DNA from: an uncultured Candidatus Rokubacteria bacterium | Lineage (GTDB): Bacteria > Methylomirabilota > Methylomirabilia > Rokubacteriales > DASRDR01 | Assembly: GCA_963805625.1 (NCBI GenBank) | Contig: CAWDVE010000010.1 | Span: 1,696,001 to 1,760,000, forward strand | DNA length: 64,000 nt | Direction: 5' to 3' | Shown here: in pieces, positions 1 through 64,000 of the stretch | How the letters are laid out: every line of letters starts with the position of its first letter | How positions within the stretch are numbered: the stretch's first letter is position 1 | Program-made: the position numbers and the translations under genes | The notes under the pieces: generated by a model | Seen by the model: only the letters and a program-made list of their open reading frames with translations | Databases searched by the model: none | Told to the model about the DNA's origin: nothing

Positions 1-1
1 C

Positions 2-553
2 GCCGAGACTCGTTGGTCGGACGCCCTGTCGGCCAGCGGCCAGCCGCGAAGCTGGACGGGCGTCCGCTTCGGTTCGCGTTTCGTTGACTCGCGGACGATC
101 CGGGTCGCCGCGCCGCCGCCGGTCGCGTTCGAGCCGATCGCGCGACTCGGCGGAACGACGGGGTGGTACGCAGCGGACGCACTATGGCGCCTGCGGGGAT
201 TCCTCGACCTGCTGGTCGGCGGCGTCGGCCTCCGCCGCGGCCGTCGCGATCCGCGGCGGCTGGTCGTCGGCGACGCACTCGACTTCTGGCGCGTGGAGGC
301 CATCGAGCCGGGTCGGCTGCTCCGGCTCGCCGCCGAGATGCGGCTCCCGGGCCGGGCCTGGCTCGTCTTCGAGGTCGAGCCGAACGGTCCAGGATCAGTC
401 ATCCGACAGACCGCCCTGTTCGATCCCGTGGGGCTCCTCGGTCGCATCTACTGGTACGCGCTCTATCCCCTCCATCGGCTCGTCTTCGGCGGTATGCTGC
501 GTGGGATCGCGGACCGGGTGAGGCGCGGAACGGGACCACGATGCGAATCCTGA
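2..553 (+). CDS. C-terminal part of SDR/DUF2867 (YbjT-like) protein, truncated by window edge
   Basis: Frame open from position 2: GGTTGWY..LWRLRGFLDLLVGGVGLRRGRRDP..GDALDFWRVE..LRLAAEMRLPGRAWL..QTALFDPVGLLGRIYWY. Confidence 0.85.
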   Translation, partial: AETRWSDALSASGQPRSWTGVRFGSRFVDSRTIRVAAPPPVAFEPIARLGGTTGWYAADALWRLRGFLDLLVGGVGLRRGRRDPRRLVVGDALDFWRVEAIEPGRLLRLAAEMRLPGRAWLVFEVEPNGPGSVIRQTALFDPVGLLGRIYWYALYPLHRLVFGGMLRGIADRVRRGTGPRCES

Positions 554-724
554 TCACGGGCCGCGGCGACGTCGGGAGCGCGCTGGACGTCATGCTAACG
601 AGTCCACCTTGGTAAGTCACGATGGATTTCCCGCGGTACCGCCATGCGCTAGGCAGCATCTGGGCAGTGAACGAACGCGCGAGACGCATACAGAGGCCGC
701 GGTCGACGTCGGCGAGCAGGCAGA

Positions 725-810
725 GGGAGGCCCGCGACACCCCTGGGTCACGCGTTAGTTGGCCAGCGCCCTGTTGAGGGCGGCCACCCAGTGCGCCGGT
801 TCCGCGCAAG
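725..810 (-). pseudogene. Relic of an arylsulfatase 3' end plus downstream sequence, homologous to about 57812-57900
   Basis: aggcccgcgacacccctgggtcacgcgttagttggccagc vs aggcccgcgacactcctgggtcacgcgctagtcggccagc; reads AEPAHWVAALNRALAN* vs AEQAHKVAALKKGLAD*. Confidence 0.65.
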
Positions 811-960
811 AAAGGTACCACGATGCCCACGAGACCACGCGAGGACGACGCCTGCTGCGTCGCGCGGATCGGGCCTCTCCATGGGCTCGGCCGGAGCGGC
901 ACCGCTGCGGCACGCTTGCCCCGGTGAGGCGCCCGGTCCCCAGTCCACGTCTTGTGGCCC

Positions 961-2040
961 TCAGGAATGACTCCGTGGGAGCGACAGTGGCCGTTCCTCT
1001 CGCGAAGATCGCATCAGGAGGTGTGCGAACTCCAGGACCCGACGGCCTTCCCTTCCGGTAAGGACCGGACGGGGCTCCTTGCCGTGAAGGAACTGCAGGA
1101 AGTGCTGCGTGGATAGCCGGAAGCTCACGCCCCAGTCGGTCTCGAGGTTGTGGAAGGCACGCACCTCGCCGTCGGCATAGAGCGTGAGGACTGGCTCGTC
1201 GAGCAGACGGTCGCTGCACCGGGTGACCGTGATGAGGCCCGACTCCCCCTGGATCTCGAACTGCTCGTGTCCGGGGTAGTAGTCGGTCCGGATGCGCATC
1301 CCCGGCGCGGCGGAGATGTCCCAGATCCCGTGAACGGGCGGATCCCAATGGCGCCATGTCAGCGAGGCCGGGGCGTCCACGACGCTGCCGTTCGGGAGTG
1401 TCGTCTCCTCGATGCGGGCGAAGACGTCCCGAACGTCCCCGAACAGCCAACATGCCACGGCGAGCAGGTGGTGGCCGTGGTCGAACAACAGCGGACCCCC
1501 GAGCCCCGCGCGTCCGAGAACCTGTCTCCACGCCGTTGTCTCAACCGGCACGGGCCAGGCGTACTGCCGGTCCCCGGACACGATCTTCATGCGAAAGTGC
1601 AAGGGTCGGCCGATCGCTCCTGCATCGAGGAGCGCCTTGGCCCGGACCAGAGGCGCGTAGAAGATGAAGTTCTCGAAGCACTTGAGATGGCGGCCCGTCT
1701 CCCTCGCCGTGGCGAGCATGGTGTCGGCCTCCGCCACCGTCATCGCCATCGGCTTCTGCACGCTAACGTGGGCGCCCGCTCGCATGGCGGCCACCGCCAT
1801 CTCGGCGTGGAGGGGGTGTGGCGTCAGGACGTCGACGAGGTCCGGCTCGAGGTGCAGGAGCTCGTCGAAGCCCTGCACGAGCCGCGCCTCTGGGAAGAGC
1901 GCGGCCCGCCGGTCGAGCAGATCCTGGCGGCTATCGCAGAGTGCCACCACCACCGCGTCCGGGTTGTCGCGGTAGCCGAGGCAGTTCAGGTCGAAGATGC
2001 GGCCGAGCCCGACAATGCCGACTCGAATGGGACGGGTCAT
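961..2040 (-). CDS. Gfo/Idh/MocA family oxidoreductase
   Basis: MTRPIRVGIVGLGRI Rossmann start; TPHPLH, HVSVQKPMA and GGPLLFDHGHH motifs. Confidence 0.9.
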   Translation of the reverse strand: MTRPIRVGIVGLGRIFDLNCLGYRDNPDAVVVALCDSRQDLLDRRAALFPEARLVQGFDELLHLEPDLVDVLTPHPLHAEMAVAAMRAGAHVSVQKPMAMTVAEADTMLATARETGRHLKCFENFIFYAPLVRAKALLDAGAIGRPLHFRMKIVSGDRQYAWPVPVETTAWRQVLGRAGLGGPLLFDHGHHLLAVACWLFGDVRDVFARIEETTLPNGSVVDAPASLTWRHWDPPVHGIWDISAAPGMRIRTDYYPGHEQFEIQGESGLITVTRCSDRLLDEPVLTLYADGEVRAFHNLETDWGVSFRLSTQHFLQFLHGKEPRPVLTGREGRRVLEFAHLLMRSSREERPLSLPRSHS

Positions 2041-2333
2041 TGCGAGAGGCTCCCTCCGCGGGCATGGTCGCACCGCCACCCTATCGTACGGCACCAAAGT
2101 GGTGGCCACTGAACATCCCTCGTTGCACCGCAGGAGATGCTGCGGCCTAACCCCCCACCCCAGTCCGGGCAAACCGAATACGCCTGGCCCCGGCGTCCAC
2201 AAGCACGAAACGCGCTGAGCCGGGCGGGATCGCGTCGGGCCGCGGCGAGCCGCGGCGAAAGGACCGACTGGATAGACCTGCCGGCGTGGGAATGCCTTCG
2301 GGCGCACTCCGCCAGCGGCCTCACCTCGGTGCC

Positions 2334-2359
2334 TTGACAGGAATCTTGCGGACTGTCAA
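2334..2359. promoter_or_regulatory. Inverted repeat TTGACAG-N12-CTGTCAA, putative operator in a divergent promoter region
   Basis: Perfect 7-bp inverted repeat giving TTGACA on both strands, between the divergent oxidoreductase and ABC operon. Confidence 0.5.
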
Positions 2360-2478
2360 TCATGATGTCGCGTCCGCCCCCCTTTCGGGTCGGACGGCCC
2401 CTTCTCGTCAGTGCGGGCTGGTGTCACGTCTCGTTCGGTCTGCCGTGCGACAGCGGCGGGCAGAAAGGCGGCTCGGTC

Positions 2479-3783
2479 ATGATTCGGCGATTGCGCGGGC
2501 GGCGTAGCCGACTCTTCGTGCTTCCTCTGATCCTGCTGGCCGGGGCCGTCGCGTCGGCGATCTGGCAGGGCTCCGGGCCGGTTGCTTGGGCAGCCGATCC
2601 CACGGTGCGGTACATCAGTCATCGCTTCCCGATGCTCGAGTTCTGGGCTAAGAAGATGGGCGAGTATCCCGGGATCAAGTTCGAAGCGGAGCTCATCCCA
2701 TTCGACCAGGCGCTCGAGAAGATGCAGATTCACCTGTCGCAAGGGGCGCCGACGTACGACATCATGGCGACCGACGCCTTCCTGGCGACCTTCGCGGAGC
2801 GCGGCTGGCTCATGCCGCTCGACCCGATGATCGCGAAGTACCGCCAGGCAGTCGAGTGGGACGACATCGACCCGATCCTGGTCCGGGACGTCTGCTCGTA
2901 CAAGGGCAAGGTCTACGGCGTGCCCAACCTCGCCATCTCGATGTTTTTCTTCTATCGGAAGGACCTCCTTGATGCGGCGGGCCTCCGGCCGCCGACGACC
3001 ATGGACGAGTGGATCGCCGCCGCCAAGGCGCTGACCAACCCCGAGAAGAAGCAGTACGGGACGACCCTCACCCTGAAGGCGGGCGACGGCTTCCAGAACG
3101 ACTTCACGTACTTCCTCCGCACCTACGGAGGGGACTGGTACGACAAGGACTGGAAGGTCACGATCGACAGCGAGGCGGGCCTGAAGGCGCTGACGACCAT
3201 GAAGGAGCTGATGAAGTACGCACCGCCCAACGTGCTCGCGTTCCACAACGACGAGTCCACGGTCGCGATGCAGCAGGGCCTGACCGCCATGGGGCTCCTG
3301 TGGCAGTCGCGCGCCCTGGCCATGGACAACGCCCAGGTCTCCCAGGTCGTGGGCAAGGTCCAGTTCGGCGTCCCGCCGGCCGCGACCAAGGGCGGGAAGA
3401 GCCACGCGCGGCTCTCGGTCGGCTGCTACTCGATCAGCGCATACACCAAGAACGATCCCGAGCTCGTCTTCCAGGTGCTCGCCAAGACGCTCAACAAGGC
3501 GAACATGCGGGAAGGGGCCGGGCTGGCCACGCCGACCCGCCTGTCGGTGACGCGGGATCCGGAGGTCACGCAGAAGTTCCGGTTCATCAAGGCGGCGGCC
3601 GACAACGTCCAGGCGGGCGCCCAGCTGGTCCCCAACATCCCCGAGTTCTCCGAGGCCATGGTCCAGACCACCCAGACCCTCCAGAAGGGGCTCACGGGCG
3701 AGCTGACCATCCCGGAGGCGCTCAAGCGCGCCCAGAAGGTGATGGCCGACCTCATGACCGAGAAGGGCTACTACAAGAAGTAA
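2479..3783 (+). CDS. Carbohydrate-type (CUT1) ABC transporter substrate-binding protein
   Basis: Signal peptide; YDIM, GKVYGVP, FFYRKDLL, PPTTMDEW motifs; AAAGG upstream of ATG 2479. Confidence 0.9.
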   Translation: MIRRLRGRRSRLFVLPLILLAGAVASAIWQGSGPVAWAADPTVRYISHRFPMLEFWAKKMGEYPGIKFEAELIPFDQALEKMQIHLSQGAPTYDIMATDAFLATFAERGWLMPLDPMIAKYRQAVEWDDIDPILVRDVCSYKGKVYGVPNLAISMFFFYRKDLLDAAGLRPPTTMDEWIAAAKALTNPEKKQYGTTLTLKAGDGFQNDFTYFLRTYGGDWYDKDWKVTIDSEAGLKALTTMKELMKYAPPNVLAFHNDESTVAMQQGLTAMGLLWQSRALAMDNAQVSQVVGKVQFGVPPAATKGGKSHARLSVGCYSISAYTKNDPELVFQVLAKTLNKANMREGAGLATPTRLSVTRDPEVTQKFRFIKAAADNVQAGAQLVPNIPEFSEAMVQTTQTLQKGLTGELTIPEALKRAQKVMADLMTEKGYYKK

Positions 3784-3798
3784 CGCCGTCCCATTGAA

Positions 3799-3839
3799 GC
3801 GGCCGGGCGGATCGTCTGTGGGTTTGACCGCCCGGTCGC
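3799..3839 (+). other. Intercistronic stem-loop after the SBP gene
   Basis: gcggccgggcgg / ccgcccggtcgc inverted repeat. Confidence 0.5.
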
Positions 3840-3942
3840 TCGCCTCGCACGCATCGATCCCCGCTCCGATGCAGCTCGCCCCGCCCCCCGTCACGGGACG
3901 TTCGCCGGGACGCTCGCGCCCCGCCGCGCGCTGGCCGCGACG

Positions 3943-4818
3943 ATGAGCCGGCAGCAGCGCCGCGACCGCCTGATCTTCCTCGTTCCGAGCATGACCGTCC
4001 TGACGGTCATCCTCTTCTATCCGCTCGTCTACAGCGTTGGGCTGAGCTTCTACAACTACTACCTGCCGGTGCCCCGGAAAACCTTCGTCGGCCTCGACAA
4101 CTTCCGGTACATCTGGGGCGACGACGCGTTCTGGGACGCGCTCGGCGTGACCGCGCGGTTCACCGCCGCCGCCGTCGCCATCGAGCTGGTCGCGGGCGTC
4201 GCCGTCGCCCTGCTCCTCGACGCCCGCATCCCGTGCCGGCGCTTCGTCAGCACCGTGGTGCTCCTGCCGATGACCATCACCCCGGCGGTCGCCGGGCTCC
4301 TCATGCGCTGGATGTTCGAGAGTAACTGGGGGATGGTGAACTACTTCCTCTCGCTCGTCGGCGTGCGAGGACCGGGGTGGACCGGGGACCCCGCCTGGGC
4401 GCTCTGGTCGATCATCCTCGCGGACGTGTGGCAGAACACGCCGTTCGTCATCCTGGTGGTCTACGCCGGCCTCCAGAGCGTTCCCGAGGAGCCGCTCGAG
4501 GCGGCGATGGTGGACGGGGCGACCCGGACGCAGACTCTCACCCACGTCATCTTTCCCTTCCTGCGCCCGCTCGTGCTCTTCGTGCTGATCATCCGCTCGA
4601 TGGACGCCTTCCGCATCTTCGACCAGGTGTTCGTGATGACGGGCGGCGGGCCGGGCACGACGACCCAGACCATCACGTTCTACAACTACGTGATGGCCTT
4701 CCGCATGCTGCGGATGGGACGTGCCTCCGCCCTGGGCGTGGTCACGCTCCTCATCCTGTCGGTGGTCATCGGGTTCTGGATCTACCTCCTGTACCGGCGA
4801 GAGAAAGGCGAGTGGTGA
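3943..4818 (+). CDS. Carbohydrate ABC transporter permease (MalF/UgpA-like)
   Basis: FVGLDNF; EAA motif EAAMVDGA; MTGGGPG. Confidence 0.92.
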   Translation: MSRQQRRDRLIFLVPSMTVLTVILFYPLVYSVGLSFYNYYLPVPRKTFVGLDNFRYIWGDDAFWDALGVTARFTAAAVAIELVAGVAVALLLDARIPCRRFVSTVVLLPMTITPAVAGLLMRWMFESNWGMVNYFLSLVGVRGPGWTGDPAWALWSIILADVWQNTPFVILVVYAGLQSVPEEPLEAAMVDGATRTQTLTHVIFPFLRPLVLFVLIIRSMDAFRIFDQVFVMTGGGPGTTTQTITFYNYVMAFRMLRMGRASALGVVTLLILSVVIGFWIYLLYRREKGEW

Positions 4819-5660
4819 GTCGCCGGCGCCGGGTCGGACCCCGCGTGATGGTCGCCCAGGCCCTGCTCTACCTAGCGCTCCTGGCCGTGGTCGCGGTCTC
4901 CCTGTTCCCGATCTACTTCGCGCTCACGACGTCGCTCAAGGTCACCCGGGAGGCTTTCACCATCCCGCCGACGTGGGTCTTCACGCCGACGCTCGAGCAC
5001 CACCGCTACATCTGGCTGGAGACGCCGTTCCCACGGTACCTCGTCAACACGCTCATCATCACGACGGGAGCGGTGCTGCTCTCGATCCCGCTCGGTTGCA
5101 TGGCGGCGTACTATCTGGCTCGCTACCGAAGCCGGCCGATCCAGGCGCTCCTCTTCACGCTCCTGGCGGTCCGGGCCTTCCCGCGCATCCTCCTGCTGGT
5201 CCCGTTCTTCCTCCTTGCCCGCGCCGCGGAGCTCTACGACACGCACATCCTCATCATCCTGATCATCGTGGCCTTCAACCAGCCGTTCGCGATCTGGCTG
5301 ATGCGCGGGTTCTTCCTGGACGTGCCGCGGGAGCTCCCTGAGGCGGCGATGATCGACGGCTGCAGTTCGCTCGGGGCCTTCGTGCGGGTGGTGCTGCCGG
5401 TGGTGCGCCCCGGCGTGTTCACCGCGGCGCTCTTCACCTTCCTCTTCGCCTACAACGAGTTCCTCTACTGCCTGATCCTCACCGGGAACCAGGCCAAGCC
5501 GCTCTCGGTGGCCATCGCCCAGTACGGAGCCGAGAAGATCGAGTATTGGTCCTGGTCCGCCGCCGGGGCCGTGGGCATCCTCGCCCCGATCGTGCTCTTC
5601 ATCGGGGTGATGCAGCGCCACCTGATCAAGGGCCTGACGTTCGGGACCCTGAAGGGGTAA
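4815..5660 (+). CDS. Carbohydrate ABC transporter permease (MalG/UgpE-like)
   Basis: GTG start overlaps upstream TGA; EAAMIDGCS; C-terminal QRHLIKGLTFGTLKG. Confidence 0.92.
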   Translation: MSRRRRVGPRVMVAQALLYLALLAVVAVSLFPIYFALTTSLKVTREAFTIPPTWVFTPTLEHHRYIWLETPFPRYLVNTLIITTGAVLLSIPLGCMAAYYLARYRSRPIQALLFTLLAVRAFPRILLLVPFFLLARAAELYDTHILIILIIVAFNQPFAIWLMRGFFLDVPRELPEAAMIDGCSSLGAFVRVVLPVVRPGVFTAALFTFLFAYNEFLYCLILTGNQAKPLSVAIAQYGAEKIEYWSWSAAGAVGILAPIVLFIGVMQRHLIKGLTFGTLKG

Positions 5661-5745
5661 GACTCACGCGCCCTCGCCCCGCCGGGCGGCCGTAGTGCGT
5701 CACCGTGACATTGCGGCGACGCTTTGTCGCGGCCGTCAACGGCCC

Positions 5746-6111
5746 TCACCCGGCGGTCGGGGACCCTAGGCCAATGAACCAGCCGACGATGGCCCCGTGC
5801 GCTAGATGGGCCGCGACCGTGACAACCGGCGTGCTGGCGCCGTAATTCAGCAGCATGAAACCAGGAGGCTCGAGTAGCGCTCGTTGATGGGACGCGTCGA
5901 AGCGCGTCCCCATCCGAGGGTGTACGGCAGGCAGCAGGATATTCACGAGAGCCGTCCCGGCGAACAGCGCGTGGACGAGACCGAACAGCAACCCGAGCTG
6001 CCAGCTTGCCCGGCCCATCGCCAGGAACACGAGCCAGCACAGAGTGGCGAACAGCAACCCGAACACGAAGTGGACGCCGTAGCCAAGGGCGATGGCGTGG
6101 GCGCGGTTCAC
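5746..6111 (-). CDS. Membrane protein, probably N-terminally truncated
   Basis: Hydrophobic helices with LLPAVHPRMG..LEPPGFMLLNYG motif; no clear RBS. Confidence 0.55.
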   Translation of the reverse strand: MNRAHAIALGYGVHFVFGLLFATLCWLVFLAMGRASWQLGLLFGLVHALFAGTALVNILLPAVHPRMGTRFDASHQRALLEPPGFMLLNYGASTPVVTVAAHLAHGAIVGWFIGLGSPTAG

Positions 6112-6132
6112 CGCCGAAGGTCGTCCGGCCGC

Positions 6133-7434
6133 TCAGTAGTCCACGCAGGTCAGGCGGGAGAACCCCCAGACGTCGTTCAGATGGCTGGTGCCGTACCGGC
6201 CGAGGGGCGGCGGCTGCGCGGCATACCACGCGGGCGCGATCGGGCCAGCGGCGATGACGCGCTCGACGGGCGGGAAGGGGCCCGGCGCGCTGCCGTCGCC
6301 GGTGCTGACGATGCCCACGCCCTCCGGCGCCGTCACCAGCAGCGGCGGCGCCGCGCCGTCCTCGTCGTCCTCCTCCTCGGTGATCAGGACCGTCTTGACG
6401 CCGGCCTCGTCGAGGGCCCGGACGACCGCCATCGTGTCGAGCATCCGCTGCCCGCGGAGGGTCGGTGTGACGATGGCCCCCGTCGCCCCGAGCGTGGTCG
6501 CCATCAGCGCCGCGCGGTTCGCCATCAGCTCCTTCTGGCGCTGCTCCTCCCACATCGTCCGCACCATGATGCAGCCGAGGAAGTTGAAGTCGACGCCGTG
6601 ACGGCGGCACATGTGGAGCACGATGCTGTTCGTGAGCGGCCAGGTGAACCACCGGTAGAAGTCCCCGCTGAAGAAGCTCCCGCAGACCGCCCCGTCGAGG
6701 ACCTCCGTCGGGTGGAGGAGCCACGGCTGGGTGAGCCGCGTGATGCCGTAGACCGCGGTGGAGAGCGTCGAGTCGGGGCTCAGGTAGATGGGCTCGGGCG
6801 ACACGACGCTGTGGACGTAGACGAAGCCTGGCAGGCCCGGCCGCGGAGTCAGGTCCAGCACCTCGACGTCGACCGGGGTCTCGCCGAGCGTCGCGGCGGC
6901 GAGCCGGTCCTGGACGGCCAGCGTTGCCTGCTGGATGATGCGATTGGCCGGGTCGGGCGCGAGGTCGGGATCCGGCTCGATCAGGAGACAGAGGTTGACA
7001 GTGGCGGCCCAGGGGCTGATCGCGCCCGGGCCCGACATGTCGAGGAAGTCGCCGTACGCGGTGCCGGGGCGAAAGGAGGAAAGGAGACCGTAGCGCCGCA
7101 CGTCCTGGGGCGGCGTGCAGGGCATCAGCGTGAAGCCGGCAAGCCGGTTGGTCCGACCCGTCCCCACGGTCTCCACTGCGCGGCCCACGATGCCGGGGTA
7201 GGCGACGCCCTTCCCAGCCGCCTTCACCCGCGGCTCGATGATGTCTTGGATAGTCACGATGCGCGCCGACTCGCCCGGGCGGACGACCTCGAGCGCCGCG
7301 CGTGCGACCAGCGGGTCCCGGCGCACGAGGCCCAGGATCTCCTCCCGATCGATCTCGAGCACCCGGTCCCGCCACTGGGTCGTGGCGCCGAAGCGGACGT
7401 CCTCGACGGGGTAGGCGGCGAGCTCAAGACGCAC
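6133..7434 (-). CDS. grdE: Glycine/sarcosine/betaine reductase component B proprotein-family subunit (GrdE/GrdG/GrdI-like), divergent
   Basis: MRLEL..V.DVRFG; PGESARIV.I.DIIEPRVK; VGTGRTNRL.G; FLDMSGPGA; LHPTEVLDGA; GVDFNFLG; overlaps grdB stop. Confidence 0.88.
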   Translation of the reverse strand: MRLELAAYPVEDVRFGATTQWRDRVLEIDREEILGLVRRDPLVARAALEVVRPGESARIVTIQDIIEPRVKAAGKGVAYPGIVGRAVETVGTGRTNRLAGFTLMPCTPPQDVRRYGLLSSFRPGTAYGDFLDMSGPGAISPWAATVNLCLLIEPDPDLAPDPANRIIQQATLAVQDRLAAATLGETPVDVEVLDLTPRPGLPGFVYVHSVVSPEPIYLSPDSTLSTAVYGITRLTQPWLLHPTEVLDGAVCGSFFSGDFYRWFTWPLTNSIVLHMCRRHGVDFNFLGCIMVRTMWEEQRQKELMANRAALMATTLGATGAIVTPTLRGQRMLDTMAVVRALDEAGVKTVLITEEEDDEDGAAPPLLVTAPEGVGIVSTGDGSAPGPFPPVERVIAAGPIAPAWYAAQPPPLGRYGTSHLNDVWGFSRLTCVDY

Positions 7435-8770
7435 TGACGCGCTCCGGGGCCGCGGCCGGGGGGTCGAAGAGCGTGGGCTCGGTGACGGGTGTCTGGAGCG
7501 CCGAGAGCGCGGCCAAGACGATCCGGCGACTCAGGTCCCGATCCGCCTCCTCCGGCAGCTTCGGGTCACCGCAGGGGTGCTGTACTTGAACGCCGCGCAC
7601 GACCCGGTTCGCGTTGGCGGCCAGCGCGATGGCCGGGAGAGCCCCGATCAGGGCCGTGGGGATGCCGACTCGCTCGAGCTCCTTCGCTATCGTTGCGCCG
7701 CAACGATGGCAGCTCCCTCACCCAGACACCTGGAGCGCCGCCGCGACCCCGGCGTCCCGGAACTCCTCGGCGACGCGCCGGCCGATCGCCCGCGCAGGGC
7801 CGACGGCGGTCTGGTTGCCGACCGTGCTGTAGATCCACGGATAGATGCCCCCGATCGCGCCCTCGGCCTCGAGGGCGCGGAGCGTCCCCAGCGGGAGCGC
7901 GTAGTCGGGGCTCCGCGTGTTCAGGATCTTCGTGTTGAAGCCGCCGTGCGCCGACTCCCACCGGGTGACGTCGAGCGAGCCGAGCCCGTCGATCGAGTAG
8001 CGCCCGGCCGCGAGCGCACGGGCGCCAGGCAGATGATCCGGGTTGCCGCGCGGGACGATCCCCGTGCTGACGACGATCCCGATGGTGGCGCGCGCGAGGT
8101 CCGCCACCGGCGGGGCCGGAGTTACGCGGTCGTATTGCTGCACCTGGATCTCCGAGGCGACAGGCCGGCCGGCGACCTGAGCGAGGAGCATGTCCACGGC
8201 GCGCTCGTATCCCACCTTATCCTTCATGACGAGCCGCCGGATCCCGCGCGGGATGTAGCCCTCTTCCGCGGCGGATCCGAGCGCCTCCCCGCGGGCGAGC
8301 CGGAGGCCGAGGCCGACCATCCGGGCAAGGATCGGCTTCATTTCCGACGCGTCGAGACCCGTGGGTACAGCCAGGAGCTCCCGCCGGTGGGTGATGATGG
8401 CCGCGTTGTCCGGATACATACCCGTGACGGCGGGGATGCCGAGCGACTGGGCAACCCGGCAGGTCAGGGCGCAGCCGAGACCGTAGCGGCCGGAATCGAA
8501 CGCAGGACCGGCCAGCACGAGATCCGGGCGGTGGCGTCCTAACGCCTCGCGGATGGCCGCCCCCGCCTCGTCTTCGCGCTCCGCGACGTAGTCGTCGCCG
8601 CAGATGAGCGTGGCCACGACCGTGCCCTGCTCTCCCAGGATCTGCTGGAGTGCGCGCCCCGGCCCGACGGGCCCCTCCCGTACCTCCAGCGGTGCGTGGG
8701 CCTTCTCCTCGCCCCCGATCCCGCCGAAGAACTGGTTCACGTAATGCACGATGCGAGCTGGCTGTCCCAC
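7424..8770 (-). CDS. grdB: Reductase selenoprotein B (GrdB-like), 448 aa, Sec at in-frame UGA 7718-7720 (codon 351)
   Basis: IVHYVNQFFGGIGGEEKA and AGPAFDSGRYG; reading through TGA gives VSG-U-GSCHRCGATIAKELERVGIP..ANRVV..QHPCGDP, ending at TGA 7424-7426; RBS AAGGAGG. Confidence 0.95.
7689..7707 (-). promoter_or_regulatory. Putative SECIS hairpin of grdB
   Basis: AUCGUUGC-GGC-GCAACGAU, perfect 8-bp stem; loop starts 18 nt after the UGA with G first. Confidence 0.7.
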
Positions 8771-8807
8771 GACCCCCTCCTTCCGAGAATCGCCGTCCGG
8801 CTCGGCC

Positions 8808-9290
8808 CTACCCGGCGCTGTCGGGGCTCGCCTGCGCGTTCCGGACCTCGCGCACGGCGGCGACGATCTCGTCGGGATCCTCCAGCGCCAACTCGGTCAT
8901 GCCGACTTCGGCCTGATAGACCTGCTCGTCGACCTGGGCCTTGACCTCCGGTTCGATGACGTGGAAGACCGGCAGGCCGAGGGCTTCACCCGCAAGCGGC
9001 CCCGCCCACGTGGGATCGCCTTCCGTGACGGTGAGTGCGTACAGCCGGCTGCTGGCCGGCGTCGGGGTGCCCAGAAGGACGACCAGGTTTGTGGTCCCCA
9101 GGCGCTGGACCGTCTGCTTGATCGCCTCTTGGCCCTCCAGGCCAAGCGCCCCCGCGGCCGTTCAGACGAAGCAATGCGTCTGCTCGAGGACGACCTCCGC
9201 TCCCGCACTCCGGGCGCACTTGGCGATCGATGTCCCCGGCACGCCGTCCCGCTCACCCACCACGATGACTCGCTTGCCCCTCAACTCCAC
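8808..9290 (-). CDS. grdA: Reductase selenoprotein A (GrdA-like), 160 aa, Sec43 at UGA 9162-9164; absent from ORF track
   Basis: Manual translation: MELRGKRVIVVGERDGVPGTSIAKCARSAGAEVVLEQTHCFV-U-TAAGALGLEGQEAIK..LVVLLGTP..TVTEGDPTWAGPLAGEALGLPVFHVIEPEVK..YQAEVGM..SAG*. Confidence 0.95.
9128..9146 (-). promoter_or_regulatory. Putative SECIS hairpin of grdA
   Basis: CUUGGCC-UGGAG-GGCCAAG, perfect 7-bp stem; loop starts 22 nt after the UGA. Confidence 0.7.
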
Positions 9291-9337
9291 CCGTTGTCCC
9301 TCCCGACGTCAGGCGCGCGTCACCGAGCGCGCCGAGG

Positions 9338-10774
9338 TCACGCCCCGGGGTTCCGCTCCAGGACGACCGACACCCCATCCGACAGCTGAGTCATGCGTCC
9401 GAGGAACAGGCTGCCCTTGGCGAGAAGCATGACCCGCTGCATCGTACCATCGCGCAGACAGTCGAGGCCACGAGCGAGGTACGGGATCGCGGAGGCGATG
9501 TGTCCCTGCGTGGGCGAGAAGCCGGGGAGCCCGTGGCGGGTCACGAACGCTGGCATGTCCGCCCGCGTGATCTCGCCGGCGGCGACCGCCAGGGCCGCTA
9601 GGAGCTGGTAGTTCCTGCGGGCCACGTCGCCGCTTCCCGCCGGCTCCGTGAGCTCGGGATTCTGGAGCTCGGTCGCGTACTTGTCGACCTCGCGGAGGCC
9701 AAGACCGAGGCGCGCGAGAGGCTGCGCCACCAGCCGCTCGAGGATGGCCTGCTGGGACGACCCGGCCCCGACCGGATGGCGGCCAACTGCGTCGAGGCGC
9801 AGGAGCGGGCTCGCGCTGTCGTCGGGCTCGACGACGGTGGCCACGGCGGCCAGCGTGTCCTCGAGGATGGGCTGCTCATGCTGGAGGTGGCCCTGAAACT
9901 TCATCCCGAGCTTCGCGAGGGAGCCGCCACCGACCACCGCGACGCGCGGGAAGACGCCAGCCGCGACGAGGGCGCCAGCCATGATCAGGGCGTGGACGGG
10001 CCCGCAGCAGAACGCCTTGACATCCGCGCCAGTGGCCTCCACGAGCCCGCAGCTTTCAGCGATGGCCTTCGCCAGATTCCCACCGCCTCGCTGGTAGCGC
10101 TCCCCGACAGCCTCCTCGCCGCAGTTGAGAACGTAAGGGATCGTCTCCGGGTCGTACGCGCCGTCGCGAAGCACCGCCCGGAGCGCCATCACGGCCGTGG
10201 CCTTGCAAGCGAGATTCTCCAGGACGACATCGGCCGTGAGCGTCGCGTCCGCATCATGGCCACGGCTCACACAGCCGACCAGTCGGCCGTCGCCGAGTCG
10301 CAGTGGAAGTGCCACACCAGGACTCGACAGCCGATCTTCGATGACACTCGCGGGATGACCGTCGCCGAGTCGCTCGAGATCTGCCTTCCCGAGGAGCGGG
10401 TGATCCGACAGCGCTCGCCGCACCTCGCGCGTGAACGTCGCGTCCAGCCCGACAAGCTCGAAAGCGTCCACGATCCGGAGGAGTCCGTAAAGCTCTGCCT
10501 CGGGCATCAGTTCGCCGTGTGGCTGCCAGCGCGGCACGGGCTCGCTGGCCAGAAACCAGGGGCGCTGCCTTTCGCGTAGTGTGTCCGGGTCGAGCGATCC
10601 CAAAAACGCCTGGTGCGGCGGGTAGGCCAGGGCGTGCTCGTAGGGCCGCAAGTGAGTCGCTAGCCGTTCGGCCAGGCTGGGCGTGGTCGCCAGCTCCCGG
10701 GCAGGCTTGGACCCATGCTGGACAAGTCCCGGGACGTGGGCCAGGAAATTGCGGGCAATTCGGACCACCGGCAT
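9338..10774 (-). CDS. grdC: Reductase component C subunit beta (GrdC, FabH-like)
   Basis: AYPPHQAFLG; ENLACKATAV; EEAVGERYQRGGGNLAKAIAE; DVKAFCCGP; AKLGMK; PGFSPTQGHIAS; KGSLFLGRMTQLSDGVS. Confidence 0.93.
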   Translation of the reverse strand: MPVVRIARNFLAHVPGLVQHGSKPARELATTPSLAERLATHLRPYEHALAYPPHQAFLGSLDPDTLRERQRPWFLASEPVPRWQPHGELMPEAELYGLLRIVDAFELVGLDATFTREVRRALSDHPLLGKADLERLGDGHPASVIEDRLSSPGVALPLRLGDGRLVGCVSRGHDADATLTADVVLENLACKATAVMALRAVLRDGAYDPETIPYVLNCGEEAVGERYQRGGGNLAKAIAESCGLVEATGADVKAFCCGPVHALIMAGALVAAGVFPRVAVVGGGSLAKLGMKFQGHLQHEQPILEDTLAAVATVVEPDDSASPLLRLDAVGRHPVGAGSSQQAILERLVAQPLARLGLGLREVDKYATELQNPELTEPAGSGDVARRNYQLLAALAVAAGEITRADMPAFVTRHGLPGFSPTQGHIASAIPYLARGLDCLRDGTMQRVMLLAKGSLFLGRMTQLSDGVSVVLERNPGA

Positions 10775-11421
10775 CCGTCCCGCACCCATCGTCACGTGCC
10801 CTCACCCCGGGCGGGAAATCTCTCCCACCCGCCGCGACAGGGTATCACGCGGCTTTGTCAGTCAGCGAAAGCAAGATCACCGGACGCTGGCACAGATCTG
10901 TCGACGTGGAAGGACTTTGCCGGGCCGGATGACCGGATTCTCGCGGCGGAATGAGGACGCCACAGCAAGCCAATGCGCGGCTCGTCCAAGCTCGTCACCC
11001 GCATCGCGACCGCCCGGATCTGAACGCCAGACCGGAGGGCCAATGTCGGAGGATGGAGAGCACCCTGACACCGCCCGCGCCGGCCGCGCACCGTCGAAGT
11101 CGAGTGAGTCAGGGCGGTCTCTGTCTGCCTACCCTCCCGGAGAGGGCGAAACGGGGCCTTACGCCGACAACCCCCGGCCCCGAGAACATGGTACAGTCAC
11201 CGCGCCTTCCATCAGGCTGTGTGGTTGACGCACTCCGGCGTCCAGCCTCCTGGCATCTGGCTTGTCTCCCCAAGGTCGACAACCAGGGAGATCTCCCAAT
11301 GCCAGACCAAAGCATCCTCAGGGGAAAGCCGCCCACGCAGCGATCCAGGCAGGGAAGCTTCCGGCCCGGTCGGCACGATGACCTTGCAAACTGAGACCCT
11401 ATCCAGGAAGGAGCTCACACG

Positions 11422-12414
11422 ATGATCACCAGGCGTGACCTCTTGCGCAGTGTCGCAGGGACGGTAGGCCTGCTCGGATGGCCACCTGGACACGCCTCCG
11501 GGGAGCCGCCGCCGGAAACGACGAGGCTGAGGATCGCGCAGCTGCCGAGCATCTGCATAGCCCCTCAGTACATCGTCGGGGAGCTCCTGAAGGCCGAGGG
11601 GTTCACCGACATCACGTACGTCAAGACGGCCATCGCTGATGTATCGAAGGCTCTGGCATCAGGGAAGGTCGATGTCTCCCTGCACTTCGTCGCGCCGCTG
11701 GTCGTTCAGCTGGACGCCGGCGACCCTATCACGCTCTTGGGCGGTGTGCACGTGGGATGTTTCGAGCTGTTCGGGACAGACCGAGTGCGCGTGATCCGGG
11801 ATCTGAAGGGGAAGACGGTCGCGGTGACCGGGCTCGGGTTGACCCAGCATGTCTATCTGTCCACATTGGTGGCCCACGTGGGGCTGGATCCGCGCAAGGA
11901 CATCAACTTCGTCGAGCATCCCGCCACCGAGGGCAAGCAGCTGCTCGCGGAGGGAAAAGTGGACGCCTACCTCGGGTTCCCGCCGGACCCGCAGGAGCTC
12001 CGTGCCCGGAAGGTCGGACACGTCGTCGTCAACAGCGCGGTCGACCGGCCGTGGTCGCAGTACTTTTGCTGCATCGCCACGGGTCATCGGGAGTTCGTCC
12101 GCAAACATCCGATCGCGACAAAGCGGGCGCTGCGGGCGATCTTGAAGGCGGCCGACATCTGCGCTCTCGAGCCAGAACGGGCCGCTCGGGCCCTCGTCGA
12201 CGGCGGCTTCACGCCACGCTACGACTATGCGCTCCAGACCATGAAGGATGTTCCGTACAACAAGTGGCGCGTCTACGATCCGGAGGATTCCGTCCGCTTC
12301 TATGCCCTCCGACTCCGTGAGGCGGGCATGATCAAGTCGACGCCGCAGCGCCTCATCGCGCAGGGCACCGATTGGCGCTTCCTCAAGGAGCTGAAGAAGG
12401 AGTTGAAGGGATGA
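11422..12414 (+). CDS. NitT/TauT (NMT1/SsuA-like) substrate-binding protein with Tat signal, no transporter nearby
   Basis: TRRDLL twin-arginine motif; EPPPETTRLRI; DLKGKTVAV; RBS AGGAAGGAG. Confidence 0.88.
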   Translation: MITRRDLLRSVAGTVGLLGWPPGHASGEPPPETTRLRIAQLPSICIAPQYIVGELLKAEGFTDITYVKTAIADVSKALASGKVDVSLHFVAPLVVQLDAGDPITLLGGVHVGCFELFGTDRVRVIRDLKGKTVAVTGLGLTQHVYLSTLVAHVGLDPRKDINFVEHPATEGKQLLAEGKVDAYLGFPPDPQELRARKVGHVVVNSAVDRPWSQYFCCIATGHREFVRKHPIATKRALRAILKAADICALEPERAARALVDGGFTPRYDYALQTMKDVPYNKWRVYDPEDSVRFYALRLREAGMIKSTPQRLIAQGTDWRFLKELKKELKG

Positions 12415-12703
12415 TCGGACGGCGCGCGTGCATGCATCCGCACCGCCCGTGGGCATCGCGGTTGCTCAGCGTGTCCCGGGTCGAAGCCGAGCCGTCGCCG
12501 ACGCTCCGAATACGTCATAGCGCCGACTAGGAAAGATCGCCCATCGGACCGTCGAGGCGCGGGCGCTGAAGGTTCCCCCCGCCCGCCTAGGACACTCGGG
12601 CCGACGGGCAATGGCCCGCCCCATGCCCCGGGCGCCATCCCCCCCGCAGCGGGCCATCCGACACCTCGGCCGCTCGTGAACTTGAGCTCGGCTCACGGGC
12701 ACC

Positions 12704-14230
12704 TTAGTGTTCGCGGACTGCACCATTCGGCAGTGTGAAGGCGAACGTCGAGCCCTTTCCCATCTCGCTCGTGACCCAGATGCGCCCGCCGTGGAGCTCG
12801 ATGAACTTCCGGGTCAGCGTGAGCCCGAGGCCTGTCCCCTCTCGGTTCTGTGGCCCGCTGCCCACCTGACGGAACTCCTCGAAGATCGTCGCCTGGTCCG
12901 CGGGGGCGATCCCGGCGCCGGTGTCGCTGACCGTGATCTCGACCATCCCGGGACTATGGGAGGGCCCATCGGCCGGAGTCGCCATCACCGTGACGCGCCC
13001 GCCGTCCGGAGTGAACTTGACCGCGTTCGAGAGGAGGTTCAGCAGAATCTGTTTGAACTTTCGCTCATCGCCGACGAGTTCGCCGAGACTCGGTTCCACG
13101 ACAAGGTCGAGCGAGATGCCGTGTCGCCCCGCGCGCTCCCTCATGAGGGTCACCGCGTTCTCCAGGGCGGATGGCAGGTCGAAACGCACCAGCTCGAGCT
13201 CCATCCGTCCGGCTTCGACCTTGGAGAGGTCCAAGATGTCGTTGATCAGCGAGAGTAGATGGCGGCCGGACGTGAGGATGTCCTGGATGTACTCCGCCTG
13301 TTTGTCGTTTAGCTCCCCGAACATCCGCTCTTGAAGAACTTCCGAGAAGCCGATGATCGCGTTGAGCGGGGTTCGAAGCTCGTGTGACATGTTGGCCAGG
13401 AACTCGGACTTGTGCTGGTTGGCCGTCTCGATCTGCCGATAGAGGCGGCCGAGCTCGTCGCTCATCCGGTTGAGATTCGCCGCCAGGGCCCCCAGCTCGT
13501 CTCGATTTGAGACTTCCACCCGTTTGGCGAAGTCTCCCTCCGCGATCTCCCGGAGCCTGACGTCCATCTGCTTCACCGGGCCGATCAGGGACCACGAGAT
13601 CGCATAGCCGAGAACCAGGGCAAGAAGGACGCTCCCCACCGCGAAGCCCACGACCACCCGCTGCGACGTGATGTAGGCGTCGTGGCTCGCCTCGATGCCC
13701 GCCACCATGTCGGCCTCCGCCTTGTTCACAAGCTCGTTAGTCACGCGCTCGAGACTTTCGGCCAGTGCGCCCGCCCGGCTGAGCTGCAGCTCACGGCCCT
13801 CGGCCGCCCGCCCTCTCCGGATCAGCTCGATCACCTGGGTGACGACCTTGATGAACTCCTCGTAGTCCTGGCGCACACGCCCCAACAGCTCGACTTCGTC
13901 CTGCGCGACGAAGGCGAGCCGGTCGAGGTCGTAGCCAAACTGGTTCAGCTGGCGGAGCGTGGCCTCGAGCGTCCGTTCATCGGGGACCAGGAGCGCGGAG
14001 GACACGCTGTAGAGCTGGCTGATGGTGTCGTGCTGGAGCTGTCGGTAGGCGGCGATCTTCCGCTGGAGCTTGACCATGTTCTCCGCCCGCCGGTTCACTC
14101 CGCTCAGCACCTCGAGACCTGCCGCCCCCACCACGATCAGCAGTCCGACGATCGCCAGGAAGGCGAGGACGAGCTTCCCGTGGACGGTGAGCGGGAGCCG
14201 CGCGACCAGCCGGGGAAGCCAACGGATCAC
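12704..14230 (-). CDS. Membrane sensor histidine kinase (periplasmic helical domain, HAMP, HisKA, HATPase)
   Basis: Two TM helices; NRDELGAL; [15 protein letters not shown]; NLLSNAVKFT; DTGAGI; GTGLGL; GTG start overlaps SCO stop. Confidence 0.92.
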   Translation of the reverse strand: MIRWLPRLVARLPLTVHGKLVLAFLAIVGLLIVVGAAGLEVLSGVNRRAENMVKLQRKIAAYRQLQHDTISQLYSVSSALLVPDERTLEATLRQLNQFGYDLDRLAFVAQDEVELLGRVRQDYEEFIKVVTQVIELIRRGRAAEGRELQLSRAGALAESLERVTNELVNKAEADMVAGIEASHDAYITSQRVVVGFAVGSVLLALVLGYAISWSLIGPVKQMDVRLREIAEGDFAKRVEVSNRDELGALAANLNRMSDELGRLYRQIETANQHKSEFLANMSHELRTPLNAIIGFSEVLQERMFGELNDKQAEYIQDILTSGRHLLSLINDILDLSKVEAGRMELELVRFDLPSALENAVTLMRERAGRHGISLDLVVEPSLGELVGDERKFKQILLNLLSNAVKFTPDGGRVTVMATPADGPSHSPGMVEITVSDTGAGIAPADQATIFEEFRQVGSGPQNREGTGLGLTLTRKFIELHGGRIWVTSEMGKGSTFAFTLPNGAVREH

Positions 14231-14967
14231 GGCGCCTTGGTCTCCCGCAGGAGGCTCCGGATGTCTCGAAGGAACTCGTCGGGATCGAAGCGGATGCCGA
14301 GGTACTGGACGCGCAGGGTCCCCCGCTGGTCGACGATCGAGGTCAGGAAGGTGTGGTCGACGTCGCCCCGCTCGGTCTTCTTGGCGTAGATCCCGTACTG
14401 CCGCCCGACGTCCCGGATCTCGGCGGGCCTGCCCGTCAGGAAGGCCCAGCCCGCCGGATTGGCTCCGTGGTTCCGGGCGTACTGCGCGAGGACTTGGGGG
14501 GTGTCTCGCTCGGGATCCACGGTGATCGACACGAACCGGACCTTCGAGCCGAAGTCGCGACCCAGCCGCTTCTGCATCCCCGCCATCTTGGCCGTCAGGA
14601 GCGGACACGTGTCCGTGCAGGTGGCATAGATGAAGGTGACAGCGACCACCTTCCCGCGCAGGTCGTCGAGCGACAGGCGGCCGCCGTCGGTATTGGTCAG
14701 CGTGAACTCGGGCGCCGGCCCGATCTCCGAGAGCCGCCCGTTCTCCTTCGCCTTGTGCGCCGTGGCTAGCGTTGACACGGTGACCACGGTCAGGGCGATC
14801 AGGACGACGACCGCCGCACGGCGGCAAAGATCTTCGCGTACGAGCCGGATCCGCGCACTCTTGAGCGACGGCTCGACGTTCACCCGTCCCGGGCGAAGCC
14901 CTAGGAGCCCGCCGTTGCCGAGCGTCGAAAGCCGGGCGAACAGCACGCGCCGGCTCACGCGGCTCAT
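14227..14967 (-). CDS. SCO1/SenC family copper chaperone (true start may be downstream)
   Basis: FIYATCTDTCP (CxxxC); SITVDPERDTP; VDHT. Confidence 0.9.
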   Translation of the reverse strand: MSRVSRRVLFARLSTLGNGGLLGLRPGRVNVEPSLKSARIRLVREDLCRRAAVVVLIALTVVTVSTLATAHKAKENGRLSEIGPAPEFTLTNTDGGRLSLDDLRGKVVAVTFIYATCTDTCPLLTAKMAGMQKRLGRDFGSKVRFVSITVDPERDTPQVLAQYARNHGANPAGWAFLTGRPAEIRDVGRQYGIYAKKTERGDVDHTFLTSIVDQRGTLRVQYLGIRFDPDEFLRDIRSLLRETKAP

Positions 14968-15241
14968 TCTTCAGGCCCCGCTCGGGCCCCTGGAGGTCAT
15001 GGAGTGCTTGAGTGCTGCCATGCACATTTCCTGAGGACCTCCCCCCGACCGGCGCCGATTGCCCGGAGTGTAGCGTGCTCAGAGCCGGGCGAGCAACAGG
15101 CCAATCGCGGGAGGGACGGTTGAACCACCGTCCTTGGCATCGGGCCGGCGCGAGCAACGTTGGCCGACGAGGTTCGACTGACTGCCAGTCGGAGAGGCTG
15201 GCACTCGCATCGTGGGCTACGGCGTGGGCCCCGACGCTGAT

Positions 15242-15285
15242 TGGAGCGGGCGACCGGAATCGACCGGCGACGTCCAGCTTGGGAA
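15242..15285 (-). tRNA. 3' half of tRNA-Gly(CCC), non-functional fragment, probable att site
   Basis: Minus strand TTCCCAA GCTGG ACGTC GCCGG T(-)CGATT CCGGT CGCCCGC T CCA: anticodon loop, T arm lacking one T, acceptor strand and CCA; no 5' half. Confidence 0.8.
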
Positions 15286-15290
15286 TTTCC

Positions 15291-15852
15291 TGTCCTTCGC
15301 CAAAACTCCGTCCGTCGGCCAAGCGGTTGATATGTCGGTTCTGATCCGGAGAGAATCCCAGCTCGAATGATCACACTCCTGCTCCACCTGCTTCGACTCC
15401 TCCCGTTCGTCTGCGGCGGCCACCGCCAGCTCGCCCTGGAGAACCTCGCCTTGGGCCAGCAACTCGCCGTATACAAGAGAACGGCGACCCGGTCCAAGCT
15501 TCGCCGGACTGATCGCCTCTTCTGGGTCTGGCTGGCCAGGGTCTGGGCCGGGTGGAGGCAGCCCCTCCTAATCGTGACCCCCGCCACCGTCCTGCGGTGG
15601 CAGCGGCGCCACTTCCGCGAGCACTGGACTACCCTCTCCGGCCGGCCTCAGGTGGGCCGTCCGCCGGCCAACGCGGAGATCGCCGCCCTCGTCAGACGAA
15701 TGGCCGAGACGAATCCCTTGTGGGGCGCGCCCCGAATCGACGGCGAACTCATGAAGCGCGGCGTCGAGGTGGCAGAGCGAACCGTCTCCCGGCTGCCCCC
15801 GAAGCGGCGCTCTGAACAAGCCGCACATCGCAAGCCTCATCCTGCCCGCTAA
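15291..15852 (+). mobile_element. Truncated IS (integrase-core transposase N-terminus, IS481/IS3-like) with left end TGTCCTTCGCCAAAACT
   Basis: ORF 15367-15852: LALENLALGQQL..DRLFWVWL..VTPATVLRW..GRP..NPLWGAPRI.GEL..VAERTVSR; DDE domain missing. Confidence 0.85.
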
Positions 15853-16209
15853 GCTGTGGGAGCGCGTCGCCGCCCCTGGCCACGCCTACCGCCACGACAC
15901 CATGTCGTGAGAACGTCATCGTGGCGACAGTAACCTGTCGGATCCGGGCGATCCCGGGCTTCATCGCCACGCGTGCGGCAAACGCCGACTGATGTGTCGA
16001 CGCGCGGGGTTGAGAATGGGTCCTCCCGCTGGCGCCGTCGCGGCGGGGGCCGCGCTCTGGTGGGAGAGATCCACCGTAGCGGAAGGCGGATTCTATGGCA
16101 GGTCCGGTTCGTGCACAGTCCGCCGACCACCGTCTGCCCGGCGCGCGGGGCGCGCGCGCGTAGGAGTGCAATCGCCCGAGCGTCCGAGGGGACGCAGGAG
16201 CCCAGCGCC

Positions 16210-18000
16210 ATGGCACTGCGAATCGAGGACTATGCGATCATCGGGAACTGCGAAACGGCGGCCCTCATCGGTCGAGACGGCTCGATCGACTGGCTCTGCA
16301 TTCCCCGCTTCGACTCGCCCGCTTGTTTCGCGGCGCTCCTCGGGACGGCCGAGCACGGCCGGTGGCTCGTCGCGCCCGTCAGCCCCGTGCGGACGGTCCG
16401 GCGACGCTATCGGCCAGGGACGCTGGTCCTCGAGACGGAGCTCGAGACCGAGGAAGGCATCGTCGTCCTGATCGACTGCATGTCGATGGGAATGTCCGCG
16501 CCCGCTCTGGTCCGGATGGTCGAGGGCAAGCGCGGCGCCGTTCCCATGCGGTTCGAGCTGGTCATCCGACTGGACTTCGGTTCGCGCATTCCGTGGGTTC
16601 GACACTGCGATGACGGACTCCGCGCGATCGGAGGTCCCAACGCCTTGCGGCTCTGGACGCCGGTTCCCGTCCGAGGGCAGGACTTCCGCACGGTCGCCGA
16701 GTTCACCGTGGGGGCGGAGCAGGCCGTGCCATTCGCACTCACCTGGTATCCGTCGCACGAGCCCGAGCCCTCGGCGCCGCTCCCGGAGGCTGCGATCCGC
16801 GAGACCGAGGCCTGGTGGCGCGACTGGTCGGCCCGGTGCACCTACGAGGGGGACTGGCACGAGCCCGTGGTCCGCTCGCTCATCACGCTGAAGGCGCTCA
16901 CGTATGCGCCGACCGGCGGCCTGGTGGCGGCGGCCACGACCTCGCTGCCCGAGCGCCTTGGCGGCGTGCGGAACTGGGACTACCGGTTTTGCTGGCTCCG
17001 CGATGCCACCTTCGCGCTGTACGCCCTGATGACTGGCGGATACGTGGAGGAGGCGCGAGCTTGGCGGGAGTGGCTCGTGCGCGCGGTGGCCGGCCGCCCC
17101 GCCCACGCTCAGATCCTCTACGGCGTCACGGGAGACCGGCTGCTTCCGGAGTGGGAGCTGTCGTGGCTCCCGGGATACGAGGGCTCTGCCCCGGTCCGGA
17201 TTGGCAACGCGGCGAGCACGCAATTCCAGCTCGACGTCTATGGGGAAATCGTCGACGCGCTCCACTGCGCTCGGCGTATCGGCCTCGAGCCGGACGAGAA
17301 TGCCTGGCGCGTCGAGCGGGCGATAGTAGAGTACGTCGAGTCTGTGTGGCGGGAACCCGACGAGGGGATCTGGGAGGTTCGCGGACCCCGCCGCCCGTTC
17401 ACGCACTCTCGGGTCATGGCCTGGGTCGCGGTGGACCGCGCGGTCAAGGCCGTCGAGCGGTTCGGCCTCGCCGGCCCGACGGAGCGGTGGCGCCAGGTCC
17501 GGGAGGTGATTCACGAGGACGTCTGCCGCTACGGCTACGACTCCGACTTGGGCACCTTCGTCCAGTCCTACGGCTCCAAGCTTCTCGATGCGAGCCTCCT
17601 GATGATTCCGCTCGTCGGCTTTCTGCCGGCCACCGACTCGCGCGTGCTCGGCACGGTGCAGGCGATTCGCCGCCACCTGGTCTCAGATGGCTTCGTGGCG
17701 CGGTACCAGACGCGGCCTGACGTCGACGGTCTGCCGTCAGGCGAAGGCGTCTTCCTGGCGTGCACCTTCTGGCTTGCCGACAACCTCGCGCTCCAGGGTC
17801 GCGTGACGGAGGCGCGCGAGCTCTTCGAGCGTCTGCTTGCGCTGCGAAATGACGTCGGCCTTCTGTCAGAGGAGTACGACCCCGCCTCGCAACGCCTGCT
17901 CGGGAACTTCCCTCAGGCAGTCACCCACATGGGTCTCATCAACACAGCGCGCAACCTGACTCGCCAGGGGGGACCCGCCGAGCACCGCTCGGGCCAGTGA
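16210..18000 (+). CDS. Glycoside hydrolase family 15 (trehalase/glucoamylase-like)
   Basis: IEDYAIIG; AAATTSLPE; RNWDYRFCWLRD; QLDVYGE; GIWEVRG; GLLSEEYD; LGNFPQA. Confidence 0.93.
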   Translation: MALRIEDYAIIGNCETAALIGRDGSIDWLCIPRFDSPACFAALLGTAEHGRWLVAPVSPVRTVRRRYRPGTLVLETELETEEGIVVLIDCMSMGMSAPALVRMVEGKRGAVPMRFELVIRLDFGSRIPWVRHCDDGLRAIGGPNALRLWTPVPVRGQDFRTVAEFTVGAEQAVPFALTWYPSHEPEPSAPLPEAAIRETEAWWRDWSARCTYEGDWHEPVVRSLITLKALTYAPTGGLVAAATTSLPERLGGVRNWDYRFCWLRDATFALYALMTGGYVEEARAWREWLVRAVAGRPAHAQILYGVTGDRLLPEWELSWLPGYEGSAPVRIGNAASTQFQLDVYGEIVDALHCARRIGLEPDENAWRVERAIVEYVESVWREPDEGIWEVRGPRRPFTHSRVMAWVAVDRAVKAVERFGLAGPTERWRQVREVIHEDVCRYGYDSDLGTFVQSYGSKLLDASLLMIPLVGFLPATDSRVLGTVQAIRRHLVSDGFVARYQTRPDVDGLPSGEGVFLACTFWLADNLALQGRVTEARELFERLLALRNDVGLLSEEYDPASQRLLGNFPQAVTHMGLINTARNLTRQGGPAEHRSGQ

Positions 18001-18399
18001 CCCAGGGGAGGACGTCGGACGGATCGAGCCGAGTTGCAGGCTCCCGTCGAGCGAGCCGAGCAGGGAGACAGCGACCGACAAACTCCGACACGCGACCGGG
18101 GAGCGATTGAACTCGTGCCGCACGAGCTCTCGAAGGTCCGCCCCCTGCACGGACCTGCCCATGATCTTCTTCTTGGCGCTCCAGCACTAGCTCGTTCGAC
18201 GAGGGGGCCAGGACGGAGGCCGCGTCGCACGACGTCGCATTGTCCGCGCCGCGCCAGCGTGTCGTCGTCATCCGAGTGGGGGCAGGAGCGGCTAGGCCGC
18301 GTCGGGCCCGTGACACCACCATCCGGGGCGTGGGCGCCACCTGCGCTCGGCTTCCAGCCCCAAAGGCGCGTCGGCCAGGGCTCGGAGGACTCACGCCGG

Positions 18400-18625
18400 C
18401 CCGCGGGCACTGGCGGGAACCACCGCGGTCGAACGCCCGTCATGCGAACGGTGTGACGCCGAGCCACGCCCGTCCATCAAAGGTGTCGAGGTTGAGGCGG
18501 GGCCACACGAAGGGCCTGAGGATCCCGGAATCCAGAGGCCAATGGAGAAACGCAAGGTCGCGCTACCGCATGGTCATGACCCACGGTCGGCTGGGCACGG
18601 ACCACGGTCGGTGGTCCGACGGCAT
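18400..18625 (-). pseudogene. YqjF/DUF2071 family N-terminal remnant
   Basis: MPSDHRPWSVPSRPWVMTMR*RDLAFLHWPLD..LDTFDGRAWLGVTPF, then frameshift to MTGVRPRWFPPVP; TAG at 18563-18565 replaces Trp. Confidence 0.75.
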
Positions 18626-18693
18626 GCTCCTCAGCGACTCCGCCGCGGCCAACGCCGCGCCTCGAGCCGAGGGGCGACTGGGGGCGGACCTCG

Positions 18694-19110
18694 TCAACCG
18701 TTCCCCGAGGAACGCCGCCTTCGCCTGGTTGCGGCCGTTCGGGCTTGATGTGCGAGCGCGGTCGACGAGGCGGCCCCTTGGCCCTCCCGCTTGAGCGCCC
18801 GCAGCGTCGCCCGGGATCGGGCCGGAGATTCCGGGGCGCCCTGGTGCGCTTGCCCGCGTTGATAGGCGCGGGTGGCGCTCCGGCGCGTCCGCTCCGAAGT
18901 CTCTCCCTTGGCAGGTGGCTTCAGCGGAACCCCCGCCCGGCGGGCCTTCGAGAGGCCGATGGCGATGGCCTGCTTGGTCGATCGGGCTCCGTGTTTGCCC
19001 TCACGAATGTGCTCGATCTCCTCGCGCACGAACTCGCCCGCCTGTGTGCTGGGGGCCTTACCCTCGCGCCTGTCCTGTCGCGCCCGCTTGATCGTCCGCT
19101 TCTCCGGCAT
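18694..19110 (-). CDS. DUF6496-type basic putative DNA-binding protein
   Basis: STQAGEFVREEIEHIREGKHGARSTKQAIAIGLSKARRAGV. Confidence 0.8.
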   Translation of the reverse strand: MPEKRTIKRARQDRREGKAPSTQAGEFVREEIEHIREGKHGARSTKQAIAIGLSKARRAGVPLKPPAKGETSERTRRSATRAYQRGQAHQGAPESPARSRATLRALKREGQGAASSTALAHQARTAATRRRRRSSGNG

Positions 19111-19199
19111 TGATGGCTCATTTCTCGACGCCTGCCCCGCGGAATCTGTCAACAAGAATGAGACAGTTGGTTCTTGAGTTTAGTGGAGGGGCGCCTCCC

Positions 19200-19400
19200 G
19201 GCGGGCCCGATCGTCGCCGCGACGAGGCCGGTCTTCGCGCACTTCAGATCCCGGTAGTCGCCCGACAGCACCGGAGGCTGCGCGGCCCCGCGGGGCGGCC
19301 GTAGTTTGGGTGGTTGAAGAAGGCGATGGACAGCCGTGGTCCGCTCGGGCCATGAGCGGCGGGCGGGGTCACGACGCGATGGAGGTTGGAGTGTTTGCGC
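19200..19400 (-). pseudogene. C-terminal remnant of a 2OG-Fe(II) oxygenase (IPNS-like)
   Basis: SNLHRVVTPP..RLSIAFFNHPNY, then PPVLSGDYRDLK in another frame. Confidence 0.65.
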
Positions 19401-19578
19401 CCTGTCCCGAATAGAAGCATCGACCGTGCCGGGTCCGCGAGATGTCCGGACGCTGGAATATCCCGTCTCGCAATGGGTGTTGCGCAATGCTCCGTTCCCG
19501 TGCCCCGATGACGTCGCCCCGTCGAAATGGCGCGGACCTGCAGCTCACCGGCGCGTCGTCCACCGCTCGGCCAAACGA

Positions 19579-20472
19579 TCATCGAGCGGCCACGACTGCA
19601 TGCTCGGTGGGACGGACCCGTCTCCGTCGATGCTGAGCGTAGACGAAGGTGATCTCGGCGCCGAAGAACATGATGAGAGACGAATAGTAGACCCATACGA
19701 GGAATACGACCAATGATCCCGCCGCACCATACGAGGATCCGATGCTTGCGTGGCCGAGATACAGGCCGATCAGGAACTTGCCGATGCCGAACAGGACTGA
19801 TGTGGTGACCGCTCCTACCCATACATCTGGCCAGCCGAGGCGAACGTCGGGCAGGACCCGATAGACCATCGCGATCAGAACCGAGATGACCAGCAAGGAA
19901 ACCAGGAAGTTCAGGACCTGCCACAGAGTGCCGCCACCCGGAAACGTCCGCGACAGATATCCTTGAAGTGCGGCCAGCGTGGCACTCACCACCAAGGACA
20001 CCAGCAGAAGAAAGCCAACCGCTAGGACCAGGGCCAGGGACAAGAGCCGGGTACGGATCAGGCTCCAGAGCAAACCACGCCGGGTGACGGTGTTCACCGC
20101 GGTCTTCACCCCCCAGATCTGATTCAGCGAAGACTGCAATTGCGCGAATACCGTCGTGGCGCCGAACAGCAGCGTAATGACGCCGACCGTCATGGACCCA
20201 ACGCTCTGGCCTGATAGACTCGTGCTCTCCAGCACCGTTCGGACCGTCTCTGCCCCGGCGTGCCCGATCAACTCTCGGATCTGTGTGAGCAGCTCGGAAC
20301 GCACGGGCTGCTCGCCCCACACCAGCCCGGCCACGGCCACGATGATCAAGACCAGAGGCGAGAGCGACAGGACGGTATAGAACGACAGGGCGGCGGATAG
20401 CTGGAATGGGGAGTCCTCCAAGAACTTGGTGACGGATTCGTGTGCAACCTTCCAGTACGTGCGCCCGGTCAT
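19579..20472 (-). CDS. YihY/virulence factor BrkB family membrane protein
   Basis: LSAALSFYTVLSLSP; LQSSLNQIWG; SSYGAAGSLVVFLVWVYYS..FFGAE. Confidence 0.92.
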   Translation of the reverse strand: MTGRTYWKVAHESVTKFLEDSPFQLSAALSFYTVLSLSPLVLIIVAVAGLVWGEQPVRSELLTQIRELIGHAGAETVRTVLESTSLSGQSVGSMTVGVITLLFGATTVFAQLQSSLNQIWGVKTAVNTVTRRGLLWSLIRTRLLSLALVLAVGFLLLVSLVVSATLAALQGYLSRTFPGGGTLWQVLNFLVSLLVISVLIAMVYRVLPDVRLGWPDVWVGAVTTSVLFGIGKFLIGLYLGHASIGSSYGAAGSLVVFLVWVYYSSLIMFFGAEITFVYAQHRRRRVRPTEHAVVAAR

Positions 20473-20940
20473 GGCGCGAGCTCCGATCTCCAGAACCCCC
20501 TCTCAGGTCGAGTCACGTGGGTGGCCACTGCCGGAGCACAACACTGGCGGATGCGCTACCCGCTCGCCCCTTTGACCTACGAATCCGTGGGACCATGGAT
20601 CCTCAAGCTTCCCAGCGTGCAAGGGCCCTGCCTTGCCGTCGTCAGAGCAGCCGGCCGGAGGAGAATCGTCGTCTACGACAGCGCGTCATGGTGACGCCAG
20701 AATGACGGCCGCCACGCGGCCGCCACACCGCCGGCTCGAGACTCGGCGTCCTTGGACGGACGTGCCCCGGGATCCCCCATTCGGCTGAGTGACTACGGCG
20801 TGGCCCGCGATGGGCTCTGTGCCTTATTCGAAGCGGCCAGCGCCCTGGGCCATTCTCCTCGACGCCTCGCGAATCGGCACGCCCAAGAGAGCCGGCGGAT
20901 GGCATGTAGACGGGCTTTCTGTCCAGTCCGTTCGCCTTGC

Positions 20941-20956
20941 TGGCATACCGCTTGCT
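20941..20956 (+). promoter_or_regulatory. Sigma-54 (-24/-12) promoter
   Basis: TGGCATACCGCTTGCT matches TGGCA-N6-TTGCW with GG-N10-GC spacing. Confidence 0.7.
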
Positions 20957-20979
20957 CACGGTGGAGGTAGGGCTGAAGG

Positions 20980-21609
20980 ATGAAAGAGACTTGGAAGGTC
21001 GCGGCCGTGAAGGAGGAGTTCGTTATGGTGACGAATCCGGCAGAGCGCATCACGCCGCGCGCTGTCGCTGGACGGTGGCCGGTGGATTGGAGCGCGATTT
21101 GGGCCGGGGCGCTTAGTGCCGTGGTGGTCGGTCTGATCATCACTCTGATCGGCATCGCGGTGGGAGCGCACAAGACCGCCGTCACTCGCATCGTCCACTG
21201 GAGCGAGTTCGGGTTCGGCACTCTGATCTTCACCGTGTTCGGAGCATTTCTGTCGTTCGTCGTCGGCGGCTGGGTCGCGGGACGGATCGCGGGATTTGTC
21301 CGCTCGGAGCCCGCCATACTCCACGCCGCGATTTCCTGGCTTCTGGGCGTGAGTCTAATCGTCGCGGCCGGCTCGTTCGGAGGAGCCCCGTTCGGCCCCT
21401 GGTATCGCAGCGTCACGGTGCTCAGGGCGCCCGCAGTGCCAACTGTCGTGGAGGATCCAGACACGGCACGGGCCGCGAGGAATGCCGCCCTCGGCGGGGT
21501 CGCGGCGCTGCTGCTGGGGCTCGTCGGCGCCGTCGTCGGCGGCTGGATGGCGTCTGGCGAACCGATGACCCTGACGTATTACCGGTCACGCGAGCAGCGG
21601 GCCGGGTAG
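20980..21609 (+). CDS. Multi-pass membrane protein (start possibly ATG 21025)
   Basis: WSAIWAG; GGWVAGRIAG; AILH; four to five hydrophobic helices; AAGGAGGAG before 21025. Confidence 0.75.
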   Translation: MKETWKVAAVKEEFVMVTNPAERITPRAVAGRWPVDWSAIWAGALSAVVVGLIITLIGIAVGAHKTAVTRIVHWSEFGFGTLIFTVFGAFLSFVVGGWVAGRIAGFVRSEPAILHAAISWLLGVSLIVAAGSFGGAPFGPWYRSVTVLRAPAVPTVVEDPDTARAARNAALGGVAALLLGLVGAVVGGWMASGEPMTLTYYRSREQRAG

Positions 21610-21622
21610 GAGGACACACTCG

Positions 21623-21703
21623 ATGGCACTGATTCTGCTCTGGCTCCTTGGTGTTCCGTTGACTCTGATCGTCATACTCTTTCTGCTCGGTGTGGGGCAC
21701 TGA
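21623..21703 (+). CDS. 26-aa single-helix small membrane protein
   Basis: AGGAGG RBS then MALILLWLLGVPLTLIVILFLLGVGH*; below the ORF-track cutoff. Confidence 0.75.
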   Translation: MALILLWLLGVPLTLIVILFLLGVGH

Positions 21704-21729
21704 TATCCGGCCGTGCGCAGCCTCGGAAC

Positions 21730-21890
21730 AGAGACCGTCGAACGTCTCATTGATAAAGCCTTCAAGGAGCACCACGTGGTGGACCTCGTGCTCGCCGAAT
21801 TGCCTCGGGTGAGTCCGCGGGACGATCGCTTCGTCGCCAAGATGACGGTTCTGTCCGAGCTGGTCGACCAGCACGTGCAGTCCTTGGAGG
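21730..21890 (+). pseudogene. Hemerythrin (HHE) domain fragment
   Basis: KAFKEHHVVDLVLAEL..DRFVAKMTVLSELVDQHV; N-terminal half absent. Confidence 0.65.
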
Positions 21891-22369
21891 ACATCACGAG
21901 TCGGTGTGCATCGAGGCGCTCGCCCCCGGTTTCAGGCTAGAAGACTCGCCGTCCGAGTTCCCTGATCACAACCCTACCGTACCCCTCGATTGGGATCTAT
22001 CGAACGATCCGACGGACCGGACTTCCATTCGTGGAGGCTCTAGCCTTGGGAAAGCTGGCTTCGCGGCCCTGTAGCCGTTTCGCATGCGTGCCCAGTGGTC
22101 TCGTGGCGGAGCCGGCACGCGCAGCTTTCGCGAGGTTTTCCCAAGACTTGGCGGCTTCCTGGACGGGTTGCGACGAAGGGCCCCGAGGCCAACGGTGATC
22201 CTGTCTCGCGACCTGTCTCGCGAGCTGTGTCCCGCTCCGAAGGTGTCCCGCTCCGGGGGTTGCGGCCACTGGCCCCCTGAGCGAAGATGGGCCGCACGCG
22301 ACCCCCCGTGACCCTTCCGGCGAGGCGGGCCACGACCGTCTCCCGGTCCGGATGCAGAGAGGAGGCAAC

Positions 22370-23545
22370 GTGGCGAACCCTCCTCGCCTCCCCGTCCGCG
22401 ACGTCATCGTCATCGGAGGCGGGATCAGCGGGACGGCGGCGGCCTACGAACTGGCGCGGACGGGCGTCGCCGTCACCCTTTTGGAGAAGGGGGATCTCGC
22501 CAGCATGGCGTCCGGATGGACGCTCGCGGGGGTCAGGCAGTCCGGCCGCGACCCCGCGGAGTTGCCGCTGGCGATGGCCGCCGTGCTGCGCTGGGCAGAA
22601 CTGGCCGACGAGCTGGGGACCGAGGTCGAGTACCGGCAGGAAGGGAACCTTCGTCTGGCCCGGACGTCCGAAGAGGTTCCGATCGTCTCCGAGCTGGTGC
22701 GAACCCAGCGAGCGCTCGGCCTCGACCTCGTCTTCCTGCCGGACGCCGCCGCCGTCCGAGCGGTCGCGCCGGCGCTCGCCGACACCGTGCTGGCCGCCTC
22801 CTACTGCCGAAGCGACGGCCACGCGAACCCAACTCTCGCGGTCCGGGCCTTCGCTGCCGCGGCAGAGCAGCACGGCGCGGCCATCCGCGTCGGAGTCGAG
22901 GTCAAGAGCATCCACGCGACAGGAGGGCGCGTCCACGGCGTCGCGACGACCGCGGGTCCGGTCGCGGCCGACGTGGTCGTCGTCGCGGCCGGCGTCCACT
23001 CCGCCGCGCTCTGCGAGACGATCGGCCTCGCGCTGCCGCTGACCGTGCGGCACGCGACGATCGTGCAGACGGTCCCGCTGCCCCCCCTCGTCCGGCAGGT
23101 CCTCGGTGTGGCGAATGCGGACTTCGCGGGGCGGCAGGAGGTGTCGGGGCGATTCCGCATGAGCGGTGACGCGGTGCCGTGGCGGTGGCCAAGTGGGCTG
23201 ATTGACGCCGACTCGGTCCAACCGTCGGCGGCCAGCGTCGCCGCAACGATCGCCCGCGGCATCGCCATCCTCCCGGCCCTGGAGAGCGCCGGCATCGCCC
23301 GCGTGTGGGGCGGACTCATCGACATGACGCCGGACGGCCTACCGATCCTTGGTTGCGTACCCGAAGTCGAGGGTTTGGTCCTAGCGGCTGGCTTCTCGGG
23401 TCACGGCTTCTGCCTGGGACCCGCCACCGGCCAGATCGTCCGCGAGCTCGTGACAACGGGGCAGGCCTCGCTGACGCTCACACCCTTCCGCTGGAGCCGC
23501 TTCGCCGGCGTGAGGGGGGTCGCGGCGACCACGCTCCATGGGTGA
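22370..23545 (+). CDS. FAD-dependent oxidoreductase (DAO/sarcosine oxidase beta-like)
   Basis: DVIVIGGGISG; ASMASG; DMTPDGLPILG; GFSGHGFCLGP; GGAGG before GTG. Confidence 0.9.
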   Translation: MANPPRLPVRDVIVIGGGISGTAAAYELARTGVAVTLLEKGDLASMASGWTLAGVRQSGRDPAELPLAMAAVLRWAELADELGTEVEYRQEGNLRLARTSEEVPIVSELVRTQRALGLDLVFLPDAAAVRAVAPALADTVLAASYCRSDGHANPTLAVRAFAAAAEQHGAAIRVGVEVKSIHATGGRVHGVATTAGPVAADVVVVAAGVHSAALCETIGLALPLTVRHATIVQTVPLPPLVRQVLGVANADFAGRQEVSGRFRMSGDAVPWRWPSGLIDADSVQPSAASVAATIARGIAILPALESAGIARVWGGLIDMTPDGLPILGCVPEVEGLVLAAGFSGHGFCLGPATGQIVRELVTTGQASLTLTPFRWSRFAGVRGVAATTLHG

Positions 23546-23574
23546 CACACACTCCGGTCTATGGAGGGAAATCT

Positions 23575-25170
23575 ATGAGATATCGACTGACCCTCGGTCT
23601 CGCCCTCGTGGCCGCCGCGCTGCTCGTCAGCCCGGCCGTGAGCCGGGCGGCGGGTGTCCTGCGACTCGGTCAGAACGCGTCCGACATCGGTAGCCTGGAT
23701 CCGCACTTCGCGACGACCACGCAGGACCGCAGCCTGGTCGACATGGTCTTCAACGGGCTCGTCCGGTACAAGCCGGGCGACGGGTCGATCTTCGAGTCGG
23801 ACCTGGCCCAGAGCATCCCCACGCCGCAGACGACCGGCGGCAAGCAGGTCTGGACGTTCCAGCTCCGCAAGGGTGTCATGTGTCACCCGATGGACGGTGT
23901 GCCGTCCTACGAGCTCACGAGCGAGGACGTCGTCTATTCGCTCCAGAAGTCGGCGGACAAGAACCGTTCCGCGTACGCCGCCGACTACACGGGCATGACG
24001 GTCGAGGCCGCCGACGCCTCCACGGTACGCATCACCCTCGACCAGCCGCTTTCCCCCGTCTTGTTCCTTCCCAAGGTCGCCAACTACTCGGGCGGGTTCA
24101 TCGTGTGCAAGAGGGCGGCCGAGAAGCTCGGGGCAGGAGGGCTCAAGACCCACCCGGTGGGCACCGGCCCGTTCATGTTCAAGACCTATGTTCCCCAGGA
24201 GCGTGTCCAGCTCGTCGCCAACCCGGCCTACTTCCGGGGCAAGCCTCAGCTGGATGGTGTCGACTTCCGCTACATGCCCGACCTGTCGAGCCGTGAGCTG
24301 GCCCTTCGCGGCGGCCAGCTCGACGTGGTCAACGGCGCGCCGGACAAGGCGTGGGTCGAGAAGATGAAGGCCGTCTCCGGCGTGAAGGTGGACGTCTTCG
24401 GGGTGGGCGAGGTCGCCGTCCTGTACTTCCGGACCGGCGCCGCGCCGCTGGACAAACCCGAGGTGCGAAAGGCCATCGCCTTCGCTCTGGACCGGGACGA
24501 GTTCCTCGCCCTGGTGGGTCGTGGCATCGCGGAGAACGTCTACTCCCCGGTTCCGGTGCGGTTCCTGGCTGGCGGGCTCACCAGAGAAGAGGTCGCGGCG
24601 AAGGGGCTCGAATACGCGACCGACCGGGAGAAGGCGAAAAAGCTCCTGGCGCAGGCCGGCGTTCCGAACGGCTTCAGCCTGGAGATGGCCACCTCCGAGA
24701 TGACCGGCTACCGCATCCTCTACGAGTCGATGCAGGCGCAGCTCGCCAAGGTTGGGATCACGATCAACCTCAAGGGCGTGGATCACTCGACGATGCACAG
24801 CCTCATCCGCAAGGACGCCAATCCGTTCGTCATCTACATTGCCTGGCGCCCGAACGCGGACGTGTATCTCACCCAGTTCTTCCACTCGGACTCGATCGTG
24901 GTCACCGGCAAGAAGCCCAATACCAACTTCTCGCACTACAACAAGATCGACGGCCTGATCGAGCAGGCGCGGACCGAGACGGACGCCGCGAAGCAGATCG
25001 CTCTCTGGAAGGAGGCGCAGTTCAAGATCCTGGAGGACATGGTCGCCTACCCGATCCAATATCAGAATCAGGTGTACGCGCGGTCGGCCGCCGTCGATTA
25101 CGGACACGAGCTGGTGTCGGTCCTGGCGCTCTACCCCGGGATCACGGAAAAGACCCGTCTCGTGAAGTAG
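23575..25170 (+). CDS. Peptide/nickel-type (family 5) ABC substrate-binding protein
   Basis: Signal peptide; SLDPH; WTFQLRKGV; PVGTGPFMF; VRKAIAFALDR. Confidence 0.92.
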   Translation: MRYRLTLGLALVAAALLVSPAVSRAAGVLRLGQNASDIGSLDPHFATTTQDRSLVDMVFNGLVRYKPGDGSIFESDLAQSIPTPQTTGGKQVWTFQLRKGVMCHPMDGVPSYELTSEDVVYSLQKSADKNRSAYAADYTGMTVEAADASTVRITLDQPLSPVLFLPKVANYSGGFIVCKRAAEKLGAGGLKTHPVGTGPFMFKTYVPQERVQLVANPAYFRGKPQLDGVDFRYMPDLSSRELALRGGQLDVVNGAPDKAWVEKMKAVSGVKVDVFGVGEVAVLYFRTGAAPLDKPEVRKAIAFALDRDEFLALVGRGIAENVYSPVPVRFLAGGLTREEVAAKGLEYATDREKAKKLLAQAGVPNGFSLEMATSEMTGYRILYESMQAQLAKVGITINLKGVDHSTMHSLIRKDANPFVIYIAWRPNADVYLTQFFHSDSIVVTGKKPNTNFSHYNKIDGLIEQARTETDAAKQIALWKEAQFKILEDMVAYPIQYQNQVYARSAAVDYGHELVSVLALYPGITEKTRLVK

Positions 25171-25182
25171 CCACCGAGCCAC

Positions 25183-25212
25183 CCGGGCGGGCGCGCAGCC
25201 GCGCCCGCCCGG
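25183..25212 (+). other. Perfect 13-bp intercistronic hairpin after the SBP gene
   Basis: ccgggcgggcgcg-cagc-cgcgcccgcccgg. Confidence 0.6.
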
Positions 25213-25234
25213 ATCGCCTCGGATTCGCCGGCCC

Positions 25235-26173
25235 ATGCCCAAGTACATCGCGCAGCGGCTGTTCCTGTCGGTCCCCGTCTTCCTGGCGGTCGTGACCATC
25301 GTCTTCGTCGTCGTCCGGGTCATCCCGGGCGACCCGGCGACGGCGGCGCTCGGCGATTACGCCTCCAAGGAGGCGGTCGACGCCCTCCGGGAGCGGATGG
25401 GCCTCAACGCCTCCCTTCCCGTCCAGTACGCGCGCTTCCTCGGAGACCTCGCCCGGGGTGATCTCGGCGTTTCCATGATCACGGCAGCGCCGATCCGCGA
25501 CCAGGTCGTGCACGCCCTGCCGTACACCGTCGAGCTGACGGTGGTCTCGATCCTGATTGGGTGCGCGCTGGGTGTGCCCGTCGGCGTCTACACGGCCGTC
25601 CGGCGCAACCGTCTCGGCGACTACGTCGGGCGCATCCTGTCCCTCACGGGCCTGTCCGTCCCGGCCTTTTACTTCGGCATCCTCCTGATCCTGCTCCTGG
25701 CCATCTGGCTCCAGTGGCTGCCGGCGGTGGGGGGGGGCAGCAGCGACGACGTCGTGGACCGCTCGCGCCACCTCGTGGTGCCCGCGCTGACCCTGGGTCT
25801 GATCATGACGGCCTCCGTGGCGCGGCTCGCCCGCTCCGCGATGCTCAACGTCCTCTCCCAGGACTACGTGCGGACGGCCAGGGCGAAGGGGCTCCACGAG
25901 CGGGTGGTGCAGCTCCGCCACGCCCTCCGCTCGGCCCTGGTGCCCGTCGTGTCCGTCACCGGGATCTGGGCCGTGAGCCTGATCGGGGACTCCGTAACGG
26001 TGGAGGTGGTGTTCGCGCGCCCGGGCCTCGGCAAGATGATGGTGGGGGCCATCCTCCAGCGAGACTACACGGCACTCCAGTCCGTCATGGTCGTCTACAC
26101 GGGTTTCGTGGTGGCGATCAATCTCGCCACCGACCTGGTGTACGGATGGGTCGACCCGAGAATCCGGCACTGA
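25235..26173 (+). CDS. DppB/OppB-type ABC permease
   Basis: PGDPA; GDLGVS; QDYVRTARAKGL; RDY; VDPRIR. Confidence 0.92.
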   Translation: MPKYIAQRLFLSVPVFLAVVTIVFVVVRVIPGDPATAALGDYASKEAVDALRERMGLNASLPVQYARFLGDLARGDLGVSMITAAPIRDQVVHALPYTVELTVVSILIGCALGVPVGVYTAVRRNRLGDYVGRILSLTGLSVPAFYFGILLILLLAIWLQWLPAVGGGSSDDVVDRSRHLVVPALTLGLIMTASVARLARSAMLNVLSQDYVRTARAKGLHERVVQLRHALRSALVPVVSVTGIWAVSLIGDSVTVEVVFARPGLGKMMVGAILQRDYTALQSVMVVYTGFVVAINLATDLVYGWVDPRIRH

Positions 26174-27039
26174 CGGCAGCGGCGTCCCGACCCCCTGAGG
26201 ACGGCGAGCTTCGCCGGCTGTGGCGCACCTTCAGCCGAAACCGCGTGGCCGTGCTCGGTCTCGCGCTCGTGGCCGTGGTCACGGGAGCGTCGGTGGGTGC
26301 GCCGATCCTCACGCCCCGGAACCCCTTCGAGCAGCGGGCGCAGGAACGCCTCCAGCCACCCGACGAGAGCCATCCCCTCGGACGGGACACGTTCGGTCGC
26401 GACGTCCTCGCCCGAATTCTGTTCGCCGGGCGCGTGTCCCTCGTCGTGGGCCTCTCCTCCGTCATGCTGGGCGGCGTGATCGGCTGCGCGATGGGCCTTG
26501 TCGCTGGCTACGCGGGCGGGCGCGTCGAGAACGCGATCATGCGCGTGGTCGACGTGCTGATGGCGTTCCCGAGCCTCCTGCTCGGGCTGACCGTGCTGGC
26601 GGTCCTGGGGGCCGGCCTCGGCAAGATGATCCTGGCGATCGGGCTCGTGCTGGCGCCGGCCTTCGCCCGGGTCATGCACGGGGCCGCGCTCACCTTGAAG
26701 CGGCGGGAGTTCGTCGAAGCGGCGCGCGCCGCGGGCGCCTCGACGCCGCGGATCCTGGGGATTCACATCCTGCCCAACGTGCTCGGCGAGGTCGTCGTCC
26801 TGGCCAGCCTCTGGACCGCGTCGGCCATCCGGGTGGAGGCGAACCTCTCGTTCATTGGGCTGGGGGTCTCGCCACCGACGCCGACCTGGGGCAACATGAT
26901 CCGTGATGGCACGCCCCATCTGCTCAACGCCCCCTGGCTGTCGGTGTTCCCGGGGCTGGCGATCCTGGTGACGGTGCTGGCGTTCAACCTTCTTGGCGAC
27001 GGGCTGCGGGACGTGTTCGACCCGCGGCTGCGGGAATAG
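26170..27039 (+). CDS. DppC/OppC-type ABC permease (CTG 26170 or GTG 26245 start)
   Basis: HPLGRDTFGRDV; EFVEAARAAGA; HILPNV; LSFIGLG; FNLLGDGLRD. Confidence 0.9.
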   Translation: MTAAASRPPEDGELRRLWRTFSRNRVAVLGLALVAVVTGASVGAPILTPRNPFEQRAQERLQPPDESHPLGRDTFGRDVLARILFAGRVSLVVGLSSVMLGGVIGCAMGLVAGYAGGRVENAIMRVVDVLMAFPSLLLGLTVLAVLGAGLGKMILAIGLVLAPAFARVMHGAALTLKRREFVEAARAAGASTPRILGIHILPNVLGEVVVLASLWTASAIRVEANLSFIGLGVSPPTPTWGNMIRDGTPHLLNAPWLSVFPGLAILVTVLAFNLLGDGLRDVFDPRLRE

Positions 27040-27051
27040 GCGGGGCCCGCC

Positions 27052-28410
27052 ATGTCGGCAACGAACGAGCTGATCGCCTTCGTACGAGCGCTCGACGGAA
27101 GTCGACTGCCCGACGAGATTCTCCGCCAGGCGGTCCGCGTAGTCCTCGATCTGGTCGGGGTCGCGATCGCGGGGGCCGGCACCCCCATGGGACGGGTGAG
27201 CGCCCGTTTCGCGTGTGACCACTACGCGGCCGGTCCGGCAACCGTCGTCGGCGCGTCGGGAGGCCTGAGCGCGGTGGGCGCGACCTGGGCCAACGGGATC
27301 GCGGCGAGCGCCCTGGACCTCGACGACGGTCACCGCCTCGCGATGGGCCACCCCGGCGCCTCGGTCATCCCCGCGGCGCTGGCGGTCGCCGAGACGACCG
27401 GTGCCTCCGGGCGCGAGTTCCTGGCGGCGATCGTCGCCGGCTACGAAGTCGCGGTCCGGGCGAGCGCGGCGCGCGTTCCGGCTTACAAGGAGCGCCAGTA
27501 CTCGACGGGGATCTGGGGAGGGCTTGGAGCGGCGGCCGCGGCCGGACGGCTCCTCGGGTTGGACGAGAGGGGCTTCCACTCCGCGCTGGGGACGGCGGCC
27601 TCCCACGGGCCGTTCCCGCCCGCTGGGCCGATGGCGAACGACAGCATGACGAAGGAGGTCATCGGGTGGGCGGCGATGACCGGCTGCGCCGCCGCGTTCC
27701 TCTCGCGAAACGGCTTCGTCGGTCCGGAGGACGTCTTCGACTACTCGGGACGCTGGAACACGAACGATCTCGTCGACGGGCTCGGAGATCCGGCGCGGTA
27801 CGCCGTCCTCGGCGTCTACTTCAAACCGCACGCGGTGTGTCGGTGGGCCCACCCCGCGATCGACGCGATGCTGGAGCTGACCGCGCGGCACGCCATCGGT
27901 CCGGCGGAGATCGAGACGATCTGCGTCGAGGGGTTTTACGAGATGACTCGGTTGCTCGACTACGCGCCTCGGACCGTGGTCGGCGCTCAGTTCAGTCTCC
28001 CCTTCGCGCTCGCCCTCGCCGCCCGTGACCGGGCGGTCGGGCTCGCGCAGGTCAGCGAGTCCGCGCTGACGGATCCCGAGTTGCTCGCGCTGGCCCGTCG
28101 GGTCGAGGTGAAGGTGGACCCGGAGCTGGCGCGCCAGTTCCCGGCCAAGACGTCGGCCCGGGTGACAGTGCGCACGGCGCGCGGGGGCTATTGCAGCGCC
28201 GTGGAGTTTCCGAAGGGGAACCCCGAGAACCCTCTGGCCGACACCGAGCTCGTCGACAAGTTCCGGGCGGTGGCCGGTCCGGTCATCGGTGACGCGGCGG
28301 CCCGGGCGCTCGTCGACGCGATTCTGGACCTTCCGACCGCGCCCGCGGTCACGCCGTTGACGAGGCCCCTCGCGGGCGGGGCCCTCGACGAAGAGCGTCG
28401 TCATGGCTGA
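27052..28410 (+). CDS. MmgE/PrpD family protein
   Basis: ANG..ASALDLDDGH; GHPGASVIPAALA; FKPHAVCRWAHPAIDA; AQFSLPF; PKGNPENPL. Confidence 0.92.
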   Translation: MSATNELIAFVRALDGSRLPDEILRQAVRVVLDLVGVAIAGAGTPMGRVSARFACDHYAAGPATVVGASGGLSAVGATWANGIAASALDLDDGHRLAMGHPGASVIPAALAVAETTGASGREFLAAIVAGYEVAVRASAARVPAYKERQYSTGIWGGLGAAAAAGRLLGLDERGFHSALGTAASHGPFPPAGPMANDSMTKEVIGWAAMTGCAAAFLSRNGFVGPEDVFDYSGRWNTNDLVDGLGDPARYAVLGVYFKPHAVCRWAHPAIDAMLELTARHAIGPAEIETICVEGFYEMTRLLDYAPRTVVGAQFSLPFALALAARDRAVGLAQVSESALTDPELLALARRVEVKVDPELARQFPAKTSARVTVRTARGGYCSAVEFPKGNPENPLADTELVDKFRAVAGPVIGDAAARALVDAILDLPTAPAVTPLTRPLAGGALDEERRHG

Positions 28411-29614
28411 GACGGCCGACGCGGTGGTGATCGGGGGCGGGGTCAATGGGATCAGCATCGCTCACGCGCTGGTCGCCCGGGGTGTCCGGCGCGTCGTTCT
28501 CTGCGAGAAGGAGGCACTCGCCAGCGGCGCGTCCGGCCGCTCGAGCGCGCTGGTGCGAATTCACTACACCAACGAGTCGGACGCCCGGCTCGCCTGGGCG
28601 AGCTTCCCAATCTTCCGGGACTGGACCGAGGTCATGGGCGGTCCTCCGGTGTTCCGGAAGACGGGGTTCCTAACGATCGTGGCCCCGGCGTACGCCGAAC
28701 ATCTCCGGCGGAACGTGGAAGTGCTCCGGGCGCTTGGCGTCAACACGGAAGCGCTGGGGCCCGACGACGTGCGCCGGCTCCAGCCGTTCCTGAACGTCGA
28801 GGACGTCGGAGCCGCCGCCTACGAACCGGACAGCGGCTACGCGAGCCCCGCGGACACCGTCGAGGGGTACCGGCGGCGCGCTGAGGCGCTGGGGGCGCAG
28901 GCTCGACAGTGGACCCGGGTCACCCACATCCACGCAGCCGCGGGCCACGTGAACGGAGTGGAGACGACGGGCGGACGAATCGACGCGCCTGTAGTCGTGA
29001 TCGCGGCGGGTGCCTGGTCGACCCGGCTCTGCCGTGAGATCGGCGTGACCCTTCCCGCCCGGCCCAAGACGATCGACACGGTGCTGGCCACGCGTCCGCC
29101 GGAGCTCTCCGCGCCCCACATGACGATCATCGACAACGTGCAGGGCACGTATCTCAGATCCGAGAGCGAGATCCTGACGATCGTCGGCGTCCCGAGCCTG
29201 GAGTGGGACGTGGACCCCGACGCGCTCGGGCCCGGCCTTCCCCCCGGTGCCGGGGAGGAGGGCGCGCGACTCCTGACGCATCGAATCCCGGCTATGGAAC
29301 GGGCGACCCTGGCGCGAGGCTTCCGAGCCTTCGATGGCTACAGCGACGACGGGCACGCCATTCTGGATCGGGTCGAGGGCATCGCGGGTCTCTACCTCGC
29401 GACGGCCTTCAGCGGGATGGGGTTCAAGATCGCGCCCGCGGTCGGGACGTGCATGGCGGAGCTGATTCTCGACGGTGAAGCCAAGACCGTCGACATCCGG
29501 CCGTTCGGGCTGCGGCGCTTCACGGAAGGCCGGCGGCTCGAGGGGCCGTGGCCGTACGCGCTCAAGGGCCACGAAGGGCCGCACGCGCGATCCTTGGGCC
29601 GCCCGCCCGCGTGA
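28403..29614 (+). CDS. FAD-dependent oxidoreductase (DAO/sarcosine oxidase beta-like)
   Basis: DAVVIGGGVNG; ASGASGRSS; AFSGMGFKIAPAVG. Confidence 0.9.
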   Translation: MAETADAVVIGGGVNGISIAHALVARGVRRVVLCEKEALASGASGRSSALVRIHYTNESDARLAWASFPIFRDWTEVMGGPPVFRKTGFLTIVAPAYAEHLRRNVEVLRALGVNTEALGPDDVRRLQPFLNVEDVGAAAYEPDSGYASPADTVEGYRRRAEALGAQARQWTRVTHIHAAAGHVNGVETTGGRIDAPVVVIAAGAWSTRLCREIGVTLPARPKTIDTVLATRPPELSAPHMTIIDNVQGTYLRSESEILTIVGVPSLEWDVDPDALGPGLPPGAGEEGARLLTHRIPAMERATLARGFRAFDGYSDDGHAILDRVEGIAGLYLATAFSGMGFKIAPAVGTCMAELILDGEAKTVDIRPFGLRRFTEGRRLEGPWPYALKGHEGPHARSLGRPPA

Positions 29615-29639
29615 ATCGCGGACGGACGACTCGGCCTCG

Positions 29640-29792
29640 GCACTGTTCCTGCGCGCCCTCTTCACTGGTTCTGCCGCCATCGCGCTCGAGAACCTGGCAC
29701 TGCGCCATCAACGGATCGTCCTGCAGCGATCTGTCCCTCGACCCCGGCTCGCTCGCTGGGACCGGATCGTCTGGGTCTGGCTGTGTCGTCGG
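29640..29792 (+). mobile_element. IS transposase N-terminal remnant, same family as 15367
   Basis: IALENLALRHQ..PRLARWDRIVWVWLCR. Confidence 0.7.
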
Positions 29793-29864
29793 GCCGGACC
29801 GTCACGTCCGGGGCGGGGATCAGGTCGGCGTAGGTGGTGGGAATCGCCGTGGTAGACTCCCCGC

Positions 29865-30245
29865 ATGGATCGAGTATGGCTGGTCACTCGCGGGGAGGAT
29901 TCTGACCAGGAAGTGATTTGCGCGTGCCGGTCGGAAGCCGATGCCCAGACCATGACCGATCGGCTGCGCACGATTGGTGTGCGGCAGATTGCCCGATTCA
30001 ATGATCCGGTGGCCGTTCCACTCGTCTCTGGTGATGCCTCCATTAGCGAAATCGCGTATCTTCAGTACGTGGTTCATGTGGATCGGGATGGCCGCGAGCT
30101 TGATCGGTTCACCTATCTGACTCTGACAGAACCCAACGAGGACGGCGCACATCTAGACGGTGGTCAATTCGTCGGCTGGTCGCGCCGTAGCTACGAGGTC
30201 GCTCTCGCAGCCGCTCAGGTCGCTGCCAAAGAACTTTCGGGATAA
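29865..30245 (+). CDS. Hypothetical protein
   Basis: 126-aa ORF with globular-looking composition in a somewhat lower-GC stretch; family not recognised. Confidence 0.55.
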   Translation: MDRVWLVTRGEDSDQEVICACRSEADAQTMTDRLRTIGVRQIARFNDPVAVPLVSGDASISEIAYLQYVVHVDRDGRELDRFTYLTLTEPNEDGAHLDGGQFVGWSRRSYEVALAAAQVAAKELSG

Positions 30246-30677
30246 GTCCCACTCCTCGCCAAAGAAGCTGGTTTGTAAAGGCACGTCCGTTCTGGCTCTG
30301 CCTCACAGGCTGCCCCCGAAGCCATCGAGCGACGCCAGGGTGGCCCGTGGGGCTCTGAGTCTGGTGCACCACATCAGGACGACTTTATTCCTCTGACGGC
30401 TTCACGGTGGTGACTCGAATCATCCCTCGTCGCCGACGTGCGGCTGATTCCCAACCTCGCGTCGCTACAGAACTCCGAAGCGTCTACGGTCACTTCCCCA
30501 CCGGGACACGCCCGTAGGGGAGCCCTGCCTCGAGGGGATTCACGCGACGCGCGAGCCGAAAAATCGCCCCTGCCAAGAGTGGGGTGGCAGCTGGACGGAT
30601 GCTGGTCGGGGCCAGCGCCAGAACGGGCCCGACATCGTCCCCGTGCTACTCTGATCGCGCTTCACGGAGGCATGGGC

Positions 30678-31213
30678 ATGCTCTGCTCCCAGTGTCAGCA
30701 CGAGAACAGAGCGCAGGCGAGGTTCTGCGAGCAATGCGCCGCGCCCCTGGCCCGGACATGCGCACGCTGCGGTGCCCAGGCCTCCGCGAGTGCGAAGTTC
30801 TGCTCCGAATGTGCCTACCCTCTACCACCACCGACGCCATCGCCATCGCTAGCACCCGAGTCCTACACGCCCAAGCACCTCGCCGAAAAAATCCTCACGT
30901 CCAAGACCGCTCTCGAGGGTGAGCGCAAGCAGGTGACCGTACTCTTCGCGGACCTCAAGGGGTCGATCCCGAGTACCAGCACGGCTGGGGAGGGAAGACC
31001 CACTACCGGCAGGCTCTGGCCCTGGCCGAGGAATTGAGGATGCGCCCGCTCGGCGCCCACTGCCACCTCGGCCTCGGCAAGCTGTACCGGCGCACCGGTA
31101 AGCGGCAGGAGGCGCACGAACACCTGACCACCGCGGCGTCGATGTACCGCGAGATGGGCATGACCTTCTGGCTGGAGAACGCGGAGGCGATGTGTACCGG
31201 AGGTGACCCATGA
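30678..31213 (+). pseudogene. Internally deleted double-zinc-ribbon adenylate cyclase/TPR gene
   Basis: CSQC..FCEQC..CARC..FCSEC..GERKQVTVLFADLKGS breaks near 30965 and resumes in another frame as HYRQALALAEELRMRPL.AHCHLGLGKLY..MYREMGMTFWL. Confidence 0.85.
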
Positions 31214-32190
31214 CGCGAGTGTCGATAGTCGCCCTCCTCGCCCTTGCCCTCCTCGCCGCGCCGCTCGTCGGCGACGCGCAGCCACCGGCTAAAGTCCACC
31301 GGCTTGGGTTCCTGGGCAGCGCCTCGCCGTCCGGCTACGCCCACTTGATGGAGGCGCTCCGGCAGGGCCTTCGCGACCTCGGCTACGTGGAGGGGAAGAA
31401 CCTTTTCATCGAATACCGCTGGGCCGAGGGGAAGTACGACCGGCTTCCCGACCTTGCGACACAACTCGTCCGCCTGAAGGTCGACCTTATCGTCACGCAC
31501 GGGACGCCAGGAAGCCTTGCGGCCAAGCAAGCGACCACAACTATCCCTATCGTCATGGCGATCAGCGGCGACGCCGTGGCTACGGGGCTGGTCGCCAGCA
31601 TTGCTCGCCCGGGCGGAAACGTCACTGGCTCCACCTTCTTCTTCCCCGAACTAAACGCGAAGCGGGTGGAATTGCTCAAGGAAACCCTGCCGGGAGCCAG
31701 CCGAATGGCAACCTTCGGCAATGCTGACAATCCCTCGGTCGCACACGCGCTGAAAACAATGGAGCCGATGGCCAGGGCGTTGAAGGTGGACCTTGAGGTA
31801 GTGCAGGTCCGAAGACCCGACGAGTATGCTCGCGCCTTCTCGGCGATGGCCAAGCGGCGCGTCGAGGGGGTCGTGTTGATCGACGACGCGCTGCTGACCG
31901 CGAGTGTACGGCAGTTGGCGGACCTCGCAGCGAAGACACGAATTCCGACCATCGGAGGCAGGGAATACACCCACGCGGGTGGCCTCATGGCCTACGCCGT
32001 AAACTTCCCAGTGATCTGGCGGCGGGCCGCCGTCTTCGTCGACAAGATCTTCAGGGGCGCGAAGCCCGCCGACCTCCCCGTGGAGCAGGCCTCCACGTTC
32101 GAGTTCGTGATCAATCTCCCGACGGCGAAGGCGCTCGGGCTCACGATCCCGCCCTCGGTGCTGGCGCGGGCCGACGAGGTCATCCAGTAG
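31210..32190 (+). CDS. ABC_sub_bind (putative Trp/Tyr-type) substrate-binding protein, orphan
   Basis: GLRDLGYVEGKNL; SIARPGGNVTG; GAKPADLPVEQ; ARADEVIQ. Confidence 0.92.
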   Translation: MTRVSIVALLALALLAAPLVGDAQPPAKVHRLGFLGSASPSGYAHLMEALRQGLRDLGYVEGKNLFIEYRWAEGKYDRLPDLATQLVRLKVDLIVTHGTPGSLAAKQATTTIPIVMAISGDAVATGLVASIARPGGNVTGSTFFFPELNAKRVELLKETLPGASRMATFGNADNPSVAHALKTMEPMARALKVDLEVVQVRRPDEYARAFSAMAKRRVEGVVLIDDALLTASVRQLADLAAKTRIPTIGGREYTHAGGLMAYAVNFPVIWRRAAVFVDKIFRGAKPADLPVEQASTFEFVINLPTAKALGLTIPPSVLARADEVIQ

Positions 32191-33176
32191 TGGATAGACG
32201 AGCTTTCATCGCTAGCACCTTCGGCATCCTCGCCGCGCCGCTCGCCGCCGCCGCGCAGCCGGCGGGGAAGATCGCTCGAATAGGCTACCTGGCGGCCGAC
32301 CTGGCGGGCAATCCGCTTGCGACAGAGGCCTTTCGTCAAGGGCTGCGCGACCTCGGCTACGTCGAGGGCCACAACCTCATGATCGAATATCGATCTGCGG
32401 CGGGGACGCCCGAGCGGCTCCCCGCTCTCGCGGCCGAACTGGTTGCGCTCAAGGTTGAGGTCATCGTGGCTCCCAACACACCCGCCGCCCTGGCCGCGAA
32501 ACAAGCGACCAGGATCCTCCCCATTGTCTTCATTGGTGCGGGCGATCCGGTGACGAGCGGGCTCGTCACCAGCCTGGCGCGGCCAGGCGGCAATGTCACG
32601 GGGTTGTCCGTCCTCTCCACGGAGCTCGTGGGCAAGTGGCTGGAACTGCTCAAACAGGCCGTTCCGGGGGTCAGTCGGGTCGCTGTCCTCTGGCAGCCAG
32701 GCGCCATGGACGAGCGCACGGACAAGGAGATGCAAGAGGGAGCAGAAGTCGCGGCACAGGCGCTGGGGGTGCGGCTTCAATTCGTTGAGGCGCGAGGTCC
32801 CGCCGATTTCGACAGGGCCTTCTCGGACATGACGAGGGCGCGGGCGGGTGCGCTGACTGTGCGGCCAGCCCCCATGTTCATCAGTGAGCGAAGACGCCTC
32901 GTGGACCTGGCGGCAAAGAACCGGCTGCCGGCACTGTACGCGTGGAAGGAGTTTGTCGATGCCGGGGGCCTTATGGCCTATGGACCGAACCTCTTTGATT
33001 TGTATCGGCGCGCCGCTACCTACGTGGACAAGATTCTCAAAGGCGCCAAGCCCGGCGACCTGCCCGTGGAGCAGCCGACGAAGTTCGAGCTGGTGCTGAA
33101 CCTAAAGACCGCCAGGGCCCTCGGCCTGACGATCCCGCCCTCGGTGCTCGCGCGGGCGGATGAGGTAATAGAGTGA
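32190..33176 (+). CDS. ABC_sub_bind substrate-binding protein, tandem paralog
   Basis: MDRRAF; SLARPGGNVTG; GAKPGDLPVEQPTKFEL; ARADEVIE. Confidence 0.92.
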   Translation: MDRRAFIASTFGILAAPLAAAAQPAGKIARIGYLAADLAGNPLATEAFRQGLRDLGYVEGHNLMIEYRSAAGTPERLPALAAELVALKVEVIVAPNTPAALAAKQATRILPIVFIGAGDPVTSGLVTSLARPGGNVTGLSVLSTELVGKWLELLKQAVPGVSRVAVLWQPGAMDERTDKEMQEGAEVAAQALGVRLQFVEARGPADFDRAFSDMTRARAGALTVRPAPMFISERRRLVDLAAKNRLPALYAWKEFVDAGGLMAYGPNLFDLYRRAATYVDKILKGAKPGDLPVEQPTKFELVLNLKTARALGLTIPPSVLARADEVIE

Positions 33177-33215
33177 CACTGACAGCGACCCACTAGCAGA
33201 CCAGGAGGTTTTCCG

Positions 33216-33602
33216 ATGAAGACTATCGTGACGCACGTGCACCTGAGGCCAGACGCCGGACGAGACTGGGACGCCGCAATGCGTAAGCGTCTATCGGCCG
33301 CGAGGAAGCGACCAGGTTGGGTAGGAGGACAACTCCTCCGCCCCGCCGATAAGGACGACAAGCGAGTGATTGTCGGCACGTGGAGGACCCGCGCGGATTG
33401 GGACGGATGGCACCATGATCCGACATTCGCGGAGACGCGTCAGCGACTCGAAGGACTAGAGAGCGCACCCGCTGAGCACTGGTGGCACGACGTCGTGCTG
33501 GATGCTCGGAAAACGACAGCTCCTCCCCCGCCCACCTCCAAGTCCCCAAACAAGCGGAAGGCGAAGGGCAAGACAAAGAGTCCACGAAGGCGCTCGGCCT
33601 GA
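33216..33602 (+). CDS. Antibiotic biosynthesis monooxygenase (ABM) domain protein with Lys-rich tail
   Basis: AGGAGG RBS; PGWVGGQLL..VIVGTWRTRADWDGWH..F. Confidence 0.8.
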   Translation: MKTIVTHVHLRPDAGRDWDAAMRKRLSAARKRPGWVGGQLLRPADKDDKRVIVGTWRTRADWDGWHHDPTFAETRQRLEGLESAPAEHWWHDVVLDARKTTAPPPPTSKSPNKRKAKGKTKSPRRRSA

Positions 33603-34099
33603 CGAACCCGCTCGAGGCTGCCACCAGAGCACGTCGCCCTCCGCGCGACCCTCGACAAGGCGGCCTCTGAGTGCCGGGTCACCTTCCCGATCATCGTCCG
33701 GTACGAGATCGACCCGTTTGACCAGCTCGTCTACTACTACCGGGAAGACATGGGATATGAGGACCGCCAGCGGTTCCTCGACTGCGTGGCCGATCGCGTC
33801 CGCGGTGCGGGCGTCACACTGACCGGCGCCGGCGGTGGGACGTCTGTGCCGACGCTCGTCTACCCCGATGACCTACGGATCGTCACCCCTTCGGCCTCCC
33901 TGGCACCCGAGCGAACTGCCTACTCGGGGCACTGGGTCGGCGCGTTGAATATGCAGCGGTCACGGCGTGCACGGCGATCTCACCGAGAAAGCGGAGGGCC
34001 CACGCCTCGTGAGCGCGACCGCGACTGCAGGCCGAACGGAGCGCGACGTCGGGGTGGGCCAGCGGGGCGCGCGACATGCCAGCCCGTCTCGGATTCGCG

Positions 34100-36007
34100 T
34101 CAGCGCTCTGGCACCCCAGCCTTGCGTGCCCCCTCGACGATCCGCAGATATTCCTTGCGGAACGTTGGATTCTCGGAGTACCCGAATCCTTCCTGCACCA
34201 GGTTCTGGACCGTCAACCCCGGTCTCAGCTTCAGGAGTTCCCCAACTGCGGCCGCGGCCTCTGCGGTCTGCCCGCGCCAGGCATACGCGGAGGCGAGATC
34301 GACCCAGACGAACCAGTACGTCTTACCGGTCGCGATCGACTTGAGGCACCACTCGATCGCCGCGGCGTCGCGTGCCAGGTGACTATGCGCGTGGCAGAGC
34401 GCGTAATACCAGACATACAACTCAGGATCGCGCGGGCTCAGACGAATCGCCCTCTCCACCGGCGCTACGGCATCCGCGGCCCGACCCATCGTAATCAACA
34501 CTCGCGCCCTTTCCACGTGCGCGGCCGTATGGTTGCGATCGAGGGCGATCGCACGGTCATATGCCGCGAGCGCCGCATCGAACCGGTTCGACACGCTGAG
34601 AACCTGGGCCTTGACGTAATGAGCCTGCGCATTGTTGGGCGCGGTGGAGATCGCCCGCGTGGCTGCTTCGTCGGCCCGGACCAGGACCCTGGCGGGTTCC
34701 GGATCCCAACGGCTGCGGTAGATGGACGTGAGGGCCTGCGCCAGCCCGGCGTTCGCCTGGCTGTCGTCGGGATCGATGCGAAGGGCCTGCTCGAACCACG
34801 TCACGGACCTCTGCACGTCGTCTTTGTTCGACCCCGCATTCAGGACCGACCAGCCACGCATGGTGAGGTCCACCGCGTCCGGGTTGGCGCGCGGCGCCCG
34901 CCGACCCTCGACGTTGACGAGTTCGAAGCTGAGCGTCCTCGCCAGCCGGTTCGCGATGCCGAAGTTGTCCAGGGAGGTCGCGAGTGCGCCCTGATCGACG
35001 TCCATCTGCTCGGCCCAGAGATGCGCGCCGGTGCCCGCGTCGATGAGTTGTGCGTTGACGCGGACAGTGCCTCCCATTCGACGCACGCTCCCCTCGAGCA
35101 CATACCGGACGCCCAGCTCGCGGCCGATCTCCCGGACATCGACGGCCTTACCCTTGAACGTGAACGCAGTGTTCCTGGCGATCACGAAGCTTCCGGCAAT
35201 TCGCGAGAGATCAGTCGTGAGATCTTCGGTTATGCCATCGGCGAAGTAGTCCTGGCTCGGATCGCCACTGAGGTTCCTGAAGGGCAGCACGACGATCGAG
35301 AGGCGCGGCGCCTCCGTGCTGTCCGCTGGCTGACCTGGAGAGACGCGCGATCTGATCCACCAGGCCCCTGCCACCCCGAGGATGACCAGGAAGGCCACCA
35401 GGCCCCACACGGCCCAGGGCCTCCGGTTCGCTACGGCGGGGCGCGTGACGGGCGTGGCCAGCTCTCTGGAGGATGCTCCCGGAACTCGGAGTCGGTACAT
35501 TCGCAGGGGCTGCTCGATGTTCTTGACCTGCCGCTCGCCCACATCCTCGAAGGTGAACGGCAGCTTGCCACGGACCTGATCGTGGACGGTATTTGACACG
35601 AGCACGCCGCCCGGGTCGGCCAGCGCTTCGAGCCGCGCCGCGATGTTGATGCCGTCGCCGTAGATCCGGGTCTCGTCGTGGATCACATCCCCCAGATTGA
35701 TCCCGATACGGAACTGCATTCGGCGACTCTCAGGCACGTCGGCGTTGCGCTCGGCCATCACGCCCTGGATCTCGACCGCGCACTCGGTCGCGCCGATGAC
35801 GCTCGGAAACTCGGCCATGATGCCGTCTCCGGCGGTGTCGATGATCCGCCCGCCGTGACGGCCGATCAGCGGCAGGATCACGCTCTGATGGGCCTTGAGG
35901 TCCCGCACGGTGGCGGCCTCATCCGCGTGCATGAGCCGGCTGTAGCCGGCGATGTCGGCGGCAAGAATGGCGGCGAGCCGACGCGGCAACGAGGGCGCTT
36001 CGTCCAT
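34100..36007 (-). CDS. Class III adenylate/guanylate cyclase with TM, TolB-like and TPR domains
   Basis: RRLAAILAADIAGYSRLM; TAGDG; FRIGINLGDV; YGDGINIAARLE; SIVVLPFRNLSGD..YFADGITEDL. Confidence 0.93.
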   Translation of the reverse strand: MDEAPSLPRRLAAILAADIAGYSRLMHADEAATVRDLKAHQSVILPLIGRHGGRIIDTAGDGIMAEFPSVIGATECAVEIQGVMAERNADVPESRRMQFRIGINLGDVIHDETRIYGDGINIAARLEALADPGGVLVSNTVHDQVRGKLPFTFEDVGERQVKNIEQPLRMYRLRVPGASSRELATPVTRPAVANRRPWAVWGLVAFLVILGVAGAWWIRSRVSPGQPADSTEAPRLSIVVLPFRNLSGDPSQDYFADGITEDLTTDLSRIAGSFVIARNTAFTFKGKAVDVREIGRELGVRYVLEGSVRRMGGTVRVNAQLIDAGTGAHLWAEQMDVDQGALATSLDNFGIANRLARTLSFELVNVEGRRAPRANPDAVDLTMRGWSVLNAGSNKDDVQRSVTWFEQALRIDPDDSQANAGLAQALTSIYRSRWDPEPARVLVRADEAATRAISTAPNNAQAHYVKAQVLSVSNRFDAALAAYDRAIALDRNHTAAHVERARVLITMGRAADAVAPVERAIRLSPRDPELYVWYYALCHAHSHLARDAAAIEWCLKSIATGKTYWFVWVDLASAYAWRGQTAEAAAAVGELLKLRPGLTVQNLVQEGFGYSENPTFRKEYLRIVEGARKAGVPER

Positions 36008-36389
36008 GACGCGGTCTCGCGCTCCCACTGGCGAGCGGGTGCTAGTGTTGCACATCGCCCTGCGGATCGCCAGCAGAGTGCCCCATCGCTGGCGGCGAGG
36101 CGCCAGCGGACATCGGCGCTGCTCCCCGTTCACCCTATGTCGTACGGACGCTGTATGGGCGTTGCGCTCCTCGCCGATGGGCGGACGTGTGAACAGGCGC
36201 TGGCCGAGAAGTACTGACCGCCGCGACGGCGACGGCCGGTGGCATGGCCCTCGCTCGAGCTGGCCCACCCCGGGGGCTCAGCGGCCTGGGCTGGTGCAGT
36301 GCCCGCGGCGCCGAGGAACGGCGGATCCAGGACGCCAACGGGTCCTGGCCTCGGTCAATCCGGGCTGTCCCGGGGACACAGCCGGGGCG

Positions 36390-36800
36390 GATCGAACCGG
36401 AATTGCTCGAGGGTCAGCGCATTGTCCAGCGCGGTAGGTAGAGGGAACCGCCCGAGCTCCAGCTCGAGCCGTCCGGCCTCCACCTTGGACAGGTCGAGGA
36501 TGTCGTTGATCAGGGAGAGCAGATGCCGGCCGGAGGACAGGATGTCCTGGAGGTACTCGGCCTGTTTCTCGTTCACCTCCCCGAACACCGCTCGGCCAGC
36601 ACCTCCGAGAAGCCGAGGATCGCGTTCAGCGGCGTCCGCAGCTCGTGGGACATGTTGGCGAGGAACTCGGACTTGTGGCGGCTGGCGGCTTCGAGCTGCC
36701 GGCTCTTCGCCTCGAGCTCCCGGAACAGGCGGGCGTTCTGGATGGCCAGGGCGGACTGGGTCCCGAACGTCCTCAGCAAGTCGACGACCGCCGCCGCGAA
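36390..36800 (-). pseudogene. GAF-histidine kinase fragment
   Basis: [37 protein letters not shown]; frameshift near 36588; HATPase domain absent. Confidence 0.85.
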
Positions 36801-36989
36801 ACTTTCGCGCGGAGGCTCATCATGGAACCCTCCTCCGGCCCGAGGGCCGTCGAGGGTCACATCACAAATGGCGCGGGCCTCCCGCTCGGTAACATTCTAG
36901 ATGGCGTGATTCGCAATCTTTACGCCGACGCTGGCGCCAATATATCTGGCGCGATCTTGCGCGCATCGTCCAGACTAGCGAGCGAAGCC

Positions 36990-37022
36990 TCGATTGACAA
37001 TCGACGCGGCTGCGCTTAGCGT
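36990..37022 (+). promoter_or_regulatory. Sigma-70-type promoter TTGACA-N17-TAGCGT overlapped by palindrome TCGATTG-A-CAATCGA
   Basis: -35 at 36994-36999, -10 at 37017-37022; palindrome at 36990-37004. Confidence 0.6.
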
Positions 37023-37109
37023 CGGTACCTAGCGTCTGACTCTTGGGGATGGAATCGTGCTCCTTGAGGGACGACGTTCGCTGTTCATCTCCGTCTACTG
37101 GAGGGTTCT

Positions 37110-37292
37110 ATGGCAGTCAAGCCGAAGGGATTGGTGGTGGTGGCCATGTACGTCTCTCCGGGTGTGTCTCGGGGCGCCGGAGGCTTCGTGATCGTCAACG
37201 GAAAGCTCAAGAGGGTGCCGCCACGGGGCCCGGCCTTCAAGCAGCTCCAGGCGGCGATCCAGGCGGTCGCAAGCAAGCGCGGCGGGCGCTAG
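37110..37292 (+). CDS. 60-aa basic small protein
   Basis: GGAGGG RBS, upstream promoter, GGFVIVNGKLKRVPPRGP followed by an amphipathic helix. Confidence 0.65.
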   Translation: MAVKPKGLVVVAMYVSPGVSRGAGGFVIVNGKLKRVPPRGPAFKQLQAAIQAVASKRGGR

Positions 37293-37564
37293 CGCGCGGC
37301 CGGCCGAGAGGATGGGCCGGCGCCGTGTTGGCCTGCCCCCACTGGTCCATCATGAGCAACTGACCTCCTCCACTGATCTCCCAGCGGGCAAGGTCTCCCC
37401 AATCCACCGCGGGTCCCGCCAGCCGCGCCTCCCTGACCCCTCACCTGAGGAACGCCCAAGTCCAGAGCCCGGCGGGGCCCGCCGGTGCCGTTCTTGACAC
37501 CGTCCGCGCCGGCCGCGCACCATCGAGGTCGAGTGGGTCAGGGCGGCCTTCGTCCGCCAGCCCC

Positions 37565-37584
37565 CGGGGGAAACGGCCGAGAAG
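37565..37584 (+). repeat. 20-bp direct repeat CGGGGGAAACGGCCGAGAAG, copy 1
   Basis: Identical to 40572-40591; degenerate copy at 41658-41676. Confidence 0.7.
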
Positions 37585-37738
37585 AGCCACTAGGTCGACT
37601 ACCCTCCCGGCCCGGACCGCTGGAGGGTAACGCTCCAGTGACGAGCTGGGTCACGCTGCGCTGTCTCTGGAAAGGAGCGACCGCTCGCGAGGCCGTCCGA
37701 AGCGTGGAGGCACGCTCTGGTGCTGTAGAGTTGGAAGC

Positions 37739-39217
37739 ATGGAGCCGGGGGAGCCTTCGCGCGGCTGCTTCTCCTGCGACCTTTCCGGGCCCGGAAGGGA
37801 CCTCTCGCACTTCTGGGAGCACGTGGTTGGCAGCGACCACGCCCCGGTCGCGCTGCGGGCCGACTGGCAGGCCCAGCTCCGGCGGTGCCGGCGCGAGTTG
37901 GGCCTGTGCGCGGTGCGCTTTCACGGGCTCCTCTCCGACGATGTCGGAACGTTCATCGTCCACGACCAGGCGCCACTCTATTCGTTCTTCAACGCCGACC
38001 AGATCGTGGACTTCCTGCTCTCGATCGGCATGCGGCCCTTCGTGGAGTTGAGCTTCATGCCCGCGGCCCTCGCGTCGGGCGACAGGACCGTCTTCCGCTA
38101 TCGCGGCAACGTCACCCCACCCATCGACTACGGAGCGTGGGGGGAGCTCGTCCGCGGGCTCGTCGCCCACTGGAAGCAACGCTACGGAACCGAGGAGGTG
38201 GAGCGCTGGCACTTCGAGGTCTGGAATGAGCCTAACCTCGAGGACTTCTGGGCAGGGACGCAGCAGGACTACTGGCGGCTGTATCGCCACGCGGCGCAGG
38301 CCGTCAAGTCGGTCGATCCCTCGTTCCGAGTCGGTGGGCCGGCCACGGCCAGGAACGAGTGGATCGCCGAGTTCCTCGACTTCTGCGAGCGGGAGGCCGT
38401 GCCCGCGGACTTCGTCAGCACCCATCACTACCCCACCGACGCGCTCGGGAACGAGAAGGACGACACCGAGAGCCAGCTTTCGCAGGGTCGCCGCGGCCTT
38501 CTCCGCGACCAGGCGCGCAGAGCGCGCCAGGAGGCGGGCCAGCGGCCGCTCCTGTACACCGAGTGGAACACCTCCTCGAACCCGCGCGACCGCCTCCATG
38601 ACCAGCCCTACGCCGCGGCCTTCATCGTCAAGACCGTGATGGAGATGAGCGGGCTGGTCGAGAGCTACGGCTTCTGGACCTTCACCGACCTGTTCGCCGA
38701 GAACTACTTCCCCTCGGTTCCCTTCCACGGAGGCTTCGGCCTCCTCAACCTCCACGGGATCGCGAAGCCCTCCTACCGTGCCTTCGAGCTGCTGCACCGG
38801 CTCGGTCGCCGCGAGCTGCGCGTCGAGGGCGCTCATCCGACGGTGGACGTCTGGGTCGTGCGCAAGGGCCAAGCGCTCACCGTGCTGCTCACCAACCACG
38901 CTCTGCCCCGCCACTCGATCGCGACCGAGTCGATCGAGGTCCGGCTGGGGAACGCGCCCGCGCCGCACGGGGCGCGGATCGAACGGATCGACGAAGACCA
39001 CGCCAATGCCAGGGTCGAGTGGCTCCACATGGGGAGCCCCGAATACCTTCGGCGCGCGGACATCGAGCGCTTGCAGGAGGCCTCGGTAATGACGACGCAG
39101 AGCTGTCCGCTCAGCTACGCCGATGGCACGATCGTCTTGCGGGTCGAGCTTCCGCCGCACGCCGTGGCCGCGGTCACGCTGGAGCTGGCCGCCGGCGTTA
39201 GGAGAGCGAGACGGTGA
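37739..39217 (+). CDS. GH39 beta-xylosidase-like glycosidase
   Basis: VRFHGLLSDD; PFVELSFMP; FEVWNEPN (acid/base); YTEWN (nucleophile); FHGGFGLL. Confidence 0.93.
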   Translation: MEPGEPSRGCFSCDLSGPGRDLSHFWEHVVGSDHAPVALRADWQAQLRRCRRELGLCAVRFHGLLSDDVGTFIVHDQAPLYSFFNADQIVDFLLSIGMRPFVELSFMPAALASGDRTVFRYRGNVTPPIDYGAWGELVRGLVAHWKQRYGTEEVERWHFEVWNEPNLEDFWAGTQQDYWRLYRHAAQAVKSVDPSFRVGGPATARNEWIAEFLDFCEREAVPADFVSTHHYPTDALGNEKDDTESQLSQGRRGLLRDQARRARQEAGQRPLLYTEWNTSSNPRDRLHDQPYAAAFIVKTVMEMSGLVESYGFWTFTDLFAENYFPSVPFHGGFGLLNLHGIAKPSYRAFELLHRLGRRELRVEGAHPTVDVWVVRKGQALTVLLTNHALPRHSIATESIEVRLGNAPAPHGARIERIDEDHANARVEWLHMGSPEYLRRADIERLQEASVMTTQSCPLSYADGTIVLRVELPPHAVAAVTLELAAGVRRARR

Positions 39218-40527
39218 GGATCTCGCGCTCAGACCAGCGCTACCTCGACAAGCTGCAGCGCGACACATTCCAGTACTTCTGGAAGGAAGCCGATCCTCGA
39301 AGCGGCCTTGTGCCCGACAACACGAGCAAGGGTGCGCCCTCGAGCATCGCGGCCGTGGGACTGGCTCTCGCCACCTACACGGTCGGTGTCGAACGTCATT
39401 GCATCAGCCGCAAGCAGGGCATCGAGCGGACGCTGGCGACTCTGCGCTTCTTCGTCGAGAGTCCCCAAGGGCCTCAGGCCGACGCCACCGGCTACAGGGG
39501 CTTCTACTACCATTTCCTCGACATGCGGAGCGGACGCAGGGTGTGGAAGTGCGAGCTGTCCACGATCGACACCACGATCCTGCTCGCCGGCGGGCTCACC
39601 GCGGCTCGGTACTTCGACCGGCCGGCCGCCGCGGAGCGGGCCATCCGCGACCTGGCCGAAGAGCTGTACCGGCGCGCCGACTGGTCGTGGGCGCTCAATG
39701 GTGGACCCACGGTCTCGCACGGGTGGCGACCGGAGAGAGGGTTCATCCGTTACCGGTGGCAGGGCTACAATGAAGCGCTGATCCTGTACGTCCTGGGTCT
39801 GGGCTCGCCGACGCACCCCTTGCCCGAATCGAGCTATCCCGCCTGGACGTCGACGTACGTCTGGAAGAGGGTCTACGGACACGAGTACCTCTACGGCGCG
39901 CCGCTCTTCATCCATCAGTTGTCGCATCTCTGGCTCGACCTCCGCGGGATCCAGGACGATTACATGCGCCGCAGGGACAGCGACTACTTCGTCAACAGCC
40001 GCCGAGCGACTCACGTGCAGCAGCAGTACGCGGTCCGCAACCCCAGGAAGTTCGAGGGCTACAGCGCCTGTTCGTGGGGGTTCACGGCCAGCGATGGGCC
40101 CGGTCCGGCACGCCGCCGCATCCGCGGCGTGGCGCGCCTCTTCCACGCCTACAAGGCCCGCGGCGTGCCCTGGGGCCCCGACGACGGGACGCTGGCTCCG
40201 TGGGCGGCGGCGGCCTCGCTGCCGTTCGTACCGGACGTCGTCCTGTCCACGCTGCGCTACTTCGACGAGGCCTTTCCCGAGATGGTCAGCCGGTACGGCT
40301 TCAAGTGCAGCTTCAATCCTACGTTTCCCGCACGGACGGCCAAGGGCTGGATTTCGAAAGGCTACTACGGCCTCGACCAGGGCCCGGTCGTCCTCATGAT
40401 CGAGAACCAGCGCTCGGAGCTGATCTGGCGGCTCATGCGCGGGTGTCCGCACGTCGTGAGGGGGCTGCAACGGGCGGGGTTCGACGGAGGCTGGCTGGCC
40501 GCCACGACCCCGAGGTTGGCATCATAG
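39214..40527 (+). CDS. Glucoamylase-family (DUF2329, GH144-like) glycosidase
   Basis: SIAAVGLAL; GFYYHFLDM; ELSTIDT; WQGYNEA; PLFIHQLSH; WGFTASDGP; GLDQGP. Confidence 0.88.
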   Translation: MRISRSDQRYLDKLQRDTFQYFWKEADPRSGLVPDNTSKGAPSSIAAVGLALATYTVGVERHCISRKQGIERTLATLRFFVESPQGPQADATGYRGFYYHFLDMRSGRRVWKCELSTIDTTILLAGGLTAARYFDRPAAAERAIRDLAEELYRRADWSWALNGGPTVSHGWRPERGFIRYRWQGYNEALILYVLGLGSPTHPLPESSYPAWTSTYVWKRVYGHEYLYGAPLFIHQLSHLWLDLRGIQDDYMRRRDSDYFVNSRRATHVQQQYAVRNPRKFEGYSACSWGFTASDGPGPARRRIRGVARLFHAYKARGVPWGPDDGTLAPWAAAASLPFVPDVVLSTLRYFDEAFPEMVSRYGFKCSFNPTFPARTAKGWISKGYYGLDQGPVVLMIENQRSELIWRLMRGCPHVVRGLQRAGFDGGWLAATTPRLAS

Positions 40528-40571
40528 GCCGGACCACCGGCCACAGGTGCTAACATCCGCCCCTTGGGGAA

Positions 40572-40591
40572 CGGGGGAAACGGCCGAGAAG
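40572..40591 (+). repeat. 20-bp direct repeat, copy 2
   Basis: Identical to 37565-37584; abuts the yihY fragment breakpoint. Confidence 0.7.
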
Positions 40592-40801
40592 GCTCCATAC
40601 GAGGAGCCGATGCTGGCACGGCCGAGGTATAGGCCGATCAAGACGCCGAAGAGCAGTGACGTGATGACCGCCCCGACCCATACGTCCGGCCAGTCGAGCC
40701 GAACATCGGGCAGGACCCGATACACCATCGCGATCAGAACCGAGATCACGAGCAACGAGACGAGTAAGTTCAGGATCTGCCACACTGTGCCACCGCCCGG
40801 G
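40591..40801 (-). pseudogene. Internal fragment of a yihY/brkB paralog
   Basis: PGGGTVWQILNLLVSLLVISVLIAMVYRVLPDVRL.WPDVWVGAV..SIGSSYGA, closely matching the protein encoded at about 19725-19941. Confidence 0.85.
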
Positions 40802-40845
40802 TTCGCTGCCGGCCGAGACCTGGTGTCGCCGAGAGGAGATCGCCG

Positions 40846-41460
40846 ATGAAGAAGTATGTGCTGCCTGACCTGGCATACGAGTACTCCGCACTGGAGCCGC
40901 ACTACGCCGCGCGGCCGCTCGAGGTGCATCATCGCAAGCATCACGCGGCGTACGTCGCTGGCGCGAACACGACGCTCGAGAAGCTCGCGACGGCCCGTGA
41001 GCGCCGGAATTTCGAAGCGATCAACCAGCTGCAGAAGAGTCTCGCCTTTCATGTCTCCGGGCACGTGCTGCACTCACTCTTCTGGCGCAACATGAGCCCG
41101 CACGGTGGTGGGCAGCCCGGGGGCGAGGTGACCGCCGCCATCCAAGAGTCGTTCGGTTCGTTCGACGCCCTCAAGAGCCAGCTGACCGAAGCGGCGCTCA
41201 ACGTTCAAGGCTCCGGCTGGGGGGCCCTGGCGTGGGAGCCCGTCGGTCAGCGCTTGGTCGTGGAGCAGGTCTACGACCACCAAGGCAATATCGGCAACGG
41301 CACGGTGCCGCTGCTCGTGCTCGACATGTGGGAACATGCCTACTACCTGCAGTATCAACACGCGAAGGGCGATTGGGTCACGGCCTTCTGGAAGGTGGTC
41401 AATTGGGAGGACGTCGCGCAGCGCTTTCAGAAGGTGCGCACACTGGACCTCGGGCTGTAG
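40846..41460 (+). CDS. sodA: Fe/Mn superoxide dismutase
   Basis: HHRKHHAAYV; GHVLHSLFW; QGSGW; DMWEHAYY. Confidence 0.93.
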   Translation: MKKYVLPDLAYEYSALEPHYAARPLEVHHRKHHAAYVAGANTTLEKLATARERRNFEAINQLQKSLAFHVSGHVLHSLFWRNMSPHGGGQPGGEVTAAIQESFGSFDALKSQLTEAALNVQGSGWGALAWEPVGQRLVVEQVYDHQGNIGNGTVPLLVLDMWEHAYYLQYQHAKGDWVTAFWKVVNWEDVAQRFQKVRTLDLGL

Positions 41461-41692
41461 CCTGGTTCCCCGGGCGCCGGCTCGCTTTGGTAGCGACTTC
41501 AGCGGGTGGGAGGGATCGGCCGCCACGTCGCCCTCAGGCGTGGGTTCCGAGGCTCTAGCGGTTCAACCGAGGCAGTGGGCGGGTACATTAGTCAGAGAAA
41601 GCACTCTCCGACATGCGGCGGCTCTACCGTCTGGGCTACGAGGCGGCGTTCCGCCTGCGGGTGAAACGGCCGAGAGCCGCCGACCGAGAGCC

Positions 41693-41765
41693 TGTCCGCC
41701 TTTTGTCCACACTCCGTCCGGCGGGCCAGCGGTTGATCCTTTGCGCTGATCCTGAGATAGAGCCC
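41693..41765 (+). mobile_element. Isolated degenerate IS left end, homologous to 15291-15360
   Basis: actccgtccggcgggccagcggttgat vs actccgtccgtcggccaagcggttgat (24/27), followed by ctgatcc.gaga in both. Confidence 0.6.
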
Positions 41766-41804
41766 GGTCCACACGTCTTAAACGGTCTTGACTGGGAGAG
41801 ATGT

Positions 41805-42743
41805 CTAGCCCGGCGAGGCGCGGTGGCGACGGTGCGTTAGCTCGAACGCGCCCAACATGAGACTGCCAAAAACGAATGGAATCAGGAAATACATCGTGCG
41901 GAACGCGATCAGGGCGCCGATCACGTTGGCGCCCGGCACGAGCGACAGGATCACGGCCTCAATCACCCCGAGCCCGCCCGGCACGTGGCTCACGATCGCC
42001 ACAGTGTTGGCAATCACGTAGACTGCCGCCACCAGTAGGAAGCCGATCTCGGTCGAGGCCGAAAGCATCTGGTGCAGGACCGCCGAGACCAAGAGGAGGT
42101 CGCAGGTCCCGACCAGGATCTGACCGATGGCGAGCGTGAGCGGTGGCAAGTGCAGGGTGAAGTTCCGGATGTAGATCGTCCGGCGCACGACAATCGTGAA
42201 GGCCAGATAGGCTGCCGGAAGGACTAGGAGCACGACGCCTGCGGCAATCACCAGGCCGGAATCCACACCAAACATGTGCGCGACTAGCGGTGACTGCGTC
42301 AGGGCCGCGATGCCGCCGAGGGTAGCCAGACCGAGCAGCACGGTCGCGCCGCAGAACAGGATGATCCGGCCGACATCGCCGGCCGACAAGCCCCAGGCGG
42401 TGTAGAAACGGTAGCGCACGGCGCCACTACTGAATGCGGCCAGGCCCAGGGTATGGCCAATCGACAGGCTGATCAGCGAGGCGAGCGCGATCCTGCGATA
42501 TGCGAGGTCCCTCTTGGTGTAGCGGATTGCTAGCGTGTCGGCGGCGGTGAGGCACAGGTAGCTGCCTGCGGTGAAGGCCGCGCCGAGCGTCAGATGGGTC
42601 GAGGAAATCGCGCCCAGCGATTGGACAATCTCCTCTAGGCTGTGGCGTCTCAGTGCGCGAGACACCAGGAATGCGGCCAGCCCGAACACAGTCACGCCGA
42701 TCCAGGGAGATAAGCGCTTCAGCCGGGATGATGTCTCACTCAT
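41805..42743 (-). CDS. UPF0104/YbhN (lysylphosphatidylglycerol synthase TM-like) membrane protein
   Basis: SSGAVRYRFY; SHVPGGLGVIE; FRTMYFLIP. Confidence 0.88.
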   Translation of the reverse strand: MSETSSRLKRLSPWIGVTVFGLAAFLVSRALRRHSLEEIVQSLGAISSTHLTLGAAFTAGSYLCLTAADTLAIRYTKRDLAYRRIALASLISLSIGHTLGLAAFSSGAVRYRFYTAWGLSAGDVGRIILFCGATVLLGLATLGGIAALTQSPLVAHMFGVDSGLVIAAGVVLLVLPAAYLAFTIVVRRTIYIRNFTLHLPPLTLAIGQILVGTCDLLLVSAVLHQMLSASTEIGFLLVAAVYVIANTVAIVSHVPGGLGVIEAVILSLVPGANVIGALIAFRTMYFLIPFVFGSLMLGAFELTHRRHRASPG

Positions 42744-42877
42744 TTACCGACAAAGGTCATCCAGCGAGATCGCGGGGCTGAAAGTGCAAGAAGGGTACCA
42801 GCGGTACGCGGGAGAGATTGGCAGTTCGAACGAGGCTGGAAATTGCCAGACATCAGTTGGGACGAATAAATGAAACG

Positions 42878-42985
42878 GGTTCATCCGGTAGTCCGCCACA
42901 GTGGAAGTAGATTGGCAGTTGAAGACTCCAGGTTGCGGAAGCCGTAGGCCATTTTCCTTGATGGTCTGGATCTTGGAGTTGAAAC
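42878..42985 (-). mobile_element. ISL3-family remnant (transposase C-terminus and terminal IR)
   Basis: FNSKIQTIK/MAYGFRN/IYFHCGGL with frameshifts; GGTTCATCCGG at 42878. Confidence 0.7.
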
Positions 42986-43476
42986 TCGTCCTTCAGCGAT
43001 TGTGCCGTCAGATTCATCACCAATTCGCCTGCGCTACTACTCCGACGCCTAAGGTAGGGCTTTCCGGGGTTTCGATCGGATCAAGGCCTCGACCGGGAGC
43101 ATTCCCCTTTGGACTGCGACATCCCGTCGGCCTTGCGACCGAATGTCTCGACCGACGAGTGAAAGGGCTCGCCAATTGCTCCTCACTCTGGCACCGGTCG
43201 TGCGCTTCCTCGGGTGAGGTGACGAGGCGCGTCTTGGTGAAAACGGACGCGTCGACACGGGCGGCCATTCGTGCGCCGTCGGACGCGCGCTCCGAGGCGG
43301 CGCTCTTCGTGACATGCAGGTTCTCGTCGCCGGACGGGCGTTCCGCTCGAGCGAGCGACACCAATGTCAAGCCGGCGGGCAAGACGTCTGACGCGAGGAT
43401 GACGTCCTGGTTGAGGATTCTCAGCGGGCGGGCATGCGAATCCCCGCCACAGCGGATGAACGCGTTGCGGGCCCGC

Positions 43477-43830
43477 TTATCGGTAATGATCAGACTCGCC
43501 GAGCCCGATCCTCACCTCCTGGCCGAATCTGAAGAGCGATCCACCCAGCAGACCAACTGCTATCACGAAAAGAAGGCCGGCTCCGTATTCCTGCTGCAGC
43601 CGGAGGAACGCGCCCGCGAGCAACGTCGTGCACATCCCGCTGGCAAGTGCCAAGTGTGTAAAATTGTTCAAGAGTTTGGCCCGCGGCGGCATGCGCGGAA
43701 TATCAGACTTGAGGTGGGCCCGCGTGGTATCGTCGTCCGCGATCTCATTCAGGGTGCGGATGCGGTCGAGGACAGTCGTCATCCGTCCCAGCAGGATCGA
43801 AGTGAATCCGGCCACCGCACCGAACGAAGG
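43477..43830 (-). pseudogene. DUF2721-like membrane protein, damaged
   Basis: GAVAGFTSILLGRMTTVLDRIR..EVRIGL; N-terminus appears frameshifted. Confidence 0.55.
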
Positions 43831-44004
43831 CCGGTGCCATCGCCTGCGACATCGCCGCGAGAGCTGACCTGCGTCCGGAAGGTCCATGCGCGCGCTACCG
43901 CCGTCCGGAGAGTGGTGACTATGCCCGTGTGTGATTGCCGGGCGCGAGCCCCCCGCGGTGTGTGAGCCGTGTCGGATAAGAGCAGGCGGGCACGGTCTAT
44001 TCCT

Positions 44005-44358
44005 CTATGCGTTCGTCTCCGTGTCGCTGGTTGCGGCCCGAATCAAGAGGGCCGTCAGGATCAGGTGCAGGACGACTGCCGGCCACAGCAGTGGGCCAGT
44101 CAAGCCACCCGCGAAGCCCACGTAGGCGAGACACAGCGTGACGGCCGCGCTGTAGGTCAACATGCCGACCAGCGGCGGGCCCGGCCAGCAGGCGACCCCT
44201 AATGCGATCAGGGCGATGCCGGTCACACGCGCCACGGTGATCGCCATGCCGGTCAGTTCTGAGCCGAACAGCACTTGCCCGACCAGCGACGGGGCGATCA
44301 GCAACGCCACCCCGGTCGCGGCTTCACTGACCGCCGCGAGAACCAGCACCTTCTTCAG
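44005..44358 (-). CDS. Small membrane protein downstream of the sulfatase
   Basis: KKVLVLAAVSEAATGVALLIAPS..GIALIALGVACWPG..LWPAVVLH; four TM helices. Confidence 0.7.
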   Translation of the reverse strand: MKKVLVLAAVSEAATGVALLIAPSLVGQVLFGSELTGMAITVARVTGIALIALGVACWPGPPLVGMLTYSAAVTLCLAYVGFAGGLTGPLLWPAVVLHLILTALLIRAATSDTETNA

Positions 44359-44416
44359 CGCGTCGATCTCTCGTCCTTTCGCGCTCGCGATCCCGGTGCG
44401 CAATGGCTGAACGCGG

Positions 44417-46879
44417 CTAGGGCTTCGGTGGTTCGAGCTTGAAGGTCAGCTTGTTGATCTTGCCGGTGAACTTGAACGGCGCCTCGTAGCGATACTCAAG
44501 CAGCGCGACGCCGGTGCGCGTGTCCTGGCCGACGTCGAAGGTTTCGTCCTCCGGGAACGTGACCGGGATGGTGTGTTCCATGGAATTCCTGGCCACTTCC
44601 CGACCGTCCACGGAGAGCACGCCCGTCCCCCCCTTGCCCAAACCCGGACCATCGGACTTGAAGTCGAAGACGATGGTGTGCTTGCCGGCCTTCAACTCAG
44701 GCCCCTCCCATGTGGTGCGCTTGAGATCGAGCAGGTTGTAGAGGAACACCGGCCTGCCCCCGCCGATGCCCAGTTCGCCCTTGCTCAGGAACAGGCCATA
44801 GCCGCCGAAGCGCCCGCCCTCGGTGACGATCATGCCTTCCCCGCCGCCTTCGGGGATCTCGACCTCGGCCGTGATGGTGTAGGACTTGTTGAGGATGCTC
44901 GGCGCCGCGCTGGCCGGCGTGCCGGCCAGCTCGCCCGAATACGTGAACACCGTTCGTCCCGCCGTGAGGTTCGGGCGCGGCGTATTCCACCGCGCGAGCG
45001 TCGAATTGTCGAGCGGCAGCACGTTGTACTTCTTCGCCTCGGCGTAGAAGAGAGCCTGCATCTGCTTGAGTTTCGTCGGCATCTTGGCCGCCAGGTCGTT
45101 GAATTGGGTGGGGTCGTCCTTCACGTTGTACAGCTCCCAGCTGTACCCGGTGATCACATCCGGGGGCGTCTTGGTGCTCAGCTCCCACGGGAGCGTCGCG
45201 GGCGTCGTGGCCGCGACCCAGCCGTCGTGATAGATGGCGCGATTGCCGAGCATCTCGAAGTACTGCGTCTTGCGCCGAGACGGGGCGTTGGCACTCGGCT
45301 TGTCCCACGTGTACGTCATGCTCACGCCTTCGATGGGGTGCTGCTTGATGCCGTTGATCGTATCGGGCGCCGGGATGCCGGCCGCCTGGAGGATGGTCGG
45401 CACAACGTCGATGACGTGATGGAATTGGCGGCGGATGCCGCCCACGTCCTTGACGTGGCCGGGCCAGGACATGGCCACACCCTGGGCCGTTCCGCCGAAG
45501 TGCGAGGGCACCTGCTTCACCCACTTGAACGGCGTGCCCATCGCCCACGCCCAGCCCGCCGCGAAGTGCGGGAAGGTCCGCTCGGACCCCCAGAATTCGT
45601 ACCAGAGGAACTGGTCCTTGACCGGCACGGCCACGCCATTGAAGGTGGTGAACTCGTTCGGGGTGCCGTTGATCATGCCTTCGGCACTCGCGCCGTTGTC
45701 GCCACCGATGTAGATGATCAGGGTGTTGTCGAGCTCGCCGAGGTCTTCGACGGCCTGGATGACCCGTCCGATCTCATGGTCGGCGTAGGCCAGGTAGGCC
45801 CCATAGACGTCCGCTTGCTTGACGAAGAGCTTCTTCTCCTCCCAGCTGAGCGAATCCCATTCCGGCAGTCCCTTCGGCCACGGGGTCAGCTGGGCGTTCG
45901 GCGGCATGATGCCCAGCCGCTTCTGGTTGGCGAAGATGGTCTCGCGCACCTTGTTCCAGCCCTCGTCGAAGAGATGCATATCGCTGATCTTCGTGACCCA
46001 CTCGGGCGTGGGGTGATGCGGCGCATGGGTGGCGCCCGGCACGTAATAGACGAGCCACGGCTTGCCGGGCGCGATCTCCTTGAGTTGCTTCATGTACTGG
46101 ATGGCCTCATCGGCCATCGCCGTCTCCAAGTTCCAGCTGGGATTGCCCTGGAAGGGGTAGATGGCCGTCGTATTGCGGTACAGGTTCGGTTGCCACTGGC
46201 TGGCGTCGCCGCCGACGAAGCCATAGAAGTACTCGAAACCCATGCCGTTCGGCCATTGACTGAACGGCCCGGCCTGGCTCGACTGATACGAGGGCGTGTT
46301 GTGGTTCTTGCCGAACCACGACGTGGCGTATCCGTTCTCCTTCAGGATGGTGCCCACGGTGCCCTTCTCAATCGGGATGATCGAGTCGTAGCCCGGGAAC
46401 CCCGTCGCGATCTCGCCGACCACCCCGGAGCCCACCGAGTGATGGTTGCGGCCCGTGATCAGCGCCGCCCGCGTCGGTGAGCACAGTGACGTCGAATGGA
46501 AGTTCGTGTAGCGCAGTCCATCCCGTGCGATGCGGTCCATGGCCGGAGTGGGGATGACGCCGCCGAAGGTGCTTGGCGCACCGAAACCTTGGTCATCCGT
46601 CATGATGAGCAGCACGTTGGGGGCGCCCTTCGGCGGCACGACGCGAGGCGCCCACCACGCTTTCGACTCCGAGGCCTTTTGCTTGATCACCCCGCCGAAC
46701 TTCGGAGCGGGCGGCGGAAGCTGTTTTCCGTGGATTGTGGTGGTGGCGCTGGGCGCACCCAGCTCACCGGTTACGTGCTGTGCGATGCCGGATGAGGGAT
46801 GGAATGCAAAGGCGACACCTGACACCGCGATGGCGACGACCTGCTTGACAGCCTTCATACGCTGCTTGACAGCCTTCAT
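44417..46879 (-). CDS. Arylsulfatase (Cys-type, secreted)
   Basis: PNVLLIMTDD; LCSPTRAALITGR; FGKNH; GATHAPH; GDNG; RBS AAGGAGG. Confidence 0.95.
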   Translation of the reverse strand: MKAVKQRMKAVKQVVAIAVSGVAFAFHPSSGIAQHVTGELGAPSATTTIHGKQLPPPAPKFGGVIKQKASESKAWWAPRVVPPKGAPNVLLIMTDDQGFGAPSTFGGVIPTPAMDRIARDGLRYTNFHSTSLCSPTRAALITGRNHHSVGSGVVGEIATGFPGYDSIIPIEKGTVGTILKENGYATSWFGKNHNTPSYQSSQAGPFSQWPNGMGFEYFYGFVGGDASQWQPNLYRNTTAIYPFQGNPSWNLETAMADEAIQYMKQLKEIAPGKPWLVYYVPGATHAPHHPTPEWVTKISDMHLFDEGWNKVRETIFANQKRLGIMPPNAQLTPWPKGLPEWDSLSWEEKKLFVKQADVYGAYLAYADHEIGRVIQAVEDLGELDNTLIIYIGGDNGASAEGMINGTPNEFTTFNGVAVPVKDQFLWYEFWGSERTFPHFAAGWAWAMGTPFKWVKQVPSHFGGTAQGVAMSWPGHVKDVGGIRRQFHHVIDVVPTILQAAGIPAPDTINGIKQHPIEGVSMTYTWDKPSANAPSRRKTQYFEMLGNRAIYHDGWVAATTPATLPWELSTKTPPDVITGYSWELYNVKDDPTQFNDLAAKMPTKLKQMQALFYAEAKKYNVLPLDNSTLARWNTPRPNLTAGRTVFTYSGELAGTPASAAPSILNKSYTITAEVEIPEGGGEGMIVTEGGRFGGYGLFLSKGELGIGGGRPVFLYNLLDLKRTTWEGPELKAGKHTIVFDFKSDGPGLGKGGTGVLSVDGREVARNSMEHTIPVTFPEDETFDVGQDTRTGVALLEYRYEAPFKFTGKINKLTFKLEPPKP

Positions 46880-47049
46880 ACGCGGCCCCTCCTTGTGGTG
46901 TTGTCGACCGCGACATTCGCAGGCCGCGACCCCGGTGGCCCCTGCATTTGGCTGGCGACGCTGCTATCACAGGCCGTAGACTGCTTCAGCAATTAGGCAG
47001 ACCGGACACTCTACGTGATCGCTGCGGTCGCCGGACCCGTCTCACTGCG

Positions 47050-47820
47050 TCATTCCACGATCTGATCCAGGAGTTTCTGGGACTCGGCCTGGTACTGGCT
47101 CTGGGTGATCAGCCCCTGCTTGAGCAGGCCCTTGAGCTCCTTGAGCTTCGCCACGGCGGCGGCCTGGCTCGTGGTCGCGCCCGCAGGCGCCGTGACCGTC
47201 ACGTTCACTGCGGGGGGCGGCTGGGGGGCCGTGTAGACGGGAGCAGCCGGTGCGGGAGGCGGGGGCGGGTGATAGGCGTGGGCCGCTGCACTCGCGCTCC
47301 CCATCGCCGCGCCGGCGGCGAACATTCTCCACCGCCCGAGGATGTCGATGAACAGCGACGACTCGCGGAAAGCGGACGGGAGAGAACCCTTCAGGACCTT
47401 GACCTGGTAGGACAGCGTGTTCTTCCTGAGCTTTGGCTCCGTCAGCTCGACCACCGCACTGTTCACGCCCTTGTCACCGAAGATGGAAAGCGTCCCATTC
47501 GGGGGATTCTCGGCAAAGTTGTCCGATCCCTTGTCCCAGTGACTGATGAACTCTGACGTGGTCACCTGTCCCGTCACCCGGTACGGCCGGTCCGAGAAGA
47601 AGATGGTGGGCCCTACCCCCACCAGCGTCAATCGCTTGCCGTCATAGGTACCGGACGTTCCATTCTGCACGAAGAGCAGCTCGACCGTCTCGGACGTCTG
47701 GCCCGTCTGGGGCTTCGGCTGGGCATCGACGCGGCCGATGCCGACAACGCCCAGGGCGAAGACCCCGAGGCTCAGGACCCCCACGGCGAGCAGGGACACC
47801 AGGCGAGGGTGGGTTTTCAT
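47050..47820 (-). CDS. Secreted protein with FSDRP-motif domain, Pro linker and C-terminal SHOCT domain
   Basis: LLFVQ..FFSDRPYR..DNFAENPPNGTLS..SLFID; KLKELKGLLKQGLITQSQY. Confidence 0.8.
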   Translation of the reverse strand: MKTHPRLVSLLAVGVLSLGVFALGVVGIGRVDAQPKPQTGQTSETVELLFVQNGTSGTYDGKRLTLVGVGPTIFFSDRPYRVTGQVTTSEFISHWDKGSDNFAENPPNGTLSIFGDKGVNSAVVELTEPKLRKNTLSYQVKVLKGSLPSAFRESSLFIDILGRWRMFAAGAAMGSASAAAHAYHPPPPPAPAAPVYTAPQPPPAVNVTVTAPAGATTSQAAAVAKLKELKGLLKQGLITQSQYQAESQKLLDQIVE

Positions 47821-47849
47821 CTGTCGATCTCCTTGCAGTACCGGAAGGG

Positions 47850-48015
47850 TTCACTCCCGCGTTGCGGTAGACCAGGTCGCCCACGGGCACGGTGAGCCCG
47901 AGTGACTCGCGCGCGAAGTCCAGCACCCCTCGATCGTCCCGGGCGCAGGCTCGACCGCATAGTCTGCCATCCGCTGCAGGATCCGCGCGGCGGCCGGATC
48001 CACCGCCGGCCCCTA
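47850..48015 (-). pseudogene. Internally deleted DUF2092 paralog
   Basis: VDPAAARILQRMADY joined directly to AVEPAPGTIEG/VLDFARESLGLTVPVGDLVYR, matching 54484-55290. Confidence 0.8.
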
Positions 48016-48173
48016 TGCCCCGGCCGCTGCGGCGAGGGTCGCCAGCAGTGCGAGTGCGCGCGATCCTGACTCTGAGCAAGCTTATCCTCCTGACTTCATC
48101 TCCGCCTGGTGCCATCGACGGACCGTCCATGATCTAGCGACCATCGCCTACCTGACGCCTCCAGCTCCACCAG

Positions 48174-48734
48174 CTAGTAGATCCCGGGGCCGCGCAGGCC
48201 CACGCCGACGCCGTGGAACCCGCGGCCCACGCCGCCGCCGACCCCGATCCAATCGATGAACAGCGACGTCTCACCGCCACTGCCGGGCATTCTGCCGCTG
48301 ATAATCTTGTAGCGGTAGACGAGGTCCGCACCGTCGACAACCGGGTTGGTGATCTTGACCACGACGAGCGTATTGTTCGCCTGTCCCGGCTCATACACAG
48401 ATAGCGCGGCGTTCGGCGGGTCTGTGCCAAAATTATCCTTGCCGGCTGCTGCTGTCCATTCCTTGAGATAGTCGGCCATCTTAAGGTGCCCGGCCAACCG
48501 CTGTGGCCGATCCGAGAAGTACAGCGTCTGCTGGCTGACCTTCACCAGCCGAAAGGTGCTCGCGGCAGGATCGACCGTGATATTCTCCGCGCTCTGCACG
48601 AACATGAGCTGCGGCGATCCGGAGGAAGCCGTCGATGTCGTGCTGCACGCCGCCAGCGACAACACGGCGGCGGCCAGAAACAGCGGCAAGCAGACCGGGC
48701 GCAGGCCCCTGTAGAGCTCACTCAAGTCTTTCAT
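48174..48734 (-). CDS. Lipoprotein, FSDRP-motif family
   Basis: Lipobox LAAC; LMFVQSAE..LYFSDRPQR..DNFG.DPPNA; Gly-rich tail. Confidence 0.8.
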   Translation of the reverse strand: MKDLSELYRGLRPVCLPLFLAAAVLSLAACSTTSTASSGSPQLMFVQSAENITVDPAASTFRLVKVSQQTLYFSDRPQRLAGHLKMADYLKEWTAAAGKDNFGTDPPNAALSVYEPGQANNTLVVVKITNPVVDGADLVYRYKIISGRMPGSGGETSLFIDWIGVGGGVGRGFHGVGVGLRGPGIY

Positions 48735-49165
48735 GGACGTGCTCTCCTCTCACTGCACGGTTCAGGGGTTCCGTGGCATGCGGCCATGGCTTGTAGCAGC
48801 GCCACGGCATCGACGTTGCCCCACACGGCCGCAGAGCAGTCTCCCTGTAGGTTAGGACGCCTGCCCCAGTTCCACCCGTTCCCGGCCGCCACCCACCCCT
48901 CCGTCAGCTTCACGGTGGCGTCGGGCTTCTCCGCTGCTGGGGGGCCTGGGCCAGGGTCGACCCGGCCATCAATGCCACGATCCCTGCGATAGCTACCCAC
49001 GCGGTCACTCGACGCGACATATCTCGGTTCCTCGTGTGTGGCGTGAGTGGATGATGCGACTAGAAGAGAGGTCCCGCCACCCTCGTCACCTCCGTCATTC
49101 CGCTGCCACCCGCCGCTCGCGTCGTGTTGACCGGATACCTGTCTAGCGCGGCTCTTCGATTCCCG

Positions 49166-49732
49166 CTAGTTCAGCGCGTCGTCCTTGTAGTACTTGGCGC
49201 CGGTGACGCTGACGCCGGCAATGGCGCCCTCTTGCGTGAGCTGATACATCGTCACCCCGGGGGACACCACGACACCGCCCGCGGCGCCGCCGCCCTGTGT
49301 GCCGCTCTTTGCCGCGGCCATCGCGTTGGCACCGAACTCCCAGCCGGAATTCACAAAGTCGCTGAACGCGTCCCTCGTGTCGAATATGAACACGTTCCGG
49401 AAATTCTCGATGCCGAAGCCGTACCCCGGCTGCAGCTCGATCATCTTCATGAAGGTGTCCTGCTTCGTGGCGTTGTTGACCGCGATGCCCCCGCCGTGGG
49501 CCGCGCCCCCGTAGAACATCTTCATGCCGATGTCGCTGAACACCGCGTAGCCCGCGGCCCCCCGGATCCTCGACTGGGTGCCCGGGTAGCTCTGGTAGAG
49601 CTGGGCGAGCGTGTCGCTCGCCATCTGGCGAATGGCGCTCCTCTGATCCGGCGCGCTGACCTGAGGGCCTGCGGCACAGGCCTGCAGGGTCAGACCGAGC
49701 GCAGTGACGGCGACTGCGATGGGTGCTCGCAT
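49166..49732 (-). CDS. YSC84/SYLF-related lipoprotein
   Basis: LQAC lipobox; AAGYAVF; GWEFGANA.AAAK; YQLT..G..V.GAKYYKDDALN. Confidence 0.8.
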   Translation of the reverse strand: MRAPIAVAVTALGLTLQACAAGPQVSAPDQRSAIRQMASDTLAQLYQSYPGTQSRIRGAAGYAVFSDIGMKMFYGGAAHGGGIAVNNATKQDTFMKMIELQPGYGFGIENFRNVFIFDTRDAFSDFVNSGWEFGANAMAAAKSGTQGGGAAGGVVVSPGVTMYQLTQEGAIAGVSVTGAKYYKDDALN

Positions 49733-49833
49733 TCTGCTGCTCCTTCGGGTAAGGCCCTCGTTGAAGAAAGGCCCGCTCGTCTCACCCGTCCCTCCCCGAG
49801 GCTGCCGGCGCCGGAGGAGTCGCCTCGACGGCA

Positions 49834-50091
49834 TCAGGGCTCCTCCAGACCGAGGAGGAGCCTCAGGTAGCGGGAGATGCCCGTGACCTGCGCGCCATCG
49901 ATCAAGAGACGCCTGAGCGTCGCCACCCCCTGGTCGTCGGCACTCATCAGGTAGGTCACATCGAGGAACAATGGTCCCGATGCGTCCCGACAGACTCGGT
50001 CGAGCTCCCCAACCGCGGCGCCCGCGAGGCGACCGTGGATCCGGATGACCGCTCGGCCCGGTTCCGGGCACACGTCCAACCGACAATTCAC
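49834..50091 (-). CDS. Small STAS-like protein
   Basis: IRIHGRLAG..VGEL..LDVTYLMSADDQG...L; GGAGGG RBS. Confidence 0.7.
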   Translation of the reverse strand: MNCRLDVCPEPGRAVIRIHGRLAGAAVGELDRVCRDASGPLFLDVTYLMSADDQGVATLRRLLIDGAQVTGISRYLRLLLGLEEP

Positions 50092-50454
50092 AGCCCCTCC
50101 CCTGCCGGGCATCAAGCAGCGATTCGTCTAAATTCAGATCTGCCGCAGACTCCTGTGCACCCGACGTACCAGTGGCCGGAATGAGCGCGGCAGATCCCTA
50201 ACTGCGCGCAGGACCGGATGATAAGTCCAGCTGTCGCAAGTCGGACCGGGATGCGATCGGTGGTGGCCACGGCCGGCCGCCGCGACATGTCGTGGGAGAC
50301 CCTTCTTGAAGTCCCCCAGAGCTTGGGGGAGTATGCCTGACAGGTGGCCGCCGGCGCTCGACGTCCAGGGCGGGGTCATTCGTTCGGTCGAGGCGGCAAG
50401 ACCCGACTGGCCACCGCCAGGGAGGAGCGATTCTCACGCGATGGGCCGCATGGG

Positions 50455-52611
<2,157 letters not shown>

Positions 52612-52627
52612 CGCGGGTCCGGGGTTC

Positions 52628-53220
52628 CTACCCACGCGAAGCATCTCCTCCACCACCGTCGCACAGCGATCGCGCCGAGACCGGGCCGCTCTCCGCATCG
52701 TCTCCTGCCGGGCGAGGTGTGCATCGATGTTCGCCGGGTCCACCAAGACGCCGGCGTTCCGAATCATGTCGGCCACCGCGCCGCACTTGCCGCAGCCTTG
52801 TCCGAGGAACTCGCGAAGCATGACATGACCCACGGCGGGCCAGAAGTGGGCGACGTCGAGGAACAGCGAGTCCATGGCATCGAACATCCCGACTCCGGAA
52901 AAGTCCCAGTACGGTCCGGCGTCGAGGAGCCACCCCAGGTTCACCCCGATCCCGAGCGCCAGCAAGCGGCGGGCTGACGCCGCGGATGCGTCGACCGGTC
53001 CGGCTCGCCGCTGGAGCCGCGTGCCCAGCGAGAAGTTGAAGACGATGGAGAACACGATGAGAGACAGGAACCGCCAATCCCACCACGCGTAGAAAGCCAA
53101 CGACGCGACGATCAGGAACGTCAGCACGGCGCGGCGCGTCCGCCAGCGGGCCAGCACCGCGAACCCCGCGAGCACAAACGGCAGGAACACGAACACGAAG
53201 GGATAGGAGTTGAAGAGCAC
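52628..53220 (-). pseudogene. AlgI/MBOAT N-terminus fused in frame to the C-terminal part of another protein
   Basis: VLFNSYPFVFVFLP..ASLAFYAWWD..GIGVNLGWL abruptly followed by YWDFSG..FLDVAHF.PAVG..ML. Confidence 0.75.
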
Positions 53221-53739
53221 GACCCCCCGTCTTCTGAACATGTGCGGACTACTGGGCATCGCCGGGCCTTCGGTCCCAGGGCCACCACGAGCCCCGACCC
53301 GTCGACGCGGATAGACGATACTCCGATCAGGACACCCGGGGCGAGGGAAGATCAAGAGGCAGGCAAGGGATCGTGGCAAGGCGTGGCACGGATAGGAAGA
53401 CGAACAGCGCCCACACGATTCGGTGAAGCCACAACGATGACCCGACGCCGAGCGCATGCGGGACCACCAAGGGGCCGTAGAGGTGGACCACGACCCGCGC
53501 GCGGAGGCACCCGGCGTTATCCTGAGCTAGCGGCGGCGGCACGAGCGCCGTGCGCCACATCGCATGCGGCCCCATCTCGCCGTGATAGCTTCGCCACGGA
53601 CGGCCCCGCGCGGGCACCAGCGACGCCAGGGGCTCGGGCAGCTCGGAGGCTCGAGCACTCCCAGGTATCGTGAGAGGTCGCGAGATGACCGGGACAGCGC
53701 AAGCCGCCGTTACACCCCTGCCATCCCGCCGTCATGCGT

Positions 53740-53880
53740 GCAATTTCATGGATCGACCGATCCTGGCGATCCTCAAGCGCGCGATCAAGCACGATCTCGG
53801 GTTCTCCGACACCCAGCTGGGCGCCCTCTCGGGCCTGGCGTTCACGCTCTTCTACACGATGCTCGGCGTCCCCCAGGCCC
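53740..53880 (+). pseudogene. Spinster-type MFS N-terminal fragment
   Basis: NFMDR.ILAIL..IKHDLGFSDTQLGALSGLAFTLFY..LGVP. Confidence 0.75.
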
Positions 53881-53966
53881 ACGCGCTGCCGTGGGCGAGG
53901 CAACAGTACTCGCGAGCGTAACCCGGCGCGCTGTGAATCGAGCCACCAATTACCTCGCCTGCCTCT

Positions 53967-54464
53967 TCACTTCGGTTGTGCCGTTACATACACCAAGGTG
54001 TTACCCTGAAACATCGCGCGATAGAAGTTGCCACCGCAGTAGTAGTACTCCACGCCGCCGACCGGTGTGCTGACGCAACCTGCGGGAAGGGCGGACACCA
54101 CGGTGCCCAGCGGCAAAGCCGTGCCGGCGGCTGCAGACGGCGGAGCGGGAGGCGCCGCGGCAGCCTGCTGCTTGGCCGCGGCGGCCTGCTGCTGGGCCGC
54201 GGCCGTCTGCTGCTGAGCTACCGCAGTCTCCTGCTTGGCCGCGGCGGCCTGCTGCTGTGCCGCGGCCGTCTGCTGCTGGGCCTGGGCCATCTTGGCCGAA
54301 TCCGCAGCCTCGACTGAGGCCCCGACTATGACCGCAGTGCGGCGCCGGACGCCGAGGATCGCATGCGCGTCGGGGACCAACTGCACGGGCAGAAGTGGTG
54401 CATCGGCCATGAGCATCAAGCCGAGGGTCGCGATTACCACGGCGATCTTGAGTATCGTCTTCAT
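53967..54464 (-). CDS. Secreted DUF6515-like protein with Gln/Ala heptad repeats
   Basis: Signal peptide; RRRTA; repeated QQQTAAA-like units; GTVVSALPAGC..GGVEYYYCG. Confidence 0.75.
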   Translation of the reverse strand: MKTILKIAVVIATLGLMLMADAPLLPVQLVPDAHAILGVRRRTAVIVGASVEAADSAKMAQAQQQTAAAQQQAAAAKQETAVAQQQTAAAQQQAAAAKQQAAAAPPAPPSAAAGTALPLGTVVSALPAGCVSTPVGGVEYYYCGGNFYRAMFQGNTLVYVTAQPK

Positions 54465-54483
54465 GAGTTTCCTCCGTTCGGTG

Positions 54484-55290
54484 TCAGCGGCCAAAGCTGG
54501 TTGCACCCATTCGCATGAACTCGATCCGCTTGGCCCCCGGGGGCGGCGCGAAAGCGAACCGGGCATCAGCCACGGCCGGAGCCACGTTCCAGTCGCTCAT
54601 GACCGTGACAACGCTCAGCAGCGCGGGAGTTCCTGTGTCGGTGACGACATACTTGCGCGGCAATGGCCGGCCGCCCTCGGCCACCCAGACCTGAAAGTCG
54701 ACCCCCGGGCGGCTGAAGACCACGTGATCACACTTGACCCCGCCGATGACGGATTTGCCGACCACGGCTGCAAAGGTCACATCCTGCATCAGCAGCCGGA
54801 AAGCGTCGCGGTACACCAGATCACTGACCGGGACGGCGAGGCCGAGCGATTCGCGCGCGAAGCCCAGCACCCCCTCGATCGTCCCGGGTGCAGGCTCCGT
54901 CGCATAGACCTTGTCGGACGGGTTGTACAACGTCAGGGTCTTGCCGTCATAGTAAAAGACCTGGCTGAGCAGATCACCCTTGCGCTCGGCGAGCAGCTTG
55001 TTCGGCCGGCTGATGATCACGTTCGCCGAGACGTCGAAATCGACCCTGTGCCCCGAGTCGAGCACGTCCTCGAGCGTGTTCTGCGTATGCACGCTGAACT
55101 GCTTCAGACTTGCCAGGTAGTCGGTCATCCGCTGCAGGATCTTCGTCGCGGCCGGATCCACCGCCGGTGTCTGTGCCCGGACCTCTGTGGCGACGGTCGC
55201 CGCGAGCGCGAGAGCCCCCAACGCGAACGATGCTGTGGCCATTCTGAACTTCAGTGTATTCATCCTGGTCTCCTTCTCCGGTTGGTTCAA
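54484..55290 (-). CDS. DUF2092 periplasmic protein
   Basis: ILQRMTDYL; RPNKL; YYDGKTLTL; CDHVVF..VDFQVWVAEG..PLPRKYVVT. Confidence 0.88.
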   Translation of the reverse strand: MNQPEKETRMNTLKFRMATASFALGALALAATVATEVRAQTPAVDPAATKILQRMTDYLASLKQFSVHTQNTLEDVLDSGHRVDFDVSANVIISRPNKLLAERKGDLLSQVFYYDGKTLTLYNPSDKVYATEPAPGTIEGVLGFARESLGLAVPVSDLVYRDAFRLLMQDVTFAAVVGKSVIGGVKCDHVVFSRPGVDFQVWVAEGGRPLPRKYVVTDTGTPALLSVVTVMSDWNVAPAVADARFAFAPPPGAKRIEFMRMGATSFGR

Positions 55291-55420
55291 CCGCGCCGGC
55301 GGCGCGGCGCCTGCCCAGCGGTAGGCACGCCCGTGCGCAGCGCGAGGACCGTAACCGCGCGCCGCTCTTCACTCATCGACACTCGCCGAGTGATCATGCA
55401 CACACCCTAGGCTACCTAAG

Positions 55421-55978
55421 CTAGCGGATACCCACACCGCGGCCGCCGACGCCGACGCCGTGGAAACCGGCTCCAACGCCGCCGCCGGCCCCGATCCAAT
55501 CGATGAACAGCGTGGTCGCGCCGCCATTGGTGGGCATCGTGCCGTTGATAATGCTGTAGCTGTAGACAAGGTCCGGACCATCGACAACGGGCTTGGTGAT
55601 CTTGACCACGACCAGCGTATTGTCAGGTTGTCCCGGCTCATAGACGGATAGCGTGGCGTTCGGTGGGTCCACGCCAAAATTGTCCTTGCCAGCCTTTGCC
55701 GTCCACTCCTTGAGATAGTCGGCCATCTTGATATGCCCGGCGATGCGCTGCGGCCGATCAGAGAAGTACAACGTCTGCTGGTTTACCTTCACCAGCCGGA
55801 TGGTGCTCGCGCCAGGGTCTACCGTGAGATCCTCCGCACTCTGCACGAACATGAGTTGGGGTACGTCGGAAGAGGCAGTCTTGCTTGTCGCACACGCCGC
55901 CAGCGACAGCATTACTGCCGCCAGGAGAAACGCCGATGGGCAGTGCTTCATACGTTTACTGAGGTCTCCGCTGTTCAT
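55421..55978 (-). CDS. Lipoprotein, FSDRP-motif family (paralog of 48174-48734)
   Basis: RBS GAGGAGG; lipobox LAAC; core nearly identical to the paralog. Confidence 0.8.
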   Translation of the reverse strand: MNSGDLSKRMKHCPSAFLLAAVMLSLAACATSKTASSDVPQLMFVQSAEDLTVDPGASTIRLVKVNQQTLYFSDRPQRIAGHIKMADYLKEWTAKAGKDNFGVDPPNATLSVYEPGQPDNTLVVVKITKPVVDGPDLVYSYSIINGTMPTNGGATTLFIDWIGAGGGVGAGFHGVGVGGRGVGIR

Positions 55979-56220
55979 GGTTTGCCTCCTCATCCCTTGT
56001 CCCGCCGATGTCTGAGCGGCTGCGGCCGGCGGCAATCCTCGACACGATTGCTGCTCCGTATTCGTCTGCGCGCGTCCATTACTCAGTCAATCGCCTTGCC
56101 ACCGCGCACGGCCACACCTCGGCTATGGCTTGTAGCTGCATGCCGTCTCGAAGCACGCGTCATACGTGTTCTCCAGATCGTCCTGAACGATTCGCGCATG
56201 GCCGTCCACGGCTCGAATGA

Positions 56221-56580
56221 TCAGATCCCGATCCAGAACCTTGACCCGATACTTCCTACCTTCGCCCAAAGGGCCGCGGGGCACGTATCGCGGGGATTCG
56301 CCTTGTTGTTCAGGTCGGTGGTGTTGTAGAAGGCGGCCTGAAGATCCTTCGTCACGGCGTCGCCGCCGATGAGGAACACATCCGGCGCGTTCACGTTGGT
56401 CTGCTGGCGGCGGGCCATGTCGAACGTCACCAGCGGGTAGCCGTAGATGTAGGCCTCGGTAGCGATGCGGAGCGCCTCCACCGCGCCCAGCGACGGGGCC
56501 TCGTCCGCGCCGGCGACGAGCGGAGCTGTCGCCAGGGCCGCCAGGCACAGGGCGGTAGCTGTGCGTGCGATCGAGTTCAT
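56221..56580 (-). pseudogene. DUF1254 N-terminal fragment fused to an unrelated sequence
   Basis: Signal peptide; IATEAYIYGYPLVTFDMARRQQTNV, then breaks off. Confidence 0.7.
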
Positions 56581-56701
56581 CCGTGCCCTCCGCTATTGCG
56601 AGCCGCCTTCGAATCGGACAGGTGCGCACGGCTCGGCCCCAAACGGGGCACGATGCCGACATCCTCGGCGCTCTGGCACCGTTCGTCCGCGTACACCCTG
56701 A

Positions 56702-57667
56702 TCAGAAGTGGAGGTCGAGGCCGAGGAACGGCCCCGACATTTCGATATCCGCATTGAGGGTGTGCCGTCCGCTACCCGTCTCGAGGTCGATGTTCATGTA
56801 CCGCCAGCCGGCCACGACGGACGCGCGGGGCCAGAAGCGCCATTCCAGCCCCCCGAGGAGGTTGTACGTGAGCTGCGTCTGGTTGTCCGAGATCCCGAAG
56901 CCCGCCACGTCCCCGCGGAACCAGAGCGCCACCGTGTCCGTGATGTGATAGGTGATGCGGCCGCCGAACATCGGGTCGATCACGCTGGCGCTCTCGGAGA
57001 CCTTCTGGTTCGGAAAGCCGAGCGACGCGTCCATCCAGATGAAGCGACCGCCCGCCAGCGGCTCGAACGTCAGGCGGCCCGCCCGGCCCAGCGACACGGG
57101 GCCGAGGCGGTACGTCCCCCCAAACTCGAAGAAGCCCTGCTGGAGGCCTGTGCTCACGGAGACGCCGTTCTGCGTCTCACTCTTCCCCACACTCATGTAG
57201 AGGAGATCGAGGAACCCGGTCCACTCCCGCCACGTGGCCTCGCCGTGAGCGGCGAAGACGAAATGGAACTGCGGGACGATATCCGCGAAGTCGATCGTGG
57301 TCGACCGGCTGAACTGGCCCACGTCGAGGGTCATCTTCGTACGCGGCGCCCAGAAATAGGGAGCCAGACGGAACTGCCACCCCTCGGCCGACGCCTCCGT
57401 TCCCATTCCGCCGGCCTGGGCGATCAGCACAGATCCCGGCATGAGCGACGCCACCAGGCGTCGATCGGCCACGGCAGCGCCATCGCTTTCCGCGCTCGAC
57501 TCGGACAGTCCAAATGGGCGGCCGGCCGCCCATCCGTCCTCGGCCCGCGCCGTCCACGGGGCGACCCCGATGATCAGGGTCACCAGCCCGAAGCCGGCCC
57601 ATCTCCGACTCCGTGCGAGGAAATACCCCGCGACTCGATCGAGCACGCCTCGTCGTGTGGCCGTCAC
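56702..57667 (-). CDS. Putative outer-membrane beta-barrel protein
   Basis: WQFRLAPYFW; IDPMFGGR; RGDVAGFG; C-terminal GPFLGLDLHF; GGAGG before GTG. Confidence 0.75.
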   Translation of the reverse strand: MTATRRGVLDRVAGYFLARSRRWAGFGLVTLIIGVAPWTARAEDGWAAGRPFGLSESSAESDGAAVADRRLVASLMPGSVLIAQAGGMGTEASAEGWQFRLAPYFWAPRTKMTLDVGQFSRSTTIDFADIVPQFHFVFAAHGEATWREWTGFLDLLYMSVGKSETQNGVSVSTGLQQGFFEFGGTYRLGPVSLGRAGRLTFEPLAGGRFIWMDASLGFPNQKVSESASVIDPMFGGRITYHITDTVALWFRGDVAGFGISDNQTQLTYNLLGGLEWRFWPRASVVAGWRYMNIDLETGSGRHTLNADIEMSGPFLGLDLHF

Positions 57668-57843
57668 TTGGACACCTCCCGGGTGCTGAGGGTTGACGAG
57701 GCTCCTCGCTCGCCGCGTTGCTCGCTGGGCCTGCCCGAGACGTTCTTCGGCTTCAGCGTCAGCCTCGGTCGGTCCGAGGCGGTCCTCGCAGGGCCCGCCC
57801 CGCGTGGAGGCGAGGCAGGCCCGCGACACTCCTGGGTCACGCG

Positions 57844-60295
57844 CTAGTCGGCCAGCCCCCTTCTTCAGGGCCGCGACCTTGTGGGCCTGCTCCGCCTCGT
57901 CGTGATCGGCGATCTTCACGTCCTTCAGCTCGATCGTCACCTTGGCGATCTTGCCGGTGAACTTGAACGGCACCTTGTAGGCCTCGGTGACCGGCGTGCC
58001 CTCATCCGCGCCGACGTCGGCGCCCTCGTCCGCCGAGAACGCGCAGCACTGGGTGCGGTCGATCCGGCCCGTCGCGACCTTCTGTCCCGTTGACGAAGAG
58101 CGTGCCCATGCCGCCCTTGCCGACGCCGCCGCCGTCATAGGCGAACTCGAAGCGGATGGTCGCCTTCCCGGCAGGCAACGCCTGCTTGGCGGCCACCGTG
58201 TACCGCTGGAGGCCCAGCCAGTTGTAGGTGTACGTCGGCTTGCCGTCCTTCACGTAGAGGCTCCAGCCGCCGAACCGCCCGGCCTGGGCCAGGATCACGC
58301 CGTTGGCCCCGCTCTTCGGGATCTCCACCTCGGCGGTGATCGTGTGCGACCGGTTCTTCACGTTGATGAAGACGTTCTCGGACATCCCGATCATGCCCTG
58401 GTAGACCGTCAGCGACGTGCGGCCGGCCATCAGGTCGGGCCGCCCGACCAGCGCGGCGTTGAGACGCTCCAGCGTCCGGTCATCGAGGGGCAGCACGGAG
58501 TACTTCACCGCTTCCTTCAGGAAGAGGTCCTGCAGCTCCTTGAGCTTCTCGGGGTTCTTCGCGGCCAGGTCGTTCGCCAGGCTGAAGTCCGTCGCGGGTG
58601 TCGTACAGCTCCCACGTGTCGTTCTCGAGCGTCGTCCGGGGCTTGAACTCCCAGGCCGCCCGGTGGACGGTGCCGGCCAGCCAGCCGTCGTGGTAGATGG
58701 CGCGGTTGCCGAAGATCTCGAAGTACTGGGTCGTGTGGCGGCTCGGCGCCTTGGGGTCGGCGAAGGTGTAGGCGAGGCTCACGCCCTCGATGGGGGTCTG
58801 GGGCGTGCCGTTCACGCTCTTCGGCTCGGGCAGGCCGGCCGCCTCCAGGATCGTCGGCGCGATGTCGATGACGTGGTGCCACTGCGATCGCAGCTCGCCC
58901 TTCGCCGTGATGCCGGTGGGCCAGTGGATCACCATCCCGTTGCGCGTGCCGCCGTAGCTCGAGGCGACCTGCTTCGTCCACGCGAAGGGCGTGTCGCCGG
59001 CGACGGCCCACCCGGCGGCGTAGTGCGGGTACGTCGCTGGACCGCCGAGCTCGTCGTAGTGCTTCAGGATGTCCTGGACGGTCTCGTTCACGCCGTTGAA
59101 GTACGTCATCTCGTTGTAGAGCCCGTTCATGCCGCCTTCGGCGCTCGCGCCGTTGTCGCCGACGATGTAGAAGATCGAGCGTGTTGTCGAGCTGGCCGGT
59201 CGCCTCGATGGCCTGGATCAGCCGGCCGATCTCCGTGTCGGCGTACTCGCCGAACCCGGCGAACACCTCCATCTGGCGGGCGAAGAGCTTCTTCTCATCG
59301 GGGGTCAGCGCGGCCCAGTCCTTGATGGCCGCCGGCTTCGGGGCGAGCTTCGTCTCCGGCGGCACCACGCCCAGCCGCTTCTGCCGCGCCAGCGTCTCCT
59401 CGCGCAGCGCGTCCCAGCCCTGGTCGAACTGGCCCTTGTACTTGGCGATCCACGCCTTCGGCACGTGGTGCGGCGCGTGGGTGGCGCCGGGCGCGAAGTA
59501 CATGAAGAACGGCTTGTCCGGCGTAAGGGATTTCTGGTACCCCATCCAGGCGATGGCCTGGTTGGTCATGTCGGTCATGAAATGGTAGTTCGGGTCGTTC
59601 GACGGCTCGACCTGGGTCATGCCGTCATAGAGCAGCGGCGCCCACTGGTTGGTCTCGCCGCCGATGAAGCCGTAGAACTTGTCGAAGCCCGAGCGGGTCG
59701 GCCAGCGGTCGGTCGGGCCGGACGGGCTGACCTCCCAGGCCGCGGTCTCGTGCGACTTGCCGAAGGCGGCGGTGCTGTAGCCGTTCAGCCGCAGCATCTC
59801 CGCCAGCGGCGCCACGCTGTTGGGGCGCTGACCGGTCTGGCCGGGGAAGGTGGTGGCGGTCTCGGCGATCGAGCCGAGGTTGTTCATGTGATGGTTGCGG
59901 CCGCTGAGCAAGGCCGAGCGGGTCGGCGAGCAGAGCGCCGTGGTGTGGAACTCGTTGTAGCGCAGCCCGCTCCGGGCCAGGCGCTCCACCGTCGGCATGT
60001 GGATGGGCCCGCCGAAGGCGCTCGACTGCCCGAACCCCATGTCGTCGATCAGCACGATGAGCACGTTGGGCGCCTTCGCGGGCGCCTTGACCTCGAACCG
60101 CGACGGCGGCGTGGCATTCCGCACGTCGAACACCGTGCTGTGCGGGTACTGGGGTTCCGGGATCGGCAGCACCGTGCGGTCGGTGGGCAGGACCACCTGC
60201 GCGGGGGCGGCCCCCTGGGCGGCCACGGGCGCCGCCGTTGGCGGGGCCAGCATCAGGAATAGGCTGACAGCACAGGTGGCCGACATCCATCTCAT
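57844..60295 (-). pseudogene. Second Cys-type arylsulfatase with four +1 frameshifts (pseudogene or sequencing error)
   Basis: PNVLIVLIDD, LCSPTR, GATHAPH; frame breaks near 59177, 58594, 58085 and 57858; each is repaired by removing one base. Confidence 0.88.
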
Positions 60296-60472
60296 AGGTT
60301 CGCCCCTTTCTTACCGCGTGACTCATTCCCCGACGCCGGACCGGTCACCGTGTCGACACCTTTACGAGTCTGGACAGCCTGGACAGCACCTCGCAGTCCC
60401 GCTTTGCGCAGCCTGCGCTCACCGTCAACACCCGGGGTCGAGGAACGAGAGACCCACCCGTCCATGCCGCCG

Positions 60473-61162
60473 CTATCGGAACCGATAGCCGACGCCGAAC
60501 AGCACGGCATTTGTGTCGAGATCCACGTCGACGGTGGTCTTCTGGCCGTTCCTCCGCCCCTCGGGCGAGTCGTTCACGTGCGTGAACCGGTACTCCACGA
60601 ACAGGGCCCAGTTCGGCAGGAACTCGTAGGCCACTCCCGCTCGGAGGTCGACGCCCACTGCGAAGCCCTCGTCCGAGATATCGCCTGCGCCCGACCGTAA
60701 CTGCACCGTCGCCTTCTGGTGGAAGATGCCCGGCCCGATGCCGAGGTAGGGCTGCAGCCGGCCGTTCGGATGCTCCGGGCTGTCGAGCAACGGCCAGCGG
60801 AACATGGCCAGCGGGGTGACCGGCAGCGTCTGGATCTTCAGCTTCGCGACATTGCCGGTCCCGCCCGACGGGCTGTATTCCGGCTCGAAGTACGAGATGT
60901 CCAGGGCCACGCCGAGCCAGCGCACGCCCTGTCGGTCGAACCAGTAGCCGCCACGACCGCCCACGGTTGGGACGGTGTCCGAGTGGCCCCGCACCGTTTC
61001 CCGCGTCCCCCCCTCACTCGTGACCGTCAGGTCGGGGTCCATGGGGAACGCTGCCCCCCCATAGAGATCGAAGAACCACTCGGCGGAGGCGGAGCCGCCC
61101 CCGAGGACGAATACGAGAAATCCCACTCCAACAGCTACCCACGTGGTGCGCGCTCGTCTCAC
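60473..61162 (-). CDS. Outer-membrane beta-barrel (OmpW/OmpA-like) protein
   Basis: Signal peptide; LQPYLGIGPG; ALFVEYRFTH; C-terminal FGVGYRFR. Confidence 0.82.
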   Translation of the reverse strand: MRRARTTWVAVGVGFLVFVLGGGSASAEWFFDLYGGAAFPMDPDLTVTSEGGTRETVRGHSDTVPTVGGRGGYWFDRQGVRWLGVALDISYFEPEYSPSGGTGNVAKLKIQTLPVTPLAMFRWPLLDSPEHPNGRLQPYLGIGPGIFHQKATVQLRSGAGDISDEGFAVGVDLRAGVAYEFLPNWALFVEYRFTHVNDSPEGRRNGQKTTVDVDLDTNAVLFGVGYRFR

Positions 61163-61342
61163 CAGAGGTCCTCCTCAGTTGGTTGTTTACGACTCACCCC
61201 AGCGCTCCGCGGCGAGCCCCGATCGCTCGCCCGTACGGCCGCTACGGGCCCGAAGCAGCTCGCCTCGCGCGTCCCGTGCTCGACCGTCCCGTATCGATGT
61301 CATATCTCGCACTCAATTTGTCGCACTCCGGAGGAGGGACAT

Positions 61343-61364
61343 CTACTGGACTTTGGTCCAGTAG
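61343..61364. promoter_or_regulatory. Palindrome CTACTGGAC-TTTG-GTCCAGTAG
   Basis: Perfect 9-bp inverted repeat in the divergent intergenic region. Confidence 0.55.
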
Positions 61365-61388
61365 CGGGCGCTTCGCGCATCTCTGATC

Positions 61389-61790
61389 ATGGTGTCCTGG
61401 GATGGTAGCCGAGTGAACGCACACACGGTCGCGCTCGTCGACGATGACGCGGCGGTCCGGAAGGCCCTCGCCCGCCTCCTCCGCGGCGCGGGTTTCACGG
61501 TGACGCCCTTCGCGTCTGCCGAGGAGTTCCTTGCGCACCCGGTCGGCTCCACGCCGGACTGTCTCGTCCTGGATGTCAACCTGACGGGGATGAGCGGCGT
61601 GGAACTCGGCCAGGCCGTGCACGAGACCGGCAGGACGATCCCGATCGTGTTCATCACGGCGGGCGACGACGCCCGCAGTCGCGAGGCATTGAGGAGCGCC
61701 GGAGTCGCCACCTGGCTGCGCAAGCCACTCGGTCGGTCCACGTTGATCGAGGCGGTCAGGCGCGCGATCGAATCAAAGGCGAGCGACTAG
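61389..61790 (+). CDS. Single-domain response regulator
   Basis: VDDD; CLVLDV; IVFITA; LRKP. Confidence 0.9.
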   Translation: MVSWDGSRVNAHTVALVDDDAAVRKALARLLRGAGFTVTPFASAEEFLAHPVGSTPDCLVLDVNLTGMSGVELGQAVHETGRTIPIVFITAGDDARSREALRSAGVATWLRKPLGRSTLIEAVRRAIESKASD

Positions 61791-61905
61791 CAGCTCGGCA
61801 AGCTCGAGAGGTCTGGGGTATGCACGACCTGGCAACTCTGGAGCGCTCGCCGCCCCGGTGTCCGATCCGCGGAGGGCTGCCCGGTGTGCGAGAGCTCCGT
61901 GAAGG

Positions 61906-62502
61906 TCAGCCGAGACGGGCGCGGTCAACGAGGCGGACGAGCTCGGCGACCGAGCCGACGCCGAGCTTCTCCATGACGTGGGCGCGGTGCCACTTGGTGG
62001 TCTTCTCGCCGGTGCCCAGCTCGGCGGCGATCTGCTTGTTCAGCATGCCCGTCGCCACGAGGTCACAGACCTGACGCTCCCGCGGCGTCAGGCGTGCCAT
62101 GCGCGCCCGGGCCACGTCTCGTTCGGCTTGCTCGGCCCGTGCCGCCGCGGCGCGGGTCAGGGCCTGCTCGATAGCCCGGAGGAGGTCGCGGTTCTGTACC
62201 GGCTTGGTGAGAAAGTCGATCGCGCCGGCCTTCATGGCCTTCACGCTCGCCGGGATGTCCCCGTGGCCGCTGATGAAGACGACCGGGATGGTGTGACCCG
62301 CGCGCTCCAGGGCCTCCTGCAGCTCGAGACCGGTCATCTCCGGCATTCGCAGGTCGAGGACCAGACAGCCGGGCCCGTCGTACCGCTCGCGGGCGAGGAA
62401 CTCGCGCGCCGAGGCGAACGCCTCGACCGTGTGGCCAGCCGACCGGAGTAGCCGGACGAGCGCCTTGCGGACGCCCGCGTCGTCGTCAACCAGGAAGATC
62501 AG
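61906..62502 (-). CDS. FixJ/NodW-type response regulator (REC plus LuxR HTH), no canonical start found
   Basis: LIFLVDDDAGVRKAL..CLVLDLRMP..AMKAGAIDFLTKP..LTPRERQV..NKQIAAELG. Confidence 0.88.
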   Translation of the reverse strand: MIFLVDDDAGVRKALVRLLRSAGHTVEAFASAREFLARERYDGPGCLVLDLRMPEMTGLELQEALERAGHTIPVVFISGHGDIPASVKAMKAGAIDFLTKPVQNRDLLRAIEQALTRAAAARAEQAERDVARARMARLTPRERQVCDLVATGMLNKQIAAELGTGEKTTKWHRAHVMEKLGVGSVAELVRLVDRARLG

Positions 62503-64000
62503 CGGTCGGTCCCGGTGGCTCGGCTACGGCCAAACCGGCCGGCAGGCGGACCCGGAAGATCGCGCCCCCGGCGGCGGCGTTCTCGACGGCGATCCGGCCG
62601 CCGTACGCCTCGACGATCGACCGGCTGATGGAGAGCCCGACCCCGAGCCCCTCACCCTTGGTGGTGAAGAATGGCTCGAAGACCTGGCGGAGGTCGCTCT
62701 CGGCGATCCCCTTGCCCGAGTCCTGCACGGCCACCTCGAGGCCGCCGTCCACGTTCCTTGTGCGCACGACCAGCCGCCGCCGAGGCGGGGGTTCGTCGGC
62801 GATCGCGTGGAGCCCGTTGACGAGCAGGTTCAGCAGGACCTGCTGAAGCTGGACGGCATCGCCCCTGACCGTCGGCTCCGTGGGCGTCAGATCGAGCTCG
62901 ATCAAGGCCCCCCGGAGCAGGGCGTCGTTGGCGACCAGACGAGTGACCTCGCGGACGATCCCATTCAGGTCGACGACCTCCGAACGGAGCTCTCCCTTCT
63001 TGAGCAGCCCTCGCATCCGCCGGATCACCTCGCCCGCCCGGATGTCCTCGGCGATGATGTCGTCCACGGTCTCTCGGACCTCCGCGAGATCCGGGGACGG
63101 GGTCGCGAGCCACTGTTGCGCCGCCTCCGCGTTCGCCAGGATCGCGGTGAGCGGCTGGTTCAGCTCGTGGGCGAGCGCGGAGGCCAGCTCCCCCACGGCG
63201 GCGACGCGCTCCAGATGCGCCAGGGCGCCGAGAGTCCGTCGTGCTTCGGCTTCGGCGTGCTTCCGCTCGGTGATGTCCCGGTGCACGATGACGGCCTCCC
63301 CGCCGGCGTGTTCCAGCCGGCGGACCTGCATCTCGAACCAGCGGTCCTCTTCCGGCCCTCCGCCGAAGTACTCCAGCGTCTCCCCCTCGGTCCCGCCCTT
63401 CAAAACCGACTCGATCATGGCGAGCGCTCGGCCAGCGATCGGATCGGACGCCTGGGCGGCCCGGCGGCACACTTCCAGGTAGTTGGCGCCAACCGACAGC
63501 CGCGGGTTCCCCTCGCCGCCGTGCTGACGCGCGAAGGCCGACCACTCCTCGTTGACGTGGAGAATGACCCCGTCGCCGTCGATGACCGCCAGCTCGCTCG
63601 GGAGCGCGGCCAGCACCGCCCGGTTGAGGGCCTCGCTGCGATGCAGCGCGGCCTCCGCCTGCGTCCGGACCAGCGCGCCCGCGAACACTTCTCCGACCGT
63701 CCGGAGGCGCTGGACGACCTCGTCCGGCCACGCGCGCTCGCGTCCATAGGTCATGCAAGCGATCACGCCGGCCGCCGTGCCGTCGACGTCGAGGGGGACC
63801 GCGACCAGCGACCGGACCCCGCTCCTCGTGAAGCTCTGTCGGTCCACACTCGCCTCCGCCCGCAGCTCGTCCAGGCTCCGGAAGCGGAGCGTCTCGCCCC
63901 GCATCACGCTCGCTCGCAGGAACGGAAGGTCGTCGAGGGAGACCGAGGCGAGCGGGGTAACGTGGTCGTCGTCCCTCCAAGAGAGGGCGACAGGGGCGGC
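62486..64000 (-). CDS. GAF-PAS sensor histidine kinase, N-terminus outside window
   Basis: GAF domain; PAS domain ending HRDITERK; AHELNQPL; QQVLLNLLVN; PFFTTK.EGLGVGL. Confidence 0.92.
   Translation of the reverse strand, partial: AAPVALSWRDDDHVTPLASVSLDDLPFLRASVMRGETLRFRSLDELRAEASVDRQSFTRSGVRSLVAVPLDVDGTAAGVIACMTYGRERAWPDEVVQRLRTVGEVFAGALVRTQAEAALHRSEALNRAVLAALPSELAVIDGDGVILHVNEEWSAFARQHGGEGNPRLSVGANYLEVCRRAAQASDPIAGRALAMIESVLKGGTEGETLEYFGGGPEEDRWFEMQVRRLEHAGGEAVIVHRDITERKHAEAEARRTLGALAHLERVAAVGELASALAHELNQPLTAILANAEAAQQWLATPSPDLAEVRETVDDIIAEDIRAGEVIRRMRGLLKKGELRSEVVDLNGIVREVTRLVANDALLRGALIELDLTPTEPTVRGDAVQLQQVLLNLLVNGLHAIADEPPPRRRLVVRTRNVDGGLEVAVQDSGKGIAESDLRQVFEPFFTTKGEGLGVGLSISRSIVEAYGGRIAVENAAAGGAIFRVRLPAGLAVAEPPGPTADLPG

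Follow-up and report, generated by a model that had tools for sequence, protein, structure and literature searches.

A hidden selenoprotein A gene in a glycine reductase-like operon without detectable grdD in an uncultured Rokubacteria genome

The window (the whole stretch of DNA analysed here, 64,000 nucleotides from an uncultured Candidatus Rokubacteria bacterium) contains a gene for a selenocysteine (Sec)-containing GrdA, and the system encoded around it is a variant that fails three tests of a canonical glycine reductase: GrdC accompanied by GrdD, a pyruvoyl-forming GrdE and a GrdB above the equivalog cut-off. UGA-recoded GrdA is textbook knowledge and the hidden codon itself is ordinary; the missing grdD, the pyruvoyl-less GrdE and a second Sec codon in grdB make the locus unusual. 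The substrate is likely not glycine, and the two-carbon product likely leaves the system by a different route. The genes stand in the order grdC-grdA-grdB-grdE, each in a single copy in the genome, and the features are as follows.

9338..10795, minus strand: grdC, beta subunit of protein C in a short form that lacks the C-terminal helix (likely start ATG 10774; FabH-type cysteine 10009-10007)
8808..9290, minus strand: grdA, selenoprotein A, 160 aa, C40xxU43 (from the frame, profile matches and the conserved TGA)
9162..9164, minus strand: in-frame TGA read as Sec43 (from conservation in relatives and short-read contigs)
9128..9146, minus strand: candidate grdA SECIS, 8-bp stem, GGA loop 23 nt 3' of the UGA (fits the bSECIS model; statistically weak)
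7424..8770, minus strand: grdB-type selenoprotein B of 448 aa, with TGA 7720-7718 read as Sec (SG-U-GSCHRCG; from the frame and profile scores)
7689..7707, minus strand: grdB SECIS hairpin, 8-bp stem, GGC loop 18 nt 3' of the UGA (from pairing and covariation)
6133..7434, minus strand: grdE-like subunit of protein B that lacks the pyruvoyl-forming cysteines (from profile and alignment)
2362..5660, plus strand: sugar-type ABC transporter (binding protein, two permeases) accompanying this GrdB/E type (from profiles and relative loci)
961..2307, minus strand: Gfo/Idh/MocA oxidoreductase, found with this module in 4 of 11 loci (from profiles and relative loci)

The original prediction, that a GrdA-family selenoprotein gene with a CxxU motif lies hidden here and escapes plain ORF calling, agrees with what we found. 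Read through from GTG 9290 to TAG 8808, the frame comprises 160 codons with TGA 9164-9162 (HCFV-U-TAAGA) as the single internal stop; it contains C40-F-V-U43 and both of the GrdA signatures that had been claimed, GERDGVPG and GDPTWAGPLAG, and, as had been stated, no ORF of at least 80 aa is listed in it. GGAGG is located just 5' of the GTG. The read-through product covers positions 1-147 of the 147 in PF04723 (E 1e-54) and scores 187.8 bits with NF040748 (cut-off 130). The piece before the TGA alone matches PF04723 positions 1-40 (3e-13), and the downstream half aligns to GrdA as well, the piece after the TGA alone matching positions 42-147 (2e-33). No clear solved relative of GrdA was found by sequence, and none by fold at E 0.001 (model pLDDT 91).

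The TGA was present in all 20 genomes with a grdA match (own genome included) out of 61 related genomes searched, in each case at the CxxU position, with identity from 48 to 94%. At the place of Sec43, none of 25 full-length database homologues had Cys, while 23 had W and two had G, which we read as the result of gene callers using other codes; in the accessible text of a 2006 survey the Cys form of GrdA is likewise given as not known (PMC1794560). Contigs from the runs X1 (1023 bases; possibly the source sample) and X5 (498 bases) span the codon unchanged, with neither TGC nor TGT; an X2 contig, whose differences are listed only in part, also spans it. The RNA run X18 yielded short contig pieces only, none of them over grdA among the matches listed. 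A divergent Desulfobacterota GrdA subtype was observed in L102, L103 and L105, where GDGQEI replaces GERDGV and CxxU is kept.

These observations argue against grdA being a pseudogene and the TGA a genuine stop or an error, a reading that could draw on the frame break in selB of the same assembly. The genome carries tRNA-Sec (selC), selA, selB and selD, and selB is interrupted in a C/G run where one base is missing (G000:C21 about 224981; L005:1485). Since three short-read assemblies (X1, X2 and X3) have one more G at this point, the break is an assembly slip; selB is also intact in 5/5 relatives, and broken Sec machinery is thereby ruled out. With the same-codon TGA in the relatives, the agreement of the short-read contigs and the lack of Cys homologues, we consider a pseudogene extremely improbable and a real Sec-containing GrdA practically certain. 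Its role as carboxymethyl carrier and the C40/U43 redox pair are likely by analogy with the family, for which the carboxymethyl-selenoether and the CxxU pair are described in the accessible part of PMC13188914.

Three other in-frame TGA codons were seen elsewhere in the genome: in selD (G000:C10:162221-163141, plus strand; GAG-U-ACK), where a GGA-loop hairpin resembles the one in grdA; in a second GrdB/PrdB-like gene (G000:C17 about 530780-531500, plus strand; VPT-U-PVC), likely a hidden selenoprotein; and in an acyl-CoA synthetase-like match (G000:C10:1263243-1264817, plus strand).

In grdA, grdB and selD the UGA is followed by an 8-bp hairpin with a GG-led triloop at a distance of 18-23 nt, a geometry that fits the bSECIS model (stem of 4-16 bp, G-led loop 16-37 nt after the UGA, as given in the sections of PMC13188914 at hand). 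The grdB hairpin is paired in 96% of cells and its covariation score was reached in 0/500 shuffles (22 distinct rows; related rows inflate the test), whereas the grdA hairpin is paired in 70% and its score was reached in 11/500 shuffles, with the same inflation by related rows. The stability of the hairpins was equalled by 90/2000 synonymous recodings for grdB, 29/2000 for selD and 217/2000 for grdA, the last not significant alone; 2/60 control windows reached p 0.05 in this test. Folding of the whole region after each UGA was no stabler than in shuffles (z from -0.2 to -0.9; grdA z -0.89), and an Rfam scan of the window gave 0 matches.

The second Sec codon of the operon, TGA 7720-7718 hidden in grdB, was absent from the original prediction. 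GrdB exceeds the cut-off of the selenoprotein B subfamily TIGR01918 (398 vs 65 bits) with UxxC, but stays under the equivalog cut-offs for glycine (373 vs 602), sarcosine (417 vs 800) and betaine GrdH (350 vs 775 bits), and it has SGUG where canonical B has STUG. In the PDB, GrdB gave a single row, a chance match. The NCVSAC motif found in L077, L079 and L071 is missing from GrdE of the window. In the accessible text on C. difficile, the pyruvoyl of GrdE is cysteine-derived (PMC9908766), and FarE and GrdI likewise have no pyruvoyl cysteines in what is available of PMC10838667. Because no pyruvoyl can form on this GrdE, the substrate is quite probably not glycine.

GrdE-like genes were found in 61/251 genomes of the phylum, up to five per genome; an atlas search with GrdE gave PF09338 clusters only. 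The GrdB/E type of the window (81-95% identity) occurs in 11 loci, several of them on contigs that end early: four adjoin grdC-grdA, seven adjoin the same sugar-type ABC transporter, four have the Gfo/Idh/MocA gene and four a Zn-dehydrogenase that is missing from the window. This co-occurrence suggests that the transporter and B/E form a substrate module plugging into a shared A/C core. The best PDB matches of the binding protein are generic sugar binders. No thioredoxin gene was found in the locus; elsewhere the genome has a TrxB homologue (42%) and weak thioredoxin matches.

Several further features of the locus were noted. In the close relatives L030 (9540-10604) and L031 (1556-2620) a Zn-dependent dehydrogenase gene is situated between grdA and grdB, where the window has a spacer of 37 bases. 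A small membrane-type ORF at 5746-6111 (minus strand), between grdE and the ABC permease, has no Pfam match and is uncalled in L030. The promoter and terminator scan gave one site, inside grdC, and no terminator. The non-coding segment 10950-11400, 5' of grdC, has many loose contig ends at 11063-11115 and resembles a repeat or what is left of a mobile element; synteny of the window with L030 ends at 10850.

In all 20 relative loci grdC is located directly or nearly directly 5' of grdA, and the place and type of grdB/E vary. The closest GrdC record is from Candidatus Rokubacteria (94%), followed by Dehalococcoidia, Nitrospinota, Entotheonella and Syntrophobacterales, and the sequencing runs with the locus are soil and sediment metagenomes. 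The loci L064, L065 and L068 have the order grdB-grdE-grdC with no grdA after grdC within the fetched DNA, which in L064 ends 4 kb on.

GrdD was searched for with NF040747, which found it in 3/3 canonical records. In the own genome (99.9% complete, 6.3% contaminated) this search gave a 25-bit fragment only, in a protein next to a fabD-like gene that we take to be PlsX, and tblastn with E. gilvus GrdD gave nothing at E 0.01. The samples, which consist of mostly incomplete genomes so that absence means not found in those searched, gave grdD in 0/251 genomes of the own phylum (grdC in 54), in 0/201 genomes of Chloroflexota, the phylum of G067 (grdC in eight), and in five of 251 genomes of Desulfobacterota, the phylum of G071, where 11 of the 16 genomes with grdC had no grdD. 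None of 16 genomes picked for close GrdC was above the grdD cut-off. We conclude that GrdD is very probably truly absent.

PlsX is the sole GrdD-like match, in 57/61 genomes, and the genome has two acetate kinase genes, so that acetyl phosphate might still be made, with housekeeping PlsX or an unrecognised protein replacing GrdD. The match is confined to roughly profile positions 138-227, with a score near 25 bits, however, and the own-genome protein lacks MGCTGP, which is invariant in 55 GrdD; the GrdC tail (see below) is lost; the 20 loci share no further conserved gene next to grdC-grdA; and the acetate kinase copy examined adjoins a phosphoketolase-like ORF. We therefore regard such a replacement as quite improbable.

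The alignment of 48 GrdC proteins (L035, L044 and L065 with frame breaks, the partial L031, L038 and L041 and two duplicates were left out) showed a C-terminal amphipathic helix of about 30 residues in 8/8 GrdC with grdD and in 0/40 without it; L102 GrdC has an unrelated C-terminal extension. Among 38 cluster representatives with a readable C-terminus (of 150), 22 were short-tailed, a share favoured by the query. Seven GrdC-GrdD fusions were identified among 15 long or odd homologues scanned (P0245, P0249, P0250, P0251, P0297, P0310 and P0368); the residues of P0250 are intermediate between the GrdC classes. In all seven the tail helix of GrdC is missing and the GrdD match begins at profile position 17-24, without the first GrdD helix, and free GrdD starts with a helix similar to the GrdC tail. 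As the fusions drop both helices and GrdD-less GrdC lacks the tail, the GrdC tail helix and the first helix of GrdD likely form a docking pair, judged from sequence, that would be needless after fusion or GrdD loss.

A single branch separates paired from unpaired GrdC (SH-aLRT 99 with 48 rows and 98 with 44 rows), and hence the correlation of tail and GrdD counts as about one event; the tree has no outgroup and does not decide which class is older. The short-tailed P0257, for which the genomic context was not at hand, falls in the paired clade of the 44-row tree.

Seven other GrdC columns split the two classes, for example LGMN/LGMK and RGFC/KAFC. This difference, like the sugar-type ABC transporter and the dehydrogenases that GrdB/E accompanies, would suit a carried group other than carboxymethyl, with divergent GrdB/E and GrdC processing a larger acyl unit (e.g. 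sugar-derived or lactyl) or running toward synthesis. All family motifs are kept in GrdA, however, and a single grdC-grdA core is combined with as many as five GrdE paralogues, and in L071 with a near-canonical protein B, as would fit an intermediate common to all; a larger acyl unit or synthesis is nearly as improbable as the replacement of GrdD. The Syntrophobacterales locus L071 combines a canonical pyruvoyl GrdE and a short GrdC with no grdD, and this pairing suggests the usual carboxymethyl intermediate.

In canonical protein C the thioester cysteine is in GrdD (Cys359). The textbook steps, as given in the accessible parts of PMC10298544 and PMC13188914, lead from the carboxymethyl selenoether to an acetyl thioester on protein C and then to acetyl phosphate. 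By the family mechanism, Sec351 of GrdB would displace the leaving group from an imported substituted acetate, the carboxymethyl group would then move to Sec43 of GrdA, and cleavage of the selenoether by GrdC would leave a C40-U43 selenenylsulfide to be reduced by a thioredoxin encoded elsewhere. Without GrdD, the acetyl group might be held on GrdC's own FabH-type cysteine and passed to CoA, giving acetyl-CoA for carbon use in place of acetyl phosphate. As the genome has no GrdD MGCTGP cysteine, GrdC's own cysteine would be the simplest acceptor. It is invariant in 48/48 GrdC of both classes and aligns with the FabH cysteine; since it is equally invariant in GrdC with GrdD, it does not single out CoA transfer. 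That grdA encodes an intact Sec GrdA acting as carboxymethyl carrier and that GrdC alone cleaves and passes acetyl to CoA is the reading we favour, although we give it slightly less than an even chance; acetyl-CoA as the product is about evenly balanced.

The genome has acetyl-CoA synthetase (Acs, above the cut-off), and its acetate kinase could use acetyl phosphate; no Pta was found in it. Acetate kinase and Acs without Pta do not decide the acetyl fate. The same carrier chemistry, with GrdC alone cleaving the selenoether, might instead end in hydrolysis to free acetate recovered by acetyl-CoA synthetase, supplying carbon or detoxifying with no energy conserved. This would fit the lack of grdD and Pta alongside Acs, and related D-proline reductase is uncoupled from phosphorylation in the accessible text of PMC10298544; yet the thioester would be wasted, and in Syntrophobacterales the short GrdC accompanies a canonical pyruvoyl GrdE (L071), where energy conservation would matter. 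We consider free acetate unlikely and retain transfer to CoA as the preferred reading.

More broadly, we tentatively suggest, at clearly less than an even chance, that protein C has a second and widespread class, in which GrdC stands alone without ever docking GrdD and would convert GrdA-bound carboxymethyl straight to acetyl-CoA. Such a GrdC would allow soil and marine non-clostridia (Rokubacteria, Dehalococcoidia, Nitrospinota, Entotheonella and Syntrophobacterales) to combine a single selenium core with several protein B modules that do without pyruvoyl, breaking down substituted acetates, and the clostridial acetyl-phosphate enzyme would have been derived by tethering a PlsX paralogue via the helix pair or fusion. 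Glycine reductase is described as an anaerobe's enzyme serving acetyl phosphate and ATP; in the soil phylum sampled here, 54 of 251 genomes have kept the selenium core but not the subunit to which acetyl phosphate formation is ascribed. Annotators who infer "glycine reductase" or a reductive glycine route from the presence of grdA/B/C would be misled in such genomes, and GrdD-less GrdC offers a one-subunit system for the long-standing question of C-Se bond breakage by protein C and for the role of the FabH-type cysteine. A full-text search, mainly of literature outside subscription journals, gave no description of the GrdD-less class in the text it covered, and PMC9751293 had no matches for the terms searched.

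Compared with known GrdA (PF04723, NF040748), the product has the same full-length match above the cut-off, CxxU and in-frame UGA with a candidate downstream hairpin, and about 48% identity to Enterococcus gilvus GrdA; the protein shows no notable difference, but its gene directly follows grdC, in the place of grdD in canonical operons. Clostridial glycine/sarcosine reductase consists of GrdA, GrdB/E or F/G, GrdC/D and TrxA/B. Our controls for it (L077 and L079) share with the window the A, B, E and C homologues, two Sec codons and UxxCxxC in B, whereas in the present system grdD is missing from the genome, GrdC is shorter by about 30 aa, E lacks NCVSAC, B has SGUG in place of STUG and the locus contains no trx gene.

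Betaine reductase GrdH/GrdI (control L078) resembles the window system in that both partner subunits lack the pyruvoyl motif, with a loop there that is similar by eye (GSFFSGDFYRWFTW vs GSFMPCSSKWSTY). The identities are 38% and 30%, however, the proteins fall on separate tree branches and B scores 350 against the cut-off of 775; betaine reductase uses GrdD, missing here, and the window locus has no BCCT transporter. The Synergistota fluoroacetate reductase FarB/FarE, as far as the available text of PMC10838667 describes it, also has a pyruvoyl-less protein B feeding a shared GrdA/C core; it differs in that the window E scores 101 against the cut-off of 675 bits, no radical SAM or antiporter gene is present in the window locus, and the window B keeps the CxxC lacking in FarB. 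Finally, the GrdC model (pLDDT 90, pTM 0.93) matches the thiolase-fold enzymes FabH, OleA and HMG-CoA synthase (E about 1e-10) in fold and cysteine position. The identity is 13-20%, the matches are partial, with query-based TM values of 0.32-0.42, and GrdC has a large additional N-terminal portion.
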